Sequence record: OZ035762.1
Strand: one strand, 5' to 3'
DNA from: Felixounavirus LF82P1
DNA: 64,000 nucleotides
Within the stretch, counting starts at the first letter, position 1. Every line of letters begins with the position of its first letter. A program made the translations under genes and the position numbers. The notes below the pieces were generated by a model. That model worked only from the letters and a program-made list of their open reading frames with translations, had not been told where the DNA came from and made no database searches. This document shows positions 1 to 64,000 of this stretch, piece by piece.

Positions 1-213
1 TAAGTATGGTACAGAGTTTGTTAAGATGAGGTTTGCACGTTCTGGTAAAGGTTTACTACCCAGAGTCTTGAAAGTCTCATTCCCCATTACTACTAAGTTG
101 TTTTTAGTGAGCCTCTTAAACTCTTGCATATCCTGTTTATGTCGAGGCCACGGCATACCAGTTGGAGTACCAAACTCCCCATTTTCACCACTTGCAAAGA
201 TTAATTTAATCAT
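1..213 (-). CDS. dihydrofolate reductase, N-terminal part (gene continues beyond window start)
   Basis: Minus-strand ATG at 213 overlapping stop of upstream gene (ATGA); translation MIKLIFASGENGEFGTPTGMPWPRHKQDMQEFK... matches DHFR N-terminal motifs; not in ORF track because truncated. Confidence 0.6.
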   Translation of the reverse strand, partial: MIKLIFASGENGEFGTPTGMPWPRHKQDMQEFKRLTKNNLVVMGNETFKTLGSKPLPERANLILTNSVPYL

Positions 214-470
214 TTTGTAAATCCTTTCTTAATGAACCAGTTGATAACATTCTTCACAGCTTTATTGCTATGGTAGATTAAGTGTGGTGTAGGTTGGTAT
301 GAACCATAAGCCCAGAAAGCAATGATTTCATTACATCCTGTACACCTTGTACTCTCTTCAGCAATATGACCGTTGACTATTTCACTTACCTCGCCTTGTA
401 AGTCTGTACACCCACAATGTGGACATCGGATAGGTGTTCCATCAGACTCATAGCAGTGTTCAATTTTCAT
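210..470 (-). CDS. small zinc-ribbon protein (CxxC...CxxC), hypothetical
   Basis: ORF track 86 aa; two Cys pairs (CPHCGC, CTGC). Confidence 0.5.
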   Translation of the reverse strand: MKIEHCYESDGTPIRCPHCGCTDLQGEVSEIVNGHIAEESTRCTGCNEIIAFWAYGSYQPTPHLIYHSNKAVKNVINWFIKKGFTK

Positions 471-986
471 CTATTTAACCTCAAAAACTGGCTCAAGAAC
501 CAATATAAAGTCTACACAGTCATCTTCTTCATCCAGAATACCATCAAAGTTCTTAGGAACGAAGTCGAAGAGGCTCATCACAAAGCAGTCAGAAGTGACC
601 TTGATAGTTCCTCCCATGTTCTCTACAGTTAACACTGTACGACTTTCTTTTACCTCCCTCAGAAGATTACCCACAAAGTCATCTAAGAAATACTTCATTA
701 GTGACTTAAAACCTTTAGGGTAATCTGTACCAGAGTATGTTTCAATCTGCGGTACAAGCTTAACATTTATACTAGTCTTTGTTAAGAACGTTTTAGAGAA
801 CATACTATCAGGTAGCTTACAAACAGTCTTTCCAGTACCTTCATGCTCAATCTCAACAAAACCAGCTTCATCGCCACATGTGACTATTTTAAAAGATGCT
901 TCATTATCACCCTGTGAAGCCATAAACTTTTTAAGCATCGTTTTAAGGAAATCTGCATGAGCATCTTGTAAGTAGATATCAATCAT
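471..986 (-). CDS. hypothetical protein
   Basis: ORF track 171 aa, tightly packed with neighbours on same strand. Confidence 0.5.
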   Translation of the reverse strand: MIDIYLQDAHADFLKTMLKKFMASQGDNEASFKIVTCGDEAGFVEIEHEGTGKTVCKLPDSMFSKTFLTKTSINVKLVPQIETYSGTDYPKGFKSLMKYFLDDFVGNLLREVKESRTVLTVENMGGTIKVTSDCFVMSLFDFVPKNFDGILDEEDDCVDFILVLEPVFEVK

Positions 987-999
987 AGTTAATCACCTA

Positions 1000-1359
1000 T
1001 TATGGGAACAGACACTTAATGTCGTCGTTTTTGAAAACAAAACTCGTGTAGTTATGACCGTCAACATCCAGCCAAACAGCCTGAACATCTACACCATCAA
1101 GATTCTGGTAAAGCTCTTTGATGAAGTGGTCTTTCACAATCTGACTGCTAGTTGTTTCCAGCTTAATGTTCGAGATTGCTGAACCTACAGCCATATAGCC
1201 CATGACACGTTTCTTCTCAGTATGCTTAATCTTACCATCTTTGTAAGCCATAATGAGATTGGAGAGAATCTTCACACCATAATACTTTTCAAGGTGAGTA
1301 GGTACACCATAAAAGCCTAATGCGAAGTTTTCAGAGTGGATAATGTTTTCACGTTTCAT
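1000..1359 (-). CDS. hypothetical protein
   Basis: ORF track 119 aa. Confidence 0.5.
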   Translation of the reverse strand: MKRENIIHSENFALGFYGVPTHLEKYYGVKILSNLIMAYKDGKIKHTEKKRVMGYMAVGSAISNIKLETTSSQIVKDHFIKELYQNLDGVDVQAVWLDVDGHNYTSFVFKNDDIKCLFP

Positions 1360-1360
1360 A

Positions 1361-1690
1361 TTAATCTGCCAGCCTTAAATTGAAATTAACACCAAATTTT
1401 TCACATACTTCCAACATATACTCAAGGGAGACATTACCAGTGAGGTGGATTATGTTGGATACGCGAGCCTGAGAGATACCACAAATTTTAGCAACTTGCT
1501 CTTGAGAAAGACCTCTGGATTTAATCTCTTTCTTAAAACGGTGTGCAACGAAATCTCTCATTTCGTCTACATCCATTGGACAAACATAACTCTCCATTTC
1601 AGCCTCTCTGTCAGCCTCCCAATCATCTTGTGGAGCATAAGGGTCAAAAACTTCATTCATCTTTCTTCTTCCGTTTACGTGAAGTGTCAA
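1361..1690 (-). CDS. helix-turn-helix (XRE-like) DNA-binding protein
   Basis: 109 aa; segment LSQEQVAKICGISQARVSNI resembles HTH_3 motif. Confidence 0.5.
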   Translation of the reverse strand: MTLHVNGRRKMNEVFDPYAPQDDWEADREAEMESYVCPMDVDEMRDFVAHRFKKEIKSRGLSQEQVAKICGISQARVSNIIHLTGNVSLEYMLEVCEKFGVNFNLRLAD

Positions 1691-1865
1691 TTAATGAATC
1701 TATGTTTGTAGCCCTAACCTTTTCACGTTCATCGTTAAGATAATCATCAAGAGCCTTTTCAATCTGTGAATCATCTTGACAGATGACTGTAAATACTGTA
1801 AAGCCGTCTGTATCATCGACTATCTTACCATAACCGCTTCTGGGATGTAACTTTTTAAGAGCCAT
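1653..1865 (-). CDS. hypothetical small protein
   Basis: ORF track 70 aa, overlaps neighbour start; start may be internal. Confidence 0.35.
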   Translation of the reverse strand: MALKKLHPRSGYGKIVDDTDGFTVFTVICQDDSQIEKALDDYLNDEREKVRATNIDSLIDTSRKRKKKDE

Positions 1866-1866
1866 A

Positions 1867-2250
1867 TCAAATACCTGTGCAGCTTCTGTTTTCTAAGAAA
1901 TACTCAACACCATACATAGCTTTTTGCATCAAATCTTCTTTAAACTGGATACGATGATTTAGCATAGCCTGTACATCAATATCTTCATGGTGCTTCTCTT
2001 TAATGTTTGCAGATTGCAGGAAATACTCTGCAAGAACACGATACTGATAGTCAGTTACTTTATCAGTCATCTCTGTCAAAGACTCTTCAGAGATTGGTTT
2101 AAGTAGCTCACCATTAGCTAGAGCAACACCTTTAACAATCTGGCAAGTGTCTTCTGGAACACCTGATAAGTCCACATTTGGAAGTTCTGTTGCATTAACT
2201 GGTAAATTCATTGCCATAACCATTGCAGCAGCTAATAAAACCTTTTTCAT
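1867..2250 (-). CDS. secreted/periplasmic hypothetical protein
   Basis: 127 aa; N-terminal signal-peptide-like MKKVLLAAAMVMAMNLPVNA. Confidence 0.5.
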   Translation of the reverse strand: MKKVLLAAAMVMAMNLPVNATELPNVDLSGVPEDTCQIVKGVALANGELLKPISEESLTEMTDKVTDYQYRVLAEYFLQSANIKEKHHEDIDVQAMLNHRIQFKEDLMQKAMYGVEYFLENRSCTGI

Positions 2251-2279
2251 AATGACCTCAAAGTTATATTAAATTTTGT

Positions 2280-2760
2280 ATTACATTGAGTATAAAAATA
2301 AGCTATAACACCTGACTTGTCAACAGATTTTATAGCTTATTTGGCAGATTTTTTATAAGGCTACTGCCATCCTTCCATACCCTACCTTACCACACCCAAC
2401 CATACCTAACCAAACTACACCATACAATACCTTATTAAAAGACCCTCTTAAAGACCTTTTAAAAAGGTAAGTCTCATTTTAATGTAGCTGAGACTAACTA
2501 CCTGCACCGAACCTCACCTGACCTGACCGCGCCATACCTAACCGCGCTTTACCACACCTCACTTAAAAACCCTATGAGATACTCTATCGAATATAATTTA
2601 AAGACTCTTAAGTGATGTAATCGAATTTTTATGTAGCTCCGATTAACTACCCGCACTTTACCAAACCTCACCCTACCCTACCAGACCTTACCTAACCGCG
2701 CCGTACCTCATTAAAAGACCCTCTTAAAGACCTTTTAAAAAGGAGCCTCCGAAGAGGCTA
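2280..2760. repeat. intergenic repeat block: CA-rich (ACC/CTACC) tracts plus conserved hairpin unit AAAGACCTTTTAAAAAGGTAAGTCTCATTTTAATGTAGCTGAGACT
   Basis: Unit at about 2441-2510 nearly identical to 3961-4030; partial copies 2560-2650 and 2695-2760; inverted repeat AGTCTCA/TGAGACT. Confidence 0.6.
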
Positions 2761-2770
2761 CCTAGTCAAC

Positions 2771-3211
2771 TTAGAAAGGTTTTCTACGTTGCTTGTTAAT
2801 GTTAGCTTTCATAGCAGCTAAATGGTTTTGCTGTTCAATCAGTCGTGAACGTTCTTGATGACTAAGTGCCATAGTATTCACATTCTCAATCGCTTGAGTG
2901 GCTTGCTTTAAAGCACGACCAATCTTACCAGACATTTTACGTTTTGCAATAGTTGCTTGATGCTTAGGTTCAACCACACGATAACCAACACCCATTGAAG
3001 CAACCAGATAAATCTTCTCTTCTTTAAGAAGCTTTTCAATAAACTTCTCAAGTCGGTTTAGACGTGTAAGTGCATAAGCCTTCATTTCATCTTCGTACTT
3101 AACAATGTCACCTTGATAAGTTGGCTTCACAATACCTAAGAAGGTGTCCATCTCAGAATGTGATACAGTGTCACCGTAACTAAACTTTGCTGCTAATGCT
3201 TTTGTATTCAT
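2771..3211 (-). CDS. hypothetical protein
   Basis: ORF track 146 aa. Confidence 0.5.
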   Translation of the reverse strand: MNTKALAAKFSYGDTVSHSEMDTFLGIVKPTYQGDIVKYEDEMKAYALTRLNRLEKFIEKLLKEEKIYLVASMGVGYRVVEPKHQATIAKRKMSGKIGRALKQATQAIENVNTMALSHQERSRLIEQQNHLAAMKANINKQRRKPF

Positions 3212-3213
3212 AA

Positions 3214-3819
<606 letters not shown>

Positions 3820-3839
3820 TTAGTTGATTGTTAAGTTGT

Positions 3840-4140
3840 TTGTAAAGAACCCTCAACAGAAGACTCTTTAGAAACTTGGTAGATTTTTAACGTGGATACT
3901 ACCATCCACCCATACCGTGCCACACCACACCGGACCGTACCATGCCCAACCCTACTACACCAGACCTTATTAAAAGACCCTCTCCAAAGACCTTTTAAAA
4001 AGGTAAGTCTCATTTTAATGTAGCTGAGACTAACTACCCATACATTACCGCACCATATTATACCCTACCCCACCATACTTCACTGCACCGAGCCACGCAT
4101 TACATCACTTAAAAACCCTTTTCAAAGACTCTTAAGTGAT
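3840..4140. repeat. second copy of CA-rich tract + hairpin unit repeat
   Basis: 3961-4030 near-identical to 2441-2510; flanking CCATACC/CTACC tracts. Confidence 0.6.
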
Positions 4141-4355
4141 GCTGGTGAGTACCCGTTGGTTTATGATGCTCAGTATACTCACCAAATTTCCTATGTCAAC
4201 AACTTTTATAAAAAAGTTCTGATAGCTATATGCGTCACGAAACAAAAGATTGTAAACAAGACACCCATTGCAAAAGATGTGTCCAAAAGCTTACTTGCAA
4301 CGTATGACAATACAAAGACAACCAGTATAAATAGAATGACTGTACTGAACATAGT

Positions 4356-5456
4356 TTACTCATAATCCCTAATAACTAGCCCTACAGGAAACTGTAAAGA
4401 ACCTTTACGAGTCATCTTCTGGAACTGAACAGTTAAAGGTTTCCCGATAAACTCTTCAGGATGTTCAGCAAGATACTGTTTCTTCTCGTGTGTAGTTTTC
4501 CATGAAACATCTACAAAGACGTTAGGAAGAGTCTCTACAACGAACTTACCATGACCACGCTTATCGGTCTTTACACCAGTCACTTTAAACTCTTCAGTGT
4601 GCATCTTCTTGTGCTTAATCAAGAAGTATGAACGGTGACAACACTCATAGAAGGAGTCTTCAGAGATTGAACGGTACATTGCACCTTCAAACTTAGCTTC
4701 AACCCACTTATCATGAGCTTCATCAAACTCTTCCCAAGAATTTACACGGATAGTCTGTACAGGAACAACTCTACAGGTATCCCCAAGCTCAACAATAGGT
4801 GAGTTATCAATAACTTCACGACGCTCAGGCCAAGATTTTGAATTGTCACAGATATCATACCAGTAGAATTTAAGAAGGTGACGGTCTGGATTGTCAGCAT
4901 TCTTAATCATAGATACAATATCTTCTAAGTCCCAACCATGAGCATAAATCTCTCCGTCAAAGTCTTCAACTTGCGGATGTAATTTAAGCAACAAAAGCAA
5001 ATCTGGGATTAGTTCTGTTGGAACGTTGTAAACAGTATTCTCACGAGAATAAGCTGTGAAACTGACTGCATCAGCATCTCTTGAAATTCTACAACGGACA
5101 CCATCAAGTTTTGGTTGAGCATCAGCAGGGAACTTCAGATACTTTGCATGACTAACCTTTGCAGCATCATGAGCAAGCTGTACACCTACCTTCTCAGTAT
5201 TCTGTGCAGACTCTTTTGTGTAAGCATAACCTTTGCGGTCAACTTGCTTTTTATACTTAGCAGCAACTTCAAAGAGGGCTTGCTGTTCAGCGTTACGCTC
5301 ATTCTTTTTACCGATGTTTTTAGGCTCTGCTGTATACTCTTCAAACATCATCTTGCCATTTTCTTTACCGTAGGTTGTAATAACTTTGTCACCTACAGCA
5401 ACGCATGACCAGACGTTGAAGGAACCGTCTTTATTTTGTTTGTACAGAATTGTCAT
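4356..5456 (-). CDS. ATP-dependent DNA ligase
   Basis: 366 aa; motif I KLDGVR (adenylation Lys), FDGEIY, EGAMYR, LIKHK nucleotidyltransferase motifs. Confidence 0.75.
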   Translation of the reverse strand: MTILYKQNKDGSFNVWSCVAVGDKVITTYGKENGKMMFEEYTAEPKNIGKKNERNAEQQALFEVAAKYKKQVDRKGYAYTKESAQNTEKVGVQLAHDAAKVSHAKYLKFPADAQPKLDGVRCRISRDADAVSFTAYSRENTVYNVPTELIPDLLLLLKLHPQVEDFDGEIYAHGWDLEDIVSMIKNADNPDRHLLKFYWYDICDNSKSWPERREVIDNSPIVELGDTCRVVPVQTIRVNSWEEFDEAHDKWVEAKFEGAMYRSISEDSFYECCHRSYFLIKHKKMHTEEFKVTGVKTDKRGHGKFVVETLPNVFVDVSWKTTHEKKQYLAEHPEEFIGKPLTVQFQKMTRKGSLQFPVGLVIRDYE

Positions 5457-5758
5457 TTTCTCTTACCACCAATCTCTACGTCGATAACTTGAACATCGCC
5501 AGCAACATCAAACTTATGTATGATGCTTTCCACAGTATAAGTCCAACCATCAATGCGAACCATCTCACCTTCTCGTGGAACTATTGGATTACGTTGAGCT
5601 ACAGTTGTAGTGGAGTGAACAACATCATAACGATAGATATAGTTTACTAGGACTTCCATCGTGAAAACCTCACTCAATAACCGTAGTATGTGATTGTCCA
5701 TTTTTGCCATAGCTGTAAGATGTTGTTGTTTGAGAGTTTGGACATCTGACAACAACAA
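5453..5758 (-). CDS. hypothetical protein
   Basis: ORF track 101 aa. Confidence 0.45.
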   Translation of the reverse strand: MLLSDVQTLKQQHLTAMAKMDNHILRLLSEVFTMEVLVNYIYRYDVVHSTTTVAQRNPIVPREGEMVRIDGWTYTVESIIHKFDVAGDVQVIDVEIGGKRK

Positions 5759-5930
5759 TATCTCTGCTTATAGCATCACCATGTAACTTGTATACTCTGC
5801 AATCTTGCATCTCTGGTGGGAGGCTATAAGAAGCATTTTTATCTTCATAAGAAGGGTTGCAGCCAGATAGAAAAATAACACCAAGCGCAATTACCACTTT
5901 CCACATAACACTACTCCTATTACTGTTCAC
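5670..5930 (-). CDS. putative lipoprotein
   Basis: 86 aa; signal + lipobox-like ...IFLSGC. Confidence 0.45.
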   Translation of the reverse strand: MNSNRSSVMWKVVIALGVIFLSGCNPSYEDKNASYSLPPEMQDCRVYKLHGDAISRDIVVVRCPNSQTTTSYSYGKNGQSHTTVIE

Positions 5931-6162
5931 GATGTTCTACTTCTCTGTACGTTCGTCGATAGTATATAATAAGCTGTGCTAACTCGTTGCTTTTAACATC
6001 TGAACGTAGCAGTTGCCAATCAAAACCTTTACCGACTCTTCCATATAAACTAAACAGTTTTACTTTGCGTTTCATTTTGGTATACCAATACTCAGAAGTC
6101 AATATTAATACGTTCGCCCTTAAGGACTCCAGTACGGTCTCTTGCAATCTTGCCGTCAACAA
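5920..6162 (-). CDS. hypothetical protein
   Basis: ORF track 80 aa. Confidence 0.35.
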   Translation of the reverse strand: MLTARLQETVLESLRANVLILTSEYWYTKMKRKVKLFSLYGRVGKGFDWQLLRSDVKSNELAQLIIYYRRTYREVEHREQ

Positions 6163-6319
6163 TAAGGATATGTGCAGCCCTTAAAGAGTCACTATTAAAA
6201 GCTTTTACGAACTTACTAGGCATCACTACAATGGGCATCTCCTGAATCAACTCTGGAGTATAGCAATTGTCGTGAAGTTGCTGAATAACGTCTGCAAGTG
6301 TCATTTTTGATGTCTCCAA
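6092..6319 (-). CDS. hypothetical protein
   Basis: ORF track 75 aa. Confidence 0.35.
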   Translation of the reverse strand: METSKMTLADVIQQLHDNCYTPELIQEMPIVVMPSKFVKAFNSDSLRAAHILIVDGKIARDRTGVLKGERINIDF

Positions 6320-6510
6320 TACTCAATGTCAATAAGTTCTTGTGCAATGCTTTTAAGGTTACCTTTCAAGAAAACCTTCTCAGAACCTGAAAGAGATGAA
6401 TTGTCAATTAACCTGTTCATTCTCTCAAACAACTTCTGCTTACGATTTTTGATAGTCTCCTTTGAAGCACCTTTCATCATTGCTGCATGGGTTCTTCCAC
6501 GATGGCTCAT
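6301..6510 (-). CDS. hypothetical protein
   Basis: ORF track 69 aa. Confidence 0.35.
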   Translation of the reverse strand: MSHRGRTHAAMMKGASKETIKNRKQKLFERMNRLIDNSSLSGSEKVFLKGNLKSIAQELIDIEYWRHQK

Positions 6511-6561
6511 AAGCCCTCCTATATAAGATACAGTATAAGGTACTCTTCCATGAGCACCTTG

Positions 6562-7125
6562 TCAACTTAGTTTTGCAAACTCTCCGTGGAGTTTAATAGC
6601 AGCTTCACAGTAAGCTTTATGGGCTTCTTCTGGTGTGTCAAACATACCAAGATGATAGTTTTTACCTTGTAAACGTATCATTGCTCGAAACCTTTTACTT
6701 ATCTTCTGTACACCTTTTGGCAACCCAGATGGGGACTTTCTTGACCGATTGCAAGAGTTTTGTGAAGCTGTACAAACCCTTAAATTCAAGTACCTATTGT
6801 CCCAACCGTCCCCATTCTTATGGTCAACCTGTAAGTTTTTATCAGGCAGGTATCCATCCACATATAGTATTGCTAGACGGTTAGCTTGGTAGCCTTTACC
6901 ATCAAGCAATAACTGAACAGACTTGTGACCATCTGTGTTTATCCTATAATTTCCTGCCTTTTTACCTCCAAAACGAGAGTTGAAGTTCTTATTGCCTCGT
7001 GATACCGGCTCTCTAAACTTCCAAGTAAAGACCCCTGTTTCGGGGTCGTAGTCCAATAGCTCCTTAAGACGAATTTCTGTAATCATTTCAACACCATCAA
7101 TGTACTTCCAACCAGCTCTTACCAA
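6562..7125 (-). CDS. HNH homing endonuclease with AP2-like DNA-binding domain
   Basis: 187 aa; motif DHKNGDGWDNRYLNLRVCTASQN; paralog of 16677-17201 (shared YDPETGVFTW N-terminus). Confidence 0.6.
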   Translation of the reverse strand: MVRAGWKYIDGVEMITEIRLKELLDYDPETGVFTWKFREPVSRGNKNFNSRFGGKKAGNYRINTDGHKSVQLLLDGKGYQANRLAILYVDGYLPDKNLQVDHKNGDGWDNRYLNLRVCTASQNSCNRSRKSPSGLPKGVQKISKRFRAMIRLQGKNYHLGMFDTPEEAHKAYCEAAIKLHGEFAKLS

Positions 7126-9796
7126 CCTTACCTGTGCCAGTTACAAGCGTCTCACTCTTCAAACCTAAATTCTTAGATGCCTGACCATACATCCAGTCAG
7201 TTATGGCTTTCACTTCTTGAGTCATACTTTCTGGACATTCCCAACTGTTTTCATCGTGGTATGCCAGCAAAAGCCTAGCACCAATTGCTGGTTTTCGTCC
7301 ATTTAATTTTGTCAACCCTTCTTCACATGCTCTTCTACAAGCAAGGTTAATTGCCTCATTTTGAATCTGAGCCTCCGAACCCATGAGCAAATAATTCAAT
7401 AACTTATGTGGAGATTTACACCACAACCAAGCTCCAGCAACCTTTACGAAGCCACCTTTAGAGATTGCAGCAGTCTTACCAAACACCTCTTCAAGTGCCT
7501 TTTTAGTTGCTTTGTAGTCAGCTTCCAAGTCATCTAACAGCTTCTTAATTTTAGGCAAACGTATAAAGTAAGTTTGTTTAGTCAGTGCACCTTCCTGAGT
7601 AGTTGCAGCTTTAATCGTCTTAGCAAACTTCTCATCCCCTGCACCGAACAGCAGTGCATAGATACCATTCTTAGCTTTCTTACGACCCTTACTAATCTCA
7701 TGGAGAAGATTCTCATCCTGAGTAGCTCGACAAGTCAAGATATCCTGCTCATCATTCAAGCTAAAGTAAATACTGTTCAGTGTATGTGCATCAGTCCCTG
7801 AATAGACAACGTACAGGTCATTCTCAGAGTCATAACGAAGGTACTTATCAATCTCTGGGTTGAGGTACTCATCAAAGTGTTTGCAGTAATAGCGTCCATC
7901 TTCTTGACGAATGAACTCAATTTCTTCTTTACCTTGCGTTACCGCTTTGGTGAAGTCTTTATCACCCATAAAGTTACAAAGAAGAACTAGCTGGGCTGAG
8001 TTCATATCTACAGAGACAACGTTAGTACCTTCCTCACAAATCCACACTGCCCTCATTGGTTCCCCATAGACAGCAGCACCAGACGGTACGTTTACAATAC
8101 CATACTGTGTCATACGTCCAGTTGAAGTACCAAACACCATTGCACCAGCACTAAGGCGACCATCAGGACGAATCTGGTTCAACCAACCTTTTTCATCATC
8201 CTTTGAGTTCTCAATAGTTCTGCGTCGGTGCATCAAAGTGTAGTATTTAGCAATCTTCTGTCCAAGCTCACCTTCAATCGTATCGTAAGATGATTCAGTA
8301 AGTTTTGGTGAAGTACGGATTAAGCAAGGCTCAAGCAAATCTGTGTACTTCTTCACAGACCAGTTATGCTCAATGTACTGTGCACCTTCATGTTCAACAT
8401 AACTTAAACCACAACGTTCTACCATCTCCTGCCACTTAGGATGTTTTGTAATCATCTTTTTATTGTCTTTGAAACGACAAACTTTGACAGGGCGACCGTC
8501 TGAGTCTTTCTTGTAGTTCCAGTCATCTGGAATCCAACCAACTGATTTCAAGTAGTCTTTAACAACTGCTACCTGAGTCATACGAGAAACTTCAAACTCA
8601 ATTGGTGTATATGGTGCATCAATCAAACCTGTGTAGCGACTTGACTCAAGTTCAAAGTGGTTAACAACGTGGCTGTTATAGTACTTCACAGTTTTGACTG
8701 TTTTTACTGGCTTCCAATCTTTGCATTTCTTACCAATCTTTGCGTTTAACTCATTGCAAATTGCACGAGCATCCTTCATTGCTACAAAGCCTTCCTTGTA
8801 CTCTTCACCAGTTACAGAGTTGGTTGGTGTATAGCAATTTCTCTTTTCAATGTTAAAAATCTTTGTAGTTGGTTTACCAAATGGTTTGATTTCATAAGTC
8901 TGCATCTCACCATTACGTACCTGCTGACGATACTTTGTCTTAGGGTACTTGGTGATTCTCTTCAGTCCATCTGCATGACCGAATGCTTCAACATACTCAT
9001 TCCAAGCTTTTGCAAACTCTTCTCCAGTGACTTTACCTTTGGTCTTAATAGTTGGAGGTAGATGTGGTTCAACCTCTGAAGCAAGCTCATTAGTCAACTT
9101 GTCAAGTTCCTTTACATGGAACTCCATAAGCTCTTTATCAGCTTTCCAGCCATTGATAGCTTGTTGACTCATCCAGAAAGATGTTTCTTTAGCTCGCATG
9201 TAGGTTTCATAAGTGTCTATGCCACACTTCTTAAGCTTGAGATATTCATTATCAAGTGCCCGTTTAGTTTTGGCGTTAATACGGATATCTTCTACAACAC
9301 GAGTGAAGATTTCTGCATTCCACACACCCCAATGTTCAATCTCTGGTTTACGAACACCAACACGAGCACCCCATGCAGCCAAACCATGAGCACCTTTATA
9401 ACCCTTTGGAGTTGGTCTATCCATCCACTGAACACGAGACTGGATAAGAGAATCCTGAAAGAAATTACTCCACGGTTTACACTTTGGATTATCAAAGTTC
9501 CATAAATCAGGTGCAATGTGATTGAAAACCCACCAGTCATAACCGAGACCATTATGGATGCAAAGACGTTTTGCCTTTAACGCAAACTCAATACCTTCAC
9601 GTAAGCCACCCTTAATGTACTTGGTATACTTGTGACCGAGGATAGGTTCATCTGTAAAGACCCATACAGGCGGCTCTTCATCGTCAGATTTATAGTCTGC
9701 GAAAGCCATTACGTGCACTTTAGTGAACTCAAGGAGTAAACCATCAGTTTCTGTATCACCAACTAAATGTAAGTTTTTAAAATCTACGTTTTCCAT
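7097..9796 (-). CDS. DNA polymerase, family A (with 3'-5' exonuclease domain)
   Basis: Exo motif DTETDG, HNGLGYDWW; pol motifs VSVDMNSAQL (A), KxxxYALLFGAG (B), YHDE (C); start set at internal ATG 9796 preceded by GAGGGAG RBS. Confidence 0.85.
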   Translation of the reverse strand: MENVDFKNLHLVGDTETDGLLLEFTKVHVMAFADYKSDDEEPPVWVFTDEPILGHKYTKYIKGGLREGIEFALKAKRLCIHNGLGYDWWVFNHIAPDLWNFDNPKCKPWSNFFQDSLIQSRVQWMDRPTPKGYKGAHGLAAWGARVGVRKPEIEHWGVWNAEIFTRVVEDIRINAKTKRALDNEYLKLKKCGIDTYETYMRAKETSFWMSQQAINGWKADKELMEFHVKELDKLTNELASEVEPHLPPTIKTKGKVTGEEFAKAWNEYVEAFGHADGLKRITKYPKTKYRQQVRNGEMQTYEIKPFGKPTTKIFNIEKRNCYTPTNSVTGEEYKEGFVAMKDARAICNELNAKIGKKCKDWKPVKTVKTVKYYNSHVVNHFELESSRYTGLIDAPYTPIEFEVSRMTQVAVVKDYLKSVGWIPDDWNYKKDSDGRPVKVCRFKDNKKMITKHPKWQEMVERCGLSYVEHEGAQYIEHNWSVKKYTDLLEPCLIRTSPKLTESSYDTIEGELGQKIAKYYTLMHRRRTIENSKDDEKGWLNQIRPDGRLSAGAMVFGTSTGRMTQYGIVNVPSGAAVYGEPMRAVWICEEGTNVVSVDMNSAQLVLLCNFMGDKDFTKAVTQGKEEIEFIRQEDGRYYCKHFDEYLNPEIDKYLRYDSENDLYVVYSGTDAHTLNSIYFSLNDEQDILTCRATQDENLLHEISKGRKKAKNGIYALLFGAGDEKFAKTIKAATTQEGALTKQTYFIRLPKIKKLLDDLEADYKATKKALEEVFGKTAAISKGGFVKVAGAWLWCKSPHKLLNYLLMGSEAQIQNEAINLACRRACEEGLTKLNGRKPAIGARLLLAYHDENSWECPESMTQEVKAITDWMYGQASKNLGLKSETLVTGTGKVGKSWLEVH

Positions 9797-10053
9797 TTTT
9801 ACTCCCTCTAAAATCATTAACCTCATACATTACTGCAAAAAATTATAAAAAGCAAGTTGACAATGCACTTGACAAGGTGTTAATCTTTGCGAAGTGGGTT
9901 TTTACTTAAAAGGTTACTTAACAGTTTAACTATACAGATACTTTAAAACTCTTAAAAGATTATTTAATAGCTTTTAAAAAGCTTTAAAGTATAACGTATA
10001 GAATACGTTAAGATAAAAGATTAAAACTTAATAGTTACTTAAAAGAGGCTTAC

Positions 10054-10476
10054 ATGCAGAAAATGTTTGTTCACCCAGACATAGCTGACTTTGTTAGAGC
10101 TTTGCAGAAGTTGGAAGAACTTGACATTGCTGCTCAACGGGAATATGCTCACCATCACAGGAGAATGGTTGATATACAACATGAAATAGAGTTATCTGAA
10201 AACTATGAAGATGACTTAAAATGCTCTGTATTTGAGCATATGAAAGATGTTGCTACAGCGAGACGTAAAGCTAAAGACACAGTTGCTTTACTAGATTCTC
10301 TTAAAAAGAGGTTGCAAAGTGGTACAGACCTGTGTAATCTAGCGTCACTGATTAACGATGTTGAAACTTCTTGGGATAGGCACTATTATCCACGTTCTGA
10401 AAAGACACTTGACTTTTCTTCATCCGAAAACTTAAAATGTTCTAGAAAGAAACTTAACCAACTGAGAGAGAAATAA
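10054..10476 (+). CDS. hypothetical protein
   Basis: ORF track 140 aa; first gene of rightward block. Confidence 0.5.
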   Translation: MQKMFVHPDIADFVRALQKLEELDIAAQREYAHHHRRMVDIQHEIELSENYEDDLKCSVFEHMKDVATARRKAKDTVALLDSLKKRLQSGTDLCNLASLINDVETSWDRHYYPRSEKTLDFSSSENLKCSRKKLNQLREK

Positions 10477-10477
10477 T

Positions 10478-11290
10478 ATGAATACCGATGTAGAAAAGAT
10501 GCTTGAAGAAAAAGGTATTGACGAAGCGTTTTTAATCAATGCCGTAGAAAGCATGGCTATGATTCTTCGTGGTAATAACTACACAGAACAGTTTATGCCT
10601 GCAAGCTATAACCTACCTAAAGATAAGTCTGATAACGGTGCTTTTGCAGAACAGGTTAATATGATGTTGACAGACACTACACTTGCTCTGGCATCTATTG
10701 CGGTTGGTGTTGATGCACTTGCTGAGTTCATTTTTTATGAAATGCAAAAGAATGACTATATCAGAATGTCAGATGAAGATAAGGAACTGTTGCTGACTAA
10801 GGACACTGATTTCATTATTGATACGCTTATCTCATCAACGAGTGCTGTTATGGCTGTTCTTGAGAAGCGCATGGAAGAGAAACTTTCACGATATGAAAAA
10901 CTTGATTGGGGCGTAGAAGAATTAAACCCACGAATCAAAGAGATTATCCAGCAAACTAAAGAGTCTTTGGAAGAAGCTGTTGAGAATGACTCTGTAGCTG
11001 ACATCGAACCACTTCAGGTGAAAGTTGCACTGATGATTCCAGCTATCTCTACGATGATGAATATCGTTGCGCTAGTCCAACTGTCACAGATGATGGGTGT
11101 GAGTATTGAGTTCATTGAGGAGATGACTGGTGGTGTCAGTATGCAAGCAATCAATGATGTTTTGGTGAACATTGGTGCTTCCATCATTGAAGAGAAGCTA
11201 CGCATTAACTTCGGTGATGATTTTGTGAAGCAAATCTCAGCTATGGCTGAAAAAGAGTATTCACAGGCTAATACTGACCAACTGCACTAA
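10478..11290 (+). CDS. hypothetical acidic protein
   Basis: ORF track 270 aa. Confidence 0.5.
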   Translation: MNTDVEKMLEEKGIDEAFLINAVESMAMILRGNNYTEQFMPASYNLPKDKSDNGAFAEQVNMMLTDTTLALASIAVGVDALAEFIFYEMQKNDYIRMSDEDKELLLTKDTDFIIDTLISSTSAVMAVLEKRMEEKLSRYEKLDWGVEELNPRIKEIIQQTKESLEEAVENDSVADIEPLQVKVALMIPAISTMMNIVALVQLSQMMGVSIEFIEEMTGGVSMQAINDVLVNIGASIIEEKLRINFGDDFVKQISAMAEKEYSQANTDQLH

Positions 11291-11307
11291 GTCTTTATAA
11301 ATCTTAC

Positions 11308-11333
11308 AAGCCTCCTTAGTTGGGGGCTTTTTA
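11308..11333 (+). terminator. rho-independent terminator
   Basis: hairpin AAGCCTCC..GGGGGCTT followed by T-run. Confidence 0.5.
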
Positions 11334-11351
11334 GTAATTAATGGAGATAAA

Positions 11352-12095
11352 ATGAGTAATATTATAGCATTTACTGGAAAGGCGCGTTCTGGAAAAGACA
11401 CCTCATGTTCTATTGTGAAGAACATCTTAGAGGATGAGCACGGCTACAATGTTGCAGTAATGGCCTTTGCAGACAACCTTAAACTATCTGCATCAAAGAT
11501 ATTTGACTTGACTTGGAATGACCTGTACGGTGAAACTAAAGAGACTCCGCAGGTATTTGACTTATCATATCATGAACTGATGTTTAAAGTTACGGAAGCT
11601 ATGGAGTTCACCTTCAGGGATGAACGTTACCATATGGACTTCAAGCTTATGTCAGAGTTAACCGGACGATTAATCATGGAGCTTAAGAAGGTTGCTAAAC
11701 CGACTCTATTGACACGTCTGGGGTTTAGTAAAAAGTATAAATTCTCATCAAGACAAATTCAACAGATTTGGGGTACTGAAGTTGTCCGTAAAGTAATGGG
11801 CGACAAGTTCTGGTCTAAAGACCTTGAAAAAAGAATGGTTAGATTCCATGAAATGTGCTCACTTAGAAACCAATATGGCTTTGTCTTAATCAGTGATTTA
11901 AGATTTGACTCTGAAGCTGAATGGCTGAGTAGATTTGCACACCAAACTATTGAAGTAAAAAGAGACAATGTGGACAAAGTTTCATCACATGTTTCAGAAA
12001 ATGGGATTTCTACAAAATATGAGCGTGACATTATTCATAATAATGGTACTCTTGCAGACCTTGAGAACAAGCTAAGAGCCATCATTAAAGTTTAA
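11352..12095 (+). CDS. P-loop kinase, deoxynucleoside monophosphate kinase-like
   Basis: 247 aa; N-terminal GKARSGKDT Walker A resembling T4 gp1-type dNMP kinase. Confidence 0.5.
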   Translation: MSNIIAFTGKARSGKDTSCSIVKNILEDEHGYNVAVMAFADNLKLSASKIFDLTWNDLYGETKETPQVFDLSYHELMFKVTEAMEFTFRDERYHMDFKLMSELTGRLIMELKKVAKPTLLTRLGFSKKYKFSSRQIQQIWGTEVVRKVMGDKFWSKDLEKRMVRFHEMCSLRNQYGFVLISDLRFDSEAEWLSRFAHQTIEVKRDNVDKVSSHVSENGISTKYERDIIHNNGTLADLENKLRAIIKV

Positions 12096-12103
12096 AAGAG
12101 AGA

Positions 12104-12304
12104 ATGAAGATGAGAGTAAAAGACAATTTTAAAGTTATTGACCACCGTTTAGTGGAACTCTCATCTCTTTCCAATGAGGTAATGATTGAACGTCTTAAGA
12201 GAGTTGAATCACGAAGGAAAGAGATTGCAGATGAAATTCATGAACTGGACAAGATTGAAAATGGATTGAAGGCAGAACTACAACGAAGAGGTGCTAATGT
12301 CTAA
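12104..12304 (+). CDS. hypothetical small coiled-coil protein
   Basis: ORF track 66 aa. Confidence 0.4.
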   Translation: MKMRVKDNFKVIDHRLVELSSLSNEVMIERLKRVESRRKEIADEIHELDKIENGLKAELQRRGANV

Positions 12305-14282
12305 AGGTCGTAAATTGAAAGAGGCTGGTCAGTTTGTTGGTCATTGTGCATGTCCACGTTGTGGTTCATCAGATGCTGGTTCAATCTATCATCATGACGA
12401 TGATTCTTATTCAATGACTTGCTTTAGTTGTAACAAAGGTTTCCCAGAGTGGGATTTTGATAAAGGGCAAATCGTGAGCACTTATTCTACTGGTTCAGAC
12501 AATAAAAACCGTACTTTCCGTGGAATGGATTTAGACGATGTAAAAGAAAACCTTGAAGCAATGGACTTAAAGGATAGGAAGATTCCTGCAAAAGTCCTTG
12601 AACGCTTAGGTATCAAGGTTGACATTGACAGTGACGGTGAAATTGATGCGCACTTCTATCCAACTTACAAACGTAATGAAGATGGTAAGCTAGAGCACGT
12701 TGGCTACCGTGTACGTCATCGCTATCCAGAAGACCATCCAAAAGAACACCTACGAGGTAAGCTAAAAGACTTCTCAGGTGGTGTTGGAGACATTAAAGGC
12801 GAACTGGCAATGTTCGGTTCATGGATTGCTCCAGAAGGTGGTAACCGTCTATTCATCTGGGAAGGTGAGATGGAATGTGCGACAGCAATCTATATGACTT
12901 CTCTTGCGATTAAGGACAAGTCTCGTCGTAAGAATTACTGTCACGTATCTGTTCCATCGGGTGCAAACATTAAGTCTATCAAAGACAACTATCAGTACAT
13001 CACATCATTTGACGAGATTTACTTGTGCTTTGATAACGATGAAGCAGGTGCTAAAGCTACCAAAGAGGCTGCTGGTATCCTACCTATTGAGAAGGTTCGT
13101 TTATTCCAGTATCCAGAAGGTGTAAAAGACCTTAACGAATGGTGGACAAAGTTCTATAAAGAAAAAGATACAGTTCTGGAAGGATTTAAGCAGCGTATCT
13201 ACAATGCACCCCGTTACTGCCCTGCTGGTATCAAGAACTTCGCAGATGGTTTTGAGGCAATGAAGAATCGTGGTCAGATTCCATTGATTCCTTTCCCAGA
13301 ATCTTTCGGAGATTTGAACAGACTGACTTATGGTGGTTACGGTTTAGGTGAGATTACAACTCTGGCAGCACCATCTTCAGTGGGTAAATCTGCATACACT
13401 CGTGAAATGATTTATACTGCTTGGAAAGATACCGATTATAATATTGGTGTAATTCCTGTAGAAGATACCTATGAAGAGTTGATGGAGATGCTTTGTGCAA
13501 TCCACCTGAGCAAGCAGATTTCTGAGATTCCTTATGATGAACGTGATTGGGATGAATTGAAGGAGGCACATGCAGAACTATCTAAAGGTCGTCGTATCCA
13601 CATCGTAGACCATCAAGGGGCAATTGACCAAGATAACTTGCTGGAGTTTGTTGACTATCTTGTTAATAGTTTAGACTGTAAGATTATTATTCTTGACCCT
13701 ATTACGTTGGCTCTGTCACGTTCAGATACGGATGAAGAGGAAGTTTTGTCTGAGCTATTGCGTCGTTGCAAACGCTACCAGTATGCACAGGTAAACGTCT
13801 GTCACGTTCGTAAGAGTGCAGGTGGTCAGAAAGCTAACTCTGAAGGTGGAGACATCTCTGAAGAGGATATTAAGGGTTCTGGTGCGTATTTCCAGATTTC
13901 CATGAACAACATTCTGTTAATGCGTAACAAGGTTGACCCAGACCCTGTTAAGAAAAACTTGACAAAAATCAAGTTAACTAAATGCCGTCGTCACGGTAAG
14001 TCAACGGGTATTGCTGGTCATACTTGGTACAATCCAGATACAGGACGTCTCATTAAAGCATCTGGTTGTGGAGTTGACATTGATGGCGCAGCAGAAAATA
14101 TTCGCCAACAGTTTGGTATTGGTGAAGCTGAAGACCATTACGATGACTCTTTGCCACATTATGAGGATGAAGTGTTTGACCGTGAGACTGGTGAAGTCTA
14201 TACTGAAGAGCAGCGTCAAAGCTCAACGATTCCACCTGTATTAAGTGAGGATGCAGATGACTGCCCGTTCGAAACTGAGTGA
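12297..14282 (+). CDS. DNA primase-helicase (T7 gp4-like)
   Basis: Zn-binding CPRCGSSD..CFSCNKG, primase core, helicase Walker A GEITTLAAPSSVGKS; ATG 12297 chosen over GTG 12291. Confidence 0.8.
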   Translation: MSKGRKLKEAGQFVGHCACPRCGSSDAGSIYHHDDDSYSMTCFSCNKGFPEWDFDKGQIVSTYSTGSDNKNRTFRGMDLDDVKENLEAMDLKDRKIPAKVLERLGIKVDIDSDGEIDAHFYPTYKRNEDGKLEHVGYRVRHRYPEDHPKEHLRGKLKDFSGGVGDIKGELAMFGSWIAPEGGNRLFIWEGEMECATAIYMTSLAIKDKSRRKNYCHVSVPSGANIKSIKDNYQYITSFDEIYLCFDNDEAGAKATKEAAGILPIEKVRLFQYPEGVKDLNEWWTKFYKEKDTVLEGFKQRIYNAPRYCPAGIKNFADGFEAMKNRGQIPLIPFPESFGDLNRLTYGGYGLGEITTLAAPSSVGKSAYTREMIYTAWKDTDYNIGVIPVEDTYEELMEMLCAIHLSKQISEIPYDERDWDELKEAHAELSKGRRIHIVDHQGAIDQDNLLEFVDYLVNSLDCKIIILDPITLALSRSDTDEEEVLSELLRRCKRYQYAQVNVCHVRKSAGGQKANSEGGDISEEDIKGSGAYFQISMNNILLMRNKVDPDPVKKNLTKIKLTKCRRHGKSTGIAGHTWYNPDTGRLIKASGCGVDIDGAAENIRQQFGIGEAEDHYDDSLPHYEDEVFDRETGEVYTEEQRQSSTIPPVLSEDADDCPFETE

Positions 14283-14756
14283 TAGCTATAAAAGAGAGGG
14301 GTTCACACCCTTCTTTGAAGAAAAAAGTTTAAATAAATTTCATGAAGAGTGTTTGACAAAGATTGATAGGTTCTATAGAATGCTCCACATGAAATGCGAT
14401 GGAGAAGTTGAAATAGAACAACAGTTCCATCAAAGTATGATTACAGTCATCATTACACTGCCTCAGCATAATATTGGTTGGCTGTTTATAATGAAAGAAA
14501 ATGTGTTTGAATATCAAGTATATCGGAGAATATCATGAAACACTCTAAAGCATTTGAAAAAGTTTTTGGGGATTCCTTAAAAGCCACTGCTGGAAAACCA
14601 GCAAAATACTATGAAGAAAAACGTGTAAGAACTGGAAAAACTGCACGTAAAGCAGCTTCTAAAGATAAGCACAACTTCCAGTAATTAGTATTTGACAATA
14701 GAGTATCAACAAATTAGAATTGGTACTCTTCATAAATTGAGATAGAGGTTTAAATA

Positions 14757-15614
14757 ATGTCTAAAGTTGTTAAAATGAAAGCTCCGGTAGAGAAGTACAA
14801 CGGTACTGAACGTCAAACTCTGCGTTACCTGCTGAAAGATGTCTGGTTTTATTACCTGAACACTTCACCACGTCCGGGTAAAGGTAAATCTATTGACAAG
14901 AAATTCCCAGGAAAAGATTGTAACTACAGCGTATCAATTCTGGCAGAAGACGGTAACAAACTCTTTAAAGAGTTTACTAAGTCTAAGAAGAACCCAGAAG
15001 GTTGGGATAAAGTTACTACTGAAGCAGTTGATGCAGATGACTTCGAAGAGAAGTTTGGTTGCAAACCACCTTTTGAAGCAGACACTTACTACATCTTGAA
15101 AGTAAGTCGTGCAGCAGCTTATAAAGATGGTGCTGTATGGACAGCTAAACAGTCATTCCCTGTAATGCTGATTGAAGAAGTGAATGGTAAGCGTGTAGCT
15201 GTTAAACAGCCGATGAAGAAAATCAAAGCTCAAGCATCTGATAAACATGAAGATGACAAGAACTATGATGTAATTCATCCAGATATTGCAGTTGGTAACG
15301 GTTCTTTTGGTAGTGTGATTCTTTCTACTCACTTCTACACTTTTGAGAACAATGTTCTGACAAAACCTATTCAGGAACAGTTTATCATTGATACTCTTGT
15401 ACCTTACACTGGTGGTAACGGTGCTAACGGTGAACCTGAACTGGATGAAGACGAACTGGCTATGCTTGGTCTTGATGGTGTCGAAGATAACGGTGAAATC
15501 ACTGAAGAAGATGCAACAGACCATAAATCTTCGAATGAGTCTGATGATGGTGATGATGAAGATTTGCCAGACCCAGATGACGAAGAAGATGAAGACTTCG
15601 ATACAGAAGACTAA
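14757..15614 (+). CDS. single-stranded DNA-binding protein-like (acidic C-terminal tail)
   Basis: 285 aa; highly acidic C-terminus ending ..DFDTED as in T7 gp2.5-type SSBs; position next to primase. Confidence 0.45.
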   Translation: MSKVVKMKAPVEKYNGTERQTLRYLLKDVWFYYLNTSPRPGKGKSIDKKFPGKDCNYSVSILAEDGNKLFKEFTKSKKNPEGWDKVTTEAVDADDFEEKFGCKPPFEADTYYILKVSRAAAYKDGAVWTAKQSFPVMLIEEVNGKRVAVKQPMKKIKAQASDKHEDDKNYDVIHPDIAVGNGSFGSVILSTHFYTFENNVLTKPIQEQFIIDTLVPYTGGNGANGEPELDEDELAMLGLDGVEDNGEITEEDATDHKSSNESDDGDDEDLPDPDDEEDEDFDTED

Positions 15615-15676
15615 TCTCTAAAAGTTACTTTAAAGCCCTGTACTTAGTATGGGGCTTTTTCATATGGAGAGCCATA

Positions 15677-16723
15677 ATGGAGAAGTACACATTAACAAAG
15701 CTTCCCGATTCAGTTACACATGTTTTTATTGACTCTGACAGTATTGCCTATAAAGGTGCTTGTGTAGTTGAGAAAGCAAAGTATAAATATGTCAATAAAC
15801 TCACAGCAGAAGAGTCTGAGCCATTTGATAATGCGAAAGATGCTGCAAGATGGTTAGCAGACCAGAGAATCCTTGTGGAAGAGCTTGGCCTGACATTTAA
15901 TGAAGATGAATGGGAAAGGCAGACTTGGAAAGAAGCTAAGAGTGAAAAAGAAGCTATCATGGCTACTCAACAGGTGCTTCAGGAATGGCTTAAGATTGTT
16001 GGTAAAGAAAGAACTTGGGTAGGCTATTTAACAGAGAAAGGTGTGCATAAACATAAAGACATTAAAGGTCTTGAGCACCAATATCAAGGGAACCGTAAAG
16101 ATGCTGTCACACCAACACACTTAGTTGCTTGTCGTGAGTATCTTCTGTCAAGACCAGAGTTCAAACTCTTAAAGGGAGGATTCGAAGCCGATTCAATCGT
16201 AATTGCTAAAGCTGAAAAGATGGGTAAGAAAGCTGCTCTTATGAGTATTGACAAAGACCTTCGACAAGCTGAAGGAACTTATTGTATTGATATGACTTAT
16301 GAAAAGTCACCACTAATTTTTATCGCTGATAATAATGTTGGTAATATCTGGGATTGCCCTATCAAATCAAAACCAAAAGCTGCAAAAACAGTTGGTGTAG
16401 GTTTTAAATTCTTGTGTTATCAGGCTGTTGCCGGAGATAATGCAGACAACTACTTCGGCCTAAAAGGTGCTGGTAAAGTAGCTGTGATGAACGCTTTAGA
16501 GGGTAAAGAGACCTATAAAGAGTGTCTTGACGCTATCTATGAACTCTATGCTAAAAAAGACTCTTATACCTATGTGTCATGGGATGGACAGACTGTTACA
16601 AAGACACCATTGGAGTTAATGGAACAGCATTTCTTCCTAGCTTATCAAGAGCGAAATAAATCAGATATTTTTTCATTTGAAAAGTATGGTTGGACTCCAA
16701 ATGTTGACTCAGCAGATACTTAA
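15677..16723 (+). CDS. 5'-3' exonuclease / flap endonuclease (PIN + H3TH)
   Basis: 348 aa; FIDSDSIAYKG (metal-binding), later GDNADNYFGLKGAGKVA helix-3-turn-helix. Confidence 0.6.
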   Translation: MEKYTLTKLPDSVTHVFIDSDSIAYKGACVVEKAKYKYVNKLTAEESEPFDNAKDAARWLADQRILVEELGLTFNEDEWERQTWKEAKSEKEAIMATQQVLQEWLKIVGKERTWVGYLTEKGVHKHKDIKGLEHQYQGNRKDAVTPTHLVACREYLLSRPEFKLLKGGFEADSIVIAKAEKMGKKAALMSIDKDLRQAEGTYCIDMTYEKSPLIFIADNNVGNIWDCPIKSKPKAAKTVGVGFKFLCYQAVAGDNADNYFGLKGAGKVAVMNALEGKETYKECLDAIYELYAKKDSYTYVSWDGQTVTKTPLELMEQHFFLAYQERNKSDIFSFEKYGWTPNVDSADT

Positions 16724-17201
16724 AGAATATCTACACTATGACCCCGAAACAGGGGTCTTTACGTGGATAAAGAAATCAGCTAACAGAACAGTTATAGGTT
16801 CCATTGCAGGTACACCACATAAGCGAGGTTATATTAGGATAAAAATTAAAAGAAAACCCTATATGGCTCATGATTTAGCAATCCTGTACACAGATGGTTT
16901 CCTACCTAACAGAGTAGACCATCGCAACGGCATTACTAATGATAATCGGAGATTAAATCTAAGGGTTTGCACACAAGCTGAAAACTCTTGGAATAGAAGA
17001 ACACACTCCAACAACACATCTGGAGTTAAGGGTGTATCTTTCTATAAGGCTAACCAAAAATGGAAGGCCAGAGTTATGACACACGGAGTATCTCACTTTC
17101 TGGGGTATTTTGACAGTATTGAAGATGCCAAAGATGCAGTCACAAAGAAAAGAGAAGAACTACATAAAGAGTTTTCAAATCACGGAGAAGCTTATGAATG
17201 A
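16677..17201 (+). CDS. HNH homing endonuclease with AP2-like domain
   Basis: 174 aa; VDHRNGITNDNRRLNLRVCTQAEN; paralog of 6562-7125. Confidence 0.6.
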   Translation: MKSMVGLQMLTQQILKEYLHYDPETGVFTWIKKSANRTVIGSIAGTPHKRGYIRIKIKRKPYMAHDLAILYTDGFLPNRVDHRNGITNDNRRLNLRVCTQAENSWNRRTHSNNTSGVKGVSFYKANQKWKARVMTHGVSHFLGYFDSIEDAKDAVTKKREELHKEFSNHGEAYE

Positions 17202-17695
17202 AGATTAAAGGATTTGGCAATTGCCCTACCTACGGTCATTGGGTATCTTTATGTGGGGAAGTTGACCCCACTAAACATTTTGGCTTTGTCTATTTAGTAC
17301 ACTGTAAGAAGACTGGACAATATTATATAGGAAAGAAACAGCTTAACAGTGTGACCAAAAGAAAAGTTGCTGGGAAGACTCGGAAGAAGGTAGTCACTAA
17401 GGAAAGTGATTGGATGACTTACGAAACCTCTTCTGAGTATATTAAAAAAGATATTGAGAGCTTTGGAAAAGAATTTTTTGACTTTTACATTATCCAAACC
17501 TACTACACAAAAGGTGGCCTAGTCTATGGTGAAGCAAACCTTCAACATAAATTCGATGTAATGACAAAAAGGATTGACTCGAAGCTCAGACTCTTCTACA
17601 ATGCCAATATTGCAGCAATTAAGTTTATTACTAAAGAAACTTATGAAGATGCTGAAAAAAGAATCCATAAGGTAATGAAAGCAAATTGTGCTTGA
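17198..17695 (+). CDS. hypothetical protein, possible GIY-YIG nuclease motif
   Basis: 165 aa; FVYLVHCKKTGQYYIGKK resembles GIY..YIG; weak. Confidence 0.35.
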   Translation: MKIKGFGNCPTYGHWVSLCGEVDPTKHFGFVYLVHCKKTGQYYIGKKQLNSVTKRKVAGKTRKKVVTKESDWMTYETSSEYIKKDIESFGKEFFDFYIIQTYYTKGGLVYGEANLQHKFDVMTKRIDSKLRLFYNANIAAIKFITKETYEDAEKRIHKVMKANCA

Positions 17696-17701
17696 TAACT
17701 A

Positions 17702-17947
17702 TTGAGAGAGAATAAAATGTTTAACAAAAGCAAAGCTGTGAGTCATGTAGCAAAAGTTGACAGCAAGATTGAAGAACTTGAGCGCATCCTTGCAAATGCT
17801 AGAGAGTCAATAATCAAAGAAGTTGAAGCTGTTGAATCTCAAATGCAGCACCTAATGCTTAAACGTCAAGAGCTACGTGAGCATCTAGAATATATTGAAA
17901 CACGAGAGCTAAAAGTTAACAGATTTTTAAGGAGTCCAAATGTTTAA
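17702..17947 (+). CDS. hypothetical coiled-coil protein
   Basis: ORF track 81 aa. Confidence 0.4.
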   Translation: MRENKMFNKSKAVSHVAKVDSKIEELERILANARESIIKEVEAVESQMQHLMLKRQELREHLEYIETRELKVNRFLRSPNV

Positions 17948-18695
17948 CTCAAGAGAAGCAGTAAAAAACTGGAATCTTCGTTGTGGAAACACTCAAAAGC
18001 AACCTTACAGTGATGAGTATTGGGAATCTTTAAAATCCCAGTCTCTGTGTATGCTGGAAGAAGCAAAAGAGCTTGTAAAAGCAATTGAAGAGAAAGACCC
18101 CATTGAGACACTGGATGCTCAGGCAGATTTGCAATATGTTCTTGACGGTTTGATTTACCTGTCACAACATGACCATAACGGTGCTATGAAAGCTGTTTGC
18201 CGTAATAATGACCTGAAGTACACAGATGACTATGAAGAAGCTTTAAAACGTCTTGCAGATATTGAGAAGCGTACTGGTCAAGAGTGTATTATCAGAATGT
18301 CAGTAGTTGATGGTAAAGAGTGGTATGCCATTGTTCGTGCAGCAGATGGGAAGATTATGAAGCAATCGAATCTCCCTAAAGTACAGCTTGGTGAATACAT
18401 TGTAGAACTTGAAAGCCAAGAACTTTTTGTGGTAGTATCTGAGACATGCGTTATCTGCAAAGGTATTGTAGATAGTTTAAAGGATTTGGGTGTAGATGGT
18501 TTTGTAGAAGTTAATCCAATTACCTCTAAAGCAGATAAAGACTTCTGTAAAGAGAATGGACTATGGATTGCAGATATTGTCTATTATGATGGTGAGCAGT
18601 TCCATGTAACCTCATACCCGAAACTGAATTATGATGCTAATAACCTGAAGTGCTGGTTAAAAGGGGTTGGTTATAATGGATTCACAGAACATTAA
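17940..18695 (+). CDS. hypothetical protein
   Basis: ORF track 251 aa. Confidence 0.5.
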   Translation: MFNSREAVKNWNLRCGNTQKQPYSDEYWESLKSQSLCMLEEAKELVKAIEEKDPIETLDAQADLQYVLDGLIYLSQHDHNGAMKAVCRNNDLKYTDDYEEALKRLADIEKRTGQECIIRMSVVDGKEWYAIVRAADGKIMKQSNLPKVQLGEYIVELESQELFVVVSETCVICKGIVDSLKDLGVDGFVEVNPITSKADKDFCKENGLWIADIVYYDGEQFHVTSYPKLNYDANNLKCWLKGVGYNGFTEH

Positions 18696-18999
18696 TAAAG
18701 AGGGTGTGGCTCAGAAGAGCCACTTCTCAAACTACAATATTTCTATGACGGTGTTCATGAATGACCCGTTACTAGAAAAATATGGTGAGACTCCAGATAC
18801 ACTTCTGGACAATGAACAAGTTTTAAAAGCAGTCCTGTACAAATATGGGATTGATATTGAGAAAGAATATTCCTTTGAAATCTGCCAACACAGGAATACT
18901 TTCGGTAAAGTTGTGATGGCTCCACTCTTTATGGGTGTAGAAAGGACTGACTATGGTTGGTTATATCTAAAAAGAAACTTGGAGAAATACCGTGTCTAA
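18676..18999 (+). CDS. hypothetical protein
   Basis: ORF track (18667) trimmed to internal ATG. Confidence 0.4.
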   Translation: MDSQNINKEGVAQKSHFSNYNISMTVFMNDPLLEKYGETPDTLLDNEQVLKAVLYKYGIDIEKEYSFEICQHRNTFGKVVMAPLFMGVERTDYGWLYLKRNLEKYRV

Positions 19000-19330
19000 A
19001 GCAAAAAAGCTATCTTATGATGATATTGTCTCAGGTGCTAAGTTAGGCGTTGACAGCCTCGGACAAGATGTTAAGCACGGGGACACAGTTATGTACTGTG
19101 ATGACCGAAGAGGTAGAAGTGCAATCTTGTTTGGAAGAATTGTTTGCAAGATGCGAGGCAATTACGTTGTTGCAGACATGGATGTGAACGTTACACAAAA
19201 ACTTGAAACACTTATGGATGATAATACATCATCATGGTTCTCCCTGAACTGTATGCACACTTCTTCAGTCACAAAAGTAAGTGATAAGTTTTACGATATG
19301 TGGCAGAATGAGCAAATTTTCAAGATTTAA
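18992..19330 (+). CDS. hypothetical protein
   Basis: ORF track 112 aa. Confidence 0.45.
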   Translation: MSKAKKLSYDDIVSGAKLGVDSLGQDVKHGDTVMYCDDRRGRSAILFGRIVCKMRGNYVVADMDVNVTQKLETLMDDNTSSWFSLNCMHTSSVTKVSDKFYDMWQNEQIFKI

Positions 19331-19335
19331 ACTAG

Positions 19336-19357
19336 GGAGCCTCTTCGGAGGCTCTTT
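19336..19357 (+). terminator. rho-independent terminator
   Basis: GGAGCCTC-TTCG-GAGGCTC hairpin + TTTT. Confidence 0.6.
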
Positions 19358-19376
19358 TCATCTGTAGGATTCAAAA

Positions 19377-21611
19377 ATGATTAAGACAATTAAAAAATCA
19401 AACGGTACAGTAGTAAGCTTTGACCCAGAAAGACTGAATAAGTGGGCATCATGGGCAGATAAACGTGGAATTATCTGGTCAGAAGTCACTATGGAAGCTA
19501 TGAAACGTGTCTATGAGGGTTGCACTACAAAAGAGATGCACCAAGCCATGATTGATGTTTGTGTTGATAAACAAACTCAAGAGTACTCAGATATGGCTGG
19601 ACGACTGCTTTTGGGTATTATCTACAAAGAAGCATTTGGAGGCTTTACTAAGGTTCCTACGCTGGTTACCTTCGTTAAAAATATGGAGAGAGCAGGACTT
19701 TGGGAGAAGATGGACTACTCACAGGAAGAGCTTGAATACCTGCAAGGTTACATTGTGCACTCAAAAGATATATCTTACGGTTATGCAGTCTTGAAACAGT
19801 TCAGAGACAAGTATGGTATCCGTGATATTAAAACGGGAAGACTTTTTGAGTCACCACAATTTATGTTCATGGGTATGGCTATGAAAGCCTTTGAGAAGCA
19901 ACCAAAGCACCGTAGACTGCAAGATGTTATCAAGCTGTACACTTACCTATCTGACCTGAAGATTAACGCTCCTACGCCCTATTTAAACGGGTTAAGAGCA
20001 ACTAAATCAGGTTATGCGTCATGCTGTTTGATTAAGGCAAATGATACTGCTGAGTCTCTTGGTATTGCTGCAAAGGTTGCTTATGATATGACCACAAAGC
20101 AAGCTGGTATTGGTATGCTGATGGAGACACGTACTATTGGTGATGGTATCCGTCAAAATACGATTGAGCACATGGGTAAACTACCTTATTACAAGCTTGT
20201 ACGTTCATCTGTAGAGGCAAACAAACAGAAGAGTCGTGGCGGTTCAGCTAATAACTTCTACACTGCTCTAGACCCGCAGATTGAAGATTTACTGCGTTTG
20301 AAGCACCCTACAACGGTTCCTTCTAAACGTATTAATGAGATGGACTATTCATTCGGCACAAACGATTATTTCTGGCAGTGTGTTCAGTATGATACAGATT
20401 GGTTGCTATTCTCTTACAAAGATGCACCAAAACTCTATGACATGTTCTACACAGCATCTGCTGATGAGTTTGCTATGGCAGTTGGTCATGCAGTACATTC
20501 AGGTGTTAAGCACAGACGAGTCAAGGCTCGTGAAATTGCTAAGCTGTTTATTCAACAGCGTTATGCTACAGGTCGTGTGTATCCATTCTTCACTAACAAT
20601 GCAAACACACATACACCATTTAAAGAACCATTGAAGATGTCAAATCTTTGTATGGAAATTGTGTTGCCAGTGTATGGTTTTGAGAAAGAGACAGACCTTT
20701 ACAGAGACGATGCTGTGAAAGAGGATGGTGAGGTGGCTCTTTGCTTCCTAGCTAGTTTGGTTGCAGGGAGAATTTCAGAAGATGAATACGCTGACGTTGC
20801 TTATTATGCTCTTGCAATGGTTGACTCCGTTATTGACCTTATGGATTATCCGTATCCGTCGATGCGTAACCATGTTCAGAAGCGTCGTTCTGTTGGGATT
20901 GGCCTTACAAATGTGGCTCATTACCTTGCGAAGAACTACGTGAACTACTCTTCACGAGCAGGTAAAACGAAACTTCATGAACTGGCAGAGATGCACTCTT
21001 ACTATCTGCATGAAGCCTCTCTGAGACTTGCTAAAGAGCGTGGCGTTCCAGAGTACATGAAGTTCACTAAGTATCCTGAAGGCTGGGTTCCTCCAAAGAC
21101 AGCTAACAAGAAGATTGATGAAAAGCATGATGCAAAACTACGATATGATTGGGATGACTTAGCACAACGTATCAAAGAAAATGGTGGAATCCGAAACTCT
21201 GTATTAGAAGCTTACATGCCTAATGAGAGTTCTTCACTGGCAACTAATACGACAAATGGCTTGTACCCAATTCGTGACTTTATTTTAACTAAAAAGTCTG
21301 CAACTGGTAACGTGCTGTTTATTGTTCCAGATTATGAAGAGTTGAAGTATGTATATGAAATTGCTTGGGGTATTGACACCTTTGACCTGATTGATTGTTA
21401 TGCAATTGTTCAAAAGTTCACTGGTCAAGCTATCTCTTCAGATTTCTATGTTGACTACGCAAAAGCTAAGAAGGTATCATTGGCTCAAGCTTTGAAGTAC
21501 ATGATTTATGCCAACTCGGTAGGTATGAAAACCATGTACTACCTTAACAGTCGCATTGGTGTAGGTAAATCTGCACTGCAAGATGCTTATTGCGAGGGTT
21601 GTGGTGTTTAG
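19377..21611 (+). CDS. nrdA: ribonucleoside-diphosphate reductase alpha subunit (class I)
   Basis: 744 aa; N-terminal ATP-cone, NLCMEI active-site motif, C-terminal CEGCG. Confidence 0.85.
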   Translation: MIKTIKKSNGTVVSFDPERLNKWASWADKRGIIWSEVTMEAMKRVYEGCTTKEMHQAMIDVCVDKQTQEYSDMAGRLLLGIIYKEAFGGFTKVPTLVTFVKNMERAGLWEKMDYSQEELEYLQGYIVHSKDISYGYAVLKQFRDKYGIRDIKTGRLFESPQFMFMGMAMKAFEKQPKHRRLQDVIKLYTYLSDLKINAPTPYLNGLRATKSGYASCCLIKANDTAESLGIAAKVAYDMTTKQAGIGMLMETRTIGDGIRQNTIEHMGKLPYYKLVRSSVEANKQKSRGGSANNFYTALDPQIEDLLRLKHPTTVPSKRINEMDYSFGTNDYFWQCVQYDTDWLLFSYKDAPKLYDMFYTASADEFAMAVGHAVHSGVKHRRVKAREIAKLFIQQRYATGRVYPFFTNNANTHTPFKEPLKMSNLCMEIVLPVYGFEKETDLYRDDAVKEDGEVALCFLASLVAGRISEDEYADVAYYALAMVDSVIDLMDYPYPSMRNHVQKRRSVGIGLTNVAHYLAKNYVNYSSRAGKTKLHELAEMHSYYLHEASLRLAKERGVPEYMKFTKYPEGWVPPKTANKKIDEKHDAKLRYDWDDLAQRIKENGGIRNSVLEAYMPNESSSLATNTTNGLYPIRDFILTKKSATGNVLFIVPDYEELKYVYEIAWGIDTFDLIDCYAIVQKFTGQAISSDFYVDYAKAKKVSLAQALKYMIYANSVGMKTMYYLNSRIGVGKSALQDAYCEGCGV

Positions 21612-21666
21612 TTTTAACAATTATGAGGGTCGTAAAAGACCCTCTAAAAATAACTTTGGAGAGACC

Positions 21667-21924
21667 ATGAAAGATTTAATAGAAAAACATGAGCGACCAA
21701 TATACTTGCTCTACAAACCCCGCAAAACATTGTACTATGTGAGCAGCACAGGTATCATGATAAAGCAGAATGATGACTTATGGGTCACTGGAGCCTCTTA
21801 TATCTCTACAGCAGATGGTAAAATTTACGCAAGACCTTATGAGATGTTTAACAAAGAAAATTGGGAAGTTTTAGACAGAAAACAAGCCTTAGAAATGATA
21901 AAGAAAGGAGAAATCACGCTATGA
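21667..21924 (+). CDS. hypothetical protein
   Basis: ORF track trimmed to ATG after nrdA stop. Confidence 0.35.
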   Translation: MKDLIEKHERPIYLLYKPRKTLYYVSSTGIMIKQNDDLWVTGASYISTADGKIYARPYEMFNKENWEVLDRKQALEMIKKGEITL

Positions 21925-22994
21925 TTAACCAGCACCCAATCTTTTTAGGTGGTGAGAGAAAAACTTTTGACTCACTTAATAAACACTACCCAAAAATCTT
22001 TGAACTTTATAAACAACAAAAAGCACAAGACTGGTCAGAAGATGAGTTCCCTTTTGAACAATCACGTCTTGATTTTGAGAGTGTCCCAGCATCAATGTCA
22101 GGTGTAATGCTTGAGATTCTTAAGTGGCAGTGGGAAGCAGATACTCAAGTTGCTAAGAGCTTGGCATTTGCCTTTGCACCATTTATCTCTGATGACATCT
22201 ATGCAACTGCAATTATGAAGCAGTCTGAGATTGAAAACCTACATGCCCTTACTTACTCAGAGATTGTAAGGCAATGTATTAAAAACCCTGAAACAATCTT
22301 AGATGAGATTAACCAGAATGTTGCTGTGCAAGACCGATTAAAAACTGTGAATCGTGTTCTTGAAGAATTACTGGATGAAGGTATAAACTATCGTCTGAGT
22401 TATGTGCGTGATTCACTTCTGGACAAAGACCCTTTACACTTCCATAAAGTGATTCTGAAAGGGCTGTTTGCAGTGACTGCACTTGAAGGTATATCTTTTA
22501 TGGCATCCTTTGCATGTACTTTTGCACTTGATGCTCAAGATAAATTTCAGGGTATTGCTCAAGCTGTGCAGAAGATTATGCTTGATGAAATCCTTCACAC
22601 TAAAATTGATATTGAAGTTTTAAAAGAAACTTTAAGAGATGATGAGTGGCAGAAAGCTTTTCAACAAATTCTTCCAGAGATTAAAGTAATCTTAGATGAA
22701 GTAGTTGAAAGTGAAGAGAAATGGTCGTATTATATCTTCTCCGAAGGACGTGCTGTAGTTGGCTTAAATACAAAGCTTCTTCATGAGTGGGTTTACTATA
22801 ATGCTGCCCCACTGTATGATATGTTTGGCATTCCCAGAGATTTTGTAGCTCCTAAAGAACCACCTTTGAAGTACATGATTAAGAAGATGGAAATTGATAA
22901 AGAGCAGAATGCTAATCAGGAGCAACAGAACGGTGCGTACCTATTGAATACTGTTGTAGATGATTTGAATAGTGGATTTTTAGAGGTTCCTTAA
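21921..22994 (+). CDS. nrdB: ribonucleoside-diphosphate reductase beta subunit
   Basis: di-iron/tyrosyl-radical protein features; start at ATG 21921 with AAAGGAG RBS; directly follows nrdA. Confidence 0.8.
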   Translation: MINQHPIFLGGERKTFDSLNKHYPKIFELYKQQKAQDWSEDEFPFEQSRLDFESVPASMSGVMLEILKWQWEADTQVAKSLAFAFAPFISDDIYATAIMKQSEIENLHALTYSEIVRQCIKNPETILDEINQNVAVQDRLKTVNRVLEELLDEGINYRLSYVRDSLLDKDPLHFHKVILKGLFAVTALEGISFMASFACTFALDAQDKFQGIAQAVQKIMLDEILHTKIDIEVLKETLRDDEWQKAFQQILPEIKVILDEVVESEEKWSYYIFSEGRAVVGLNTKLLHEWVYYNAAPLYDMFGIPRDFVAPKEPPLKYMIKKMEIDKEQNANQEQQNGAYLLNTVVDDLNSGFLEVP

Positions 22995-23236
22995 TGACTT
23001 ATGTAATTTACTCCAAAACTGGATGCCCTCAGTGCGAGACTGCAAAGAATTTTGCAAAAGCTCGTGGTATTGACCATGTTGTGAGAATGTTAGGGCAGGA
23101 CTATGAACTATCAGACCTGATTGATATTGCACAGATGCCAGTTCGTCAGATGCCATTCATCATGAAAACTGATGGGCAAAACCTAAAACCTGTTGGTACG
23201 CTACAGAATTTTATGGCAGAGGTGAATAATGCTTAA
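22994..23236 (+). CDS. glutaredoxin-like (NrdH-type) redoxin
   Basis: 80 aa; CPQC active site near N-terminus; between nrdB and nrdD. Confidence 0.6.
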   Translation: MTYVIYSKTGCPQCETAKNFAKARGIDHVVRMLGQDYELSDLIDIAQMPVRQMPFIMKTDGQNLKPVGTLQNFMAEVNNA

Positions 23237-23435
23237 ACGCATTTGGGAAGGTTTGGTTGTTGATGCACCAGCTATTGTGATTGGTATGCTTATCGTTAAC
23301 CTATTTACTGATTTTGAACAAGGTTCATTGTTTGGAGCCATGTTACTATGGGTTATCTTTGAAATATTAGAGATACAGTTAGGCATCACTGAAAAACTGA
23401 GAAAACTCGTTTCTAAGTTTTCTAAAAAGATTTAG
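23229..23435 (+). CDS. small membrane protein
   Basis: 68 aa hydrophobic. Confidence 0.35.
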   Translation: MLKRIWEGLVVDAPAIVIGMLIVNLFTDFEQGSLFGAMLLWVIFEILEIQLGITEKLRKLVSKFSKKI

Positions 23436-23440
23436 AATGA

Positions 23441-23465
23441 AAGGGTCTCTTCGGAGACCTTTTTA
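23441..23465 (+). terminator. rho-independent terminator
   Basis: AAGGGTCTC-TTCG-GAGACCTT + T-run. Confidence 0.6.
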
Positions 23466-23483
23466 GCATGTAAAGGGGCAATA

Positions 23484-25628
23484 ATGAACAAAGTACAGAT
23501 TATTAAAAAGAACGGCTCACTTGAAGAACCTGATATCAAAAAAGTTTTAGCAGCAGTAGCTAAGTCAGCTAACAGGGTTGGATATAAAGAACTTCCACCA
23601 GATGTTACCCAAGCTCTTGAGTCAGCATTCATGAGGATTTTGGTAAAGTCCACTAAGCAGAATAATTTGCTTATCTCGGTAAATGATATTCACAGTATTG
23701 TTGAAGGTGCTTTGGCAGAAGTTAATCACGAGATTTATGAGTCTTACTCAACATACAGAAATTACCGTAAAGAGGTTGCTCAAAATTGGGATGAACTCTA
23801 CCAGAAGACTAAAGATACACTCTTCTTAGGTGACCGTGAAAATGCTAACTTTGACAGCAGTTTAATTTCTACGAAAGGTTCAATTATCCGTGGTTACCTG
23901 ACTAAAGAAATCTTTAAACAGTACCATTTAACACCAGAGGAACTTGAAGCCATTGAAAAAGGATTTATCTATATCCATGATTTAAGAGACCTAATTTTTG
24001 GTGGTATCAACTGTTGCCTGTTTGACATTGGTAAAGTCCTGAAAGGTGGCTTTGAAATGTCTGGCATCGAATATTGTGAACCAAAGTCTGTACTGTCGGC
24101 CTTACAGGTTATAGGTGACGTAGTTCTTTCAGCAACTGCACAGCAATTTGGTGGTTTTACTTTAGCAGAGATTGATAAGGTACTTGTGCCGTATGCTAAG
24201 AAGTCTCTACGCTATCATGCTGAGAAAGCAGCATCTTATGGTATTCCTAAAGAACATTACCACAATTATGTCATGGAGCAGCTACAGATTGAACTGACTC
24301 AAGGTTTCCAGTCACTTGAAATGAAACTAAACACTGTACCTTGTAGCCGTGGGGATTTTGCATTCACAACTTTGACATTCGGGCTACTTGACTCAGATAT
24401 GTCCAATGAAGATAACCGACTGCAATATATGATTGCAAGTACTCTCCTAGATGTTCGTATGAATGGACAAGGTAAGAGCAAGAAACCTGTTGTATTCCCT
24501 AAACTGGTTTATATTTATGACCAGAAGAGACATAATGAGAATATCTGTCAAGGCCACCTGTACAGTAAAGCTATAGAGTGTTGCTCTAAAGCGATGTATC
24601 CAGATTTCTTAAGTGTATCTGGTCATGGTGCTGTAGCAGAGGCTTTTGAGCGTTCTGGCAAGGTTATTTCGCCGATGGGTTGCCGAGCGTTCTTATCTCC
24701 GTATCTTAACGAGAATGGGGAAGAGTTCTACGTTGGTCGTGCTAACATTGGTGCTGTATCTTTGAACTTACCAATGATTTACCAGTATTCTAAAGAGAAT
24801 GGTTTAGATTTCTGGAAAGAGCTTGATAAGTACCTAGAGATGATTCGCAGTTTCCACAAGAAACGCTACGAAATGATTGCTAATATGCCAGCAAGTTCTA
24901 ACCCTCTTGCATTCACACAAGGTGGTCTGTACAAAGGGACTAAGAAACCTACTGACAAGGTTGGTTGGGATATCGTGAAGTCCTTCACAGCTTCTTTTGG
25001 GGTTACTGCTCTTGATGAACTGTCTGTTCTTGCTGAAGGTAAACGACTTCATGAAGTTGGAAGATATAGTTTTGCATACGATGTTCTGGAATACATCAAC
25101 ATGAAAACTGAAGAGTTTAAGAACGAAGATGGCTTCTTGTATGCGGTATATGGCACTCCAGCAGAATCACTTTGTGGAACTCAGTTAAAACAGTTCAGAG
25201 ATATGTTTGGCGTTATTAAAGGTGTCTCTGACAAGGAATACTTTACAAACAGTTTCCATATGAATGTTGCAGCAGACATCTCACCATTTGAGAAGCAGGA
25301 CTTAGAAGAGCCATTCTTCCATATCTGTAGAGGTGGCAGAATCCAGTATGTAAGGGTAGCTAACCCAGAAAACTTAACAGCACTTAAAAGTTGTATTACC
25401 AGAGGGATGTTGAAGGGTTTTTATCAGGGACTTAACTTTGACTTAGCAATCTGTGAACATTGTGGTAACAGACCAAAGGCTGATGTTGAAGAATGTGAGG
25501 TTTGCCATTCACATGATATCTCTGTGATTAACAGGGTGTGCGGGTATCTTGGGTGGACCAAGATTAAAGGTGAATCCCGAATGAACGATGCAAAAATCGC
25601 TGAGATTCGTGATAGAGTCTCTATGTAA
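23484..25628 (+). CDS. nrdD: anaerobic ribonucleoside-triphosphate reductase
   Basis: 714 aa; C-terminal Zn ribbon CEHCG..CEVC and glycyl-radical motif RVCGYLG. Confidence 0.85.
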   Translation: MNKVQIIKKNGSLEEPDIKKVLAAVAKSANRVGYKELPPDVTQALESAFMRILVKSTKQNNLLISVNDIHSIVEGALAEVNHEIYESYSTYRNYRKEVAQNWDELYQKTKDTLFLGDRENANFDSSLISTKGSIIRGYLTKEIFKQYHLTPEELEAIEKGFIYIHDLRDLIFGGINCCLFDIGKVLKGGFEMSGIEYCEPKSVLSALQVIGDVVLSATAQQFGGFTLAEIDKVLVPYAKKSLRYHAEKAASYGIPKEHYHNYVMEQLQIELTQGFQSLEMKLNTVPCSRGDFAFTTLTFGLLDSDMSNEDNRLQYMIASTLLDVRMNGQGKSKKPVVFPKLVYIYDQKRHNENICQGHLYSKAIECCSKAMYPDFLSVSGHGAVAEAFERSGKVISPMGCRAFLSPYLNENGEEFYVGRANIGAVSLNLPMIYQYSKENGLDFWKELDKYLEMIRSFHKKRYEMIANMPASSNPLAFTQGGLYKGTKKPTDKVGWDIVKSFTASFGVTALDELSVLAEGKRLHEVGRYSFAYDVLEYINMKTEEFKNEDGFLYAVYGTPAESLCGTQLKQFRDMFGVIKGVSDKEYFTNSFHMNVAADISPFEKQDLEEPFFHICRGGRIQYVRVANPENLTALKSCITRGMLKGFYQGLNFDLAICEHCGNRPKADVEECEVCHSHDISVINRVCGYLGWTKIKGESRMNDAKIAEIRDRVSM

Positions 25629-25637
25629 AACTTGACA

Positions 25638-25677
25638 AGGTGATGTGGGTCTTGATAGGCTTACATCACCTTTTTTA
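25638..25677 (+). terminator. rho-independent terminator
   Basis: GGTGATGT...ACATCACC hairpin + TTTTTT. Confidence 0.55.
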
Positions 25678-25782
25678 TTGGATGTTAGATATGGCAGAGA
25701 GTATTATTGGGTTGTTCATAGGTTCTGTCTTACTAGGGTTCTTTTTAGGACTCTCTTATTGTGAATTGAAAGGTAAGTTAAA

Positions 25783-25983
25783 ATGTTTAAGATATCAAAA
25801 GCGTTGATATACATACTCCATATTCTAGTCTTCTTCTTTGGGGTTAGTGTTATGGTATGGGGTTTTTCAGACCCACAATGGGGTTTCTCATATCATGGTC
25901 AGATGGATTTATGGTCATGCTTCAAGCCATTTTTAGGGTTAGTCATAGCATTCAGTGCATTGCCAACTAAGGTGAAATTATGA
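25783..25983 (+). CDS. small membrane protein
   Basis: 66 aa, two hydrophobic segments. Confidence 0.35.
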   Translation: MFKISKALIYILHILVFFFGVSVMVWGFSDPQWGFSYHGQMDLWSCFKPFLGLVIAFSALPTKVKL

Positions 25984-26375
25984 TTAAGTTGAACAAAAAA
26001 CAGTTAGAGTGGATTAAAGATTATGCCTCAGAGTGTGGCTCTTGCGAAAAGAATCACGTAAGATATTCAACATTCCATACGACCTTCACATTGTACATCA
26101 GCGACAACGTTCTAAGTGATTCTGTAGAAGATGGTGTAGCATTGCCTAATGAATTGCTTGACAAATTAGCTGTAGTCACTGGAACTTGGTCTGAAGAAGA
26201 CGGTCATGAACTATCTAACGATGTTGTTTTCTACAGTCTTGAAAATATTATGAATCCAGAGTACATTATGCTAATGACTTGCGCACAAGATTGTGTACCA
26301 TTACAAAACTTCATTAAAGAACACTGTGAAGAATTTATTACTAAACAGGTTCCTTGTCAGGTGGTGTTTGAATGA
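25980..26375 (+). CDS. hypothetical protein
   Basis: ORF track 131 aa. Confidence 0.45.
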   Translation: MIKLNKKQLEWIKDYASECGSCEKNHVRYSTFHTTFTLYISDNVLSDSVEDGVALPNELLDKLAVVTGTWSEEDGHELSNDVVFYSLENIMNPEYIMLMTCAQDCVPLQNFIKEHCEEFITKQVPCQVVFE

Positions 26376-26671
26376 GTAAAACAATTCGAAGAAAAGGTTT
26401 AAAGAACGTTCATGGACTCTATGAGTGGAGAAATGAGGTACGTAACAGAGAAAATGCTTCAGATGTCTACTTCCATTCTGATATGATGTCCAGAAAAGGT
26501 GGCTCTTATGACTTTACAAGTCAACCTTGTAGGGAGATTAAGAAGGCTACTAAACGTCTTACAAGAACACAAATCAGGCAGCTTTCTAAGACATCCTTCT
26601 TAGATGAAGACTTTGACATTGATAGCAAGTCTCCAAAGAAAGCTGCTAAGAACACTTATATGTATTGGTGA
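26372..26671 (+). CDS. hypothetical basic protein
   Basis: ORF track 99 aa. Confidence 0.45.
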   Translation: MSKTIRRKGLKNVHGLYEWRNEVRNRENASDVYFHSDMMSRKGGSYDFTSQPCREIKKATKRLTRTQIRQLSKTSFLDEDFDIDSKSPKKAAKNTYMYW

Positions 26672-26680
26672 GGTAACTAG

Positions 26681-27166
26681 ATGAATTACATGGAGATTCG
26701 ACCATTTGACACAGCTAATGGTGAAGGGGTTCGTGTAAGCCTCTTCGTAGCTGGTTGTAAGCATCACTGTGAAGGTTGTTTTAACAGGGAGTCTTGGAAG
26801 TTTAATGCTGGTAAAGAGTTCACTTATGCAAACCTTTATGGCATCATTAAGTTAATGGATGATAATGCCATCAGTGGGCTGTCAATACTTGGTGGAGAAC
26901 CTCTGGATGATAGAAACATTCAAGAGGTTACCAACATATGCAAACGTATTAAAACCGTTTACCCAGAAAAATCTATCTGGCTCTGGACAGGTTTTCAGTT
27001 ACATGAAAAAATTCACCTTGATGTGATGAAATATGTTGACGTGGTGATTGATGGTAAGTATGATTCGTCTAAACCAACAGTTAAACCATATCGTGGTTCT
27101 GATAACCAAAACCTCTGGAGAAAAGAGTACGGATGGCAAGGTGATTGTCAGTGGAGAGCAGAGTGA
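26681..27166 (+). CDS. nrdG: anaerobic RNR activating enzyme (radical SAM)
   Basis: 161 aa; CKHHCEGCFN radical-SAM cluster motif. Confidence 0.75.
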   Translation: MNYMEIRPFDTANGEGVRVSLFVAGCKHHCEGCFNRESWKFNAGKEFTYANLYGIIKLMDDNAISGLSILGGEPLDDRNIQEVTNICKRIKTVYPEKSIWLWTGFQLHEKIHLDVMKYVDVVIDGKYDSSKPTVKPYRGSDNQNLWRKEYGWQGDCQWRAE

Positions 27167-27262
27167 TTATTCTGGCAAATGGACTAAGGTATAACTCCAA
27201 TTGGTATCACTGAAGAAGAACTTCATAAGTTCTGTATTAAACTTTAATGAGAGAGACTAAAA

Positions 27263-27529
27263 ATGGGAATTTTAGGTAATATGAAAGCTGGATTCTTGAA
27301 GGCATTGGCAAAAGCAGCAGCAATTGTTTCTATGACTGGAAAGCAGGTCGGTGTAGATGCTTCAGCGGTTGCACAGGTTCTTACAAGCCAAATTGAACAG
27401 CAGCCTTACATCTACGTAGGGCGTGGTAAAGGTGGTAAGAAACAAGCCCACCGCCAATCTGGTGCAGCAGCTATTAAACGAGCAGCTAAGAAAGCTCGTA
27501 ACCGTAAACGTAATAAGAAGGCTAAATAA
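27263..27529 (+). CDS. small protein with strongly basic C-terminus
   Basis: 88 aa; C-terminal KRAAKKARNRKRNKKAK. Confidence 0.4.
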   Translation: MGILGNMKAGFLKALAKAAAIVSMTGKQVGVDASAVAQVLTSQIEQQPYIYVGRGKGGKKQAHRQSGAAAIKRAAKKARNRKRNKKAK

Positions 27530-27531
27530 TC

Positions 27532-27852
27532 ATGAGCAAAGTTTATAACACTCGTAAATTACAGATTTTCTTACTGTGCCAGTTTATGGCTAGAGAGCAT
27601 AACTCCTACTATTGTGGTACAGGATTCATTAGTGATAATGATGGCTCATATCTCCCATTCAAAGAGGCTGTAAAACTCTTCAATGAAGAGAAAAGCTCTG
27701 AGAAAGATATTGAAAAGGTTAAATTAACCTATAGTAAGAAAGACAAGAAGATTATCTGCCTAGATAACTTTGTGAAAGTTACCAAAGAAACTAAAGAGTT
27801 AATGGAAGAAAGTGAAATTCCATTCACAAGAATCTTGAAAGTAGCTCAGTAA
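27532..27852 (+). CDS. hypothetical protein
   Basis: ORF track 106 aa. Confidence 0.4.
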   Translation: MSKVYNTRKLQIFLLCQFMAREHNSYYCGTGFISDNDGSYLPFKEAVKLFNEEKSSEKDIEKVKLTYSKKDKKIICLDNFVKVTKETKELMEESEIPFTRILKVAQ

Positions 27853-27865
27853 GCAGATACTATAA

Positions 27866-27889
27866 GGGAACTGTAAAGGTTCCCTTTTT
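27866..27889 (+). terminator. rho-independent terminator
   Basis: GGGAAC-TGTAAAG-GTTCCC + TTTTT. Confidence 0.6.
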
Positions 27890-27903
27890 ATTTTGGAGAT
27901 AAC

Positions 27904-28419
27904 ATGTATCTGTCAAACCTGAAACGTTCTGCTGCAATGTCAGTGTTAAGACTCAGTTTTGATGAGCGTCAAGAGTTTATAGACTCCCACAAATATGACC
28001 CTTCAAATTCTAATCACATGGTTCTTTGGAATCGTGATAACTTCCGTGAAAGAGCACTTGTCCGTTATTACCCACACTACACAATAGATAACCTGTATGA
28101 ATGGTGTGTTGTGAAGAACACCATTGCAACACTGAACAATCTTTGCAGGTATACGGGTAAGCAAACATTTACATTAGGTCATCACAAACCTGTTACAAAA
28201 GGTGGTGAACATCACTGTGCAAACTGGTTTATCCAAACTAAAGCTGATAACCAGAAGCAAGGAGATAGCCTCCTAAGTATCCCTAAGATGACCTATGAAG
28301 AGCAAGAGAAATATATCAAAAATAATATGCCAGATGTGCTTGACAACAACTATACAGATTTGGCAATATCTCTCCTGTTGAAGTTCGAGACAGTTTATAG
28401 GGCAACTTATAATGGCTAA
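27904..28419 (+). CDS. HNH endonuclease
   Basis: 171 aa; LGHHKPVTKGGEHHCANWFIQTKADN HNH-like motif. Confidence 0.5.
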   Translation: MYLSNLKRSAAMSVLRLSFDERQEFIDSHKYDPSNSNHMVLWNRDNFRERALVRYYPHYTIDNLYEWCVVKNTIATLNNLCRYTGKQTFTLGHHKPVTKGGEHHCANWFIQTKADNQKQGDSLLSIPKMTYEEQEKYIKNNMPDVLDNNYTDLAISLLLKFETVYRATYNG

Positions 28420-28690
28420 AGAAAAGTGGGAGATTTTACCATTAGTCAGTGAAGGAGGTAATGGTTGTGAAATGTACATGATACGTGGTCATGTTCCAGA
28501 GCCAATTGCACTTGAGATGGTAAACAACTTTACAGATGGTTCTTACAAAGACTTAGGCGAACCAACTGTCAAGCAACAATGGGTTAAACCTGTACCAGAC
28601 AGCACAGGTAACTGTAGTGTACTTTATCACGTTGTAGACCCTGCAAAATGCAAATCTGCAATGGCAGTAACAAACGTAACTTTTGATTGA
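28412..28690 (+). CDS. hypothetical protein
   Basis: ORF track 92 aa. Confidence 0.4.
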   Translation: MAKEKWEILPLVSEGGNGCEMYMIRGHVPEPIALEMVNNFTDGSYKDLGEPTVKQQWVKPVPDSTGNCSVLYHVVDPAKCKSAMAVTNVTFD

Positions 28691-29583
28691 GAGAGAAAAC
28701 TATGAAAACATCTATCCGTGTTACAGTTCATTCACCAACTAAAGGAACTCATGAAGAAGAGTTTAACATCATCCAATTTCCTTCTGGTGAGATTGGTGGA
28801 CACTTTTCGCCAGAGTTTGTTGATTTCACTGCTTATGCAGCATCATCCATCAACAATGTGATTATGATTGTAAAAGGTTATGATAAGGATACATTGTTTG
28901 CTGTGGCACTTGCTAAAGAAGCAATTGATGATTTAATTCCTCATGATTATGCTTTAAAGACTGTCATCTTTTACTACTTACCAAATGCACGTTATGACCG
29001 TCACATGTTTAAAGGCGACGCAGCAGCTTTAAAGGTTTTTGCTAAACAGGTAAATGCAATGGGATTTGGTGCAGTCTGTGCAGTTGACCCTCACAGTTAC
29101 GTTCCAGATAACCTGTTTAACTGCTTCCAGAGTATTCCTCAAAAGGAGATTGCAGTCCACTATGCAAATGACCCACTGGTTGATTACTTAGTAGCCCCAG
29201 ATGCAGGTGCTGCTAAGAAGGTTGCAGAGACCGCTAAAGAGGTGGATAAACCATATATCACAATGTCTAAGGTGCGTAACCTTAAGACTGGTGAAATTAC
29301 TGGTATGCGAATCCTTGATGATGTTGATTTGACAGATAAAACCGTCATGATTCTGGATGATATCTGTGATGGTGGTCGAACCTTCATAGAAGCAGCTAAG
29401 CATCTTCGTGAAGCAGGTGCAAAACGTGTGGAACTCTATGTAACACATGGTATCTTCTCTAAAGATGTTGAAAACCTTCTTGACAATGGCATTGACCACA
29501 TCTACACTACAAACTCTTTAGGGGAAGCTAAAGACCGTGGCTTAACACATTATGGTCAAGTTACTGTAGCAAACCTTGATTGA
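28687..29583 (+). CDS. ribose-phosphate pyrophosphokinase-like (Prs fold; possible ADP-ribose pyrophosphokinase of NAD+ reconstitution pathway)
   Basis: 298 aa; PRTase-type motif VMILDDICDGGRT and PDAGAAKK; adjacent to NAMPT-like gene. Confidence 0.65.
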   Translation: MREKTMKTSIRVTVHSPTKGTHEEEFNIIQFPSGEIGGHFSPEFVDFTAYAASSINNVIMIVKGYDKDTLFAVALAKEAIDDLIPHDYALKTVIFYYLPNARYDRHMFKGDAAALKVFAKQVNAMGFGAVCAVDPHSYVPDNLFNCFQSIPQKEIAVHYANDPLVDYLVAPDAGAAKKVAETAKEVDKPYITMSKVRNLKTGEITGMRILDDVDLTDKTVMILDDICDGGRTFIEAAKHLREAGAKRVELYVTHGIFSKDVENLLDNGIDHIYTTNSLGEAKDRGLTHYGQVTVANLD

Positions 29584-29592
29584 AACTTTATA

Positions 29593-29613
29593 GGGGCTTA
29601 AAAGCCCCATTTT
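29593..29613 (+). terminator. hairpin / weak terminator
   Basis: GGGGCTT-AAA-AGCCCC then ATTTT. Confidence 0.4.
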
Positions 29614-29628
29614 GAGAGAGATTAAAAG

Positions 29629-31410
29629 ATGACTAAATCACTTTATGCAGTACCAGCAGGTTTAAATGCAGATGCTTACAAATCTGGTCATGTTTACCAG
29701 TATCCTAGCGCAACAGAGTACTTGATGTTCAATCTGACACCACGTAGCGACAAATGGTTTAACAGCCCCTTAGCAATTGACGGTGTAGTAGCTTTTGGTA
29801 TTCAACGTTTTGTTAAAGATTACTTGATAGACCACTGGAATGCCACTTTCTTTGAACGTGATAAAAAAGAAGCAATTGACGAAATCTTAGAAGTCATGAA
29901 TGGTGTTCTGGGTAAAGATGCTATAGGTCGAGAGCATTGGGAAGCACTTCACGACTTAGGCTATCTACCAGTTGAAGTATACGCTGTAGAAGAAGGCACA
30001 GTTGTCCCTATGCGTGTTCCGATGATTGTTTTCCAGAACACTGTTTCAGGTTTCCATTGGGTAGCAGGTTATCTGGAAGATGCTTTCTCTGCTGAGATTT
30101 GGAAGGCTTGTACCATTGCAACTATTGCATTGCACTACAAACGTATCTGTAAGAAGTGGGCTGACCTTACTTGTGACAACGACTTGCATTTACCTTATCA
30201 GTGCCATGACTTTGCTATGCGTGGTATGTCCGGCTTTACTGATGACGCATTTAACGCTGTAGGCCACTTAACCAGCTTTAAAGGAACTGATAGCTTTCCT
30301 GCTGTGTATACGGCTAAACGAATCTATGGACAGTCCTACCCAATCTCTGATATTGGTAGCTCTGTACCAGCCACTGAGCACTCTGTAATGTGTGCAAACA
30401 TTGCTTGGGAAGGTGGTAATGAGTTGATTGAAGAAGAAAGACGCTTTAAAGGTGAGTTACAAACCTTCCGTCGTTTCTTAACAGAAACTTACCCAACGGG
30501 TATTGCAAGTATTGTTTCAGATACTTATAACTTCTGGAGAACTGTGTCAGAAATCTTACCAGCACTCCGTAAAGAAATTATGGAACGTGACGGTAAGCTG
30601 GTAATTCGCCCTGACTCTGGAGACCCTGTACATATTGTCACAGGTTACAAAGCAATCCACTTAGAGTGTGCTAAAAAGGCTTATTACGAGCACCTAAGCA
30701 AGCTAGAGGCAAGTGATACAATGCTGAACTCTGTCCTGAACATGAAGCTTGAAAACATTAACTATGGTATTGCTGGATGGCTACTGTCAGAAGGCTACGA
30801 AATGGTTGTTGACAGAGAAGACTTTGAAGTTGCTGATACGGTGATGTTGAAGAATGCTTATATGGTTGGTTCTGCAAACGTTGTAACACGTCCTGTAGCT
30901 GAGATTGATGGGGCTATTAAGACACTGTATAACATCTTTGGAGGAACTATCAACTCTAAAGGTTTTAAAGTACTGGATGAGCATATCGGGCTTATTTATG
31001 GCGACTCTATCACGTTGGAACGTGCAAACGAAATACTGAAGCGTTTGTATGAAATGGGTTTTGCAAGCTCTAACGTAGTGTTTGGTGTAGGTTCTTACAC
31101 TTACCAGTACATGACTCGTGACACCTTTGCATTTGCTGTCAAAGCAACTCTTGCAAGCATTGGTGGTAAAGAGATTATGCTTGCAAAAGACCCTAAAACA
31201 GATAGTGGTGTTAAGAAGTCTGCTTTTGGTGGTGTAGCACCTATGTGGGATGGTGAAAATCTGAAAGCTGTAGATGGCTATGGGTTCCAGAGCTTTGCAG
31301 ATGCACTTGAACACCCAGCTTGTGCTTTGCGTCTAGTCTTTAGCGACTCTGAGCAGTTCGGTTACACAACTCTTGGTGATATTCGAAATAATATTGACAA
31401 GCAGCTTTAA
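29629..31410 (+). CDS. nicotinamide phosphoribosyltransferase-like (NadV/NAMPT family)
   Basis: 593 aa; NAMPT-like overall length and motifs (..GSDSxxxY.., HSVM, RPDSGD); paired with Prs-like gene. Confidence 0.7.
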   Translation: MTKSLYAVPAGLNADAYKSGHVYQYPSATEYLMFNLTPRSDKWFNSPLAIDGVVAFGIQRFVKDYLIDHWNATFFERDKKEAIDEILEVMNGVLGKDAIGREHWEALHDLGYLPVEVYAVEEGTVVPMRVPMIVFQNTVSGFHWVAGYLEDAFSAEIWKACTIATIALHYKRICKKWADLTCDNDLHLPYQCHDFAMRGMSGFTDDAFNAVGHLTSFKGTDSFPAVYTAKRIYGQSYPISDIGSSVPATEHSVMCANIAWEGGNELIEEERRFKGELQTFRRFLTETYPTGIASIVSDTYNFWRTVSEILPALRKEIMERDGKLVIRPDSGDPVHIVTGYKAIHLECAKKAYYEHLSKLEASDTMLNSVLNMKLENINYGIAGWLLSEGYEMVVDREDFEVADTVMLKNAYMVGSANVVTRPVAEIDGAIKTLYNIFGGTINSKGFKVLDEHIGLIYGDSITLERANEILKRLYEMGFASSNVVFGVGSYTYQYMTRDTFAFAVKATLASIGGKEIMLAKDPKTDSGVKKSAFGGVAPMWDGENLKAVDGYGFQSFADALEHPACALRLVFSDSEQFGYTTLGDIRNNIDKQL

Positions 31411-31423
31411 AAGTATATGATAA

Positions 31424-31447
31424 GAGGCTCCTACGGGAGCCTTTTTA
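31424..31447 (+). terminator. rho-independent terminator
   Basis: GAGGCTCC-TACG-GGAGCCTT + T-run. Confidence 0.6.
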
Positions 31448-31463
31448 ATTTCTGGAGAAAACT

Positions 31464-31799
31464 ATGAAAATCAAAGAGATGAACATTAACGTTGTCCTAG
31501 AAGAACGTTGGGAAAACATTAAGAAACCTGAAAATGGTCATAAATTCCTTAACAAAATTTTAGTAGCAGCTAAAGAAGAACTAACGGGTAAGGTTGCAGC
31601 AGCAATCACAATAAAGGTTTGTGTAAAGGGTCTTTCAGACAATCACCAATTTGCACTTGACGAGTTTAAAGAAAGCTTCTACAATCCAAACAAACAGATG
31701 CTTGAAAGTAACTTTGCAGTATCTACAAGTATCGTCCATGACAGAAGCTTTATCCTTTACAAGAATATGAGAGGTGAGTCATGCAAGCATATTGGATAG
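31464..31799 (+). CDS. hypothetical protein
   Basis: ORF track 111 aa. Confidence 0.45.
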   Translation: MKIKEMNINVVLEERWENIKKPENGHKFLNKILVAAKEELTGKVAAAITIKVCVKGLSDNHQFALDEFKESFYNPNKQMLESNFAVSTSIVHDRSFILYKNMRGESCKHIG

Positions 31800-31957
31800 A
31801 AATTTTACTGTCACTTGGTAGTGTAGCAGTATTTGTCTACCTCCTTTGCAAGTACTTTGCAGAGCACAAAAAATGTGACTACTGTAATGGAGAGGGGTAC
31901 ATAAGGGCAGGATGTTGCCCTATGTGTGGTGGTTCTGGTAAAATGTTTAATAAGTAA
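31781..31957 (+). CDS. small membrane-anchored zinc-ribbon protein (58 aa)
   Basis: Below ORF-track cutoff; ATG 31781; hydrophobic N-terminus then CDYCNGEG..CCPMCGG. Confidence 0.3.
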   Translation: MQAYWIEILLSLGSVAVFVYLLCKYFAEHKKCDYCNGEGYIRAGCCPMCGGSGKMFNK

Positions 31958-31985
31958 TTTAACAGTAAACTGAGAGGAAAGTATT

Positions 31986-34352
31986 ATGCGCATGGTAAAC
32001 GACCACGCAGAAGTGATTAAGAGTTCAACTTCTTTAGAGACGTCTCAAGCAAAGATTACAATGACACCTGAAATGTTCAGCCTTTTGAGTTCTGGTGTAT
32101 ACACATTTAAAGAAAGGGCAGTTATTCGTGAACTGTCATGTAACGCAGTAGATGCTCAGAAAGAAGCTGGAAAAGAGAACATCCCATTCCATGTGCATTT
32201 ACCTACTCGTTTTGAGCCTTACTTTGAAGTTCGTGATTTTGGAACTGGATTAACTCATGACAAAGTTATGAGCTTGTACCTAAACTACGGGGCTTCTACA
32301 AAGAATGATTCCAATGACTACATTGGTGCAATGGGTATCGGCTCAAAGTCACCATTTGCAATTGCTCAGTCATTCACAGTATCTAGCTATGTTGATGGTG
32401 TTGTTAATAAGTACTCTGTTTACCTTGAGAATGGTATCCCTCAAGTAACTAAGCTGACAACTAACCCAACAAAAGAACCTAATGGTTTAGCTGTACGTGT
32501 GGCAGTTGCTGACCACCGTATCTCAAAGTTCTTTGAAGAAGCTGGTAATGTATACTCATACTTTGCTGTAAAACCAGAAAGTAATATTGTGTACGACGAT
32601 GTATTAGCAGATATGAACGTCATTGCCCGTGAAGAGGGTGTTTATGATGCCATGATTCATAAGCAAAGTTGGCGTTCTAGTGGTAACAGGACAGAGTTTA
32701 ATGTGGTGATGGGTAACATTTCCTACCCTGTTAACATGGAAGCATTACTTGGTGATGACTTCTTCAAAGTATTGCCAGAATTTTTCCGTAGGAGCGTAGA
32801 CCTTGTAAACATCTACATGCCTATTGGTTCAGTTGCTATTGCAGCTTCTCGTGAAGCATTGCAGATGAATGACACGACAAAAAATGTTATCATTGAGGCT
32901 ACTAAAAAGATAACTGAAGCCATTACAAAGGATGTTATCAAGAAAGTTAATAGCCAACCTACACTCATGGATGCTGCACAGGCTTATGCTGAGTTACGTT
33001 TGAACTCACGAGAGATGTTTAATGCTGTGTGTCCAAAGCTAGAGTGGGGAGGCGTTAAGCTTGATTCTCTGGAAGAAGAATTGCTAAACATTCGTCGTGG
33101 GATTATCTACGCAGAAGACGGCTCAGTCATTTATGAACGTGACGGTAAAGGTAATATTAAGGTTGACAGTAAAGGAAACAACATTCCTAAAGTGGACTAC
33201 CTATACAATCCAGTTGCTTATGTCAAGTTCAACTCTTTAGAGAGTAAGATTCGTGCAACAGCACTTTCCTACACTCAAGAGGCAAGTATGTTCAATATCT
33301 TTGGTGCAATGCGTAAAAGCCAAATTGAACAGTTTTTGTTCGTGATTAATGACCGTCGCAATAAAAACGGAACTGAGAAGACTGTAGGACGCAATCAAAT
33401 CTTGCGTGGTGCATGTCGAGACTACGCCAACGAGTCAAGTCTGTTTCACAGATACAATGGTATTGTGTTTGTATTCTCGACTGAAAAAGAGCTAGATGAC
33501 TTAATCAACCTACACAAACTTGATAAAAGCTTGTTAAAGATTGTGAAAATGTCTGATAAGGAGCACCATTACCAGCGCAAAGAAGCTGTAAGGGGTGTTG
33601 TAAAACTCTGGAAAGCTGTTCCAGCAGAAGGTGTAGCTTCCTATAAAGAGGTTTCAGAGGACTTTGATACAATTGAAGAACCTCAGCTTTACATTAAGGC
33701 AGTTGGTGACACAGTTGATGGCGAATGTTTTTGCTCATCTCCAGAAGATGTAGCTAAGTCAGTCGCTAATGTTCTAGGGAAGACAGTCTATGTTTTCCGA
33801 AAAGCAAATTGGAAAAAGATACCAGAAGACTGGATTGAAGTAGATGAGAAGCTCTTGAACGACAGCTTAACTGATGTTCACTGGATTAATCATAACAGGT
33901 ATATGACACGTATCTATATGAATGGTGTTCTTGACCTTACAAGCAGTTGGATTATCGCCAGAAACTTTACATTCAATAACAGGAAGATTTCTCGTGGTTA
34001 TTGCTATTCACGAGATACTAACAAAACTATCTTCCTAGAAGGCAATGAAGATGCTGTAGAGGCAATGTTCGGTAAAATCCAATACGTTGCTGCACCATTT
34101 GCATACACTTATACTGTTAGTGTATTGAAAACTTTGAAAGACTGTCTTGACAATGATACAAAGCTTTACAAGAAAATTAAGAAAGCTGGTGACCGCATGG
34201 TCATTAAGGTGACAAACTACCTTTCAAAAAGAAAACAAGAAAACTTCTTGCTTTCTCATTTAGATTGGAATAAAGTGTCGCCTATCGAAGTGAGTAAGTT
34301 CTTAGGCTTTGATGTGAAGTGTGTTCCAGAAGGGACTACAATTTACGATTAA
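31986..34352 (+). CDS. rIIA: rIIA-like protein (GHKL ATPase-like N-terminus)
   Basis: 788 aa; ELSCNAVDA N-box-like motif, DFGTGL, size and adjacency to rIIB-like gene. Confidence 0.6.
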   Translation: MRMVNDHAEVIKSSTSLETSQAKITMTPEMFSLLSSGVYTFKERAVIRELSCNAVDAQKEAGKENIPFHVHLPTRFEPYFEVRDFGTGLTHDKVMSLYLNYGASTKNDSNDYIGAMGIGSKSPFAIAQSFTVSSYVDGVVNKYSVYLENGIPQVTKLTTNPTKEPNGLAVRVAVADHRISKFFEEAGNVYSYFAVKPESNIVYDDVLADMNVIAREEGVYDAMIHKQSWRSSGNRTEFNVVMGNISYPVNMEALLGDDFFKVLPEFFRRSVDLVNIYMPIGSVAIAASREALQMNDTTKNVIIEATKKITEAITKDVIKKVNSQPTLMDAAQAYAELRLNSREMFNAVCPKLEWGGVKLDSLEEELLNIRRGIIYAEDGSVIYERDGKGNIKVDSKGNNIPKVDYLYNPVAYVKFNSLESKIRATALSYTQEASMFNIFGAMRKSQIEQFLFVINDRRNKNGTEKTVGRNQILRGACRDYANESSLFHRYNGIVFVFSTEKELDDLINLHKLDKSLLKIVKMSDKEHHYQRKEAVRGVVKLWKAVPAEGVASYKEVSEDFDTIEEPQLYIKAVGDTVDGECFCSSPEDVAKSVANVLGKTVYVFRKANWKKIPEDWIEVDEKLLNDSLTDVHWINHNRYMTRIYMNGVLDLTSSWIIARNFTFNNRKISRGYCYSRDTNKTIFLEGNEDAVEAMFGKIQYVAAPFAYTYTVSVLKTLKDCLDNDTKLYKKIKKAGDRMVIKVTNYLSKRKQENFLLSHLDWNKVSPIEVSKFLGFDVKCVPEGTTIYD

Positions 34353-34431
34353 AGTGTTTGACAAGGGGCTTTGAAGCCCCTTAGAATAGCATCACAAAAT
34401 GATTTATTAACTAACAAGAGAGAGTAATAAG

Positions 34432-35541
34432 ATGACTACTAAAACTAAAGCACAGATTGACGCAGAAATTTACAAACTGGTTAAAGAAGGTAAGCTGACT
34501 AAAACAGCTATTGCACAGAAATTTAATACTTCAACCCGTTCAGTTGGTCGTGCTGTAGAGCGTCATGAAGCAACTTTAAAAGGGGATAAGAAGGCAACTT
34601 CTACACCAGCTACGAAGACTTTGAAGCAAGTTGCTAAGACATTTAAAAAGAAAGCTGACAAACCAGTTGAAAAGGTCGTTAAAGATGCTGTACAGAAAGC
34701 TCCAGTAAATAAACTGCATGAAGCTATGCAGAAAGATGACAAAATTGAGTACATGATTACTGGCGACTCTGTAATTATGACTTATGGTTCAGAATCTGAA
34801 ATTGTTGAGTCTACTCATCCGAACTATCAAGAGATTGTAGTTCATGTTGTGAAAGGTGAGTTCAAGAAAGCCTTTGAACTGATGAATATTCGTAAGTCTA
34901 TCGAAAACTTCACTCAGGGTGCTATCACAATCAAAGGTGACAAGCTATTCTACGGTGCTGTTGAGATGCGTTCTACTCTGGTTGACCGTATTCTTCACAT
35001 GATGAAGACTGGAGATAAAGGCTTTGAACGCCTTGTGATGTTCTTCGAAAAACTGATGGAAAACCCATCTAAAGACTCTGTAGAACAACTTTGGGGCTTT
35101 GTATCTCACCTTGATGTTGAAATTGATGAAGAAGGCTACATCATTGGTTGGAAGAAAGTATCTACTCGTGAAGGTAAGCTGGTTGACTCCCACACCTACA
35201 AAGTTCCTAACGATTTGGGTAACATTGTAGAGATGCCACGTTGGATGGTTGATAATAACCGTAACGTGACTTGCTCTCAAGGTCTTCATGTTGGTGCTTG
35301 GGATTATGTTCGTAGCTTCTCAGGTGATACAATCCTGAAAGTTCGTGTCCACCCACGAGATGTTGTATCTGTTCCAACTGATTACAATGATATGAAAATG
35401 CGTTCATCACGTTATGAAGTTGCAGCTATCGTTGATAGCCAGCGTAATGTTCTGAAAGCATGGGATGGCAAGACTGAAGCTCTACATGTTATCGTTGGTA
35501 CTGCTGGCGAACTTATTTCTCAGCGTAAACGTGAAATCTAA
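34432..35541 (+). CDS. rIIB: rIIB-like protein
   Basis: 369 aa directly downstream of rIIA-like gene; N-terminal HTH-like segment. Confidence 0.5.
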   Translation: MTTKTKAQIDAEIYKLVKEGKLTKTAIAQKFNTSTRSVGRAVERHEATLKGDKKATSTPATKTLKQVAKTFKKKADKPVEKVVKDAVQKAPVNKLHEAMQKDDKIEYMITGDSVIMTYGSESEIVESTHPNYQEIVVHVVKGEFKKAFELMNIRKSIENFTQGAITIKGDKLFYGAVEMRSTLVDRILHMMKTGDKGFERLVMFFEKLMENPSKDSVEQLWGFVSHLDVEIDEEGYIIGWKKVSTREGKLVDSHTYKVPNDLGNIVEMPRWMVDNNRNVTCSQGLHVGAWDYVRSFSGDTILKVRVHPRDVVSVPTDYNDMKMRSSRYEVAAIVDSQRNVLKAWDGKTEALHVIVGTAGELISQRKREI

Positions 35542-35557
35542 TAAGTAATTCTCTTAA

Positions 35558-35582
35558 AAGGCTGCTTCGGCGGCCTTTTTTA
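35558..35582 (+). terminator. rho-independent terminator
   Basis: GC-rich hairpin (GGCTGC-TTCG-GCGGCC) + TTTTTT. Confidence 0.55.
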
Positions 35583-35642
35583 TTTGTATTTTGTGCAGAG
35601 TGCTGTATAATTGTTGTCACGATAAACTAAACAGGAGAACCA

Positions 35643-36191
35643 ATGAAGAAATTGATTATAGGTTTGTGCTTAATGTTTACAGCACACTTATCTTATGCAG
35701 TTGACTGCCCAGAGCTATCAATTAGCCAAAAAGTGAACATGTTAAAAGCTTACCAGTATGGCGAGAATAACATGGGTAAAGGTTGGGGTATCACTCTAGC
35801 AGCTATAGCCTTACAAGAGTCAGAGTTAGGTCTGAAGGTAGAAAATAAAAAGACACATGATTATGGTATTTTCCAGAATCACTTGAAGACTGTTGTAAAG
35901 CGTAACAAAATTAGCCCTAATGTGGCTAAAAAGAAACTCTTAAGAGACTTTGATTATGCTGCGAAGGAAACTCACAAAGAGCTTGAGTTTTGGACAAAGG
36001 TGCATGGTCAGCCAAAGTCAAAGAAGACTTTACAAAAAGTTTTAGCATCATATAATGCTGGGTATTCGTACAGAATCCCTAAAGCTAAGAAGTATTCTCA
36101 AGATGTCTATAACAACATGAAAGTAATTGCTCAATGTGAATTTGCAACAAACATTTCTAAGGTAAATCATGAAAAAATTAAGAAAGTCTGA
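35643..36191 (+). CDS. secreted lytic transglycosylase (SLT domain)
   Basis: 182 aa; signal peptide; SLT motifs ALQESELG (catalytic E-S), GIFQ, ASYNAGYSY. Confidence 0.6.
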   Translation: MKKLIIGLCLMFTAHLSYAVDCPELSISQKVNMLKAYQYGENNMGKGWGITLAAIALQESELGLKVENKKTHDYGIFQNHLKTVVKRNKISPNVAKKKLLRDFDYAAKETHKELEFWTKVHGQPKSKKTLQKVLASYNAGYSYRIPKAKKYSQDVYNNMKVIAQCEFATNISKVNHEKIKKV

Positions 36192-36864
36192 TGAAGTACT
36201 GTGTCATGCTTATGACTTACATCCTCATGAGTTAGGTCTTGATTCCTGTGTATGGTCTCCAGAACAGTGTAGGGATTTTGAAGACACTGCAAGAGAAGTT
36301 GTATGTTCACTTGAAGAGTTCCACACATCAGAACCAATTGTGAACGTTGTGGACAAAGAGACTGGACAATCTATAGGAGTAAGTCGTGATAGCTTAGTCA
36401 TAGTCAATAAAGACCTTGTAGAAAAAGGGAATCTCATCTTAGCAGATATTGATGGTGTTCTTACAAATTTTAATCACGAAGATTGTTCAACGGAATTGAC
36501 TGATGGGTCATTCTCACAGTACACTAATCTTCTTGATTCTGTAAGAGCAAAACCAACGTATGTTTTTAGTATTATTGATGCAATTGCTAATCATGCTGCC
36601 ATTGGACTCTTGACAGCGAGAGGTGAATCTCAGAGAATACCTACTGAGATGTTTTTAAGGCATAACATAGAGCATGACTACATGCTTTTTATGCGTGGTT
36701 TTGGAACTAACTCTATAAGTGCAGAAAGTTTGAAAGTGAGGATGATTCAGTCTTGCATCCTGCCTTACTTTAATATAGTATGTTTTATAGAAGACACAGA
36801 GAAGAATGTGCAGAAGGTGAACAGAATCCTTCCACACATTAAAACCATGTTAGTTAAACATTGA
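36169..36864 (+). CDS. hypothetical protein
   Basis: ORF track 231 aa. Confidence 0.45.
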   Translation: MKKLRKSDEVLCHAYDLHPHELGLDSCVWSPEQCRDFEDTAREVVCSLEEFHTSEPIVNVVDKETGQSIGVSRDSLVIVNKDLVEKGNLILADIDGVLTNFNHEDCSTELTDGSFSQYTNLLDSVRAKPTYVFSIIDAIANHAAIGLLTARGESQRIPTEMFLRHNIEHDYMLFMRGFGTNSISAESLKVRMIQSCILPYFNIVCFIEDTEKNVQKVNRILPHIKTMLVKH

Positions 36865-36874
36865 GAGAAAACTT

Positions 36875-37339
36875 ATGAACAATATCATTACGGTAGCACT
36901 GGACGATACGGTAAACAAATCTGCAATAGTTCGTAAAATGATTCAAGGTAACTTTGAAGGTAAAATTTTTCGTGCTGTTAATGTAAAAGCTGATGGCAGC
37001 ATTCGTGAATATCGTGCATTATTGAATGTTAAAAAACACGTAAAAGGTGCTGGTTCAACTACTGCACACAAAGAAAACCTGATGACTATCTATGATATGG
37101 GCAAGGCTTCAGAGTTAGGTGCTGAAGGTATCGTTAAAGAAGGTGCTCCGTATCGCTCTTTCAATCTGGAAACTACTCTTATGCTTTCCTTTACAAGTGG
37201 TTCTAAAACAATCACTTATCTCTTTACTGATGCTGCAACGGTATCTGCTATTAAGGATAGCACTGTCAAAGCTGGCGTAGTTGCTGCTGCAAAAGCTTCT
37301 TCGATGGCTGCGAATATCCTTGCTAAAGTCCTCGGTTAA
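36875..37339 (+). CDS. hypothetical protein
   Basis: ORF track 154 aa. Confidence 0.45.
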   Translation: MNNIITVALDDTVNKSAIVRKMIQGNFEGKIFRAVNVKADGSIREYRALLNVKKHVKGAGSTTAHKENLMTIYDMGKASELGAEGIVKEGAPYRSFNLETTLMLSFTSGSKTITYLFTDAATVSAIKDSTVKAGVVAAAKASSMAANILAKVLG

Positions 37340-37351
37340 GGTTAAGATACA

Positions 37352-37372
37352 GGCTCCTTCGGGAGCCTTTTT
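37352..37372 (+). terminator. rho-independent terminator
   Basis: GGCTCC-TTCG-GGAGCC + TTTTT. Confidence 0.6.
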
Positions 37373-37391
37373 CATTTTAGGAGATTGTTAA

Positions 37392-37739
37392 ATGACATTT
37401 AAAGAGTTCTGTCAAGCTACTTTCATAATTGTTTTCTTAGTTGGTGCAGGTGTCTGGGGAGGATACTCTTACAGAGACTATCAAGTTGCTGAAACTGAGC
37501 TAAATAATGAGAAACTAATAAGTGTTGCTAAAGATGCTTATCAGGAAGGTTTAGCCACACTCAGCACCAATTACAAAAATGATTTGAAAGATGTGCTTGC
37601 TAAGAATAAGCATACAAAAGAGGTACTAACATATGAAAAAACTAAGCCAGAGTTTTATAATGTTTGTGTTACTGATAACTATGTCAGGGTGTTCAACGAA
37701 CAAAGTGAGCAGTACATTCAAAAACTCCCAAGTAAGTGA
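37392..37739 (+). CDS. i-spanin-like (Rz-type) protein
   Basis: 115 aa; N-terminal TM segment then coiled-coil-like region; o-spanin-like ORF starts inside its 3' end. Confidence 0.5.
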   Translation: MTFKEFCQATFIIVFLVGAGVWGGYSYRDYQVAETELNNEKLISVAKDAYQEGLATLSTNYKNDLKDVLAKNKHTKEVLTYEKTKPEFYNVCVTDNYVRVFNEQSEQYIQKLPSK

Positions 37740-37902
37740 GGGTGATAAGTACACCCAAGAAGAATCACGGTATATCATCAAAGGCAACACAGGCAGCGAT
37801 GTAGCAGCAGCCCTTGAGTTCTATCGTGACGGCTTTTACCAGTGCACAATCAAAGCTAACAACCTTATTGACATGATTTTATTAGGGAATAAGCAGCAAT
37901 GA
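37633..37902 (+). CDS. o-spanin-like (Rz1-type) lipoprotein, overlapping
   Basis: 89 aa; signal + lipobox LLITMSGC; starts within previous ORF in another frame. Confidence 0.5.
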   Translation: MKKLSQSFIMFVLLITMSGCSTNKVSSTFKNSQVSEGDKYTQEESRYIIKGNTGSDVAAALEFYRDGFYQCTIKANNLIDMILLGNKQQ

Positions 37903-38168
37903 CAGAGAATCAAGATACTTTTTACGTAGAAGGGTACTTACTGTTACCACGACCAAAAGAGACTTATATGCGAATTGATTTCTCACCAACCATTATGGAT
38001 AATGTGATGTGCCATATCTTTATGCAAGGTGTCACAGCACAGCTTAAACATGTTGGTAAAGAGTGCAAAATAAAGGTTGACACTCATCCAGAAATCAAAG
38101 AGAATCACTACACATGGTTCTTACCAGATTCTAAAGAAATCTTAGCAGTTCTTAAAACGAGGAAGTAA
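37899..38168 (+). CDS. hypothetical protein
   Basis: ORF track 89 aa. Confidence 0.4.
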   Translation: MTENQDTFYVEGYLLLPRPKETYMRIDFSPTIMDNVMCHIFMQGVTAQLKHVGKECKIKVDTHPEIKENHYTWFLPDSKEILAVLKTRK

Positions 38169-38170
38169 CT

Positions 38171-38497
38171 ATGCAGATTAATGGAAGAGACTTTGTAGCC
38201 GTTTACTATGAGAAAGGTAAAGAAGTTGGCGTAGCACAAGTATCTTACGGCAATGGTAAGTGGCTATATGGAACAATCGCAGTAGTAGGAACAAGAAGTG
38301 ATACAAAAACCTTTAAAGATTGTGTTGACCTTCTTGAAGAATCCATCCAGAATCATTGGTGTCTGATATGGATGACTGATAACGAAGTGATGGAGCGTTT
38401 CAAAAAGATTGATATCAACATTGACAGTATTGAGCATGTTGATTTATATGAACTAACTGAGAAGGTAAACTATGAAAGTAATACTAGCCAGAGATAA
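38171..38497 (+). CDS. hypothetical protein
   Basis: ORF track 108 aa. Confidence 0.4.
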   Translation: MQINGRDFVAVYYEKGKEVGVAQVSYGNGKWLYGTIAVVGTRSDTKTFKDCVDLLEESIQNHWCLIWMTDNEVMERFKKIDINIDSIEHVDLYELTEKVNYESNTSQR

Positions 38498-38699
38498 AAA
38501 GACACGAAAACTTATAAGGTCAGCAGTATTCATTGGACGAAATGAGGTCATCCCATTTACAGCAAATGATGTGATAGCTTACAGGAAGAACTTAGTATTC
38601 ACTGACTGCTTACGTGGCTTCATCTCTGAACCATTGGAAGACTTTAAAAGTCGTTGTGGTAAAGGTATCATCATTCAAGAGGCAATTATTCATGGCTGA
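38472..38699 (+). CDS. hypothetical protein
   Basis: ORF track 75 aa. Confidence 0.35.
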   Translation: MKVILARDKKTRKLIRSAVFIGRNEVIPFTANDVIAYRKNLVFTDCLRGFISEPLEDFKSRCGKGIIIQEAIIHG

Positions 38700-38892
38700 C
38701 TTCTGTAAAGACTGTTCTATCGAAATGTTCGGACGTGATACAGGTGACTTAAAAGGTCTTATCACTGAAGATGATTTTAAAGCTGGTTATGCAATGCCAG
38801 TAATCTGTGAAGGTTGTGGGTGCATCTGGGTAGACCATGAGGGGCAACGTGTAAAACCTTCAGAAGATAAAGAATCTTGGGAGAGATGCTAA
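38692..38892 (+). CDS. small Cys-rich protein
   Basis: ORF track (38614) trimmed to ATG overlapping upstream stop; CKDC..CEGCGC. Confidence 0.35.
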   Translation: MADFCKDCSIEMFGRDTGDLKGLITEDDFKAGYAMPVICEGCGCIWVDHEGQRVKPSEDKESWERC

Positions 38893-39678
38893 ATGGGTAT
38901 TGTAAAAATCATCAATGGTGATATCTTTGCTGCATTTGATAAAGGTAAGTTTGACATCATTGGTCATGGTTGTAACTGCATGAACCTAATGGGCGCAGGT
39001 ATCGCTGACAAGATTTCTAAACTTTACCCAAAAGCATATGAGACCGATACAGAAGTTTATCTCTATGCAGGTGGTATAGGTCACAAACCCTGTGAGAATT
39101 TACTAGGTAATTTCTCTGTAGCACGCTTAAAACAAGGTCGTATAGCTAACCTTTACACTCAGCTTAAGACTGGTAAAGATGCCCGATACAGTGCTTTAGA
39201 GTCATCTTTGAAACAGCTTAACAGATACTGTGAAGTCAATCAGTTGAAGAAAGTTGGTTTACCTATGATTGGTGCAGGTATCGGTGGACTTGACCCTCAA
39301 GCCGTCACAGTTATCATCAATCAGGTGATGAAGAGTGTAGATGTTTATCTATATGTCTATGAAGGAGAGATGTACCACAAGTTACTCTCAGGTTGGAAGA
39401 ACTACTGTGAACCAGAATACTTTGCAGGTGTAGCAGTGTTCACAGATAACGCAGTTACCCTCTTCAGACGAAGAAAAGGTAAGATACATCAAAGTAACCC
39501 TCCGGTTGAAAAGATGTCTCTAAGTAACGCTCTAGTTACCCACCTGTCAAAGAGCAATCACAGAATTGCTGTAACATTTGGTAGTGATGCAGAAGCTTAT
39601 ATCTATGCAAGAACTGATGAGGATATTGAGGCAATCTTCTCTTCACCAGAAGTTACCTTCTTAGACGCAAAGAACTAA
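38893..39678 (+). CDS. macro-domain protein (ADP-ribose binding/processing)
   Basis: 261 aa; N-terminal IINGDIF..DIIGHGCNC..GAGIA pattern typical of macro domains; second Gly-rich stretch MIGAGIGG. Confidence 0.5.
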   Translation: MGIVKIINGDIFAAFDKGKFDIIGHGCNCMNLMGAGIADKISKLYPKAYETDTEVYLYAGGIGHKPCENLLGNFSVARLKQGRIANLYTQLKTGKDARYSALESSLKQLNRYCEVNQLKKVGLPMIGAGIGGLDPQAVTVIINQVMKSVDVYLYVYEGEMYHKLLSGWKNYCEPEYFAGVAVFTDNAVTLFRRRKGKIHQSNPPVEKMSLSNALVTHLSKSNHRIAVTFGSDAEAYIYARTDEDIEAIFSSPEVTFLDAKN

Positions 39679-40106
39679 GAAACTCTGTAGGATATTCACA
39701 ATAGCCTAAGCCTTTCTTATCTGGTAAATTTTTCAGGTAAGGAGGGCTTTTTCATTTCAGATTTGTGCAGGTAGATTTCTCTACAGAACTCTATAGAGAA
39801 AATTTTGAACTCCAAAGAGAAAATTCATTTTCAAACTGTGCAGGTAATCTCCAAAGAGCTTTTTCATTTTCAAAACGTGCAGACCCCGCTCAGGTCGGGC
39901 AAGAAAAATCATTTTAGAATTGTGCAGGTAGGTTTTTATAGACAGCCAGCCCAACCCCTCTCCCCCTCTTACTCCCCCTCTCCCCAAAAGTCAAGAGAAA
40001 AATTTGTAGCGGATTGAAAAATAATTCTTGATTTGCGTTCTGTTTTGTGGTAGTCGTGCGCACCCGTTTCATTACAGTTTTGCCAAAAATATTTTTAAAA
40101 TTTTTA

Positions 40107-40135
40107 TTGACTCTTTGAACGTGGTTATCTAATAT
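40107..40135 (+). promoter_or_regulatory. sigma70-like promoter TTGACT-N17-TAATAT
   Basis: Consensus-like -35/-10 with 17-nt spacer immediately upstream of first conserved leader cassette. Confidence 0.5.
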
Positions 40136-40198
40136 TTACATCAACGGGGAGGGAATGACCTTTCCCACTAAATAAAATCCTAAACTGGAGATTCAAAA

Positions 40199-40387
40199 AT
40201 GGCATCAAGAAAAATTAAAGTTGGCGATGAGGTTAACATTAAGCACGAATACTCTTACAAAATGCTAACTATACGCTCTTATAAGGTTTATCAGGTGGAA
40301 GCTATCCACAAAGATAATACTTTTTCCTTAAAAGGGTATAGCGAACGTTTCCCTGCTGAACTCTTTGAGAAATGGAGCGCGAAATAA
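40199..40387 (+). CDS. hypothetical small protein (array member)
   Basis: 62 aa; preceded by type A cassette. Confidence 0.45.
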   Translation: MASRKIKVGDEVNIKHEYSYKMLTIRSYKVYQVEAIHKDNTFSLKGYSERFPAELFEKWSAK

Positions 40388-40593
40388 TGCTTTACAGTCG
40401 TGAATTGATGGTTACAACTAACGTTAACACAAAGGTAAAACGTTTTTACATGCAAATTTGTGGCGTATGGTCTAGAATATCAGAAGCTGACTATTGCAAC
40501 TATGTAGAAACAGCTATAAACTCTAATTGCTACCTTACAAGAAATACTAAGAATTTTACAAGGCAAACAGCGATTTACTATTACGATAAATAA
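40387..40593 (+). CDS. hypothetical small protein (array member)
   Basis: ORF track 40372 trimmed to ATG overlapping upstream stop (TAATG). Confidence 0.4.
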   Translation: MLYSRELMVTTNVNTKVKRFYMQICGVWSRISEADYCNYVETAINSNCYLTRNTKNFTRQTAIYYYDK

Positions 40594-40683
40594 AAAGTAC
40601 TTTACATGGGGCTTATAGTTCGATAAAGTAAGCCCCAGATAAAGAGCTTTACCAAATTAACCCTTAAACTAGGAGATTCAAAA

Positions 40684-41064
40684 ATGGCATATCGTGCACC
40701 TAAATTCATCAACAAAGACAACTTTCGCAACGCACTGGAGAAGTCACTTGATGAAAATTTTAAAGGCAACATTATCGTTGTTCACGCATTCAATTTTAAG
40801 TATGATGTAAACGGGAATAGAATCAACCATTACACGGCAACCATGTTAGATGGCACACTATCAAGTGAAAAAGCTGTACTGAATGCACTTGCTGGACGTG
40901 GTAAAAACCTGATAAAATGCGATAAGAGACGTTATCAGGGTGGCGCATATGGTTATGATGATGCTATTTATCATCTTGAAAATATGGGCTATCAAGTAGA
41001 AAAAGCTGGAGCATCACAAATCATCGGTAGTGATGGTTATGTAACTATCTTCAAAATTAACTGA
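40684..41064 (+). CDS. hypothetical small protein (array member)
   Basis: 126 aa; type B cassette upstream. Confidence 0.45.
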   Translation: MAYRAPKFINKDNFRNALEKSLDENFKGNIIVVHAFNFKYDVNGNRINHYTATMLDGTLSSEKAVLNALAGRGKNLIKCDKRRYQGGAYGYDDAIYHLENMGYQVEKAGASQIIGSDGYVTIFKIN

Positions 41065-41152
41065 TAAAGTACTTTACAAGGGGCTTATAGTTCGATAAAG
41101 TAAGCCCCAGATAAAGAGCTTTACCACTAAATCCTAAATTGGAGATTCAAAA

Positions 41153-41410
41153 ATGGCTATTATCAAAAACGTTGTAATTCCTGCAAAAACTCGTGATGAC
41201 GCTCGCATCATGGCGAAAAAGTTAGGCGGGAAAGTGGTTGACAACGGAAAACAATCCGCTGTAAGGTGGAACGTGAAGTCGGATAAGCAATTAACCTTAA
41301 AACGTAATTCAAACAACCTTTTTAAAGGTGTAAAATCACTCGGTAAAGTGAACGTGTTTACCAAAAAAGGCTATAAAATGCACTTATCATTAACTGGCAA
41401 TTTAATCTGA
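41153..41410 (+). CDS. hypothetical small protein (array member)
   Basis: 85 aa; type B cassette upstream. Confidence 0.45.
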   Translation: MAIIKNVVIPAKTRDDARIMAKKLGGKVVDNGKQSAVRWNVKSDKQLTLKRNSNNLFKGVKSLGKVNVFTKKGYKMHLSLTGNLI

Positions 41411-41505
41411 TAAAGTACTTTACAAGGGGCTTAAAAGTTGGTATCTTAAGCCCCAGATAAAGAGCTTTACCACTAAATCAAGTCCTTAAACTAGGAGATT
41501 CAAAA

Positions 41506-42018
41506 ATGAAAACTGTAGACGCTACCTTTGAAGTTGTAAAAGAAAAATTTTCCATCATTTACGAAGCGGTAAATTGCTACGAAGCAAGCCATAATCTCGA
41601 TAATTGGGAGTTTACAAACGACCATCAAGGCGGTGTGACTGTTAAAAATCCCAACTGTCAGCGTAATGATTTTAAATATGCAATCCCTTTGCATTACAGC
41701 CTTAAACAGCTTTCAAGTGACTATGCAAAACAAGGCCGGGAAAATCCATCAAAAGAGGCTTACACAAGCTTACAGAAAGAACTAGAAAGAGATTTAGAGG
41801 CTTCAGAATACAACCTTGCCGCGAAAGTTGTCGATGCAAATGGTCAAACAATTTTAGACAGTTTTTATATCGGTTACGCTTTTGATTGGTGCTATAGTGA
41901 CGGCGATGATTTAGATGACAGGCTAAAAGAAGAAGTGAACAACTCAGACGCAGAATCTGAAGTATTAGAACGTTTGGAATCATTAAAAGACTCAGTGATG
42001 AATATCTTTAAGGACTAA
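41506..42018 (+). CDS. hypothetical protein (array member)
   Basis: 170 aa; type B cassette upstream. Confidence 0.45.
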   Translation: MKTVDATFEVVKEKFSIIYEAVNCYEASHNLDNWEFTNDHQGGVTVKNPNCQRNDFKYAIPLHYSLKQLSSDYAKQGRENPSKEAYTSLQKELERDLEASEYNLAAKVVDANGQTILDSFYIGYAFDWCYSDGDDLDDRLKEEVNNSDAESEVLERLESLKDSVMNIFKD

Positions 42019-42106
42019 ATAGATTTCTTTACACGGGGTTATCAAGCTGGTAAGATAGCCCCAGATAAAGAGCTTTACCACTAAATCCTAAACTGGAGAT
42101 TCTAAA

Positions 42107-42403
42107 ATGAAATTATCGAATAAAGTTCGTGAAAATCTAAGCAAGTTACTCAACAAAATTGATTTTATCGAGACATCAAGAAATAGTCATGATGTTATGG
42201 AATGGTTACACGGCAAAATAAAAGGCCGTCGTGTAGTGATTTGCTTATGGAATAGTTGCAGGGAATATAAAAAACCTGTATTGCAAGTTAATATTTATGA
42301 TGATACTTTTAAAAGTCCTGTAAAGTCTAAAAGCGATTTATTAGAATCCTATGAGATAACTGTAAATGGCAAAGTATCACGTAAAGAGGAAACACCATGT
42401 TAA
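42107..42403 (+). CDS. hypothetical small protein (array member)
   Basis: 98 aa; type B cassette upstream. Confidence 0.45.
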   Translation: MKLSNKVRENLSKLLNKIDFIETSRNSHDVMEWLHGKIKGRRVVICLWNSCREYKKPVLQVNIYDDTFKSPVKSKSDLLESYEITVNGKVSRKEETPC

Positions 42404-42729
42404 TGACTGGTATCACTGCAATCATTGCCATTTTCGCGCTATATAAGGCATATAAAGCCTATAATCTAGCAAATAAGGCAATCACACAGCAGGTCAGCAA
42501 TAACCTTGTAGAGAGCTTTCTAGGGCGTCTCAGTGATGAGCAAATAAAGCGGCTAGAGATGAGCTTCAGATACAAAGCGAAAACCTATCAGATAAGTGAC
42601 ATCTTCAAAGATGATTTTCAGTTAATCGATGATTATAATTCACTAATAAATGCTTTAAATATCAGTGACTTAAAAGACTACTACGCTGTAATTGTTCAAG
42701 AATTGAGCAAACGAAAACAAAACTGTTGA
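42397..42729 (+). CDS. hypothetical small membrane protein (array member)
   Basis: 110 aa; N-terminal hydrophobic segment; overlaps upstream stop. Confidence 0.4.
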   Translation: MLMTGITAIIAIFALYKAYKAYNLANKAITQQVSNNLVESFLGRLSDEQIKRLEMSFRYKAKTYQISDIFKDDFQLIDDYNSLINALNISDLKDYYAVIVQELSKRKQNC

Positions 42730-42754
42730 CACTGGTTTTTAGATAGATTAAATT
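42726..42754 (+). promoter_or_regulatory. sigma70-like promoter TTGACA-N17-TAAATT
   Basis: Consensus -35 and A/T-rich -10 just upstream of type A leader. Confidence 0.5.
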
Positions 42755-42817
42755 ACACATCAACGGGGAGGGAATGACCTTCCCCACTAAATAAAGTCCT
42801 AAACTGGAGATTCTAAA

Positions 42818-43021
42818 ATGGCTATTATTAACGGTTTAACCATTGAAACTACACACATCAAAGATATCAAAGTTGGCGATATAGTCCTTTCCCACGGCGT
42901 AGAAAAAACTGTCACTGCAAAGGATATCAAAGAGGATTCTTTCATGGGTAGGACTCTTTTCGGTGATTCTTATTGCTTAGGTTACCTTGCAGTTTTAAAA
43001 GTTGTCAAAAATAACAAATAA
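42818..43021 (+). CDS. hypothetical small protein (array member)
   Basis: 67 aa; type A cassette upstream. Confidence 0.45.
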   Translation: MAIINGLTIETTHIKDIKVGDIVLSHGVEKTVTAKDIKEDSFMGRTLFGDSYCLGYLAVLKVVKNNK

Positions 43022-43105
43022 AGTACTTTACAAGGGGCTTATAAGTCTGTAAAGTAAGCCCCAGATAAAGAGCTTTACACAATCCTTAAACTAGGAGATT
43101 AAAAA

Positions 43106-43354
43106 ATGATGAATTATTTCAATATCCCTGATACCTGCCGACTGTTGACACGAGAAGAAAACTTGGGTAAACCTTTTCTTTACCACATGCCAGATAACAC
43201 ACCAAAAACTTATAGTTACAATGTCAACCGTTTTACCGCATACGCTGCAAAGAACGGTTATAAGTTGGTCACTCAAAAAGTAATGCTGGTTACAATCGCT
43301 GACGAGGTTCCTACGGTTGCAGTTAAACTAATTTTCTCAAAGAAAGTTAAATAA
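43106..43354 (+). CDS. hypothetical small protein (array member)
   Basis: 82 aa; type B cassette upstream. Confidence 0.45.
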   Translation: MMNYFNIPDTCRLLTREENLGKPFLYHMPDNTPKTYSYNVNRFTAYAAKNGYKLVTQKVMLVTIADEVPTVAVKLIFSKKVK

Positions 43355-43438
43355 AGTACTTTACAAGGGGCTTATAGTTCGATAAAGTAAGCCCCAGATA
43401 AAGAGCTTTACACAATCCTTAAACTAGGAGATTCAAAA

Positions 43439-43981
43439 ATGAAATGCTATCACGGAACTACTCAAGAAAATTTCCTCAACCTGATTAATAACGGTGATAA
43501 ACCATCAGGCGCATGGAATTGTTCGGATATGGACGGCAATTTTTACGTGTATCCAGAAAATAAAATCTATGGCGACGATGAGGAAGAAATAGCATCAGAG
43601 GGCATTCAGCAAGCTCTAGGCAATGCCACTATCACCGCAGCTTTTCAGATGAAGACTCAAAATATTGTTATCTTAGAACTCGATATTCCAGAGGATGAGC
43701 TAAATGATGATTATTCTTGTGATAATATGTCGAGTGTAGCAAGTTTTACAGAGTACTTTGATGTAAATTGGATTAAAAAGGTCTATACAACAGAGTTTAA
43801 CGCTATGTATTCACCTTTTTGTCTTCCTTCATTGGATAACCCAAATTTAAACTATCTTGATGAGTCTCTGGAGCTTCTTGCTAAAAGTGTTCAACAGTCG
43901 GACAGTATTCAGGTTTTTTGTGACATCATGGATACACTGACAGGAAACATTGCAGAAGAGGATTTAAAGAGCTTTTTCTAA
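43439..43981 (+). CDS. hypothetical acidic protein (array member)
   Basis: 180 aa; type B cassette upstream. Confidence 0.45.
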   Translation: MKCYHGTTQENFLNLINNGDKPSGAWNCSDMDGNFYVYPENKIYGDDEEEIASEGIQQALGNATITAAFQMKTQNIVILELDIPEDELNDDYSCDNMSSVASFTEYFDVNWIKKVYTTEFNAMYSPFCLPSLDNPNLNYLDESLELLAKSVQQSDSIQVFCDIMDTLTGNIAEEDLKSFF

Positions 43982-44047
43982 AAACCTATGCAATCACCTT
44001 ATAAACACTAATCAGCCCCTTGTAGGGGCTTTTAGAGGGCTTAAATC

Positions 44048-44281
44048 ATGCTTACAACCATTTACCTCATCCTTTCCATCTGTAATGGTCATTCATGTGA
44101 TTTTAAAGGGCTTGAAGAGTTTACAGGAAGTAAAGAAAATGCTATTCAAGTTTGCCAGATAGCAAGACAAGACTATCCCGCTAGTGATGATATACAATGT
44201 TACTTTAAGACAGAAGATGAAGACGGTATCTATTTTGACAGCGTAGATGGTCAGTATGAAATTATCATTGAAAAAGACTAG
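44048..44281 (+). CDS. hypothetical small protein (array member)
   Basis: 77 aa; preceded by hairpin AGCCCCTTGTAGGGGCT rather than conserved cassette. Confidence 0.4.
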   Translation: MLTTIYLILSICNGHSCDFKGLEEFTGSKENAIQVCQIARQDYPASDDIQCYFKTEDEDGIYFDSVDGQYEIIIEKD

Positions 44282-44372
44282 ACAAGCCTGATAAAAATCT
44301 GTAAATTGTCAATCAACGGGGAGGGAATGACCTTCCCCACTAAGTACAATCCTTAAACTAGGAGATTCAAAA

Positions 44373-44714
44373 ATGGCTTATGTAACCGTAATTACCGATA
44401 AAGAAAATTCATCTTGGTCAACTCAAGTAAGTGATAAGATGTCACCTATGCAGTGCCTAAAATACTTTGAACAGTGGAACAAAGGCGAGGACACAAGCCC
44501 CTTTCAAGTGATGCAGATTATCCATGTAGATAACGAAGGGAATAAAACGGTTTTAAATAGTGAGTACTACGCAAGCCGTTTTGAAACGAGAAGTAAAACA
44601 ATGAAGCTTTTACGTGAATCCGGTTACTCCCATATCGCCGCGCTAATCTGGGATGACCTGCTAAAAAGTCAGCGTATCAGCTATGTAAAACCTGAAAAAA
44701 TATTCATCAGTTAA
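44373..44714 (+). CDS. hypothetical small protein (array member)
   Basis: 113 aa; type A cassette upstream. Confidence 0.45.
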   Translation: MAYVTVITDKENSSWSTQVSDKMSPMQCLKYFEQWNKGEDTSPFQVMQIIHVDNEGNKTVLNSEYYASRFETRSKTMKLLRESGYSHIAALIWDDLLKSQRISYVKPEKIFIS

Positions 44715-44933
44715 TCAATAACTTACAAAAAACTTTTAAAAAAGTGTTGACAATACCCATTGACATTGGTAACTTTGTTCGAGGGGGTTATCTAAAAGGG
44801 ATTCACTTAAAAGATTCTTTATAGATAAGCTCAAAAAATTACTTGCAATCAACTATCAAAACAAGTAAATTACTAATCAACGGGAAGGCAATAACCTCCC
44901 CACTAAATAAAGTCCTAAACTGGAGATTCTAAA

Positions 44934-45464
44934 ATGAACAAATTTCAAGCTATCAACTTCATTCGTTCAAATGCTGTAATGTCTAAGCCTGTAAAAGATA
45001 CATACGAATTCCGTTGTAATGGGGTACATTTCGCAACAATCACCAAATCAGAAAACGGGGCTTATTACGTTCATCGTCGTAATGTCTCAACCGTTGTAGT
45101 CTCTCACTTTATGCAAGCTGTAGCGGAATTATTACCGTTATTCTTAGAGATTTATCTAGATGAGTGTAAAAACGTTCACAACCACGTTAAAAACCTTTTA
45201 AACGGTTATAAAATGGCTTATGAACGCTCTATCAAGTCACTAAACAAGTTTTACAATGCACCTGCAAATACTGTTTCAATGGCTTATGATGTAAACGGTG
45301 AGTTAGTTAGTCTCTTTAAAGTGGAAGAAATTAAACTGTATAATTTACGTCCTAGTGGTTACTCTAAGACTCTTGGTGAAGGTTTATCCTTTAATATCAA
45401 GAACTTAGAAAAAACTTTAAAAGACATTGAAAAAGATATTGACGAGACAATCAAAAGTCTGTAA
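44934..45464 (+). CDS. hypothetical protein (array member)
   Basis: 176 aa; variant type A cassette (GGGAAGG..CCTCCCC). Confidence 0.45.
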   Translation: MNKFQAINFIRSNAVMSKPVKDTYEFRCNGVHFATITKSENGAYYVHRRNVSTVVVSHFMQAVAELLPLFLEIYLDECKNVHNHVKNLLNGYKMAYERSIKSLNKFYNAPANTVSMAYDVNGELVSLFKVEEIKLYNLRPSGYSKTLGEGLSFNIKNLEKTLKDIEKDIDETIKSL

Positions 45465-45529
45465 ATTGTCAATCAACGGGGAGGGAATGACCTTCCCCAC
45501 TAAATAAAATCCTAAACTGGAGATTCAAA

Positions 45530-45793
45530 ATGGAACACGTCGAACTGACCACACTTTTACAAATTGCAACTGACAAAGAAGATGTAGCACTGTTTCACCG
45601 TATTGAAAGCGATTTGTTCAATGGTGAAATCATCAAAGAGTCTTACGAAGTTGTCGGATTCAAAGACGGTAAAGCGTTCGGATTCTTTGACCTCGACAAA
45701 GGCAAAGCGGTTACAAAATATGATGTTTTATCTTGTGAGATTCTGACAAAATACAACGAAAAAAGACTTGCAACATACGCCAACATGCAGTAA
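45530..45793 (+). CDS. hypothetical small protein (array member)
   Basis: 87 aa; type A cassette upstream. Confidence 0.45.
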   Translation: MEHVELTTLLQIATDKEDVALFHRIESDLFNGEIIKESYEVVGFKDGKAFGFFDLDKGKAVTKYDVLSCEILTKYNEKRLATYANMQ

Positions 45794-45859
45794 ATTACTA
45801 ATCAACGGGAGGCGATAACCTCCCCACTAAATAAAACCCTTAAACTAGGAGATTCAAAA

Positions 45860-46108
45860 ATGGCAACTATCCGCGCTACTGTCAATGCCTATGGCTGTTA
45901 TACTCTGGACGTTAAATTCGATATTGGTGGAACTGATGAGTGTTTTTCATTAGTGAAGACAGTTATCAAACAAGTTATTCCAGATTATAACCCTACTGAT
46001 GACTTCTGGAAAGATGCTGTAAAAGAGGTATTAAACGACGAGCATCACTATCATTACTGGGGTGACTTGATTGTTTCCCTGTACTACAATAAACAAGGTT
46101 ACAACTAA
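45860..46108 (+). CDS. hypothetical small protein (array member)
   Basis: 82 aa; variant type A cassette upstream. Confidence 0.45.
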   Translation: MATIRATVNAYGCYTLDVKFDIGGTDECFSLVKTVIKQVIPDYNPTDDFWKDAVKEVLNDEHHYHYWGDLIVSLYYNKQGYN

Positions 46109-46146
46109 TCGACGCAGCGGGGCTAAATAGCCCCAGATACCTCAAC

Positions 46147-46169
46147 AGCCCCTCATAGGGGCTTTTTTA
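46147..46169 (+). terminator. rho-independent terminator closing the small-gene array
   Basis: AGCCCCTC-ATAG-GGGCT + TTTTTT; preceded by second hairpin GGGGCTAAATAGCCCC. Confidence 0.6.
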
Positions 46170-46599
46170 CGTCTATCCAATCCTTATACAATCCCTTTCC
46201 CTCACCTTTCCAGAATCTTATCAGACCTTAAAAGCAATAACTCTATAGTCTACGCTATAACCTCTTATCAAATCAACTTAAATATAAGCCCATAACCCGA
46301 AAGGGAAGGGCAACCGTTTAAACGCTCTATAAAGCTCTATAACAGCCTTATCAACCTAACTTAAGGGATTGCATTAACTCACCCTAAAAAGCCCTTTATA
46401 AAGCTTCCCAGAGACTTAAAAGAATCTTATAAGGGTGTAAGCTTTATCGTCTCGTTAGTATTCTTGTGAATATCTAAAAAGGCTTGATAGTGTCTAAAAA
46501 GTATGTTATAGGGGCTATAAAGTTACTTTGAAGTAGCTTAAAAGTTACGTAAAAGAGGCTATAAAGATACGTAAATGCTAGCCCCCTTAACATCTTCTT

Positions 46600-47660
46600 A
46601 ACAAATTCTTAACAATCCCTACACAGTTATGCTTGTTAGAGACTTGTTAGTCCCTTGTTAAATCTCTGTTAAGACCACGTAAAAGCCTTGTAAGAGTCTT
46701 TGGCATAGCCTTTAAAGCTCCTGTAAAGCCTTATAAAAAGGTGTCTGCATAGTTGGGGTGTAATTACTAGGAAGAGGTTTAAAAGAGCTTACAAGGAGCT
46801 ATAGAGAGCTTTTAAAAGGGCTATTTAAAGAGTCACTAAGAGGGAAAGGGAACGATAAGAAAAGAGATAGTGACCGTGTTAATAGCTTGTTAAAAAGATT
46901 AGACACTTGTTAGAAACTTGTTAATTATCTTAACAAAATAACTCTTAAAAATTAACTTGTTAGCTCTTGTTAGTCATCTGTTAAGAGACTATAAAGACCA
47001 TGTATCGACTGTTAAGAACTTGTTACAGCTTTGTTAGTTCTGTTAAGAGTCTGTTAAGACCTCTGAAGAGATGTTAAGAGGATGTAATAGTTGTTAAGAG
47101 ATTGTTAATGATATTTTAAAATTCTGAAAAGGGGGGTGTTACAGGGATGTTAAGGGCTACCAAGCAGATATACATCTTCTACAGATATTTTTCAGTTCCT
47201 TCAGAGACCCTAAAAAATGACTTGATAGTCCTATTTTATAAAAATTTTAAGATTCTGAATAATTACCTATACAGCCTTTTAAAAATACAGGTAATAACAG
47301 GCTTATAAGATACCTTGTTAGTACCGTGTTAGACCTTGTGAGATAAGGTCTGTAAAGATATTCCTGTTAAGTTTGTTAAAACAGTCTATATAGAGGCTTA
47401 GTAGCACCTAGTGAACACCTATAGAGAGTATCATAGCTTACCTAGAGATTAAGAGGTGTATAGGAGCTTCTAAGAGGGTATAGAGAGAGGGTTAAGGTGA
47501 TTGTATAGGTTGTTAAGAAGGCTTGTTAGAGGGCTAGTTAGAAGGGTTATACAGAGGTCTATTAAGACCACTAGATAGATACTAAGATACTATATAGTAC
47601 TATATAACTATATAGAGAGTAAGATTAAGAAGGTTGTTAAGAAGGGTAGATATTTTGTTC
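46600..47660. repeat. ORF-free iteron-like region: more than 30 copies of YTGTTARR (TTGTTAAGA / TTGTTAGA) plus CTATAAAG/ATAGAGAG motifs
   Basis: No ORF of 60 aa or more on either strand between 46109 and 47747; dense short direct repeats in both orientations. Confidence 0.7.
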
Positions 47661-47711
47661 ACATATGATGGTGACCCAGAGGTTGGGACAACCGATAAAA
47701 TTTTATAAAAG

Positions 47712-47734
47712 TAAAAAGCCCCCAATTAAGGAGG
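47712..47734 (-). terminator. rho-independent terminator (minus strand)
   Basis: On minus strand: AGCCTCC-TTAATT-GGGGGCT hairpin followed by T-run. Confidence 0.5.
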
Positions 47735-47747
47735 CTCTTAAGATATT

Positions 47748-48371
47748 TTAAATCAGTGTTTCCAGAACTGTTTTTAGGGATGACTTAGTTGTCTGATAAA
47801 AATGAGTGAATCCGTTGTTATTATCGAATATCTGCATCATGATATCATCTCCCTTGATTGGATACACTCGGATATCATAGTGAAACCCATTAAAGACAGC
47901 AGAACCATTACAGAACACACTAAAATCATCCACTGAGATGTACTCTTCATGACCTGTGATTTTTATACAAACGCCTTTACTCGGTCTCTTAGGGTTGATA
48001 TCTTCCATCACAGAAATACTCTGTCCACCAAGAGATACCATAGTGACCACTTTACGGTTCTTCTGTTTAAAGTACATCTTAACTTTCTGCAAAGTGTCTT
48101 CATAGAATGGATAAGACCTTTCTACAAAGATTCCTTCAAGTGGCTCTTTACCATTTTCAACTTCTCGGTTATGCCGTACTGCAAAGATAATTTGTTCGAA
48201 CCAGTCAAGATTTTCTTCGGAGAGTGCTTCTCGAACATCACTCCAGTCAAGTACTAGGTAGTTACCTTCAACTTCTTTTAAGTTATCTTTTTCCATAGAT
48301 ATCACACCATTATCGTAAAACTTGATATTCTGGTACTGCGAATTTATTACTATTGTTCTTGATGAGGTCAT
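47748..48371 (-). CDS. hypothetical protein
   Basis: ORF track 207 aa; true start may be internal ATG at 48296. Confidence 0.45.
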   Translation of the reverse strand: MTSSRTIVINSQYQNIKFYDNGVISMEKDNLKEVEGNYLVLDWSDVREALSEENLDWFEQIIFAVRHNREVENGKEPLEGIFVERSYPFYEDTLQKVKMYFKQKNRKVVTMVSLGGQSISVMEDINPKRPSKGVCIKITGHEEYISVDDFSVFCNGSAVFNGFHYDIRVYPIKGDDIMMQIFDNNNGFTHFYQTTKSSLKTVLETLI

Positions 48372-48774
48372 CCTCTGAAACTAAAAATGTAATACCACAT
48401 AAGTGTCTGTAACGACTATCATACTCGAATATCTTAAACAGATATTTACCATCATGATAAACCTGTTGCACTTCACCTTCTGCAACAATCTCGCCTGTAA
48501 TAAAATTTTTTAGTTTATACACATTACCAACCTTAGGTACTGTTTTCATCTCAGGCTCTTTTAGTGCTACGCCTATTTTTACATCACCGAGTAAATGAGA
48601 ACTCTCAAAAGCTACGTGTTTCATATAGGCTTCTGAGCATTCCCAAATAAAACAATGTACAAGAACCTTAGCAGCATGTCTTGAGCAGTTCAACTTATCA
48701 CAAATTTCTGTGTACATCTCATCTTTAGTAGAATTGTCAAGCATTGCTCTTTGCACTACTTCTTTAATTTTCAT
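48310..48774 (-). CDS. hypothetical protein
   Basis: ORF track 154 aa. Confidence 0.45.
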   Translation of the reverse strand: MKIKEVVQRAMLDNSTKDEMYTEICDKLNCSRHAAKVLVHCFIWECSEAYMKHVAFESSHLLGDVKIGVALKEPEMKTVPKVGNVYKLKNFITGEIVAEGEVQQVYHDGKYLFKIFEYDSRYRHLCGITFLVSEDDLIKNNSNKFAVPEYQVLR

Positions 48775-49192
48775 AAGCTCTCCGAATAACCCTATTAAGC
48801 ATCTCTAAAGTCAGCTTTCCAGATTCTAAATGTGGCATGATGAGTTTTAAAGCTTTTTCAACATCATTCACAACATCTATTATACCTTCTGCATAGGCTT
48901 CTACAAGGATATCTTTTACGTTTTGTTGGTTACCTTTTTGTGGTATCACTAGACGCATATCAAAATCATTTGCTTGAGGATGGTCACTGCCACGCCAATA
49001 ACCCTCTTTGTTAAAGCTGATGTAGTTACCGTGGTAAAAGTGTATACCATTAACTTTAAACTTTTCCAGTACAAGGCATTGAATGGGGTATTCAGTATAC
49101 CAATCCCTGACTCCTAGAGCCTTCACTGTTGCGATATACTTCTGTGTTTTTGCATCTATGATGTCAAGTTCTCGACCAGCAATGATTTGCAT
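48764..49192 (-). CDS. hypothetical protein
   Basis: ORF track 142 aa. Confidence 0.45.
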   Translation of the reverse strand: MQIIAGRELDIIDAKTQKYIATVKALGVRDWYTEYPIQCLVLEKFKVNGIHFYHGNYISFNKEGYWRGSDHPQANDFDMRLVIPQKGNQQNVKDILVEAYAEGIIDVVNDVEKALKLIMPHLESGKLTLEMLNRVIRRAYEN

Positions 49193-49246
49193 ATTCGCTA
49201 CCTTCTAAGTTCTATAAAGGGGCTATCAAGTAACCCCCTCAAGTTA

Positions 49247-49471
49247 CTACTCAGACTTTTCAGTCTTCTTATCGGATTTCTTGCTAGTCTTCTTCTCAGC
49301 TTTCTGCTCAGGTTCCTTCTCAGAAGTTGCCTTGATAACCATATCAAGAAGTTCTGATAAGTCACTCTTCAGAAGCGTTACAGGCTGCTCATTATAGAAG
49401 TTTTTGTCAAGATAAACTTTAAACTCTTCTATAGAAGGAAATCCAAAAATTGGTACAGGTGTCTTAATCAT
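49247..49471 (-). CDS. hypothetical small protein with Lys-rich C-terminus
   Basis: ORF track 74 aa. Confidence 0.4.
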   Translation of the reverse strand: MIKTPVPIFGFPSIEEFKVYLDKNFYNEQPVTLLKSDLSELLDMVIKATSEKEPEQKAEKKTSKKSDKKTEKSE

Positions 49472-49547
49472 TACTTAGTCTCTCCATAGGCATCTTTTAA
49501 GATTGCCTTGTTAATCATTTCAGCGATTGCAAAACGAATACATACAG

Positions 49548-50081
49548 CTATAATTGTAGGTTGCATTCTTTACTTACCTCTTCAAGTTTAACCTCAGAGT
49601 CCTTAAGTCGTTTCTTATGAACTCTGAATCTCATTAGTGAGATGATGATACCAACTAAAGGAGCAGTATACAAGTACCAGATATCATGTAGCTTTGCAGT
49701 AATCTGTGTAATGGTCAAGTCTTGAGCTATGTAGCTGATTGCTGATACGGCTAGTAATGTTGCTAAGAAGAAAACCAGTATCATAACAATATTCAGACAA
49801 CCTCTGGCGTGGTATTCATGCTTAATGCACTTATTCTTCTCTTCAACAACCCTGTTGTAGTCATTTGTAAAGTCTCTGTAGAAAGCTTTCAAGTATTCTT
49901 GAGTGTAGCCTTCAAAGCAACCTGTACCGTACCAATAATCACCACCAAAATGTGCTATGATACCAGTATCCCCATTTGGTTTGGTTACTCTTAAAGAAGT
50001 ATGGTGGCGAGTATCCTGATAGTCTATCTTATATCTTTCTTCGTAAATCATTTCCCAACCCCTCTCAATCGTTTGTTCCAT
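49548..50081 (-). CDS. membrane protein
   Basis: 177 aa; TM segment IVMILVFFLATLLAVSAISYI. Confidence 0.45.
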   Translation of the reverse strand: MEQTIERGWEMIYEERYKIDYQDTRHHTSLRVTKPNGDTGIIAHFGGDYWYGTGCFEGYTQEYLKAFYRDFTNDYNRVVEEKNKCIKHEYHARGCLNIVMILVFFLATLLAVSAISYIAQDLTITQITAKLHDIWYLYTAPLVGIIISLMRFRVHKKRLKDSEVKLEEVSKECNLQL

Positions 50082-50266
50082 TCAAGGTCAACAAATCTTT
50101 GCAGAACTTTTCCTCTAGGTGTTACACCTTTTAAATCTGCATCGTAACAATGGTAAAAGTCACCTTCAGCGTGCTTACCATAGCATTTTCTTATATTCTG
50201 GCTTCTGCGATACTGTTCTAACAAGGACAGTTTGTAGTAATCTTCAACTGTAGTTAGTTTTTTCAT
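50048..50266 (-). CDS. hypothetical protein
   Basis: ORF track 72 aa. Confidence 0.35.
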   Translation of the reverse strand: MKKLTTVEDYYKLSLLEQYRRSQNIRKCYGKHAEGDFYHCYDADLKGVTPRGKVLQRFVDLEWNKRLRGVGK

Positions 50267-50808
50267 TCTTTCACCATAGCATTTCTGAACTGGCGTTGTG
50301 TTTCTCTTGTAATTTCGTTTGGGGTAAACCCTGCTTTTAGCATATCTCTGAAAAGAACTTCTAAGTGGTCCCTCTCAATGATGTAAATAGCATTCTGAAT
50401 AGCTGTTTTACGCTCCTTCAGGTCACTACTAATTTCTTCGCACTTACTGGTAAGTTCTGTATCAACTTTCTTATAGACTGGCATAACATGTGCGTAGCAA
50501 CCTTTATTAGTCTCCATGAAAAATTTAAAAGATTCTTCAGAATCCTTTAGAGCAATCCCTATAAAGTTTTTGTAAGCACCTGTGAAAGATAAGGAATCAA
50601 TCTCAGCAGTTGAGTATACAGTCCCTGCACACAGTCTTGCAGAAGTACTGAATGTGTGGTTTGGTGTTGTGTCAAAGTCTAAGTTCTTCAGTGGTCGGAA
50701 ATAAACTGTACCATTGTGTGAGATGTGTGTTACAACAGCCTCAACACTCTTTGAAGGATTCTGTTTAACATACAAAATAATTTTATCGTGTTCTTTCACT
50801 TTAGCCAT
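50263..50808 (-). CDS. hypothetical protein
   Basis: ORF track 181 aa. Confidence 0.45.
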   Translation of the reverse strand: MAKVKEHDKIILYVKQNPSKSVEAVVTHISHNGTVYFRPLKNLDFDTTPNHTFSTSARLCAGTVYSTAEIDSLSFTGAYKNFIGIALKDSEESFKFFMETNKGCYAHVMPVYKKVDTELTSKCEEISSDLKERKTAIQNAIYIIERDHLEVLFRDMLKAGFTPNEITRETQRQFRNAMVKE

Positions 50809-50880
50809 ATCTACTCTCCAGAAACTAAAAAGGGAACTACCTCTCGATAGCTCCCATCATAGTCAATATTGTATACTCGG

Positions 50881-51462
50881 TCAAGAGTATTTTTTAGGCA
50901 GCAATGCACTGCGCTTGTTACTCTCTTCACTCAATAGTGCAATGAAATCATCACTTTTACCTTTCCACGGGCTGAATGAAGGGATATGTTCGCGGATAGC
51001 CTCAATCACTGTTTTAAGTGCTGTGTTCTTCATCCACCAATCAGAATCTGCTGATGCTACCACGTAGTATCCACCGTCATCAGTTAAAATTGGCTCTGAA
51101 ATACATGGCGAAATCAAAGTGGTGATGATTGAACCATTGTTCATGTAGTATGTACGCTTAATAACCTTTTCAAGAAGCTTGTGTAGGTCACCAAACAGTG
51201 TGACAAGCTCTTTATGGTCAATGTCTTTTTCGAGGCTTGCTCGATACTTCAATAGTGCAGCATCAACTTCTCTGTCATTGAATTTGAAGTATTGTACTTC
51301 ATCAACAAGGCAAACACTGATATTGTTGACATTCATAGTCAACTTACAGACTTTTGCAGGAGAATTGATACTTGGTTGAAAAAGTGCAACACAACCTTCA
51401 ATGTTCCCAAAATGTTGGACTAGTGTTACTTGTGGGGTAATATTCTGTTGCTCTTCGGACAT
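50881..51462 (-). CDS. hypothetical protein
   Basis: ORF track 193 aa. Confidence 0.45.
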   Translation of the reverse strand: MSEEQQNITPQVTLVQHFGNIEGCVALFQPSINSPAKVCKLTMNVNNISVCLVDEVQYFKFNDREVDAALLKYRASLEKDIDHKELVTLFGDLHKLLEKVIKRTYYMNNGSIITTLISPCISEPILTDDGGYYVVASADSDWWMKNTALKTVIEAIREHIPSFSPWKGKSDDFIALLSEESNKRSALLPKKYS

Positions 51463-51806
51463 TACAGTTTCCTCATTAAATACTTTTTAAGTTGTGTGTT
51501 AGGTTTCTCAAAAACTTCTATAGAAGATATCTTGACAGATTCACCACGCATACCTGTATGTTTGAATATATAGTACTCTAGCATTCCTATATACTTTGCT
51601 GGTAAGTCATGTTTGACATACACCGTTACAGAATCTTCAAATTCAACAACCTTTGTACCATCTTTGTAGTTAAACTCTTTAGGATGATTGTAGTTATCTA
51701 TGTCATACATTAAAAAGAGTCTTTTACGTTGTAAGTCAAGCTTATTTGTTAAAGACTCTTTGATATCTGAGAAGTTTTTGTACACTGTGACATGGAGCTT
51801 ACTCAT
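51462..51806 (-). CDS. hypothetical protein
   Basis: ORF track 114 aa. Confidence 0.45.
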   Translation of the reverse strand: MSKLHVTVYKNFSDIKESLTNKLDLQRKRLFLMYDIDNYNHPKEFNYKDGTKVVEFEDSVTVYVKHDLPAKYIGMLEYYIFKHTGMRGESVKISSIEVFEKPNTQLKKYLMRKL

Positions 51807-52092
51807 CGTTAAACTCTCTGACGAAGAAATAGTTGACTTTGTTATTACCTACCATAAGGTCAAAGCAGGTATTCTCAAAAGGTTTGTTGTAGGCATCATA
51901 GGTAGTGTATGTATCAGCTACTTGTTTAGTATTGAGCTTTTTACTTGATGGGTTTAAGAGGCCACCATACAGTTTCTTGATAGCCTCTTCTACAACAGAC
52001 CAGATAATTTCGTCAGTAATTTCTTCGTACAGGTCAAGTTCACGCTCTAGTGAGAAGTCACAAATAGGGAAAACAACCTGTACTTTACTCAT
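51799..52092 (-). CDS. hypothetical protein
   Basis: ORF track 97 aa. Confidence 0.45.
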   Translation of the reverse strand: MSKVQVVFPICDFSLERELDLYEEITDEIIWSVVEEAIKKLYGGLLNPSSKKLNTKQVADTYTTYDAYNKPFENTCFDLMVGNNKVNYFFVREFNDE

Positions 52093-52481
52093 TAACGAAT
52101 AACCTGTGAGACTTGAATTGCTTCGGTTACTGACAAGTCACCTACTTTCTCTTCTTTGATAAAAGTGAAGGTAAGTTCAACGGGTTCTTGCTCTTCTTGC
52201 TCAACTGGAATACCGTTAAGCTCATCGCGGATTGATTGAGTTGTCCAGTCTTCTCCACCATCTGGATAATGGATGGCATAAAGAGGAAACTCCATATCAT
52301 ACCAGCCAAATACAGGGCAACCATCTTCATCATCTCGCACTCTGCGAAGGGTGCTACCTGAGTCTGTAAAACGAAGACTAATATTACCGTTACACTCAAA
52401 AATTATTGCATCAGCGAGACCAATATCTTCTCGACCATCATGAGCAAAAGTGTCAACTTTTACTTGAATCTCTTTATTCAT
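52092..52481 (-). CDS. hypothetical protein
   Basis: ORF track 129 aa. Confidence 0.45.
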   Translation of the reverse strand: MNKEIQVKVDTFAHDGREDIGLADAIIFECNGNISLRFTDSGSTLRRVRDDEDGCPVFGWYDMEFPLYAIHYPDGGEDWTTQSIRDELNGIPVEQEEQEPVELTFTFIKEEKVGDLSVTEAIQVSQVIR

Positions 52482-52872
52482 AAAAACCTCTCTCTGCTTG
52501 TTCGATTTTTGCTCTTAAAGTTTCGCAATGCTGTAAATGGTAGTTAGCTTCTTGTTCATGTGTTGCTAACTGCCTTTCCAGAACAGATTTATAGTAACCT
52601 GCAAGTTGCTCTTTTGTCAATGGGTGCTCTGAAATAATATCAAGTCCACTTTCACCAAGAGGGTTGAATTGTCCATGTTCGTTGACATTGTAAGTCTCAA
52701 ACTTGAACAGGCCATTGTTCACAGACTCAATAGGCGACAGTTCAACAAGTTCTACAGTAAACCGTGTATACACCTTGTCGCCTCTTGAAACAACATTGTT
52801 TCCTACAATGCGTACAAGAGAACCATTACGAGTGTATTTAAAAGTTCCAAAGTCACTAGCCCAAAGTTTCAT
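52474..52872 (-). CDS. hypothetical protein
   Basis: ORF track 132 aa. Confidence 0.45.
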   Translation of the reverse strand: MKLWASDFGTFKYTRNGSLVRIVGNNVVSRGDKVYTRFTVELVELSPIESVNNGLFKFETYNVNEHGQFNPLGESGLDIISEHPLTKEQLAGYYKSVLERQLATHEQEANYHLQHCETLRAKIEQAERGFYE

Positions 52873-52891
52873 AGTTTTCTCCTTAGAAAAT

Positions 52892-52913
52892 AAAAAAGGC
52901 TCCCGAAGGAGCC
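52892..52913 (-). terminator. rho-independent terminator (minus strand)
   Basis: GGCTCC-TTCG-GGAGCC hairpin with T-run on minus strand, downstream of lysozyme gene. Confidence 0.55.
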
Positions 52914-52923
52914 TATGAAGATA

Positions 52924-53388
52924 TTACTTTGGATATACACTGTCAAGATAAATGTCAGCTTCCATTCTACGTCTGTTTTTCAGGCCGTTTGAAGTGACTT
53001 TCTGACCTTTGACTGTAACCTTGTTCCACCACTGCATAGCCTCTGCACAACCTACCTTATTACCAGCGTTGTGGCGCTTGATAAATGTGGAATCCTGCAT
53101 AGCTGTGATACCAATGTTGTATGTTTCACTTACAAGTGCGTCAAACTCATTCTGAGAAGTTGGAACCTTGATGGCTTTGTTCACTGCTGCAACGAACTTT
53201 TCAACATCTGCGAGAAGATACTGTTCAGCTTGTTCAGCGGTAATCTTCATACCCATCTTAACAGGTTTACCAGCAATACGGATAGTCCCGTACCCAATTG
53301 TTGGGATTCCAGCAGAATCTTCGTAAGCCTCTAGCTTAAGACCTTCAAAGAACTTAATAGCTTCTAAACCTTTTCTTGAGAGTTGCAT
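52924..53388 (-). CDS. lysozyme (T4 e-type, glycoside hydrolase family 24)
   Basis: 154 aa; N-terminal GLEAIKFFEGLKLEAYEDSAGIPTIGYGT with catalytic Glu/Asp/Thr pattern. Confidence 0.75.
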   Translation of the reverse strand: MQLSRKGLEAIKFFEGLKLEAYEDSAGIPTIGYGTIRIAGKPVKMGMKITAEQAEQYLLADVEKFVAAVNKAIKVPTSQNEFDALVSETYNIGITAMQDSTFIKRHNAGNKVGCAEAMQWWNKVTVKGQKVTSNGLKNRRRMEADIYLDSVYPK

Positions 53389-54521
53389 TATGCCTCCCCT
53401 GCTGGGTTAACAGTAACTGTTGCTGCATTAGATGTTACAGAACCACCTGCACCAGTAACTACACAGGTGTAGCTTCCTGCATCAGCAGCGGTTGCACCTT
53501 CTTTGGTGTAAGTTGCAGTAGTTGCATCGAGGATGTCTTCCTCACCTTTCTTCCACTGGTAACCTGTCGCACCTGTTGCCACAACATTCAGCGTTAAGGT
53601 ATCACCTTCAGTGATTTCTTGATTGGTTGGCTGTTGAGTGATTACTGGAAGTGCATTCACAGTTACTACAGCAGCATTAGATTCCACTACACCACCTGCA
53701 CCTGTTACAACGCAAGTGTATGAACCAGCATCTGCTGGCAGCGCACCAGACTTGCTATAGGTAGCATCTGTAGCCGAAGGAATGTCAGAGCCATCTTTCT
53801 TCCACTGGTAGCCTGTTGCACCTGTTGCAGTCACTTCCAAGTTAATGCTTTCACCCTCATTGATGGTCTGGCTAGAAGGTTGCTGTGTAATCACAGGCAG
53901 TGCGTTGACAGTAACTGTTGCCGCATCTGAGGTAACACTTGTCCCAGCCTCTCCAGACACAACACAAGTATAGGAACCAGCATCAGAAGGTGCTACAGAC
54001 TGTTTTGTGTAGGTTGCAGATGTGGCGCTAGTGATATCCTCACCATTCTTTTTCCATTGATATCCAGTGGCATTAGTTGCAATAACGCTTAGGGTAAGTG
54101 TGCCACCTTCATTTACTGTTTGGTTGGTTGGTTGCTGAGTGATTGATGGTGGCTTGATAGCATCCTTCAGCTTAGCATTCAACATTGAGAATGGCTTAAC
54201 TCTTGCCAACCATTCACAATAAACTGTATCAACGTCTTTACCATTGATAATTGCATATTGTAAGTCCATGAAGAAGTCAGAAGTTCTCATTTGAGCGCCG
54301 ATGCTGTAAAGCAACTCATCACTAAATGGGACTTTATAGTCGGGTTTGTAGTCAAACTTCTCAACTTCTGCAATATCAGCTTCAGGCCAATATGAACTAT
54401 AGGTAAGTGGTAAAATAGCCTCTTGATATGTTCTAAAATCATATCTCTTACCAGCCTTTACATTTGCAATGAAACCCTTCACAAACTCTTTGAAGTCTGG
54501 GTAAGTCTTTGCTTTAATCAT
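53388..54521 (-). CDS. protein with three tandem Ig-like domains
   Basis: 377 aa; three repeats ending ..TGATGYQWKK..DAGSYTCVV..; N-terminal domain paralogous to 54518-54889. Confidence 0.55.
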   Translation of the reverse strand: MIKAKTYPDFKEFVKGFIANVKAGKRYDFRTYQEAILPLTYSSYWPEADIAEVEKFDYKPDYKVPFSDELLYSIGAQMRTSDFFMDLQYAIINGKDVDTVYCEWLARVKPFSMLNAKLKDAIKPPSITQQPTNQTVNEGGTLTLSVIATNATGYQWKKNGEDITSATSATYTKQSVAPSDAGSYTCVVSGEAGTSVTSDAATVTVNALPVITQQPSSQTINEGESINLEVTATGATGYQWKKDGSDIPSATDATYSKSGALPADAGSYTCVVTGAGGVVESNAAVVTVNALPVITQQPTNQEITEGDTLTLNVVATGATGYQWKKGEEDILDATTATYTKEGATAADAGSYTCVVTGAGGSVTSNAATVTVNPAGEA

Positions 54522-54889
54522 TTCTTTTTAGCCTCTAAATGTGCGTTTAGTCTAAAATAACCTTTGTGATGCGGAGATACATCACCAACAACAATACCTT
54601 TAACCTTATAGCCTTTACCAATTACATACTGGATATCCATAAGGAATCTTCCAAGACCAACAATATGGAACATTGGATATAATAGATTCTCAGAATCTGG
54701 AATATTGATTTCAGGTTTGTAGGTGCGTTGTTCGCTTGTTGGTGTAATATCTTCTTCAGGCCATTTACTGAGTCTCCATGTCAAAGGTGTTGGGATAACA
54801 TCATTAAGGTTGTACCTTTCACCATTTTGCACGGAATTGATATAGGATTGTAGGAAGCAATAAAAGTCTTTTGCACTCTTAGCTTTCAT
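54518..54889 (-). CDS. hypothetical protein, paralog of N-terminal domain of Ig-like protein
   Basis: 123 aa; shared N-terminal pattern with 53388-54521. Confidence 0.45.
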   Translation of the reverse strand: MKAKSAKDFYCFLQSYINSVQNGERYNLNDVIPTPLTWRLSKWPEEDITPTSEQRTYKPEINIPDSENLLYPMFHIVGLGRFLMDIQYVIGKGYKVKGIVVGDVSPHHKGYFRLNAHLEAKKK

Positions 54890-54936
54890 TAAATATCCTT
54901 ATAAATAGTTAAAGGGGCATCAGCCCCTATTCACAC

Positions 54937-55527
54937 TTAAGCTTTGGTCTTAAGTAGGTTCTTAAGTTTTTTAAGATTCATACTCTCATCAAACTTAAAA
55001 CCAAATCCATTGACATAATCAATGAACTCGGATTTCTTACTGAGTGACAATGCGTAACTCATATCAAAGTTCTTACTTGTTTCTGCGTCTGGACTAGAGT
55101 TCACATCAAATGAAATTTCTGTAGGCTCTTGCTTACTTTTCCTCATATTATCAACCAACAAACATGTATAGTTTGCTGGATAGAAGTTTACACTACCATC
55201 AACGTAGCTGTACTTATTATTATGGATAAGGTTGGAAAATACCTTAAGGAATGTTTCTGAGTCGTGGCAAACAAGTTTGAATTGGCTGCTCTCTCCAAGC
55301 GCAACTAATGAGTACGGACTTTCACTATCAAAGTCATAATTTGGATTCGATGCCGTCACTGTTACACGCATCAAGTTATTAGCAATAGTCTTCTGTTTAA
55401 AAGAATTTTGAACATAGTGAAGACCTCTATCACACTGATTGACTAGCTCTTTAAGTAGGTCATTTGCATATGGTGAATTAATTGATACAGAGCCATCACT
55501 ATTGTAATTAAAACTTACTGTTAACAT
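54937..55527 (-). CDS. hypothetical protein
   Basis: ORF track 196 aa. Confidence 0.45.
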   Translation of the reverse strand: MLTVSFNYNSDGSVSINSPYANDLLKELVNQCDRGLHYVQNSFKQKTIANNLMRVTVTASNPNYDFDSESPYSLVALGESSQFKLVCHDSETFLKVFSNLIHNNKYSYVDGSVNFYPANYTCLLVDNMRKSKQEPTEISFDVNSSPDAETSKNFDMSYALSLSKKSEFIDYVNGFGFKFDESMNLKKLKNLLKTKA

Positions 55528-55754
55528 TTTTCAGTTCTCCTGCGATTTATGATTTTGCTGCAATAGAGAAACGAAGTAAACTCACTGGAAGAAACCATTA
55601 AGTGTTGTTCACTAGATTGAGCCATTGCCCTGAAATACATTCCAGTCAAAGCATCATAGTGACTATTCTTTCCAATTGAGGTTATATAGCCATGACTCTT
55701 TGCAGTTTGATATAAATCTATAATATCTGCGATTTCTAATTGGGAACTACACAT
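55521..55754 (-). CDS. hypothetical protein
   Basis: ORF track 77 aa. Confidence 0.35.
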   Translation of the reverse strand: MCSSQLEIADIIDLYQTAKSHGYITSIGKNSHYDALTGMYFRAMAQSSEQHLMVSSSEFTSFLYCSKIINRRRTEKC

Positions 55755-55918
55755 AGATAATCCTCTTGTCTTCTGTAATTTTGAAAGAACAGGTACAGAC
55801 CAATTTCAGAGGATGAATAGTAGATTGACTCTACCCTTTTTGATTCCTTACAGTGATTGGTATTCTTACCTTTCTTCGGTTTATTTGATTTTCTCATTAA
55901 GTCTCCTTTGTAGAACAA
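55736..55918 (-). CDS. hypothetical basic protein
   Basis: ORF track 60 aa. Confidence 0.3.
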   Translation of the reverse strand: MFYKGDLMRKSNKPKKGKNTNHCKESKRVESIYYSSSEIGLYLFFQNYRRQEDYLCVVPN

Positions 55919-56146
55919 GGCAGACCTACAGCTTTAAGTAAGATGGTACAGTAATCCATACAACAAGTCAAGAACTATTGCAAGTTAAAAAAGTTGTTGA
56001 CAAAGTACTTGACAAGGTGTAGGCTTATAAATACTTAGAAGATTACTTAAAAGGTTCCTCTAAAAAGGCTATTTAAACAGATATCTTTCTGGATATCTAT
56101 CTTTTATCTTAAAAGCCTTTTAAGAGGTCTTATAAGAGGCATACCA

Positions 56147-56518
56147 ATGAAAAACAGAACAAACAAAGGCCAGTTTAAAAAAGGCCAATCTGGAAACCCA
56201 TCTGGAAGACCAAAAGGCTCTCGCAACAAAAGCTCACTTGTAAAAGCTCAACTGACCATTGACAATTCTGCTGAGTTTGCTGCAAAGTTATTTGAAGCGA
56301 TTGTTACAAGGGATGCTGCTAAGCTTGCAGAGTTCGGGTTAAACACAGATGACGTAACCATCAAGAGTATGATTGAGGTCGGTAAAACTATCTTTACTCA
56401 CTCAGCAGGTGAGATGAAAGCACTTGCAGCAGACACTAAGAAGACTCCTGATAATGGTGGTCAACAACAGACAGATAACAAACCAACGTTCTCTGCTGTA
56501 GCGACTCTTAAAAAATAA
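56147..56518 (+). CDS. hypothetical protein with GNPSGRPKG motif
   Basis: 123 aa; N-terminal KKGQSGNPSGRPKGSRNK. Confidence 0.45.
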   Translation: MKNRTNKGQFKKGQSGNPSGRPKGSRNKSSLVKAQLTIDNSAEFAAKLFEAIVTRDAAKLAEFGLNTDDVTIKSMIEVGKTIFTHSAGEMKALAADTKKTPDNGGQQQTDNKPTFSAVATLKK

Positions 56519-56599
56519 TTTTAAAAGGTGTTGACAGACTCTATAAAGTTGCTCTAAAGTCTGTCACATCAAACAACAAATGAGAGAAGAGAGTAAAAT

Positions 56600-58015
56600 A
56601 TGAGCGAATTATTTAAACATGCGCACCTTCATGCAGGTCGAACTGAAAATGGTGCTGTAAACCATACTTCATCAATGTCTGCTCTTGTAGACTTTTACAA
56701 AGCTGCTGGTTCAAGCCGTAGCAATGTAGAAATCTTACCAGACCTGTTCTACAAAGCTTTGCGTGAGGATGTTGATGTTGCAGTTCGTATTTTACTGCAT
56801 ATGCGAGATGTACGAGAAGGTATGGGTGAGCGTAAAGCCTTCAGAACTGTTTTGCTTCAAGCAATTGAAGATAAAGTTTTAGAGCCTACACAGGTTCTTC
56901 GCATTATGGATAAGATTGCAGAACTTGGTCGTTTTGATGACTTCAAAATCTTCGTAGGTACTCGTTTCGAGACAGATGCCTTCAAACATTTAGAAGCAGC
57001 ATTACTAGACCCTGCAACAGCAGGTTTGGCAGCTAAGTGGTTACCACGAGTAAAACCACGTCACAAACAGTTTGTAAAACGTTTCTGCAAGTTTGCAAAC
57101 TTGAGTGAGAAGGAGTATCGCACACTGTTATCTGCACTGTCTGATACGGTTGAGCAAAAAATCTCTGCTAATGAGTTTGGTAAGATTGACTACAGTAAGA
57201 TTCCTTCACTTGCTGCTGCACGTTACCAAAAACTCTTTAACCGTAAAGATGGAGAACGCTACAAAGCTTACATTGAGTCCTTATCAAAGGGCGAGACTAA
57301 GATTAATGCTGGTGCTGTTTATCCATACGATGTGATTAAATCTGTTAAGTATGGTAATGCAGATGTTGCTAATGAGCAGTGGAAAGCACTACCAAACTGG
57401 ATGGCAGAGGGTGAAAACATTCTATGTATGTCTGATGTTTCAAGTTCAATGTCTTGGGTGAATTTTGGTTCAATTACTGCTCTTGATATTGGTGTTTCAC
57501 TTGCATTGTATGTAGCAGAACGTAATACAGGTTGCTTTAAGAATGAGTTGATGGTTTATTCAACAAACCCTCACTTCATTGAACTGAGTGGTGATTTACG
57601 AAACCGTCATCGTCAGGTGATGCGACACGTTGAATATGGCTCAACTAACTTACAAGCAGCTTTTGACCGTATTCTTGAGACAGGTAAAAGAAACAACTTG
57701 ACTCAGAAAGATATGCCAAGTAAGCTTATCATCTTCTCCGATATGGAGTTCAATCAGGTTGATGGAGCTAACGGTCGTACAAACTTTGAAGCAATTCAGA
57801 GTAAGTACAAAAAAGCTGGATATGAGATGCCACAACTGGTATTCTGGTACTTAGCAAACCGTAATGGTACTTGCGAAGTATCTGTTAAGGATAACGGTGT
57901 AGCAATGGTATCAGGGTTCTCTCCAGCCACTTTAAAAGCTCTGCTTGGTGGTGAGAAGTTTGACCCAATCAGTGTAATGCTCAAAGCAGTAATGATTGAC
58001 CGTTATATCTGGTAA
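56600..58015 (+). CDS. Ro60-like protein (TROVE-like N-terminus + von Willebrand A domain)
   Basis: 471 aa; C-terminal vWA MIDAS motif CMSDVSSSM then ..GSTN.. and ..FSDMEF..; N-terminal helical region resembling TROVE. Confidence 0.55.
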   Translation: MSELFKHAHLHAGRTENGAVNHTSSMSALVDFYKAAGSSRSNVEILPDLFYKALREDVDVAVRILLHMRDVREGMGERKAFRTVLLQAIEDKVLEPTQVLRIMDKIAELGRFDDFKIFVGTRFETDAFKHLEAALLDPATAGLAAKWLPRVKPRHKQFVKRFCKFANLSEKEYRTLLSALSDTVEQKISANEFGKIDYSKIPSLAAARYQKLFNRKDGERYKAYIESLSKGETKINAGAVYPYDVIKSVKYGNADVANEQWKALPNWMAEGENILCMSDVSSSMSWVNFGSITALDIGVSLALYVAERNTGCFKNELMVYSTNPHFIELSGDLRNRHRQVMRHVEYGSTNLQAAFDRILETGKRNNLTQKDMPSKLIIFSDMEFNQVDGANGRTNFEAIQSKYKKAGYEMPQLVFWYLANRNGTCEVSVKDNGVAMVSGFSPATLKALLGGEKFDPISVMLKAVMIDRYIW

Positions 58016-58033
58016 AAAGTTTTAAAAAGGGTA

Positions 58034-58062
58034 TTGACAATGTGTTTAATACCCTTTAATAT
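58034..58062 (+). promoter_or_regulatory. sigma70-like promoter TTGACA-N17-TAATAT upstream of tRNA cluster
   Basis: Consensus -35, 17-nt spacer, TAATAT -10. Confidence 0.5.
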
Positions 58063-58180
58063 GTTCTACATAGAAGCGAAATGAGAGCTTTTCTAAGATA
58101 CTGAAAAATATTTTAAAAAAGCTCTTGACAACCACTAAAAAATAATGTTAAAGTGGTTACATAGAGTTTGAAAAGTTTAT

Positions 58181-58257
58181 CTCTGTTTAGCTCAGCTTGG
58201 TAGAGCGTTCCGTTTGGGGCGGTAAGGCCGGAGGTTCAAGTCCTCCAACAGAGACCA
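58181..58257 (+). tRNA. tRNA-Pro (anticodon TGG)
   Basis: acceptor CTCTGTT/AACAGAG, anticodon loop TTTGGGG, T-arm GGAGG-TTCAAGT-CCTCC, CCA encoded. Confidence 0.8.
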
Positions 58258-58264
58258 AATTAAT

Positions 58265-58342
58265 GTTCCAGTAGACAAAATGGTATAGTCACCACTCTTT
58301 CAAAGTGGACATCTGAGGGTTCAAATCCCTTCTGGAACGCCA
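58265..58342 (+). tRNA. tRNA-Glu (anticodon TTC)
   Basis: acceptor GTTCCAG/CTGGAAC, anticodon stem CCACT/AGTGG loop CTTTCAA, T-loop TTCAAAT, CCA. Confidence 0.75.
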
Positions 58343-58344
58343 GT

Positions 58345-58425
58345 TTTGACAGAAGACCAAATACAGCAAACTTAATCTTATTCATCTGAAGGTAAATCGG
58401 ACAAAGAAGAGATTTGGTCTGGTCA
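58345..58425 (+). repeat. structured repeat copy 1 (AGACCAAAT ... ATTTGGTCT helix enclosing about 45-nt insert)
   Basis: 9-bp inverted repeat; conserved AGAAGACC..TACAGCAA box. Confidence 0.45.
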
Positions 58426-58433
58426 TTAAGAAT

Positions 58434-58510
58434 TGCGGGTATAGAGAAAGGGCGTCTCACATGTCTCATTAGCATGGTATCGGCAGGTTCGACTCCTGCA
58501 CCCGCCTCCA
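58434..58510 (+). tRNA. tRNA with anticodon CAT (Met/Ile-lysidine type), atypical acceptor
   Basis: D-stem GAGA/TCTC, anticodon stem CATGT/GCATG loop CTCATTA, T-arm GCAGG-TTCGACT-CCTGC, CCA; 1-72 pairing imperfect. Confidence 0.45.
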
Positions 58511-58583
58511 AATTTACAGAAGACCGTTTACAGCAACATTTATTAAATTTTTAGCGGAAAAATTGAAAGATACGGTCTGGTAA
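58511..58583 (+). repeat. structured repeat copy 2 (AGACCGT ... ACGGTCT helix)
   Basis: Box AAATTTACAGAAGACCGTTTACAGCAA identical to copy 4. Confidence 0.45.
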
Positions 58584-58593
58584 TACTAAACAT

Positions 58594-58670
58594 GGTTAGG
58601 AAGCACATAAGGTATGTGCGGTCGCCTGTTAAGCGAATGGCACAGGGTTCGAATCCCTGACTAACCGCCA
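58594..58670 (+). tRNA. tRNA-Asn (anticodon GTT)
   Basis: acceptor GGTTAGG/ACTAACC, D-stem GCAC/GTGC, anticodon loop CTGTTAA, T-arm CAGGG-TTCGAAT-CCCTG, CCA. Confidence 0.75.
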
Positions 58671-58739
58671 AATTTAGGAGAGAAGCGATTGCTCACCGAT
58701 TTGTAAGGTGCAAGTCCTTAGCCTGAATAGAAATTAAAT

Positions 58740-58827
58740 GTGTCGTTATCCCGTAGATGGTAGCGGTGGGGACTGTAAATCCCTTGTCATTGAGACTCGG
58801 TAGGTTCGACTCCTACACGGCACACCA
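58740..58827 (+). tRNA. tRNA-Tyr (anticodon GTA), long variable arm
   Basis: acceptor GTGTCGT/ACGGCAC, anticodon stem GGGGA/TCCCT loop CTGTAAA, variable arm about 15 nt, T-arm GTAGG-TTCGACT-CCTAC, CCA. Confidence 0.75.
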
Positions 58828-58832
58828 ATAAA

Positions 58833-58910
58833 GGTTATGTAGTTTAATTTGGTTAAAATACTCCCCTGTCACGGGAGATGATGAGGGTTCAAATCCCTTC
58901 GTAACCGCCA
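58833..58910 (+). tRNA. tRNA-Asp (anticodon GTC)
   Basis: acceptor GGTTATG/CGTAACC, anticodon stem CTCCC/GGGAG loop CTGTCAC, T-loop TTCAAAT, CCA. Confidence 0.8.
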
Positions 58911-58965
58911 ATTTTGAGAGGGCTATTTAGCCCCTCCCTTAAAGGGTTCTTACGAGTATCCTTTA

Positions 58966-59046
58966 AAGGAGCAGAAGACCAAATACAGCAAGTTACTTAA
59001 AATTTCAAGCCAATTTAATTTTGAAAAATTTAAAACTTGGTCTGGC
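58966..59046 (+). repeat. structured repeat copy 3 (AGACCAA ... TTGGTCT helix)
   Basis: Same conserved box AGAAGACCAAATACAGCAA; compensatory stem changes vs copies 2/4. Confidence 0.45.
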
Positions 59047-59051
59047 TCAAC

Positions 59052-59190
59052 AAATTTACAGAAGACCGTTTACAGCAAAACTTAAACAATCTATTTCTCG
59101 GTAAAGAAAAGGCGAAGGTTCGATTCCTTCACTCGGCAGATGTCGAGTTGGTGTAATGGTAGCACTTAAGATGATAAACAACGGTCTGGT
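59052..59190 (+). ncRNA. candidate Y-RNA-like element: terminal helix (AGACCGTT/AACGGTCT) enclosing a circularly permuted tRNA-like module
   Basis: Order T-arm GAAGG-TTCGATT-CCTTC (59114-59130), acceptor 3' ACTCGGC, 4 nt, acceptor 5' GTCGAGT (7 bp complementary), D-arm-like GGTGTAATGGTAGCAC; no anticodon arm. Confidence 0.35.
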
Positions 59191-59338
59191 AATTATCTTT
59201 GTAGATAAGTTATTAAGCTTACCTGTGAGTATGCGACCACAAAGGGTGAAAGGGTAAATTCTAGATTTAAACCCAAAAAGGCACATCGCTACAGACCTTA
59301 AGCAAGTCTGGGTAGCTTATCTACAAAGATAATTTAAT

Positions 59339-59414
59339 GGAAGTGTAGCAGAATGGTGATGCGGCAGACTTTTAATCTGACAGGCGATGGGTTCGAATCC
59401 CTCCACTTCTACCA
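59339..59414 (+). tRNA. tRNA-Lys (anticodon TTT)
   Basis: acceptor GGAAGTG/CACTTCT, anticodon loop CTTTTAA, T-loop TTCGAAT, CCA; paralog of Lys-CTT tRNA with compensatory anticodon-stem change. Confidence 0.7.
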
Positions 59415-59418
59415 ATAT

Positions 59419-59495
59419 GGTTCAGTCGCAGATAAGGTAATGCAAGGGTCTCATAAGCCCTATGAATGTGGGTTCGAATCCCATCTGAACCTCCA
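59419..59495 (+). tRNA. tRNA-Met (anticodon CAT)
   Basis: acceptor GGTTCAG/CTGAACC, anticodon stem AGGGT/GCCCT loop CTCATAA, T-arm GTGGG-TTCGAAT-CCCAT, CCA. Confidence 0.75.
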
Positions 59496-59497
59496 AT

Positions 59498-59572
59498 TGT
59501 GGGTTAGCATAAATGGTAATGCAAACGGCTGATAACCGTTAGAAGAGGGTTCGATACCCTCACCTACAACCA
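59498..59572 (+). tRNA. tRNA-Ile (anticodon GAT)
   Basis: acceptor TGTGGGT/ACCTACA, D-stem GCAT/ATGC, anticodon stem AACGG/CCGTT loop CTGATAA, T-arm GAGGG-TTCGATA-CCCTC, CCA. Confidence 0.75.
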
Positions 59573-59587
59573 AGTTCAATAAAGTTG

Positions 59588-59616
59588 TTGACATTGAGAT
59601 GTGACTACTTTATAGT
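59588..59616 (+). promoter_or_regulatory. sigma70-like promoter TTGACA-N17-TATAGT inside tRNA cluster
   Basis: Near-consensus -35 and -10 with 17-nt spacer. Confidence 0.55.
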
Positions 59617-59820
59617 AACCTTAGTTTTCGTTGCGTAGCGTCTATTTTGCAAATTTAAAATAAATGCAAACGACAATGTTTTTCTGGCAGTAGCTTGATA
59701 GGCTAAACACCAGTGAGGTCTTCCAATCCCTCATCAAAGAATTTGGCGTACTCGCCCACGGTATGATTAATAAGGTGGGCATCTTTAAGGGCTTTCTAAG
59801 AGAGTCTTTAAAGATAATTA

Positions 59821-59902
59821 CGGGGCGTATCTCAGCGGTCTTCTAAACCGCCGTTAACCGAGTAAGTGGAGTATGCGGGTTCGAGTCCTGCCGCCTCGAC
59901 CA
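59821..59902 (+). tRNA. atypical tRNA-like gene, anticodon loop CTTCTAA (TCT, Arg-type), D-arm apparently absent
   Basis: acceptor CGGGGCG/CGCCTCG, perfect anticodon arm GCGGT-CTTCTAA-ACCGC, T-arm GCGGG-TTCGAGT-CCTGC, CCA; only 7 nt between acceptor and anticodon stem, 23-nt region before T-arm. Confidence 0.4.
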
Positions 59903-60045
59903 ATTTAGTTAGCAGATTACTTAGACGACCTAAGCGGGTCTTCCTGTAGGGAGGTGGTCTGTATCTCATGTTTTCCAGAACATGTAAATAATCTGAGAAG
60001 GGGCTTTACAGTGTTGAGATAATACGGTAAGCTTCGAATTATAGT

Positions 60046-60128
60046 ATGGGACGATGTTAAGACTCTAAGGCATGAGCAACGGCCTCCAAAACCGTTTCAA
60101 AGGGGTTCAACTCCTCCGTCCCATGCCA
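60046..60128 (+). tRNA. tRNA-Trp (anticodon CCA), atypical extended D region
   Basis: acceptor ATGGGAC/GTCCCAT, anticodon loop CTCCAAA with stem ACGGC/ACCGT, T-loop TTCAACT, CCA; about 8 extra nt before D-stem. Confidence 0.45.
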
Positions 60129-60141
60129 AAGTCTTATTAGG

Positions 60142-60229
60142 GGTAGGTAGCGGCTAATGGCAGCCAAACAGTCTTGAAAACTGTTGCCACTGTAGAGATA
60201 CGGTGAGGGTTCGACTCCTTTACTTACCG
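60142..60229 (+). tRNA. tRNA-Ser (anticodon TGA), long variable arm
   Basis: acceptor GGTAGGT/ACTTACC, 3-bp D-stem, anticodon arm ACAGT-CTTGAAA-ACTGT, about 20-nt variable arm, T-loop TTCGACT; CCA not encoded. Confidence 0.7.
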
Positions 60230-60388
60230 CCTAATAAGATTTTTAAAGCCAAGCTTCATTCGGATGTTGCTTTGGTATCCCTCGTGTATTGTCGTACACA
60301 CTGATAAAACACCTAGTAGGTGTCACGGAGAAGAGATAATATCAAGCTCTCCAAAGGTTCTAGTCACCGGATTAAACAAGACTATGCA

Positions 60389-60412
60389 AAGACCTTTTAG
60401 GTCTTTTTAGAG
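60389..60412 (+). terminator. hairpin + T-run inside tRNA cluster spacer
   Basis: AAGACC-TTTT-AGGTCTT followed by TTTT. Confidence 0.4.
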
Positions 60413-60487
60413 GGCTTCTAAGGTTATTACAGCTTGTTGTGGAACCTTGTTGCTTAGGTTCTTAGAAGTTCTCTAAAAAGATTTAAT

Positions 60488-60565
60488 GGGAGATTGACGG
60501 TAATTGGTAAACCTATCTCGCTTAGAACGAGATGTTTGAGGGTTCGAATCCCTTGTCTCCTACCA
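60488..60565 (+). tRNA. tRNA with anticodon TAG (Leu by anticodon), short variable arm
   Basis: acceptor GGGAGAT/GTCTCCT, anticodon arm ATCTCG-CTTAGAA-CGAGAT, T-arm GAGGG-TTCGAAT-CCCTT, discriminator A, CCA. Confidence 0.6.
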
Positions 60566-60572
60566 AATTAAT

Positions 60573-60648
60573 GCAGGTGTAGCAAAATGGTTATGCGGCT
60601 GACTCTTAATCAGTAAGACGATGGGTTCAATTCCCTCCACCTGTACCA
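60573..60648 (+). tRNA. tRNA-Lys (anticodon CTT)
   Basis: acceptor GCAGGTG/CACCTGT, anticodon arm GCTGA-CTCTTAA-TCAGT, T-loop TTCAATT, CCA. Confidence 0.75.
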
Positions 60649-60654
60649 AACAAT

Positions 60655-60730
60655 GGGGTCATAGTTTATATGGTTAAAATTCGAGTTTTGCAAACTTGGG
60701 AACTGAGTTCAATTCTCAGTGACTCCACCA
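60655..60730 (+). tRNA. tRNA-Ala (anticodon TGC)
   Basis: acceptor GGGGTCA/TGACTCC (G3-U70), anticodon arm CGAGT-TTTGCAA-ACTTG, T-arm CTGAG-TTCAATT-CTCAG, CCA. Confidence 0.75.
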
Positions 60731-60736
60731 ATTAGT

Positions 60737-60811
60737 GCATCCATAGTTTAAACGGGAAAATTACAGTCTTCCAAACTGAGGTTGAGGGTTCGATTCCCTC
60801 TGGATGCTCCA
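60737..60811 (+). tRNA. tRNA-Gly (anticodon TCC)
   Basis: acceptor GCATCCA/TGGATGC, anticodon loop CTTCCAA, T-arm GAGGG-TTCGATT-CCCTC, CCA. Confidence 0.8.
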
Positions 60812-60825
60812 AATTAAGGTGTGAT

Positions 60826-61239
60826 ATGAAAATATGCAGTACTTGCAGAATACCAAAAGATGAAAGCTTATTCCATAAGAATAAGAACAAGAAAGACGGT
60901 CTTCAAAGTCAATGCAAAGATTGTGCAAGACTCCGTGATGCAAAGAGTTATCAAGCAAATGATAAAAGGAAAGAGGCTATTAAAAGCACTCGTAACTTCA
61001 AGAGAGAGCATAACAAGACTCTAGCTAGAAGGTACAAAGCTTTATGCAAATGTCATATATGTGGTGAGAAAGAACCAGTTGCACTGGATTTACACCATAC
61101 AGACCCTTCCCAGAAAGATTTGAATCCTGCATCACTTTATTCATACTCCACAAAAAGATTAAAAGATGAAATCAGAAAGTGCATTGTCTTGTGCGCTAAC
61201 TGTCACAGAAAAGTACATGCTGGTATCATAAAAGTTTAA
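60826..61239 (+). CDS. HNH homing endonuclease inserted in tRNA cluster
   Basis: 137 aa; CxxC..CxxC and HNH motif CHICG..LDLHH..CANCHRKVH. Confidence 0.65.
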   Translation: MKICSTCRIPKDESLFHKNKNKKDGLQSQCKDCARLRDAKSYQANDKRKEAIKSTRNFKREHNKTLARRYKALCKCHICGEKEPVALDLHHTDPSQKDLNPASLYSYSTKRLKDEIRKCIVLCANCHRKVHAGIIKV

Positions 61240-61240
61240 T

Positions 61241-61317
61241 GCTGCTTTCGTATAATTGGCTATTACACATCCCTTGTAAGGATGGAAATGCAGGTTCGAG
61301 TCCTGTGAGCAGCACCA
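61241..61317 (+). tRNA. tRNA-Thr (anticodon TGT)
   Basis: acceptor GCTGCTT/GAGCAGC, anticodon arm CATCC-CTTGTAA-GGATG, T-arm GCAGG-TTCGAGT-CCTGT, CCA. Confidence 0.8.
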
Positions 61318-61412
61318 ATTCAGAGGTCAAGTGAAAGACCGCTGGTGTCAACTGAAGACCGTAACAAATTCCACGGAGTTGAGTTAGCGGCACAACTTCA
61401 GACCTCTTTCAT
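61318..61412 (+). ncRNA. candidate structured RNA (about 95-nt imperfect rod-like hairpin) between tRNA-Thr and tRNA-Val
   Basis: Nested inverted repeats CAGAGGTCAAGT/ACTTCAGACCTCT, CCGCT/AGCGG, TCAACT/AGTTGA, CCGT/ACGG; contains GAAGACCGT box. Confidence 0.3.
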
Positions 61413-61487
61413 ACTCGCTTAGTTTATATGGTAAAACATCACCCTTACAAGATGAAGAAAAAGGTTCAAGTCCTTTAGTGAGTACCA
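61413..61487 (+). tRNA. tRNA-Val (anticodon TAC)
   Basis: acceptor ACTCGCT/AGTGAGT, D-stem GTTT/AAAC, anticodon loop CTTACAA, T-arm AAAGG-TTCAAGT-CCTTT, CCA. Confidence 0.7.
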
Positions 61488-61488
61488 T

Positions 61489-61566
61489 GTTCCAGTATCC
61501 CAATTGGCAGAGGATGCAAGCTCAAACCTTGTACTAGTGACGGTTCGAATCCGTCTTGGAACACCA
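61489..61566 (+). tRNA. tRNA with anticodon CAA (Leu by anticodon), short variable arm
   Basis: acceptor GTTCCAG/TTGGAAC, D-loop AATTGGCAG, anticodon arm GCAAG-CTCAAAC-CTTGT, T-arm GACGG-TTCGAAT-CCGTC, discriminator A, CCA. Confidence 0.6.
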
Positions 61567-61571
61567 ATTTT

Positions 61572-61647
61572 GCAGGATTAGTTCAAATGGATAGAGCAAC
61601 AGTCTACGAAGCTGTTAATAGGGGTTCGAATCCCTTATCCTGCGCCA
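61572..61647 (+). tRNA. tRNA-Arg (anticodon ACG)
   Basis: acceptor GCAGGAT/ATCCTGC, D-stem GTTC/GAGC, anticodon arm ACAGT-CTACGAA-GCTGT, T-loop TTCGAAT, CCA. Confidence 0.8.
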
Positions 61648-61666
61648 ATTTAAAGAGGCTATTTAG

Positions 61667-62224
61667 ATGAGATATTTGAAGTATGCTTCATGGATTTTCT
61701 TAGCTTTGTTAGAACCATTTGCAGCAATCTTAGCAGTTATCTTAGCACCTTTTGTAGTTCCATTTTACAGTGAGAAGAAAGGACACTTACCTTTCGGATT
61801 TAGATGGATGGAAACTTATGACAACCCAATTGATGGTGATGAAGGTCACGTTAAAAGATGGGCTAATATTAGATGGATTGGTAAGCTTGGTGTCTATATG
61901 CAGAGAGTCGGTTGGCTCTGGAGAAACAAAGCTTATAACTTCTCTTACCATGTGTTAGGAAGAGATGTAAAAGATGTTACTAAGTGGAAAGGTAATATCA
62001 ACGTAAGTTCTAACCCTGAAGATAATCAGACAGGTTATCTCCTAATGTGGAACAGCAATGCTTGGGGATTATTCGCTTTTATACCATCAATTAAAATCTT
62101 TGGTAAACAGTTCTACTGGAGAATTTATATTGGGTGGAAGCTAAAAAGTGTTGTCCCAGAAGAAAGAGCATTCTCAAGGGAAAGAGTTATGTTGGCATTC
62201 TTTATTCATCCACTAAGAAATTAA
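61667..62224 (+). CDS. hypothetical membrane protein
   Basis: 185 aa; N-terminal hydrophobic segments. Confidence 0.5.
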   Translation: MRYLKYASWIFLALLEPFAAILAVILAPFVVPFYSEKKGHLPFGFRWMETYDNPIDGDEGHVKRWANIRWIGKLGVYMQRVGWLWRNKAYNFSYHVLGRDVKDVTKWKGNINVSSNPEDNQTGYLLMWNSNAWGLFAFIPSIKIFGKQFYWRIYIGWKLKSVVPEERAFSRERVMLAFFIHPLRN

Positions 62225-62232
62225 AGATTTAA

Positions 62233-62308
62233 AGGGGATTAGTTTACAAGGTTAAAACCTCGGTCTTTGAAATCGAAGAAGTTGGTTCAATTCCAACATC
62301 CCCCGCCA
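62233..62308 (+). tRNA. tRNA-Gln (anticodon TTG)
   Basis: acceptor AGGGGAT/ATCCCCC with unpaired 1-72, D-stem GTTT/AAAC, anticodon arm TCGGT-CTTTGAA-ATCGA, T-arm GTTGG-TTCAATT-CCAAC, CCA. Confidence 0.7.
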
Positions 62309-62310
62309 AT

Positions 62311-62389
62311 GCTCCATTACTCCAATTGGCAGAGAGGCCAGACTTAAAATCTGTGTTATGTATCGGTTCGAATCCGATATGGAGTACCA
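62311..62389 (+). tRNA. tRNA with anticodon TAA (Leu by anticodon), short variable arm
   Basis: acceptor GCTCCAT/ATGGAGT, D-loop AATTGGCAG, anticodon loop CTTAAAA, T-arm ATCGG-TTCGAAT-CCGAT, discriminator A, CCA; paralog of CAA tRNA. Confidence 0.55.
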
Positions 62390-62394
62390 AATTT

Positions 62395-62470
62395 AGCGGT
62401 ATAGCATAACTGGCAATGCAACAGTCTCTGAAGCTGTCTTATTAAGGTTCAAATCCTTATGCCGCTGCCA
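62395..62470 (+). tRNA. tRNA-Gln (anticodon CTG)
   Basis: acceptor AGCGGTA/TGCCGCT, D-stem GCAT/ATGC, anticodon arm ACAGT-CTCTGAA-GCTGT, T-arm TAAGG-TTCAAAT-CCTTA, CCA. Confidence 0.7.
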
Positions 62471-62501
62471 CTTCTAAGGGTTCTTACGAGAGTCCTTAAA
62501 T

Positions 62502-62577
62502 GTGGCCTTATCATAAATGGTAATGACCCATGCTGTGAACATGGTCTATACGGGTTCAAATCCCGTAGGTCACCCCA
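62502..62577 (+). tRNA. tRNA-His (anticodon GTG)
   Basis: acceptor GTGGCCT/AGGTCAC, D-stem TCAT/ATGA, anticodon arm CCATG-CTGTGAA-CATGG, T-arm ACGGG-TTCAAAT-CCCGT, discriminator C, CCA. Confidence 0.8.
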
Positions 62578-62583
62578 ATTTAT

Positions 62584-62659
62584 AGTCCAAGTAGCTTATA
62601 TGGTTAAAGCGCGTGTCTGAAAAACATGAGAAGAGGGTTCAAATCCCACTGGACTACCA
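62584..62659 (+). tRNA. tRNA-Phe (anticodon GAA)
   Basis: D-stem GCTT/AAGC, anticodon arm CGTGT-CTGAAAA-ACATG, T-loop TTCAAAT; acceptor boundaries uncertain by 1-2 nt. Confidence 0.6.
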
Positions 62660-62675
62660 ATTTCAAAGGTGCTTA

Positions 62676-63410
62676 ATGAAAGAGATGACAGAACAAGGTA
62701 AGGAGATTTTTAATCTCTTAAAAACCGGTAAAGGGTTTTCTAACCCACTTATTACTGGTGCAGCAGTTCTCGGTGGAACCGTAGCTGCTTCTACATCACT
62801 TGTAAGCTCTATTAGTTCTGTAACAGACCCTACAATGCAGGAGAAACTTGTTGCTGCTGGACTTACAACAGTCCTTCTAAACAGCTTTACAACAAGCCTT
62901 ACAAGCACTACAGCAACTACTAAAACTCTGACAGACTACGGTCAAAAGTCTATTGATGAGTTTTCATCACGTATGCAGGTAGCAAAGGGGTATTCCAATG
63001 TTATGGGTGCAGCAGGAGAACAAGTTGGTTGTACACCATTCAGTGGTATCATGGGTGTTGCTACAGAGTATGGTCAAAAAGCTATTGACATGATGAACAG
63101 TACACTAGATAGTGTTAATGGTGTGTTAAGTGACTTACAAGATGCTATTGATAAGGGTCTTGATACTGTTTCTGATTTAGCTAATCAGGCTGTTAGTAAG
63201 ATTAATGAAGGTATTTCAAAGATTACAGCTTATGCAGATGAAGTTGTGCAGATGATTGAAGAAGAAGCTTCCCTTATTGCAGAGTACCTTAAAACGAATA
63301 TCAATGGGTTCTTAGCAGGTATCTTACCAGACTGGTTTGATGATGCCTGTAAAACTGGTGTGATTGACACTATTGCAACACCAGAAATGAAGAGCGCATT
63401 ACAGAAATAA
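62676..63410 (+). CDS. hypothetical Ser/Thr-rich protein
   Basis: ORF track 62613 trimmed to first ATG downstream of tRNA-Phe (AAGGTG RBS-like). Confidence 0.5.
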   Translation: MKEMTEQGKEIFNLLKTGKGFSNPLITGAAVLGGTVAASTSLVSSISSVTDPTMQEKLVAAGLTTVLLNSFTTSLTSTTATTKTLTDYGQKSIDEFSSRMQVAKGYSNVMGAAGEQVGCTPFSGIMGVATEYGQKAIDMMNSTLDSVNGVLSDLQDAIDKGLDTVSDLANQAVSKINEGISKITAYADEVVQMIEEEASLIAEYLKTNINGFLAGILPDWFDDACKTGVIDTIATPEMKSALQK

Positions 63411-63412
63411 AT

Positions 63413-63505
63413 GGAAGATTAACCCTAAAAGGTAAGGGAGCAGTTTGCTAAACTGCCAGTAGCTGAGAAATCGGTGTACCAGTTCAAGTCTGGTATCTTC
63501 CTCCA
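63413..63505 (+). tRNA. tRNA-Ser (anticodon GCT), long variable arm
   Basis: acceptor GGAAGAT/ATCTTCC, 3-bp D-stem, anticodon arm GCAGT-TTGCTAA-ACTGC, long variable arm, T-arm ACCAG-TTCAAGT-CTGGT, CCA. Confidence 0.8.
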
Positions 63506-63509
63506 ATTT

Positions 63510-63585
63510 GAATCCGTGACAGAAATGGCTATGTGCCTGTCTGCAAAACAGGTTTATAAGGGTTCGAGTCCCTTCGGATTCTCCA
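63510..63585 (+). tRNA. tRNA-Cys (anticodon GCA)
   Basis: acceptor GAATCCG/CGGATTC, anticodon arm CCTGT-CTGCAAA-ACAGG, T-arm AAGGG-TTCGAGT-CCCTT, CCA. Confidence 0.8.
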
Positions 63586-63621
63586 AGTTATTTTACTCTC
63601 TCTCAATTAAAATAATAATAA

Positions 63622-63682
63622 TGCCCTGCTATAAGTATTCTTCCTTTCGCTACCGAAGAGTATTTTTAGACAGGGCTTTTTT
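63622..63682 (+). terminator. rho-independent terminator (long imperfect hairpin + T6) ending tRNA cluster
   Basis: GCCCTGCTATAAGTATTCTTC...GAAGAGTATTTTTAGACAGGGC + TTTTTT. Confidence 0.55.
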
Positions 63683-63747
63683 ACAGAGTTATACTTTATA
63701 GGAAGACTTATACAGTATGTCTCTGACGTACATTGTGGTTTCTCCTT

Positions 63748-63771
63748 GACGGTCTCTGTGCCGTCTTTTTT
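63748..63771 (+). terminator. rho-independent terminator
   Basis: GACGG-TCTCTGTG-CCGTC + TTTTTT. Confidence 0.55.
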
Positions 63772-63807
63772 AAGGGGAAACATGGTTAATTATTTGGAGA
63801 AAACATA

Positions 63808-64000
63808 ATGAGTGAGACCGTTTACAAAGAACTTTATGAAGCTAATAAAAAGCTAGAATTTATGCAGAACACTATCATGGCAATTGCAGATAGATTATCT
63901 GTAGCAACAGGTATTGATATTAAAGAAGCATCTATGGATGCACTTCTTGATGCTGTTGATGCAAAGTTCGAAGTTAAGAAAGAAGAGACTGCTACAGACT
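63808..64000 (+). CDS. hypothetical protein, N-terminal part (continues beyond window)
   Basis: ATG 63808 preceded by GGAGAAAAC; open to window end. Confidence 0.4.
   Translation, partial: MSETVYKELYEANKKLEFMQNTIMAIADRLSVATGIDIKEASMDALLDAVDAKFEVKKEETATD

What the first reader, a model, noticed from the sequence alone, without database searches (positions are those of the whole stretch)
58345..59190. Family of four covarying helices (AGACCR.. / ..YGGTCT) with a conserved AGAAGACC..TACAGCAA box between tRNA genes
Four copies (58345-58425, 58511-58583, 58966-59046, 59052-59190) share the box (C/A)AGAAGACC-NNN-TACAGCAA and a downstream partner ending GGTCTGG. The paired segments differ between copies but stay complementary (CAAAT/ATTTG, CGT/ACG, CAA/TTG, CGTT/AACG), which argues for selection on a helix rather than on sequence. 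The enclosed inserts vary from about 40 to 110 nt. These could be additional small structured RNAs (YrlB-like), processing sites of the tRNA precursor, or target sites into which the permuted tRNA-like module was inserted.
Basis: seen in the sequence. Interest (0 to 1): 0.6.

Follow-up and report, generated by a model that had tools for sequence, protein, structure and literature searches.

The report
Phage Y-like RNAs beside Ro-like gene
The four repeats are small structured RNA genes that share one conserved module (a 7-bp stem plus the loop sequence UACAGCAA). This module recurs next to a Ro60-like protein gene in very diverse phages, which suggests an undescribed branch of the Ro/Y-RNA particles, here embedded in the tRNA operon of a Felix O1-like phage.

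Summary
Four exact copies of AGAAGACC-NNN-TACAGCAA occur, each followed 35-101 nt later by a complementary strand ending GGTCTGG, and there are none elsewhere in the 64 kb. Each copy folds the same way: a 4-bp outer helix, an AGA/G internal loop, a 7-8-bp helix, single-stranded UACAGCAA, then a variable insert.

The same module (7-bp helix, N, N-A/U-CAGCAA, 3' strand, G) lies beside homologs of this gene in 143 of the 169 fetched loci (168 of them related; one is a near-duplicate). These include phages of Listeria, Mycobacterium, Staphylococcus, Enterococcus, Campylobacter and Vibrio, and many MAG contigs. It is strongly strand-specific (144 versus 5) and shows heavy compensatory covariation.

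Copy 4 carries a tRNA-like insert in the V-T-acceptor-D order of bacterial YrlA. The LeBron counterpart scores below threshold against Rfam YrlA.

My reading is that these are Y-RNA-like partners of the phage Ro-like protein, released by tRNA processing. Binding and function are inferred, not shown. The module is absent from Rfam and from the searched literature, so I rate it a new variant of a known kind.

The parts
56600..58015 (+). Gene for a 471-aa Ro60-like protein (HEAT-repeat ring plus vWA domain with MIDAS residues). It is the proposed protein partner of the RNAs.
58034..58154 (+). Two sigma-70-like promoter matches (TTGACA-17-TAATAT at 58034-58062; TTGACA-18-TAAAGT at 58125-58154) ahead of the tRNA/small-RNA transcription unit. 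The next promoter-like site is at 59588.
   Evidence: These are consensus matches only, and the total count is not above the shuffle expectation.
58347..58425 (+). Copy 1, short type (79 nt). Outer helix 58347-58350/58422-58425; loop AGA 58351-58353 / G 58421; helix 58354-58361/58413-58420; box UACAGCAA 58362-58369; hairpin insert. It lies 4 nt after the CCA of tRNA-Glu and 8 nt before tRNA-Met.
   Evidence: The basal module is invariant and the insert hypervariable among Ounavirinae.
58514..58583 (+). Copy 2, short type (70 nt). Outer helix 58514-58517/58580-58583; AGA 58518-58520 / G 58579; helix 58521-58527/58572-58578; box 58529-58536. It sits between tRNA-Met and tRNA-Asn.
   Evidence: Model R1 (its training alignment A2 includes this copy) scores it 39.1 bits, E 5.8e-7.
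58969..59048 (+). Copy 3, short type (80 nt). Outer helix 58969-58972/59045-59048; AGA 58973-58975 / G 59044; helix 58976-58982/59037-59043; box 58984-58991.
59056..59192 (+). Copy 4, tRNA-like type (137 nt). Outer helix 59056-59059/59189-59192; AGA 59060-59062 / G 59188; helix 59063-59070/59180-59187; box 59071-59078; V-like hairpin 59090-59112; T arm 59114-59130; 7-bp acceptor-like hairpin 59131-59148; D arm 59151-59165.
   Evidence: (family D4). The consensus fold is conserved in Felixouna-, Moogle- and Suspvirus, with compensatory changes in the acceptor-like stem. The T arm matches the tRNA model locally (14.9 bits).

Best explanation
The four elements are genes for small non-coding RNAs that act as Y-RNA-like partners of the Ro60-fold protein encoded just upstream (56600-58015).

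Shown:
- All four share a basal module: 5' and 3' ends paired into a 7-8-bp helix (AGACC.../...GGUCU), a conserved single-stranded UACAGCAA on the 5' side of the adjoining loop, and a conserved G after the 3' strand.
- The helix covaries.
- The module is tied to homologs of this one gene family in distant phages.
- The protein is predicted to have the Ro60 fold.
- One copy carries a tRNA mimic in the same V-T-acceptor-D order as bacterial YrlA.

Inferred:
- The module is the protein's binding site. The variable insert (simple hairpins in copies 1-3, the tRNA-like domain in copy 4) is the part that recruits or mimics something else, as Y RNA loops tether PNPase to bacterial Rsr.
- The RNAs are co-transcribed with the tRNAs from the promoters at 58034/58125. 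They would be released by RNase P and tRNA 3'-end processing, with the terminal helices stopping exonucleases.
- The particle serves RNA (probably tRNA) quality control, repair or counter-defence during infection.
For: Motif and fold of the four copies.

Association with the gene:
- In 80 viral loci chosen only for the protein, TACAGCAA occurs 95 times on the gene strand and 18 times opposite.
- 74 of the 95 have the helix in register, against 1 of 18 opposite and 16% of random positions.
- A relaxed scan gives 133 versus 9 hits in 61 of 80 loci. Of these, 108 of 133 lie within 1 kb of the gene and 1 lies inside it.
- 80 bacterial-genome or MAG contigs give 144 versus 5, in 64 of 80 loci.
- The module is also present beside the gene in Listeria LP-064, mycobacteriophage LeBron, Campylobacter F355, Staphylococcus S-CoN_Ph13, Enterococcus EA1, Vibrio V09, Mooglevirus and Suspvirus.

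Covariation.

Independence from tRNA genes.

tRNA-like subclass: about 13% of distinct instances have a T-arm hairpin at a constant distance from the box. The LeBron member hits Rfam YrlA at 39.8 bits, E 1.6e-7.

Operator-like copies: minimal copies end 12-17 nt before the gene's own start codon in several lineages. In Vibrio V09 the 3' strand contains the AUG. This is what a protein-binding site reused as a translational operator would look like.

Experimental hints from a homologous system (Listeria phage CKA15, PMC12282133): very abundant non-coding transcripts lie within 2 kb upstream of the homologous gene, and the protein was detected in virions.
Against: - No binding, transcript-end or abundance data exist for this phage.
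- The Ro60 likeness rests on a predicted structure. Pfam TROVE does not match, and sequence searches of the PDB give only E 0.5-2.
- The known Ro-binding motifs (GGUCCGA; GNCGAAN0-1G) are absent.
- Window copy 4 does not hit Rfam YrlA even at E <= 10.
- The most abundant CKA15 RNA (26,236-26,727) does not coincide with the three-motif region (25,214-25,615).
- The anchored alignment used for covariation was selected for a helix, so its percent-paired value is partly circular. The strand and random-position controls are the independent test.
- Inserts of the short copies are poorly conserved, so they may have no specific effector role.
Confidence: 0.72

Rival explanations
1. The elements are mainly regulatory binding sites. 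They would be decoys or operators that titrate the Ro-like protein or set its translation, rather than scaffolds with a function of their own in trans.
For: Minimal copies with 8-16-nt loops end 12-17 nt before the start codon of the gene in several lineages. In Vibrio V09 the AUG lies inside the 3' strand. Inserts of short copies evolve fast while the basal module is invariant.
Against: In this window the copies lie downstream of the gene in a separate promoter-driven tRNA unit, so they cannot act as its operator. The tRNA-like insert is conserved with compensatory changes and recurs in many lineages, which argues for a functional cargo. This rival still requires protein binding, so it overlaps with the best explanation.
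Confidence: 0.12
2. The elements are cis-acting processing or stability structures of the polycistronic tRNA precursor (RNase III/E/P guides or exonuclease blocks), with no protein partner and no stable product.
For: They sit between tRNA genes, 4-10 nt from tRNA ends. No terminator lies inside the unit. 13 of the 25 related loci scanned carry tRNA genes, nearly always on the gene strand.
Against: The module occurs beside the DUF2828 gene in 12 of 25 scanned loci that have no tRNA genes. In LeBron it forms a three-RNA unit with its own terminator. A strictly conserved single-stranded octamer and sequence-specific helix positions are not needed for a spacer stem. Only 4 of the many inter-tRNA spacers in the window carry it.
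Confidence: 0.07
3. These are real small RNAs, but their partner is another factor (a host protein such as PNPase, RtcB or a tRNA enzyme, or another phage protein). The linkage to the Ro-like gene would then reflect a shared pathway only.
For: No binding data exist. The tRNA-like domain could be recognised by tRNA enzymes, as shown for YrlA (PMC4201824). An RtcB-like ligase lies 1.3 kb from the gene in Listeria phage LP-064.
Against: The DUF2828 gene was the sole criterion for fetching the loci, and the other annotated neighbours differ among the annotated loci examined. Operator-like copies sit at that gene's own ribosome-binding site.
Confidence: 0.07
4. The repeats are DNA-level features: promoter or operator repeats, recombination or homing sites, or remnants of a mobile element that delivered the inserts.
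For: Conserved ends flank variable inserts. TTTACA-like hexamers lie within copies 2 and 4.
Against: The strand bias is strong (144 versus 5; 95 versus 18). Pairing is kept through compensatory changes and G-U pairs that would be A-C mismatches on the other strand. No terminal duplications or endonuclease genes were seen next to the copies.
Confidence: 0.02

Closest known systems
Bacterial YrlA / YrlB, the Y RNAs bound by Rsr (Chen et al. 2014, PMC4201824; Rfam RF02553)
   Same: Several small RNAs are encoded within about 1-2 kb of a Ro60-fold gene on the same strand. One carries a tRNA-like domain in the order V, T, acceptor-like hairpin, D, closed by a 5'/3' stem. The others are simple hairpins. 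The LeBron member scores 39.8 bits against RF02553.
   Different: The protein-binding motif GNCGAAN0-1G is absent and is replaced by a 7-bp helix plus N-A/U-CAGCAA. The window copy gives no RF02553 hit. The partner protein is DUF2828/DUF7788, not Pfam TROVE. Here the RNAs are embedded in a tRNA operon.
Metazoan Y RNAs with Ro60 (Stein et al. 2005; PDB 1yvp)
   Different: There is no GGUCCGA bulged helix. The conserved element here is a single-stranded octamer next to the helix. Transcription and processing differ as well.
Phage-encoded canonical Ro60 with Yrl RNAs (Thermus phage phiLo, PMC12135203; mycobacteriophages, CcrColossus and phage G cited there)
   Same: A phage Ro60-fold protein with adjacent Y-RNA-like genes. 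9l5y and 9kop are among the best structural matches.
   Different: Those proteins are TROVE-family and their RNAs were identified through the CGAA motif. The family here has a different motif and a far wider phage distribution (709 phage records carry the protein).
Putative Y RNAs of Listeria phage CKA15 (PMC12282133)
   Same: It is the same protein family: Listeria Pecentumvirus homologs at about 29% identity. The authors saw abundant non-coding RNAs upstream and proposed Y RNAs. I find three copies of the module 170-330 nt upstream of the gene in LP-064 and in the matching CKA15 segment.
   Different: The paper defined no motif or structure. Its most abundant RNA region lies about 620 nt further upstream than the three-motif region.
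Translational operators that mimic a protein's primary RNA ligand (ribosomal-protein operons, ThrRS; cited from general knowledge)
   Same: Minimal copies of the module lie directly at the ribosome-binding site of the DUF2828 gene in several phages.
   Different: Not seen in this window. Regulation is inferred from position only.

Membership tests
YrlA (Rfam RF02553) | Reaches the family's gathering score (69 bits) in a covariance-model search | tested here: not met
   No YrlA match in the window at gathering, at E <= 10 over 58000-60500, or over 59040-59200 alone. The LeBron counterpart scores 39.8 bits, E 1.6e-7, below threshold.
YrlA (Rfam RF02553) | tRNA-like domain in the order V, T arm, acceptor-like hairpin, D arm, closed by the terminal stem (PMC4201824) | tested here: met
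   Copy 4: V 59090-59112, T 59114-59130, acceptor-like 59131-59148, D 59151-59165.
YrlA / YrlB | GNCGAAN0-1G motif near the 5' end (proposed Rsr site) | tested here: not met
   The 5' parts read CAGAAGACCNNNUACAGCAA in all four copies. There is no GNCGAA.
YrlA / YrlB | Encoded within about 2 kb of a Ro60 ortholog, on the same strand | tested here: inconclusive
   The copies lie 330-1180 nt downstream of 56600-58015 on the same strand. That protein has the Ro60 fold but is not a Pfam TROVE member.
Y RNA (functional definition) | Bound by the Ro60 protein in vivo | not testable with these tools
   Needs immunoprecipitation or EMSA. The only evidence here is genomic linkage and operator-like placement.
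Y RNA (metazoan, Rfam RF00019) | Conserved bulged lower-stem helix GGUCCGA / UUGACC | tested here: not met
   No Rfam Y_RNA hit. The helix here is AGACC.../...GGUCU and has no bulged C.
Ro60 / TROVE protein (partner gene) | Ring of HEAT-like repeats followed by a vWA domain | tested here: met
Ro60 / TROVE protein (partner gene) | Match to Pfam TROVE (PF05731) or significant sequence similarity to solved Ro60 | tested here: not met
   Pfam gives only DUF2828 and DUF7788. phmmer against the PDB finds nothing. The profile search gives Ro60 hits at E 0.56-1.9 only.
Ro60 / TROVE protein (partner gene) | MIDAS residues in the vWA domain (DxSxS ... T ... D) | tested here: met
   D279, S281, S283, T349 and D381 are invariant in 40 homologs.
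tRNA (copy 4) | Complete cloverleaf with an anticodon arm, recognised by tRNA finders | tested here: not met
   Not called by ARAGORN. Rfam tRNA matches only the T arm, at 14.9 bits. The element order is circularly permuted and no anticodon loop is present.

The most novel reading that the evidence does not exclude
DUF2828-type Ro-like proteins and their 'CAGCAA-box' RNAs could form a very large, previously unrecognised class of phage ribonucleoproteins. It would span phages of Proteobacteria, Firmicutes, Actinobacteria and Campylobacterota. One universal protein-binding module would carry interchangeable cargo domains, including anticodon-less tRNA mimics. The particle would act on tRNAs (repair, quality control, or decoying host tRNA-targeting defences), regulate its own synthesis through operator copies of the module, and in some phages travel in the virion.
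Probability: 0.3. Interest if true: 0.85.

Novelty: new variant of a known kind. Interest (0 to 1): 0.72.

Why it matters
Ro60/Y-RNA particles are conserved from bacteria to humans, yet their functions are still poorly understood. Only a few bacterial and phage examples have been studied, all with TROVE-type proteins and CGAA-type RNA motifs.

This work defines a second, sequence-distinct protein/RNA pairing with a clear binding-module consensus. The protein occurs in 709 phage records, and the module beside it was checked in a sample of them, including the tractable Felix O1 group, P100/A511-like Listeria phages, a KVP40-like Vibrio phage and mycobacteriophage LeBron.

It gives annotators a name for recurrent 'empty' spacers in phage tRNA clusters. 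It explains a permuted tRNA-like element. It also makes a direct experiment possible: testing whether the phage Ro-like protein binds the stem-plus-UACAGCAA module, and what the tRNA mimic recruits. The frequent linkage with phage tRNA clusters, and once with RtcB, connects it to the current question of how phages cope with tRNA-targeting host defences.

Tried and rejected
- **Rfam.** Searches at gathering and at E <= 10 found no family for the copies.
- **MAFFT plus RNAalifold on 19 heterogeneous short copies.** This returned no structure, because the variable inserts misaligned the 3' strands. I replaced it with an anchored, gap-free alignment.
- **Covariance model R1 built from that anchored alignment.** It recovered copy 2 (E 5.8e-7) but truncated copies with longer inserts, because the model's window is too short. 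It was not used for the census. Python scans with opposite-strand controls were used instead.
- **Sequence searches of the protein against the PDB.** Both the single-sequence and the profile search were non-significant. Only the structure comparison was decisive.
- **NCBIfam.** Nothing found.
- **Literature searches** for DUF2828, for Felix O1 with Ro60/TROVE/Y RNA, for the octamer, and for 'Ro-like' found no description of the motif.
- **Mapping the most abundant CKA15 RNA onto the three-motif region.** It does not coincide with it.
- **An operator copy upstream of the gene in this window.** Rejected: the palindrome there overlaps the promoter and lacks the box.
- **Promoter repeats or mobile-element ends.** Considered and rejected, on strand bias and RNA-type covariation.

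Full report
**Origin and setting.** The window is a Felix O1-like myovirus, 100% identical over 58000-59400 to Felixounavirus LF82P2 and 98-99% identical to Felix O1 and many relatives. The finding lies at the start of a cluster of 25 tRNA genes on the + strand. None of the four elements is annotated in Salmonella phage Si3 or Shigella phage Sf18.

**The observation.** AGAAGACCNNNTACAGCAA occurs exactly four times (58351, 58518, 58973, 59060) and nowhere else in 64 kb. Even with three mismatches allowed there is only one further match, against 0.86 expected.

- Folded separately, all four adopt one architecture: a 4-bp outer helix, an internal loop AGA / G, an inner helix AGACCnn(n)/(n)nnGGUCU, then single-stranded UACAGCAA and a variable insert.
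- In Suspvirus EP1 the outer helix of copy 2 is UGC/GCA, where the window has UAC/GUA.
- Refined limits are 58347-58425, 58514-58583, 58969-59048 and 59056-59192.

**The neighbouring gene.** The ORF 56600-58015, which ends 330 nt before copy 1 on the same strand, matches Pfam DUF2828 and DUF7788 and PHROG 850 'RNA-binding protein'.

- Sequence searches against solved structures were not significant, although four of the five weak profile hits were Ro60 proteins.
- An AlphaFold2 model built from 40 homologs is confident (pLDDT 89, pTM 0.89).
- Its 11 best Foldseek matches in the PDB are all full-length Ro60/TROVE proteins. vWA-only matches follow.
- The vWA MIDAS residues are invariant in the family.
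- The gene therefore encodes a Ro60-fold protein that current sequence families do not file under TROVE.

**The module follows this gene.** I fetched 80 viral contigs chosen only because they encode a homolog (38-99% identity).

- TACAGCAA occurs 95 times on the gene strand and 18 times on the other.
- 74 of the 95 have a helix of at least 6 bp starting 0-1 nt upstream of the box, against 1 of 18 on the opposite strand and 16% of 3000 random positions.
- Allowing one box mismatch (UUCAGCAA is the common variant), and requiring the register and the trailing G, gives 133 hits against 9, in 61 of 80 loci.
- 108 of the 133 lie within 1 kb of the gene and one lies inside it.
- The module sits beside the gene in phages of quite different groups. 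There are three copies each in Listeria phage LP-064, mycobacteriophage LeBron, Staphylococcus phage S-CoN_Ph13 and Enterococcus phage EA1. Campylobacter phage F355 and Vibrio phage V09 have copies too, and Mooglevirus and Suspvirus have four orthologous copies each.
- In 80 bacterial-genome or MAG contigs with homologs, the count is 144 on the gene strand against 5 opposite, in 64 of 80 loci, with up to seven tandem copies.
- A looser scan over all 169 fetched loci finds at least one copy in 143, most often two.
- 12 of the 25 loci examined have no tRNA genes nearby, so the module tracks the Ro-like gene rather than tRNA genes.
- The protein family itself occurs in 709 phage records. In mycobacteriophages it is annotated 'Ro-like RNA binding protein'.

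**Covariation.** I built a gap-free alignment of 57 distinct instances, anchored on the box and on the end of the 3' strand.

- Seven pairs are 89% paired.
- 165 cells carry changes on both sides, against 61 ± 8 in shuffles.
- The covariation score is 0.84, against 0.23 in shuffles and at most 0.19 when the 3' partners are shifted by 1-3 columns.
- The eighth position is usually unpaired.
- The instances were selected for a helix, so the percent-paired value is partly circular. The strand and random-position controls above are the independent test.
- Features that were not selected for are also conserved: G at -7 paired with C, a purine at -6 paired with a pyrimidine, U at -4 paired with A, a G directly after the 3' strand (64 of 68), and A-rich flanks.
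- The consensus is AA-[A/U]GRNUNN-N-U[A/U]CAGCAA ... NNANYC[U/A]-G.
- G-U pairs, for example AGGCC/GGUCU in Mooglevirus, support the + strand RNA as the paired molecule.

**The inserts.** In copies 1-3 the insert is a simple hairpin.

- Among close relatives the insert of copy 1 is replaced or heavily diverged while the basal module is invariant.
- Copy 4 carries a V-like hairpin, a canonical T arm (GAAGG-UUCGAUU-CCUUC), a 7-bp acceptor-like hairpin and a D arm. This fold is conserved in three Ounavirinae genera, with compensatory changes in the acceptor-like stem.
- The order V, T, acceptor, D is the one described for bacterial YrlA (PMC4201824).
- The LeBron counterpart has a parallel layout and scores 39.8 bits (E 1.6e-7) against Rfam YrlA, below the 69-bit threshold. 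Window copy 4 gives no YrlA hit at all.
- About 13% of distinct instances across lineages have a T-arm-like hairpin, in most at roughly 15-50 nt from the box.
- A typical locus therefore has one tRNA-like RNA plus one to three short ones, which parallels YrlA plus YrlB.

**Supporting observations from other phages.**

- In several lineages a minimal copy (loop of 8-16 nt after the box) ends 12-17 nt before the start codon of the Ro-like gene, directly ahead of its Shine-Dalgarno sequence.
- In Vibrio phage V09 the 3' strand AAUGUCA contains the AUG. This is the placement expected if the protein represses its own translation through a copy of its RNA site. It is positional evidence only, and no such copy exists in this window.
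- In Listeria phage CKA15, a study found the homologous protein in purified virions and three very abundant non-coding RNA regions within 2 kb upstream, and suggested they might be Y RNAs (PMC12282133).
- The three copies I find map to CKA15 25,214-25,615. The paper's most abundant region (26,236-26,727) is a different non-coding stretch further upstream.
- In LP-064 an RtcB-like ligase lies 1.3 kb downstream of the gene, recalling the bacterial rsr-yrlA-rtcB operon.

**Most likely mechanism.**

- Shown: the conserved module, its covariation, its linkage to a Ro60-fold gene, and the YrlA-like cargo of copy 4.
- Inferred, binding: the module is the binding site of the protein.
- Inferred, biogenesis: the RNAs are made from the promoter-like sites at 58034 and 58125, with no terminator before the next promoter at 59588. 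They would be released by RNase P and tRNA 3'-end trimming, because they lie 4-10 nt from tRNA ends, with their terminal helices protecting them.
- Inferred, function: the particle works on RNA, probably tRNA, during infection, by analogy with Rsr/Y RNA/PNPase and the tRNA-damage-regulated rsr-rtcBA operon. The specific function is the weakest step.

**Novelty.** Phage Ro60 homologs with Y-RNA-like genes are known (mycobacteriophages, CcrColossus, phage G, phiLo; PMC4201824, PMC12135203), so the kind is known.

- Not found anywhere: the module (helix plus CAGCAA box), its pairing with the DUF2828 family, its presence in the Felix O1 group, and the operator-like copies.
- Sources checked: Rfam 15 and the searchable literature.
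- I rate it a new variant of a known kind, with high interest because of its breadth and immediate testability.

Noticed in passing
window 59189-59338 (+): Directly after copy 4 and before tRNA-Lys lies a 150-nt element closed by a stem of about 24 bp (arms 59191-59212 / 59313-59334). Its predicted folding is far better than shuffles (-48.3 kcal/mol, z -6.3). It contains a small hairpin, CAGAC-CUUAAGCAA-GUCUG-G, that loosely resembles the box module. No Rfam match.
   Followed up: partly
window 58671-58739, 58911-58968 and 62476-62500 (+): Two other non-tRNA spacers in the cluster also fold better than shuffles (z -2.6 and -2.9). The hairpin AAGGGUUCUUACGAGUAUCCUUUAA at 58942-58966 recurs with 88% identity at 62476-62500.
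   Followed up: partly
window 59821-59899 (+): Rfam calls a tRNA here (31.7 bits, just above threshold) that ARAGORN misses. Shigella phage Sf18 annotates a tRNA-Arg(TCT) at what appears to be the corresponding position in its tRNA cluster.
   Followed up: partly
window 59515-59819 (+): Sub-threshold matches to permuted tmRNA (31.4 bits, gathering score 47) and to tmRNA (16 bits), downstream of the strong promoter-like site at 59588-59616.
   Followed up: no
window 56531-56570 (+): The promoter-like site of the Ro-like gene (TTGACA-18-TAAAGT) overlaps a 9-bp palindrome, UGACAGACU...AGUCUGUCA. Its arms resemble the outer and inner stem sequences of copy 1 but lack the UACAGCAA box. It may be a DNA operator or a coincidence.
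   Followed up: partly
L013 1764-1795; L055 4907-4943; L007 4954-4986; L017 2859-2890; L088 3465-3506: Minimal copies of the module sit at the ribosome-binding site of the DUF2828 gene itself. In Vibrio phage V09 the start codon lies inside the 3' strand. This suggests translational autoregulation by ligand mimicry.
   Followed up: partly
L082 about 2384-2990 (Listeria phage LP-064): A non-coding stretch of about 550-600 nt follows a consensus promoter (TTGACA...TATAGT). It corresponds to the most abundant RNA region reported for phage CKA15 (26,236-26,727). It carries no box module and has no Rfam match.
   Followed up: partly
L082 6813-8024 and 8342-8845: An RtcB-like RNA ligase gene and a DUF1768 gene lie 1.3-2.9 kb downstream of the Ro-like gene in the Listeria phage. 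The arrangement recalls the bacterial rsr-yrlA-rtcB operon.
   Followed up: no
window 56147-56518 (+): A DUF5681 protein gene lies immediately upstream of the Ro-like gene, and this arrangement is conserved in Si3 and Sf18. Its relation to the system is unknown.
   Followed up: no
L031 1293-1616: A permuted tmRNA (Rfam 71.7 bits) is encoded about 3.4 kb upstream of the Ro-like gene in one distant phage contig.
   Followed up: no

What the first reader, a model, noticed from the sequence alone, without database searches (positions are those of the whole stretch)
59821..59902. Atypical tRNA-like gene lacking a recognisable D-arm
There is a good acceptor stem (CGGGGCG/CGCCTCG, one G-U), a perfect anticodon arm GCGGT-CTTCTAA-ACCGC (anticodon TCT), a canonical T-arm and an encoded CCA. 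Only 7 nt separate acceptor and anticodon stems, and a 23-nt segment (CGTTAACCGAGTAAGTGGAGTAT, containing a D-loop-like CCGAGT..GTGG) sits between the anticodon and T arms. The D-loop-like element appears displaced to the variable-arm position.
Basis: seen in the sequence. Interest (0 to 1): 0.4.

Follow-up and report, generated by a model that had tools for sequence, protein, structure and literature searches.

The report
Phage arginine tRNA with relocated D-arm
This is a real, conserved phage gene for an arginine tRNA (anticodon UCU) in which half of the D-arm has moved to the far side of the anticodon arm; it belongs to a large, apparently undescribed family found almost only in phages, and shows that the tRNA fold can be built with a different strand order.

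Summary
Window 59821-59902 (+) has a 7-bp acceptor stem, a 7-nt connector, a normal anticodon arm (UCU), a 23-nt segment, a normal T arm and an encoded CCA. Rfam tRNA scores it 31.7 bits (threshold 29); ARAGORN misses it. It is not a decayed tRNA. Scans of viral contigs recovered 186 distinct members. All stems co-vary, and a new 3-bp helix joins connector bases 4-6 to the three bases just before an invariant UAANYGGA (pairs 1-2 standard in 109/109; 97.5% of cells paired overall, against 63% shuffled). In standard numbering, the connector reads U8-A21-N22-23-24-25-N26 and the later block reads 10-13, A14, R15, N16, Y17, G18, G19, A20. So nucleotides 10-20 sit where the variable loop normally is. 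Of 186 members, 184 carry Arg anticodons, and the ArgRS identity elements are kept. In this 25-tRNA array it is the only AGA reader, and AGA is about 28% of Arg codons. Relatives carry a canonical tRNA-Arg(UCU) in the same slot, and an HNH cassette that disrupts the gene brings its own canonical copy. Best reading: a working tRNA-Arg with rearranged topology. Expression and charging are untested. No description was found in the searchable literature.

The parts
59821..59827 (+). Acceptor stem, 5' strand (CGGGGCG), positions 1-7
   Evidence: Pairs with 59892-59898. Across the family, 99.1% of cells pair and all 7 pairs show changes on both sides.
59828..59830 (+). U-A-U junction: U8, then A (A21 or A9 equivalent), then N22-equivalent U
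   Evidence: T and A are invariant in 109/109 members; the third base is T in 94/109. The assignment to canonical numbers is inferred from collinearity.
59831..59833 (+). CUC: strand of the D-stem-like helix (equivalent to canonical 23-25)
   Evidence: Co-varies with 59860-59862. Pair types: CG91/GC10/UA7/AU1; UA50/GC30/CG20/AU9; CG65/GC26/UA2/other16. RNAalifold predicts this helix from scratch.
59834..59834 (+). Single spacer A between the D-stem-like helix and the anticodon stem (position 26 equivalent)
   Evidence: Always exactly one base: A59/C37/G11/T2 of 109.
59835..59851 (+). Anticodon arm GCGGU-CUUCUAA-ACCGC; anticodon UCU at 59842-59844 (reads AGA, and AGG by wobble)
   Evidence: 5 bp stem and 7-nt loop with U33 and A37. 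The stem co-varies (95% paired, 5/5 pairs with double changes). With the whole arm left free in the scan, the anticodon was TCT in 31 of 32 intact sequences and CCT in 1.
59852..59859 (+). Linker CGUUAACC between the anticodon stem and the relocated D-stem strand (bulge, variable-loop-like)
   Evidence: Length and sequence vary by subfamily (4, 5 or 8 nt: AGYC, UGAAA, CGUUAAYC).
59860..59863 (+). GAGU: relocated D-stem 5' strand (canonical 10-13); GAG pairs with 59831-59833
   Evidence: Covariation as above. It lies immediately 5' of the D-loop-like block in all members.
59864..59870 (+). AAGUGGA: relocated D-loop (A14 A15 G16 U17 G18 G19 A20). G18-G19 would dock on the T loop; A20 is the main ArgRS identity element
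   Evidence: GAG-UAA-N-Y-GG-A was kept in every true member even when the whole segment was left free in the scan. The commonest family version, AAUUGGA, is identical to the D-loop of the canonical tRNA-Arg(UCU) of Ro111lw. Role of A20: PMC9976931.
59871..59874 (+). GUAU linker ending in an invariant U (Y48 equivalent, potential Levitt partner of A15)
   Evidence: The last base is T in all 109 sequences of A1, and the base before it is A in at least 90%.
59875..59891 (+). T arm GCGGG-UUCGAGU-CCUGC
   Evidence: Canonical GGTTCRA T loop. 99.1% of cells pair across the family and 3/5 pairs show double changes.
59892..59902 (+). Acceptor stem 3' strand CGCCUCG, discriminator A73 (59899), encoded CCA (59900-59902)
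   Evidence: Sequence. Across the family the discriminator is G63/A39/T5/C2 of 109, and CCA is encoded in 62/109.
59588..59616 (+). Sigma-70-like promoter TTGACA-17-TATAGT upstream of the element (candidate start of its transcript)
   Evidence: 11/12 consensus match on the same strand, about 205 nt upstream. This region is about 100% conserved in Ro111lw. Function is inferred, not shown.

Best explanation
Window 59821-59902 encodes a functional arginine tRNA (anticodon UCU, reading AGA and probably AGG). Its D-domain is wired differently from every described tRNA.

[quoted passage not shown] The D stem is formed by long-range pairing between CUC (59831-59833), right after U8-A, and GAG (59860-59862), which lies downstream of the anticodon arm. 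That GAG is followed directly by a D-loop sequence, U-AAGUGGA, matching 13, A14, R15, 16, Y17, G18, G19, A20.

In effect, nucleotides 10-20 of a canonical tRNA-Arg have been moved from between positions 9 and 21 to the variable-loop position. The secondary structure becomes a three-way junction: the acceptor stem, a long arm made of the D-like helix plus the anticodon stem, and the T arm.

Shown here:
- The helices, by covariation.
- Retention of the conserved core nucleotides and of the ArgRS identity set.
- Restriction of the architecture to Arg anticodons and to phages.
- Interchangeability with canonical tRNA-Arg(UCU) genes.

Inferred, not shown:
- The molecule folds into the usual L-shape. 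The D-like helix would stack on the anticodon stem, G18-G19 would dock on the T loop, and A15-U48 and U8-A14 would form as usual.
- The three new backbone joins (8 to 21, about 44 to 10, and 20 to 48) connect residues that are neighbours in the canonical fold.
- The RNA is made from the array transcript, processed by RNase P, charged by host ArgRS through A20, C35, U36 and A73, and used to read AGA codons, which are common in the phage and, from general knowledge, rare in E. coli.
For: Anatomy.

Size of the family: near-full-length homologs at 83-90% identity occur in unrelated phage groups (Felixounavirus, Sugarland-like, PBECO4-like jumbo, Mydovirus, Justusliebigvirus, Kuravirus and a T4-like Pectobacterium phage). 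Pattern scans gave 186 distinct well-formed members.

Structure: on a MAFFT alignment of 109 distinct members, 97.5% of cells pair, against 63.1% in shuffles (0/500 reach the observed value) and 36-45% when partners are slid. All 3 pairs of the new helix show changes on both sides. RNAalifold predicts the identical structure unaided. The rival local hairpin pairs in only 62.7% of cells with no double changes.

Core: GAG-UAA-N-Y-GG-A was kept even when the whole segment was unconstrained. TATCTCA was invariant when the connector was unconstrained.

Identity: 184/186 members carry Arg anticodons (UCU 105, ACG 60, UCG 15, CCU 2, GCG 1, CCG 1). The scan for anticodons without C35 gave only 2 well-formed genes. 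The discriminator is A or G in 102/109. ArgRS identity is A20, C35, position 36 and A/G73 (PMC9976931).

Functional slot: there is no other AGR reader among the 25 ARAGORN tRNAs of the window. AGA is 27.6% and AGG 9.4% of Arg codons in window ORFs. Only 5 of 74 element-bearing loci also have an ARAGORN tRNA-Arg(tct) call, and one of those overlaps the element itself.

Natural swaps: Ro111lw has a canonical tRNA-Arg(tct) in the same slot between about 100% identical flanks. Sf14 lists Ile_GAT, Arg_TCT, Ser_TGA in the same order. In K18PH07C1, an HNH cassette that splits the gene carries a canonical tRNA-Arg(tct).

Phage-only distribution: 1 hit in 185,579 species genomes, and that contig is phage DNA. 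No match in 5,426 complete E. coli genomes.

Expression context: same strand as the array, with a near-consensus promoter upstream.
Against: - There are no expression, processing, aminoacylation or decoding data. Function is inferred entirely from sequence comparison.
- For the window copy alone, nearest-neighbour energies prefer a local CCG/UGG hairpin (-25.3 kcal/mol) over the CUC/GAG helix (-22.5). The helix has a base-pair probability of only about 0.01, and the whole fold is no more stable than shuffled sequence (z = 0.04). The D-like helix would therefore need tertiary contacts to form, as canonical D stems often do.
- The third pair of the helix is non-standard in 16 of 109 members. These need a register shift with a bulge.
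- The mapping to canonical numbers, the tertiary contacts and the L-shape are inferred, not modelled.
- Several conserved blocks were partly imposed by the search patterns: TAANYGGA, and CTTCTAA.
- A few phages carry both this gene and a canonical tRNA-Arg(tct), so strict equivalence is not proven.
Confidence: 0.78

Rival explanations
1. Decoy or regulator. The RNA is a tRNA-Arg mimic that is not used in translation. It might be a sponge or inhibitor for a host tRNA-targeting defence nuclease, or a binder of ArgRS or another tRNA-handling enzyme.
For: The architecture is unusual and phage-only. Defence systems that cut tRNAs, including systems suggested to cut D-loops, and phage counter-tRNAs are documented (PMC12916289; PMC10264068; titles). 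A few phages carry it alongside a canonical tRNA-Arg(tct).
Against: It is the only AGR reader in arrays that otherwise cover nearly all amino acids. Canonical tRNA-Arg(UCU) replaces it one-for-one in near-isogenic relatives, and comes with the cassette that disrupts it. The family spans all Arg codon boxes with the matching anticodon-loop contexts (CUACGAA for ACG, CUUCUAA for UCU), which is what decoding requires and a decoy would not. The acceptor end, the T arm and all ArgRS identity elements are kept.
Confidence: 0.1
2. Functional tRNA-Arg whose rewired D-domain is specifically an escape from host immunity. It does the same job in translation, but the altered connectivity makes it a poor substrate for a nuclease or modifying toxin that recognises or cuts the canonical D-arm or core of tRNA-Arg. 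This is a sub-hypothesis about selective advantage and is compatible with the best explanation.
For: The architecture is confined to phages, is spread across unrelated phage groups at 83-90% identity (which suggests horizontal spread under selection), and is absent from hosts. Retron Eco2 is reported to cut host tRNAs including tRNA-Arg, and type I-A retrons are suggested to cut tRNA D-loops (PMC12916289). Phage tRNAs are proposed to evade tRNases through sequence changes (PMC10264068).
Against: No defence system is known that targets the D-arm of tRNA-Arg specifically. The anticodon loop is unchanged from the host type. A single origin followed by anticodon switching within the Arg family would explain the Arg restriction without any immune pressure. 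Nothing here tests nuclease sensitivity.
Confidence: 0.25
3. Degenerate tRNA pseudogene. A former tRNA-Arg(UCU) lost its D-arm and picked up junk in the variable region.
For: The Rfam score is marginal (31.7 against 29) and ARAGORN makes no call. Some relatives have a normal tRNA-Arg in the slot. Some records flag it as tRNA-OTHER.
Against: There are 186 distinct sequences with compensatory changes in all four helices and an invariant core. Homology between unrelated phages stops exactly at the gene borders. The family model scores the window copy at 80.7 bits.
Confidence: 0.01
4. Truly D-armless tRNA of the mitochondrial type, or a class II tRNA. On this view the 7-nt connector is an unstructured replacement loop, and the 23-nt segment is an ordinary long variable arm or hairpin.
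For: The single-sequence MFE fold draws a small hairpin (CCG/UGG) inside the 23-nt segment and leaves the connector unpaired.
Against: That hairpin pairs in only 62.7% of family cells with no double changes. By contrast, connector bases 4-6 co-vary with the 3 nt before UAANYGGA using all four Watson-Crick pair types. Pairing with the second GAGUA is excluded because that motif is absent from the 20-nt subfamilies.
Confidence: 0.04

Closest known systems
Canonical bacterial and phage tRNA-Arg(UCU), for example the Ro111lw gene in the same slot (L010 549-622) or E. coli argU (the latter from general knowledge)
   Same: Shared features: a 7-bp acceptor stem, A/G73 and CCA; the anticodon arm with loop CUUCUAA; the T arm with GGTTCRA; the D-loop sequence AAUUGGA with A20; the G10-C25-type D-stem pair; A26; U8; and the same genomic slot and presumably the same job.
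   Different: The strand order differs. In the canonical tRNA the D-arm is a local hairpin (10-13, loop, 22-25) placed before the anticodon arm. Here 21-26 follow U8 directly, and 10-20 lie after the anticodon arm. The D stem is therefore closed by the anticodon arm, not by a D-loop, and the D-loop sequence is an open strand leading into the T stem.
D-armless mitochondrial tRNAs, for example metazoan or nematode mt-tRNA-Ser(UCU/GCU) (PMC7609411)
   Same: A short connector lies between the acceptor and anticodon stems. There is no local D hairpin, the anticodon can be UCU, and standard tRNA finders miss the gene.
   Different: Those tRNAs really lack D-stem and D-loop nucleotides and rely on flexibility. 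This RNA keeps a co-varying D-stem helix and a complete D-loop sequence including G18-G19-A20, only relocated. It also has a fully canonical T arm, and it is phage-encoded and Arg-specific.
Non-canonical 8/4 and 9/3 tRNAs (tRNA-Sec-like, allo-tRNAs), some of them in phages (PMC5389517)
   Same: They are naturally occurring structural variants of the cloverleaf, found by sequence mining and present in phage tRNA clusters. Some 9/3 allo-tRNAs carry AGR anticodons.
   Different: They change helix lengths in the acceptor/T branch and keep the normal order of arms. Here helix lengths are standard (7/5) and the order of the D-arm strands is changed.
Permuted and split tRNA genes (the red alga Cyanidioschyzon merolae; archaeal split tRNAs), from general knowledge and not tested here
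   Same: The genes have parts in a non-canonical order.
   Different: In those cases processing and ligation restore a canonical mature tRNA. Here the 5' and 3' ends are normal, and nothing suggests re-ligation, so the mature RNA itself would have the rearranged topology.
Class II tRNAs (Ser, Leu, Tyr) with a long variable arm
   Same: There is a long segment (20-25 nt) between the anticodon and T arms, giving a total length of about 79-82 nt.
   Different: Class II tRNAs have a self-contained variable hairpin plus a normal D-arm. Here the long segment does not form a conserved hairpin and instead supplies half of the D stem and the D-loop.

Membership tests
tRNA (Rfam RF00005; canonical cloverleaf) | Score at or above the curated gathering threshold | tested here: met
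   31.7 bits against a threshold of 29, model positions 1-71. This is marginal; the other tRNAs in the array score 43-65 bits.
tRNA (Rfam RF00005; canonical cloverleaf) | 7-bp acceptor stem, discriminator base and 3' CCA | tested here: met
   59821-59827 pairs with 59892-59898; A at 59899; CCA at 59900-59902. Co-varies across the family.
tRNA (Rfam RF00005; canonical cloverleaf) | Anticodon arm: 5-bp stem, 7-nt loop, U33, purine at 37 | tested here: met
   GCGGU-CUUCUAA-ACCGC. Co-varies across the family.
tRNA (Rfam RF00005; canonical cloverleaf) | T arm: 5-bp stem with a GTTCRA loop | tested here: met
   GCGGG-TTCGAGT-CCTGC. 99.1% of family cells pair.
tRNA (Rfam RF00005; canonical cloverleaf) | D-arm as a local hairpin between position 9 and position 26 | tested here: not met
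   Only 7 nt separate the acceptor and anticodon stems. cmscan deletes 15 D-arm positions, and ARAGORN fails in all modes. A D-stem-like helix exists, but its partner strand lies after the anticodon arm.
tRNA-Arg (substrate of bacterial ArgRS) | C35 and U/G36 in the anticodon | tested here: met
   The anticodon is UCU in the window. 184 of 186 family members carry NCU or NCG Arg anticodons. Identity rule: PMC9976931.
tRNA-Arg (substrate of bacterial ArgRS) | A20 in the D-loop (the main determinant for E. coli ArgRS) | tested here: inconclusive
   An A immediately follows the GG of the D-loop-like block (59870) and is invariant, including in the scan that left this segment free. Whether it occupies the A20 pocket in three dimensions cannot be tested here.
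tRNA-Arg (substrate of bacterial ArgRS) | Discriminator A73 or G73 | tested here: met
   A at 59899. The family has G63/A39/T5/C2 of 109.
tRNA-Arg (substrate of bacterial ArgRS) | Aminoacylation with arginine and use on the ribosome | not testable with these tools
   Only indirect evidence is available: it is the sole AGR reader in the array, it is interchangeable with canonical tRNA-Arg(UCU), and AGA is 27.6% of Arg codons.
Rearranged-D-arm phage tRNA-Arg family (defined here; model R1) | Layout: acceptor, U-A-N, 3-nt strand, 1 spacer, anticodon arm, 4-8-nt linker, complementary 3-nt strand, UAANYGGA, 4-6-nt linker ending in U, T arm | tested here: met
   The window copy fits every element. 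R1 scores it 80.7 bits, E about 4e-23, but note it was one of the 109 training sequences.
D-armless tRNAs of the mitochondrial type | No D stem; an unstructured replacement loop | tested here: not met
   Connector bases 4-6 form a co-varying helix with a downstream strand.
Class II tRNA (long variable arm) | A self-paired variable-arm hairpin together with a normal D-arm | tested here: not met
   The candidate hairpin (columns 38-40 with 47-49) pairs in 62.7% of cells with 0 double changes. There is no local D-arm.

The most novel reading that the evidence does not exclude
The rearranged tRNA-Arg is a fully active translational adaptor whose altered backbone connectivity evolved, and spread horizontally among unrelated phages, because it makes the phage's arginine decoding immune to a host system that recognises, cuts or modifies the canonical D-arm or core of tRNA-Arg. 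It would then be both the first natural tRNA with a transposed D-arm half and a new kind of structural counter-defence, as opposed to one based on anticodon-loop changes.
Probability: 0.25. Interest if true: 0.92.

Novelty: new variant of a known kind. Interest (0 to 1): 0.8.

Why it matters
The order of the four arms is treated as a constant of tRNA. Known exceptions shorten, lengthen or delete arms, or permute the gene and then restore the normal RNA. Here, strong covariation points to a large natural family (at least 186 distinct sequences, from enterobacterial phages to environmental, jumbo and Z-genome-type phages) in which half of the D-arm lies on the other side of the anticodon arm. 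The family still keeps every nucleotide used for the tertiary core and for recognition by ArgRS. If it is charged and used, several things follow.

- **Fold:** the L-shape can be reached by a different strand topology. That is directly testable by structure determination and bears on tRNA folding, evolution and design, including orthogonal tRNAs.
- **Annotation:** standard tRNA finders miss or mis-type these genes, so phage tRNA repertoires and codon-usage analyses undercount Arg. Records currently show 'tRNA-OTHER' or nothing.
- **Enzyme recognition:** it offers a natural test of how ArgRS, RNase P, EF-Tu, modification enzymes and the ribosome read the D-domain.
- **Biology:** the phage-only distribution raises the question of why phages keep this form, possibly to escape tRNA-targeting immunity.

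Tried and rejected
- **Pairing of the 5' connector with the second GAGUA (59869-59873).** Rejected because that motif is missing in the 20-nt subfamilies (GGAUCAAU).
- **Local CCG/UGG hairpin in the 23-nt segment (the single-sequence MFE).** Rejected on family data: 62.7% paired and no double changes.
- **Extension of the helix by U8-A and A9-U with a bulged U.** Both pairs are invariant, so this cannot be tested. It may equally reflect tertiary U8-A14-type contacts.
- **Intron-containing or mitochondrial-type tRNA.** ARAGORN with -i, -mt and relaxed thresholds finds nothing at this site.
- **Other Rfam families.** Only weak, sub-threshold tmRNA and miRNA noise appears nearby.
- **Same architecture with non-Arg anticodons.** A dedicated scan gave 13 loci, only 2 of them well formed (GAU and UAU). 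These were not followed up.
- **Host or prophage origin.** No match in complete E. coli genomes. The single hit in species genomes is phage DNA binned into a MAG.
- **Literature.** Nine full-text searches and six papers read found no description of this layout. Subscription-only literature could not be searched.
- **Not used.** The metagenome scan, protein-homology searches and structure prediction (no RNA 3D tool is available).
Full report
**What is there.** The window is a Felix O1-like phage, 100% identical to Felixounavirus LF82P2 over the tested stretch. Positions 58181-63585 hold a same-strand array of 25 tRNA genes called by ARAGORN. The finding lies inside this array, between tRNA-Ile(GAT) and tRNA-Ser(TGA).
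- acceptor stem CGGGGCG/CGCCTCG
- 7-nt connector TATCTCA
- anticodon arm GCGGT-CTTCTAA-ACCGC
- 23-nt segment CGTTAACCGAGTAAGTGGAGTAT
- T arm GCGGG-TTCGAGT-CCTGC
- discriminator A, and CCA

Rfam's tRNA model matches 59821-59899 at 31.7 bits, just above its threshold of 29. To do so it deletes the D-arm and inserts 20 nt in the variable region. ARAGORN does not call the gene in any mode. GenBank records either ignore it or label it 'tRNA-OTHER Nd_NNN' or an untyped 'tRNA'.

**It is not a decayed tRNA.** A sensitive BLAST of 59790-59930 against phage genomes found the expected Felixounavirus homologs. It also found near-full-length matches (83-90% identity) whose homology is confined to the gene itself, in unrelated phages: Sugarland-like Klebsiella phages, PBECO4-like jumbo phages, Mydovirus, Justusliebigvirus, a Kuravirus podophage and a T4-like Pectobacterium phage. 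Placing these side by side showed that the acceptor and anticodon stems differ through fully compensatory changes, while TATCTCA, the anticodon loop and the long segment hardly change.

**Defining the family without circularity.** I scanned IMG/VR with patterns that freed one part at a time.
- With the whole anticodon arm free, 45 contigs matched. Together with the earlier loci they gave 33 distinct 82-mers, 32 of them intact. The anticodon was TCT in 31 and CCT in one.
- With the 5' connector free, no new loci appeared, so TATCTCA always accompanies that form of the segment.
- With the long segment free, new variants appeared with lengths of 20, 23 and 25 nt. All kept GAG-TAA-N-Y-GG-A. The second GAGTA of the window copy was not conserved.

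**The key result.** Bases 4-6 of the connector co-vary with the three bases immediately 5' of TAANYGGA. The observed combinations are CTC/GAG, CGG/CCG, CCC/GGG, CAC/GTG, CGC/GCG, CAG/CTG, CTG/CAG, CTT/AAG, CAT/ATG, TCC/GGA and ACC/GGT. The Arg(ACG/UCG/GCG) members add GCC/GGC, AAC/GTT and AGA/TCT.

On a structure-blind MAFFT alignment of the 109 sequences (A1), the proposed structure pairs 97.5% of cells. Shuffled controls give 63.1% (0 of 500 reach the observed value) and slid partners give 36-45%. All three pairs of the new helix show changes on both sides: CG91/GC10/UA7/AU1; UA50/GC30/CG20/AU9; CG65/GC26/UA2, with 16 exceptions that fit a bulged register. RNAalifold predicts exactly this structure on its own. 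The alternative local hairpin favoured by single-sequence folding has no comparative support.

**What the architecture means.** The connector U-A-U-C-U-C-A is collinear with canonical U8, A21, N22, 23, 24, 25, N26 and runs straight into the anticodon stem (27). The block after the anticodon arm, G-A-G-U-A-A-G-U-G-G-A, is collinear with canonical 10-13, A14, R15, N16, Y17, G18, G19, A20. An invariant U sits immediately before the T stem, where Y48 would be.

The commonest family version of the loop block, AAUUGGA, is identical to the D-loop of the canonical tRNA-Arg(UCU) of phage Ro111lw. So the D-arm is split and reordered, not missing: nucleotides 10-20 have been moved to the variable-loop position. 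The secondary structure is a three-way junction whose long arm (D-like helix, one spacer, anticodon stem) has about the same number of stacked layers as the canonical D/anticodon stack.

The three new backbone joins (8 to 21, about 44 to 10, and 20 to 48) connect residues that are neighbours in the canonical L-shape. I state this from general knowledge of tRNA structure; it is an inference, not a modelled result.

**Why it is an arginine tRNA.** Two further scans looked for the same architecture with other anticodons. Anticodons lacking C35 gave 13 loci, of which only two were well formed (GAU and UAU). Anticodons with C35 but a non-T at position 36 gave 97 loci. The census of 186 distinct well-formed members is UCU 105, ACG 60, UCG 15, CCU 2, GCG 1, CCG 1, GAU 1 and UAU 1, so 184 of 186 are Arg.

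E. coli ArgRS identity rests on A20 in the D-loop (the main determinant), C35, position 36 and A/G73 (Giegé and Eriani 2023, PMC9976931). The family keeps an invariant A directly after GG. It keeps C35 and U/G36, and it has A or G as discriminator in 102 of 109 members. Several contigs carry two members with different Arg anticodons.

**Why it is probably used.**
- In the window it is the only AGR reader. The array's other tRNA-Arg (ACG, 61572-61647) is canonical.
- AGA is 27.6% and AGG 9.4% of Arg codons in the window's ORFs of at least 120 aa.
- Only 5 of 74 element-bearing loci also have an ARAGORN tRNA-Arg(tct) call, and one of these overlaps the element itself.
- Ro111lw, whose flanks are about 100% identical to the window, has the element and about 40 nt upstream of it replaced by a canonical tRNA-Arg(tct) with its own upstream sequence. 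Identity resumes exactly at the CCA.
- Shigella phage Sf14 lists Ile_GAT, Arg_TCT, Ser_TGA, Leu_TAG in the same order, with a normally scoring Arg (PMC12482277).
- In Klebsiella phage K18PH07C1, a cassette is inserted inside the element. It consists of an HNH endonuclease gene (phrog_2255, E = 3e-34) whose 3' end overlaps a canonical tRNA-Arg(tct). The displaced 3' end of the element lies just downstream, while the relative Mydo has the gene intact. A selfish insert that breaks this gene carries a replacement tRNA-Arg(UCU), which is what one expects if the broken gene supplied that function.
- A near-consensus sigma-70-type promoter lies about 205 nt upstream on the same strand, and no sizeable + strand ORF overlaps the gene.

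**Distribution.** The enterobacterial-phage form of the core was found in only one of 185,579 bacterial and archaeal species genomes. That contig, from a MAG, is phage DNA: it carries a PurZ-type synthetase, a phosphohydrolase, an endolysin-like peptidase and interspersed tRNAs. No match exists in 5,426 complete E. coli genomes. Within the limits of these searches the family is phage-specific. The cellular scan used only the narrow pattern, so cellular members of other subfamilies are not excluded.

**Caveats.**
- There is no direct evidence of transcription, processing, charging or decoding.
- For the window copy alone, thermodynamic folding does not favour the CUC/GAG helix (-22.5 against -25.3 kcal/mol; pair probability about 0.01), and the sequence folds no better than shuffles. 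The helix rests on comparative evidence and presumably on tertiary contacts.
- Some invariant blocks were partly imposed by my patterns. I note in the parts list and evidence where a block was left free.
- The numbering map and the L-shape are inferences.
- Why phages keep this form is unknown. Escape from D-arm- or core-directed tRNA-targeting immunity is attractive, because such systems exist (PMC12916289; PMC10264068). A single origin with anticodon switching inside the Arg identity set would also explain the pattern.

**Novelty.** Nine full-text searches and six papers, including the 2020 review of natural non-canonical tRNAs (no mention of phages) and the allo-tRNA paper (8/4 phage tRNAs only), gave no description of this layout. 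I rate it a new structural variant of a known kind (tRNA), with the reservation that subscription-only literature could not be searched.

**Verdict.** The gene is best explained as a functional tRNA-Arg(UCU) with a transposed D-arm half, one member of a large phage-specific family. Confidence that the conserved rearranged structure is real is very high. Confidence that it is a working Arg adaptor is about 0.78.

Noticed in passing
window 60046-60128 (+): A second tRNA-like gene missed by ARAGORN's standard mode and by Rfam tRNA. It has anticodon CCA (Trp), an 8-bp acceptor stem and a 4-bp T stem (aragorn -mt), and scores only 23 bits against Rfam tRNA-Sec. It is conserved in 233 Ounavirinae records and is not annotated as a tRNA in any listed row. 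That includes Sf14, which would explain that paper's count of '19 amino acids'. It would be the array's missing tRNA-Trp and resembles the 8/4 phage tRNAs of PMC5389517.
   Followed up: partly
L011 649-1131 (Klebsiella phage K18PH07C1); L004 698-1207 (Riker); Felixounavirus hits H53-H56, just after window 59906: HNH homing-endonuclease genes repeatedly sit beside or inside the rearranged tRNA-Arg. In K18PH07C1 the HNH ORF's 3' end overlaps a canonical tRNA-Arg(tct), so the cassette is a single mobile unit of nuclease plus replacement tRNA. In Riker the HNH gene starts 12 nt after the tRNA. In several Felixounaviruses an insertion begins about 4 nt after the CCA.
   Followed up: partly
L169 and L180 (IMG/VR contigs): Two genes with the full rearranged architecture and good stems carry isoleucine anticodons (GAT in L169, TAT in L180) instead of Arg. 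They could be identity switches or mis-sense adaptors.
   Followed up: no
L057 3345-4559 (-) (MAG contig CAZLSE010000011.1): The only 'cellular genome' hit is phage DNA encoding a PurZ-type 2-aminoadenine-pathway synthetase (phrog_1211, E = 6e-107) next to a phosphohydrolase. This phage presumably has a Z-genome, and it also carries a family member.
   Followed up: partly
window 59781-59815 (+): An inverted repeat, ATCTTTAA (59781-59788) and TTAAAGAT (59808-59815), lies just upstream of the gene. The Ro111lw replacement breakpoint falls at about 59783, so the exchanged unit may include this hairpin. It could be a processing signal or a recombination boundary.
   Followed up: no
window 60141-60231 (+): The annotated tRNA-Ser(TGA) scores only 31.1 bits with Rfam tRNA but 36.9 bits with the tRNA-Sec model. 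Together with the Arg and Trp genes, this short stretch of the array holds three structurally unusual tRNAs in a row.
   Followed up: no
L040 13332-13429; L062 4054-4149: ARAGORN calls unusually long (96-98 nt) 'tRNA-Arg(tct)' genes here. The L062 call overlaps a family member itself. The L040 call lies 250 nt from a CCT-anticodon member and may be another variant of the architecture.
   Followed up: no

What the first reader, a model, noticed from the sequence alone, without database searches (positions are those of the whole stretch)
60488..62389. Three tRNAs with leucine anticodons (TAG, CAA, TAA) but short variable arms
The tRNAs at 60488-60565, 61489-61566 and 62311-62389 fold into class I cloverleaves with 5-8 nt variable regions, although cellular tRNA-Leu is class II with a long variable arm. 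All three have discriminator A73, the major LeuRS identity element. The CAA and TAA genes are clear paralogs sharing a D-loop (AATTGGCAGAG). Either this phage encodes class I-shaped leucine tRNAs, or these decode Leu codons with another identity.
Basis: partly seen in the sequence, partly recalled or inferred. Interest (0 to 1): 0.5.

Follow-up and report, generated by a model that had tools for sequence, protein, structure and literature searches.

The report
Phage leucine tRNAs lacking the long arm
This Felix O1-like phage carries three conserved leucine tRNA genes that lack the long extra arm found in bacterial leucine tRNAs, and the same short form occurs in many unrelated phages, although a recent review says it exists only in animal mitochondria.

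Summary
The window is Felixounavirus LF82P2. ARAGORN and Rfam both place tRNA-Leu(UAG), (CAA) and (UAA) at the stated coordinates as short cloverleaves with variable loops of 5, 6 and 7 nt. E. coli's five tRNA-Leu species are 85-87 nt, with arms of about 13-15 nt.

The phage tRNAs keep the rest of the E. coli leucine identity set:
- A73, U8:A14 and A15:U48;
- a 3-bp D stem with an 11-nt AAUUGGYARA loop;
- a canonical T loop.

They are nearly invariant across about 260 relatives, with compensatory changes in the anticodon stem. The most likely reading is functional leucine tRNAs charged by the host LeuRS. Charging was not tested.

The short form is not peculiar to this phage. It occurs in 93 IMG/VR contigs and in isolates infecting Mycobacterium, Streptomyces, Cronobacter, Aeromonas, Lactobacillus, Erwinia and Prochlorococcus. 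It is commoner in viral than cellular DNA (20/109 vs 5/107). Phage Ser and Tyr tRNAs keep their arms.

I found no paper describing this. It is a new member of a known kind, of moderate interest.

A stranger tRNA-like gene (UCU anticodon, no D arm) lies nearby at 59821-59899.

The parts
60488..60565 (+). tRNA-Leu(UAG), 78 nt including CCA. Acceptor stem is 7 bp (G1.U72, U7.G66), followed by a 3-nt connector TGA. D stem is CGG/CCT (C.U plus 2 bp) with loop TAATTGGTAAA. Anticodon loop is CTTAGAA, with A37 rather than G37. Discriminator is A73.
   Evidence: ARAGORN; Rfam 44.5 bits; the minimum-free-energy fold is a class I cloverleaf; parse.
60533..60537 (+). Variable loop of tRNA-Leu(UAG): TGTTT, 5 nt, ending in U48.
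   Evidence: E. coli leuW has a 13-nt arm at this position by my reading of the sequences.
61489..61566 (+). tRNA-Leu(CAA), 78 nt including CCA. D stem is TCC/GGA (3 bp) with C13.A22 and loop CAATTGGCAGA. Anticodon loop is CTCAAAC. Discriminator is A73.
   Evidence: ARAGORN; Rfam 43.6 bits; parse.
61533..61538 (+). Variable loop of tRNA-Leu(CAA): ACTAGT, 6 nt, ending in U48.
   Evidence: The only difference from most relatives is C to T inside this loop.
62311..62389 (+). tRNA-Leu(UAA), 79 nt including CCA. D stem is CTC/GAG (3 bp) with loop CAATTGGCAGA. C27.U43 is a mismatch. Anticodon loop is CTTAAAA. Discriminator is A73.
   Evidence: ARAGORN; Rfam 47.5 bits; at least 99% identical in 215 of 263 phage records.
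62355..62361 (+). Variable loop of tRNA-Leu(UAA): GTTATGT, 7 nt, ending in U48.
58181..63585 (+). tRNA gene cluster of 25 ARAGORN tRNAs in which the three Leu genes sit. Tyr (88 nt) and the two Ser tRNAs (90 and 93 nt) keep long variable arms.

Best explanation
These are three functional, phage-encoded leucine tRNAs. They read UUA/UUG (UAA), UUG (CAA) and CUA/CUG (UAG) during infection and are charged with leucine by the host's own LeuRS.

Structurally each is a bacterial class II tRNA-Leu body with the long variable arm cut down to a 5-7 nt loop. They retain the 3-bp D stem, the 11-nt AAUUGGYARA D loop, A15:U48, U8:A14 and A73.

This works because bacterial (E. coli-type) LeuRS reads A73 and the D/T-loop elbow and core, not the arm. 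The arm is therefore dispensable for leucine identity and can be lost in compact, fast-evolving phage genomes. The arms of tRNA-Ser and tRNA-Tyr cannot be lost in the same way.

**Shown:** shape, retention of the identity elements, strong conservation and covariation, wide distribution in phages, and restriction of arm loss to Leu.

**Inferred:** charging by host LeuRS, use on the ribosome, and relaxed constraint as the reason for arm loss.
For: **Shape.** ARAGORN and the Rfam covariance model agree on short variable loops.

**Identity elements.** Compared with the five E. coli K-12 tRNA-Leu species, the phage tRNAs have the same D-arm architecture, U8, A14, A15, G18G19, A20a, U48, a TTCGAAT T loop and A73. 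These match the E. coli LeuRS determinants listed in PMC9976931. [quoted passage not shown]

**Isotype scoring.** tRNAscan-SE isotype scores for the Sf14 orthologues are highest for Leu: 67.4, 49.1 and 60.2 (PMC12482277).

**Purifying selection.** The UAA tRNA is at least 99% identical in 215 of 263 records. The surrounding 2.6 kb reaches that level in only 2 of 257 records.

**Compensatory change within Ounavirinae.**
- The UAG anticodon stem is TCTCG/CGAGA in the window, CCTCG/CGAGG in Si3 and CCATC/GTTGG in Sf13 and SUSP1.
- In Mijalis and BPS15Q2 the same slot holds a different tRNA-Leu(UAG) that is also class I.

**Family-wide covariation.** Across 117 distinct class I Leu tRNAs, stems pair in 92-100% of sequences against 41-98% after shuffling, with 1-6 (mostly 4-6) pair types per position. 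13.22 is never Watson-Crick, U8:A14 holds in 112/117 and A15:U48 in 115/117.

**Restriction to Leu.** In 1,775 viral tRNAs, short variable regions occur in 134/292 Leu, 1/128 Ser and 0/49 Tyr.

**Codon usage.** Among leucine codons, the phage uses UUA 24.5% and CUA 11.8% of the time, and CUG only 15.9%.
Against: No charging or expression data exist for these tRNAs.

E. coli LeuRS did not leucylate the only studied prokaryotic type I tRNA-Leu, S. coelicolor CAA. The authors describe EcLeuRS as charging only type II tRNA-Leu (PMC6614811). That tRNA has C48 rather than U48.

Crystal structures show LeuRS C-terminal residues touching the variable arm (PMC12360207).

The UAG tRNA has a 3-nt 8/9 connector and a D-stem mismatch. 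tRNAscan-SE labels or omits it in some records.

A37 in the UAG tRNA and C38 in the CAA tRNA depart from the host anticodon loops.

Relaxed constraint does not by itself explain why loop lengths cluster so tightly at 5 nt (108 of 134), or why several isoacceptors in one phage are usually all short.
Confidence: 0.75

Rival explanations
1. Arm loss is adaptive rather than merely tolerated. The short form would let phage tRNA-Leu escape a host or competitor factor that recognises class II tRNA-Leu through its long arm, such as a tRNA nuclease or modifying toxin. Alternatively it would prevent cross-recognition by SerRS or TyrRS. The tRNAs would still be charged with leucine.
For: - Variable-loop length is sharply bimodal: 108 of 134 short forms have exactly 5 nt, and few are intermediate.
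- Short Leu tRNAs are enriched in viral versus cellular DNA: 20/109 against 5/107, Fisher p=0.002.
- Where one Leu tRNA in a locus is short, 61 of the 96 other Leu tRNAs in those loci are short too.
- A different class I tRNA replaced the UAG slot in some relatives.
- Phage tRNAs are known to escape anticodon nucleases through sequence changes (PMC10264068, PMC12445682).
- A37 replaces G37 in 62/107 viral CUN-reading Leu tRNAs but in only 5/43 cellular ones, and in 1/38 cellular class II ones.
Against: No bacterial defence is known to select tRNA-Leu by its long arm; none appeared in the papers read. Phage Ser and Tyr tRNAs keep their arms. T5 carries a class II tRNA-Leu and still infects the same hosts. 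The clustering within genomes may simply reflect duplication after a single loss.
Confidence: 0.2
2. The tRNAs carry leucine anticodons but are charged with another amino acid, or are deliberately mischarged.
For: They lack the class II arm. EcLeuRS failed on the S. coelicolor type I tRNA-Leu. For the Sf14 UAG orthologue, the Ile2 and Lys isotype scores (65.7 and 63.4) are close to the Leu score (67.4).
Against: - Synthetases other than LeuRS, SerRS and AlaRS rely on anticodon bases that these tRNAs lack (established knowledge; PMC9976931).
- None has G3.U70: the 3:70 pairs are G:C, U:A and U:A.
- None has a long arm or G73, as serine identity would need.
- All keep the leucine-specific D loop, A15:U48 and A73.
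- Leu is the top isotype score for all three orthologues.
- Host tRNA-Leu reads the same codons, so a different identity would scramble about half of the phage's leucine positions.
Confidence: 0.04
3. They are decaying or non-translational tRNA-like genes, such as pseudogenes, decoys for nucleases, or processing signals in the tRNA operon.
For: tRNAscan-SE calls the UAG gene a pseudo-tRNA in Si3 and misses it in pEC-M719-6WT.1. CAA/TAA chimeras with imperfect acceptor stems exist in Si3 and FG1m, so these genes can be lost. The Rfam scores are the lowest among the class I tRNAs of the cluster.
Against: The genes are nearly invariant across hundreds of genomes while the flanks diverge. Compensatory substitutions keep the stems paired. 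Acceptor stems are intact and A73-CCA is encoded. All three anticodons are conserved in the related genera Suspvirus and Mooglevirus; Kolesnikvirus (SunLIRen) also has three short Leu tRNAs but with CAA, AAG and UAA.
Confidence: 0.05

Closest known systems
E. coli / enterobacterial class II tRNA-Leu (leuQPV, leuU, leuW, leuX, leuZ)
   Same: Same anticodons (UAG, CAA, UAA). Same A73, U8:A14 and A15:U48. Same 3-bp D stem with an 11-nt NAAUYGGUAGA-type loop, same T loop, and encoded CCA.
   Different: The host tRNAs have a long variable arm and total 85-87 nt (about 13-15 nt, by my reading of the sequences). The phage tRNAs have a 5-7 nt loop and total 78-79 nt. The phage UAG tRNA has A37 where the host has G37, and the phage CAA tRNA has C38 where the host has A38.
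Type I tRNA-Leu(CAA) of Streptomyces coelicolor (PMC6614811)
   Same: A prokaryotic tRNA-Leu with a 5-nt variable loop (ACAGC) that coexists with type II tRNA-Leu and a single LeuRS. The loop resembles the ACAGT/CCAGT loops common in the phage family.
   Different: It is chromosomal, not phage-encoded. It has C48 rather than U48. It is charged by a Streptomyces LeuRS through its leucine-specific domain and was not charged by E. coli LeuRS. Whether the phage tRNAs share ancestry with it was not tested.
Animal mitochondrial tRNA-Leu(UUR/CUN)
   Same: Leucine tRNAs without the long arm, recognised mainly through A73 and A14 (PMC9976931).
   Different: They are degenerate organellar tRNAs with a dedicated mitochondrial LeuRS. 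The phage tRNAs have canonical D/T-loop elements and must rely on a bacterial LeuRS.
Class II tRNA-Leu of model coliphages (T5 tRNA-Leu(UAG), 85 nt)
   Same: Phage-encoded, located in a tRNA cluster interspersed with HNH endonuclease genes, with A73 and CCA.
   Different: T5 keeps a 13-nt variable arm. The T5 relative Aeromonas phage AhP_Mru1 (Demerecviridae) has the short form.
Engineered minimalist E. coli tRNA-Leu lacking the anticodon and variable arms (Larkin et al. 2002, as summarised in PMC9976931)
   Same: It shows that E. coli LeuRS can leucylate arm-less tRNA-Leu provided A73 and the D/T-loop tertiary contacts are kept. The phage tRNAs keep exactly these.
   Different: Those are laboratory constructs assayed in vitro. 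These are natural genes under selection. I could not read the primary paper.

Membership tests
tRNA (Rfam RF00005) | Covariance-model score above the gathering threshold of 29 bits | tested here: met
   44.5, 43.6 and 47.5 bits, with full-length model matches 1-71. ARAGORN also calls all three.
Bacterial tRNA-Leu (E. coli LeuRS identity set) | Discriminator A73 | tested here: met
   A precedes the encoded CCA in all three. It is A in 127/134 viral short Leu tRNAs.
Bacterial tRNA-Leu (E. coli LeuRS identity set) | Tertiary pairs U8:A14 and A15:U48 | tested here: met
   U8, A14, A15 and U48 are present in all three by sequence. They hold in 112/117 and 115/117 family members. Whether the pairs actually form was not tested.
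Bacterial tRNA-Leu (E. coli LeuRS identity set) | Leucine-type D arm: 3-bp stem, non-Watson-Crick 13.22, and an 11-nt loop with G18G19 and A20a in register | tested here: met
   The loops are CAATTGGCAGA (twice) and TAATTGGTAAA, against NAATYGGTAGA in the five E. coli species. The UAG tRNA deviates, with a C.U mismatch in the stem, a possible U13:A22 pair, and an extra connector base.
Bacterial tRNA-Leu (E. coli LeuRS identity set) | T-loop elements U54, U55, C56 and A58 that build the elbow | tested here: met
   The T loop is TTCGAAT in all three.
Bacterial tRNA-Leu (class II) | Long variable arm (more than 10 nt, stem-loop) | tested here: not met
   The loops are 5, 6 and 7 nt. This is the point of the finding. 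The arm defines the structural class but is reported not to be a determinant for E. coli LeuRS.
Bacterial tRNA-Leu | Leucine anticodon and top tRNAscan-SE isotype score for Leu | tested here: inconclusive
   The anticodons UAG, CAA and UAA are confirmed. Isotype models could not be run here. Published scores for the Sf14 orthologues put Leu first for all three. The Sf13 sequences, whose three anticodon loops match those the paper lists for Sf14, differ from the window by 1 nt (CAA), 1 nt (UAA) and the anticodon stem (UAG).
Bacterial tRNA-Leu | Aminoacylation with leucine by LeuRS | not testable with these tools
   Needs a charging assay or charge-sensitive tRNA sequencing.
Type I (short-arm) tRNA-Leu, as in S. 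coelicolor and animal mitochondria | Leucine anticodon with a variable loop of about 5 nt | tested here: met
   The S. coelicolor loop is ACAGC.
Type I (short-arm) tRNA-Leu, as in S. coelicolor and animal mitochondria | Common descent with the Streptomyces or mitochondrial genes | not tested
   Short tRNA-Leu(UAA) genes nearly identical to viral ones occur in Gordonia and Herbiconiux genomes. No phylogeny was made.

The most novel reading that the evidence does not exclude
Phages infecting many bacterial phyla have repeatedly replaced the class II tRNA-Leu with a hybrid: a class II D arm and core combined with a 5-nt variable loop. Ordinary bacterial LeuRS enzymes, including those of E. coli and Salmonella, would charge this form in vivo. 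That would contradict both the view that EcLeuRS accepts only type II tRNA-Leu and the review statement that tRNA-Leu has a long arm everywhere except animal mitochondria. In the strongest form of this reading, the short form is selected because it escapes a host factor that recognises tRNA-Leu through its long arm.
Probability: 0.2. Interest if true: 0.7.

Novelty: new member of a known kind. Interest (0 to 1): 0.5.

Why it matters
[quoted passage not shown] The only prokaryotic exception studied biochemically is in Streptomyces, and E. coli LeuRS failed to charge that tRNA (PMC6614811).

If the Felix O1-type tRNAs are charged in E. coli and Salmonella, three things follow:
- Enterobacterial LeuRS accepts natural arm-less substrates.
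- The LeuRS identity model (A73 plus the elbow and core) is confirmed by a large natural experiment. Phages lose the Leu arm but not the Ser or Tyr arms.
- Hundreds of natural short tRNA-Leu scaffolds become available for tRNA engineering, and for testing whether arm loss helps phages escape tRNA-directed defences.

The question is directly testable in easy systems such as Felix O1, the BASEL felixounaviruses, and E. coli LeuRS.

On the other hand, the genes have been annotated as tRNA-Leu since 2010, and their likely role, supplying readers for UUA, UUG and CUA, is conventional.

Tried and rejected
**Thermodynamic folding.** It gives the cloverleaf only for UAG. CAA and UAA misfold, with z-scores of about -1.5. 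I treated this as uninformative for unmodified AT-rich tRNAs and relied on ARAGORN, the covariance model and comparative data.

**Literature.** Nine full-text searches found no paper describing short-arm tRNA-Leu in phages. None of the following mentions it:
- the Felix O1 genome paper;
- the Sf14 tRNA study;
- the phage-tRNA immune-evasion papers.

The library lacks most subscription journals, so absence is weak evidence. The primary paper on minimalist tRNA-Leu (PMC115294) is not held.

**Defence evasion.** I looked for a nuclease specific to the tRNA-Leu arm in papers on Retron-Kva2, bacterial Schlafen and P2-OLD. None shows recognition of the arm.

**Sampling bias.** The first viral scan required class I spacing, so it cannot give a frequency. 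I repeated it with a gap wide enough for both classes, in viral and in cellular collections. The D-loop motif was part of the search pattern, so its conservation in that sample is not independent evidence. The BLAST-found isolates partly remedy this.

**G3.U70 in the neighbouring UCU tRNA-like gene.** I first read it as a possible alanine identity element. I rejected that because it is not conserved across the family.

**Not done.** I made no phylogeny to count independent arm losses, and I did not scan the window's proteins for an aminoacyl-tRNA synthetase.
Full report
**1. What the window is**

The stretch 60100-62700 is 100% identical to Felixounavirus LF82P2 (OZ035741.1) and 97.7% identical to Salmonella phage Felix O1. 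In all, 257 phage records match it. The finding lies in a cluster of 25 tRNA genes at 58181-63585, all on the + strand. Small ORFs are interspersed:
- an HNH endonuclease at 60826-61239;
- a DUF7338 membrane protein at 61667-62224;
- a DUF7217 protein at 62613-63410.

**2. Checking the observation**

ARAGORN reports tRNA-Leu(tag) at 60488-60565, tRNA-Leu(caa) at 61489-61566 and tRNA-Leu(taa) at 62311-62389. They are 78, 78 and 79 nt long including an encoded CCA, and ARAGORN draws all three with short variable regions. The Rfam tRNA model matches them at 44.5, 43.6 and 47.5 bits, well above the gathering score of 29. Its alignment shows only 1-4 inserted bases in the variable region.

An anchor-based parse gives variable loops TGTTT (5 nt), ACTAGT (6 nt) and GTTATGT (7 nt), and a discriminator A followed by CCA in each. 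Neighbouring tRNAs lie only 1-7 nt away, so no longer gene can be hidden there.

In the same cluster Tyr is 88 nt and the two Ser tRNAs are 90 and 93 nt, so these have long arms. The five E. coli K-12 tRNA-Leu species are 85-87 nt; by my reading of those sequences their arms are about 13-15 nt.

CAA and UAA share the D arm CCAATTGGCAGAG and are reciprocal best matches among the 25 tRNAs, at 73% identity against 71% for the next best. Deletions by recombination between them have produced chimeras in phages Si3 and FG1m. They are paralogues, although the overall margin is small.

**3. Anatomy**

The three tRNAs are not ordinary class I cloverleaves. They keep the D arm of bacterial class II tRNA-Leu. 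This consists of a 3-bp D stem, a non-Watson-Crick 13.22 (C.A in CAA and UAA), and an 11-nt loop. The loops are CAATTGGCAGA, CAATTGGCAGA and TAATTGGTAAA, against NAATYGGTAGA in all five E. coli species.

They also have U8, A14, A15, G18G19, A20a, U48 as the last base of the variable loop, a TTCGAAT T loop and A73. In effect each is a tRNA-Leu with only the arm removed.

The UAG tRNA is the least regular. It has a 3-nt connector (TGA) after the acceptor stem, G1.U72 and U7.G66 wobble pairs, and a C.U mismatch at the base of the D stem. This probably explains why tRNAscan-SE annotation calls it 'pseudo' in Si3 and omits it in pEC-M719-6WT.1.

**4. Are they functional?**

*Conservation.* The UAA tRNA is at least 99% identical in 215 of 263 phage records. 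The surrounding 2.6 kb reaches that level in only 2 of 257 records; most are 90-99% identical.

*Compensatory change.* The UAG anticodon stem is TCTCG/CGAGA in the window, CCTCG/CGAGG in Si3, and CCATC/GTTGG in Sf13, SUSP1, FG1m and pEC-M719. In Mijalis and BPS15Q2 the same slot holds an unrelated tRNA-Leu(UAG) that is also short (77 nt, variable loop TCAGT).

*Wider family.* I analysed 117 distinct short Leu tRNAs (section 6). Every stem position pairs in 92-100% of sequences, against 41-98% after shuffling, with 1-6 (mostly 4-6) pair types per position. 13.22 is essentially never Watson-Crick. U8:A14 holds in 112/117 and A15:U48 in 115/117.

These patterns are not those of pseudogenes.

**5. 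Which amino acid?**

According to the identity review PMC9976931, E. coli leucine identity rests on:
- A73;
- the A15-U48 pair;
- G18G19 and A20a;
- the elbow pairs G18:U55, G19:C56 and U54:A58.

The review states that the long arm's sequence and folding do not correlate with leucylation. It also reports that truncated tRNA-Leu lacking the anticodon and variable arms is still charged, provided A73 and the D/T contacts are intact. The phage tRNAs keep all of these elements.

They lack G3.U70 (alanine), and they lack a long arm and G73 (serine). Their anticodons do not match those that anticodon-reading synthetases require.

For the orthologues in the related phage Sf14, published tRNAscan-SE isotype scores are highest for Leu in all three cases (67.4, 49.1 and 60.2; PMC12482277). 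The Sf13 sequences, whose three anticodon loops match those the paper lists for Sf14, differ from the window by one base (CAA), one base (UAA) and the anticodon stem (UAG).

Among leucine codons in the phage's ORFs, UUA is 24.5%, UUG 14.3%, CUA 11.8% and CUG 15.9%. From established knowledge, E. coli uses CUG for about half of its leucines and CUA for about 4%. The three anticodons therefore serve codons the phage uses heavily.

Leucine identity is thus well supported but not demonstrated. Three points weigh against it:
- E. coli LeuRS failed to charge the type I tRNA-Leu(CAA) of S. coelicolor (PMC6614811). That tRNA has C48 rather than U48.
- Structures show LeuRS C-terminal residues contacting the arm (PMC12360207).
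- The UAG tRNA has A37 where the host has G37, and the CAA tRNA has C38 where the host has A38.

**6. How general is it?**

*First viral scan.* I scanned IMG/VR with a pattern that joins the Leu-type D loop, an NAR anticodon and the T loop at class I spacing. It hit the 120-locus limit. ARAGORN on those loci plus those of a second scan gave 1,775 tRNAs.

*Variable-region lengths.* Leu is bimodal: 134 genes at 5-8 nt (108 of them exactly 5 nt) and 158 at 9 nt or more. The short genes comprise 118 distinct sequences from 93 contigs; the 120 loci of the first scan range from 29 to 65% G+C. By contrast only 1 of 128 Ser and 0 of 49 Tyr are short.

*Frequency estimate.* Because the first scan forced class I spacing, I repeated it with a gap wide enough for both classes. 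Among matching Leu tRNAs, about 20 of 109 were short in viral contigs against 5 of 107 in one-genome-per-species bacterial contigs (Fisher p=0.002). The viral count of 20 is reconstructed: 1 short Leu in the 94 new loci, plus 19 in the first 26 loci of the earlier scan, which I assumed were the ones re-found. Both scans were truncated at 120 rows and share my pattern's bias, so these are rough proportions.

*Cultured phages with the short form.*

| Phage | Group or host |
|---|---|
| Felixounavirus, Suspvirus, Mooglevirus, Kolesnikvirus | Ounavirinae |
| Aeromonas phage AhP_Mru1 | Demerecviridae |
| Lactobacillus phage LpeD | Herelleviridae |
| Mycobacterium phage Koguma | Bixzunavirus; three Leu genes of 74-76 nt |
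| Streptomyces phage NootNoot | Streptomyces |
| Cronobacter phage CR3 | Cronobacter |
| Prochlorococcus phage P-SSM7 | Prochlorococcus |

BLAST with two family members finds 314 and 211 phage records. The hits I checked are annotated tRNA-Leu, with a few exceptions (one tRNA-Met, one tRNA-Lys) among the weaker ones. T5 itself has a class II tRNA-Leu of 85 nt.

A few cellular genomes, such as Gordonia and Herbiconiux, carry short tRNA-Leu(UAA) genes nearly identical to viral ones.

**7. Mechanism proposed**

*Shown:* the arm is missing, everything else that E. coli-type LeuRS is reported to read is present, and the genes are under selection.

*Inferred:* the host LeuRS charges them with leucine and they decode UUR and CUA/CUG.

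For why the arm is lost, the best-supported idea is relaxed constraint. Of the three bacterial class II families, only in Leu is the arm not an identity determinant, and only Leu loses it in phages. The serine arm is described as the major identity element in PMC9976931.

Two features hint that more than neutral erosion may be at work: the tight preference for exactly 5 nt, and the tendency for all Leu isoacceptors of a phage to be short. An adaptive reading, such as escape from a factor that recognises the long arm, cannot be excluded. I found no evidence for such a factor.

**8. Comparison with what is known, and novelty**

Short-arm tRNA-Leu is known from animal mitochondria and from one Streptomyces gene. 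[quoted passage not shown] PMC6614811 calls the Streptomyces LeuRS the only prokaryotic LeuRS able to charge both types.

The Felix O1 genes have been annotated as tRNA-Leu since 2010. Neither that paper, nor the Sf14 tRNA study, nor any other paper my searches retrieved comments on their shape.

I therefore rate this a new member of a known kind. It is not a new type of molecule, but it is an under-recognised, widespread and easily testable exception. Subscription literature was not searchable, so prior description cannot be excluded.

**9. Side observation**

At 59821-59899 Rfam, but not ARAGORN, reports a weak tRNA match of 31.7 bits. This is the slot where Suspvirus and Mooglevirus relatives carry a canonical tRNA-Arg(UCU).

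*Layout.* In order along the sequence:
- a 7-bp acceptor stem;
- the bases TAT;
- only CTC-A where a D arm should be;
- an anticodon arm with loop CUUCUAA;
- CGTTAACC-GAG;
- a D-loop-like stretch, TAAGTGGAGTAT;
- a normal T arm, then A73 and CCA.

*Distribution.* It is 82-100% identical in 262 phage records of unrelated groups: Felixounavirus, Sugarlandvirus, the jumbo phage PBECO4, Justusliebigvirus and Mydovirus. In the records I opened it carries no tRNA annotation and is at most overlapped by protein-coding genes.

*Covariation.* In 39 distinct sequences, all stems covary. CTC/GAG also covaries (CGC/GCG, CTT/AAG, CAC/GTG, CAGC/GCTG, CATC/GATG). Overall, 94.9% of cells are paired against 65.4% after shuffling, and the three core pairs of this helix are paired in every sequence.

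*Reading.* A helix therefore encloses the anticodon arm. The element is either a D-armless tRNA with an extended anticodon arm, or a tRNA whose D-arm strands are permuted around the anticodon arm. [quoted passage not shown] This element deserves its own follow-up and may be more novel than the assigned finding.

Noticed in passing
window 59821-59902 (+); homologues in L355-L358 and L359-L414: A conserved tRNA-like gene with anticodon UCU and no conventional D arm. Its layout is acceptor stem, TAT, CTC-A, anticodon arm (loop CUUCUAA), CGTTAAYC-GAG, a D-loop-like TAAnYGGAGTAT, T arm, A/G73 and CCA. The CTC/GAG helix enclosing the anticodon arm is supported by covariation in 39 distinct sequences. 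Rfam finds it at 31.7 bits but ARAGORN misses it. It carries no tRNA annotation in the GenBank records I opened. It occurs in 262 phage records of unrelated groups and sits in the tRNA-Arg(UCU) slot of related phages.
   Followed up: partly
window 60523-60527 (anticodon and position 37 of tRNA-Leu(UAG)); loci L006-L339: The CUN-reading tRNA-Leu(UAG) has A37 instead of G37, the base that carries m1G37 in bacterial tRNA-Leu. A37 occurs in 62/107 viral NAG-anticodon Leu tRNAs but in only 1/38 cellular class II ones. Phage CUN readers may thus often do without TrmD methylation.
   Followed up: partly
L345 (Mijalis) 2066-2142, L348 (BPS15Q2), L346 (Sf13), L347 (Si3), L341 (FG1m), compared with window 60488-60565: The tRNA-Leu(UAG) slot is polymorphic among Ounavirinae. 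There are three anticodon-stem variants linked by compensatory changes, and in Mijalis and BPS15Q2 a wholly different short tRNA-Leu(UAG). Si3 and FG1m carry CAA/UAA chimeric genes that arose by deletion between the paralogues, with loss of the intervening Arg and Gln tRNAs.
   Followed up: partly
L233 (Gordonia sp.), L257 (Herbiconiux sp.), L338, L265, L287: Short-arm tRNA-Leu genes (UAA or CAG) occur in a few bacterial genome contigs. The actinobacterial UAA genes are solitary and nearly identical to genes on viral contigs such as L095. Whether they are native, as in S. coelicolor, or of prophage origin was not examined.
   Followed up: no
loci L006-L219 (viral contigs): Viral tRNA-Leu genes also include intermediate variable regions of 9-12 nt, such as AATTTAAAT and TCTTCGGGT. 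There are 34 of these. None shorter than 11 nt occurred among the long-arm Leu genes of the cellular sample. This suggests the arm shrinks in phages.
   Followed up: no
window 56600-58015 (+): A 471-aa ORF immediately upstream of the tRNA cluster matches DUF2828 and DUF7788 and has a DxSxS-like motif. Its homologue in phage FG1m is annotated as 'RNA-binding protein'. A link to the tRNA cluster is possible but was not examined.
   Followed up: no
window 60826-61239, 61667-62224, 62613-63410 (+): Protein genes are interspersed in the tRNA cluster: a weak HNH endonuclease match (17.4 bits, below the Pfam cutoff), a DUF7338 membrane protein and a DUF7217 protein. The HNH gene is absent from some relatives, which accounts for the 84% coverage class.
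   Followed up: no
window 58434-58510 and 58740-58827: ARAGORN's tRNA-Met(cat) at 58434 and tRNA-Tyr at 58740 did not reach the Rfam gathering score. The Felix O1 paper lists their orthologues with low Cove scores, and the Tyr gene as 'pseudo'. Several tRNAs in the cluster have unusual discriminators, for example T73 in both Met tRNAs.
   Followed up: no
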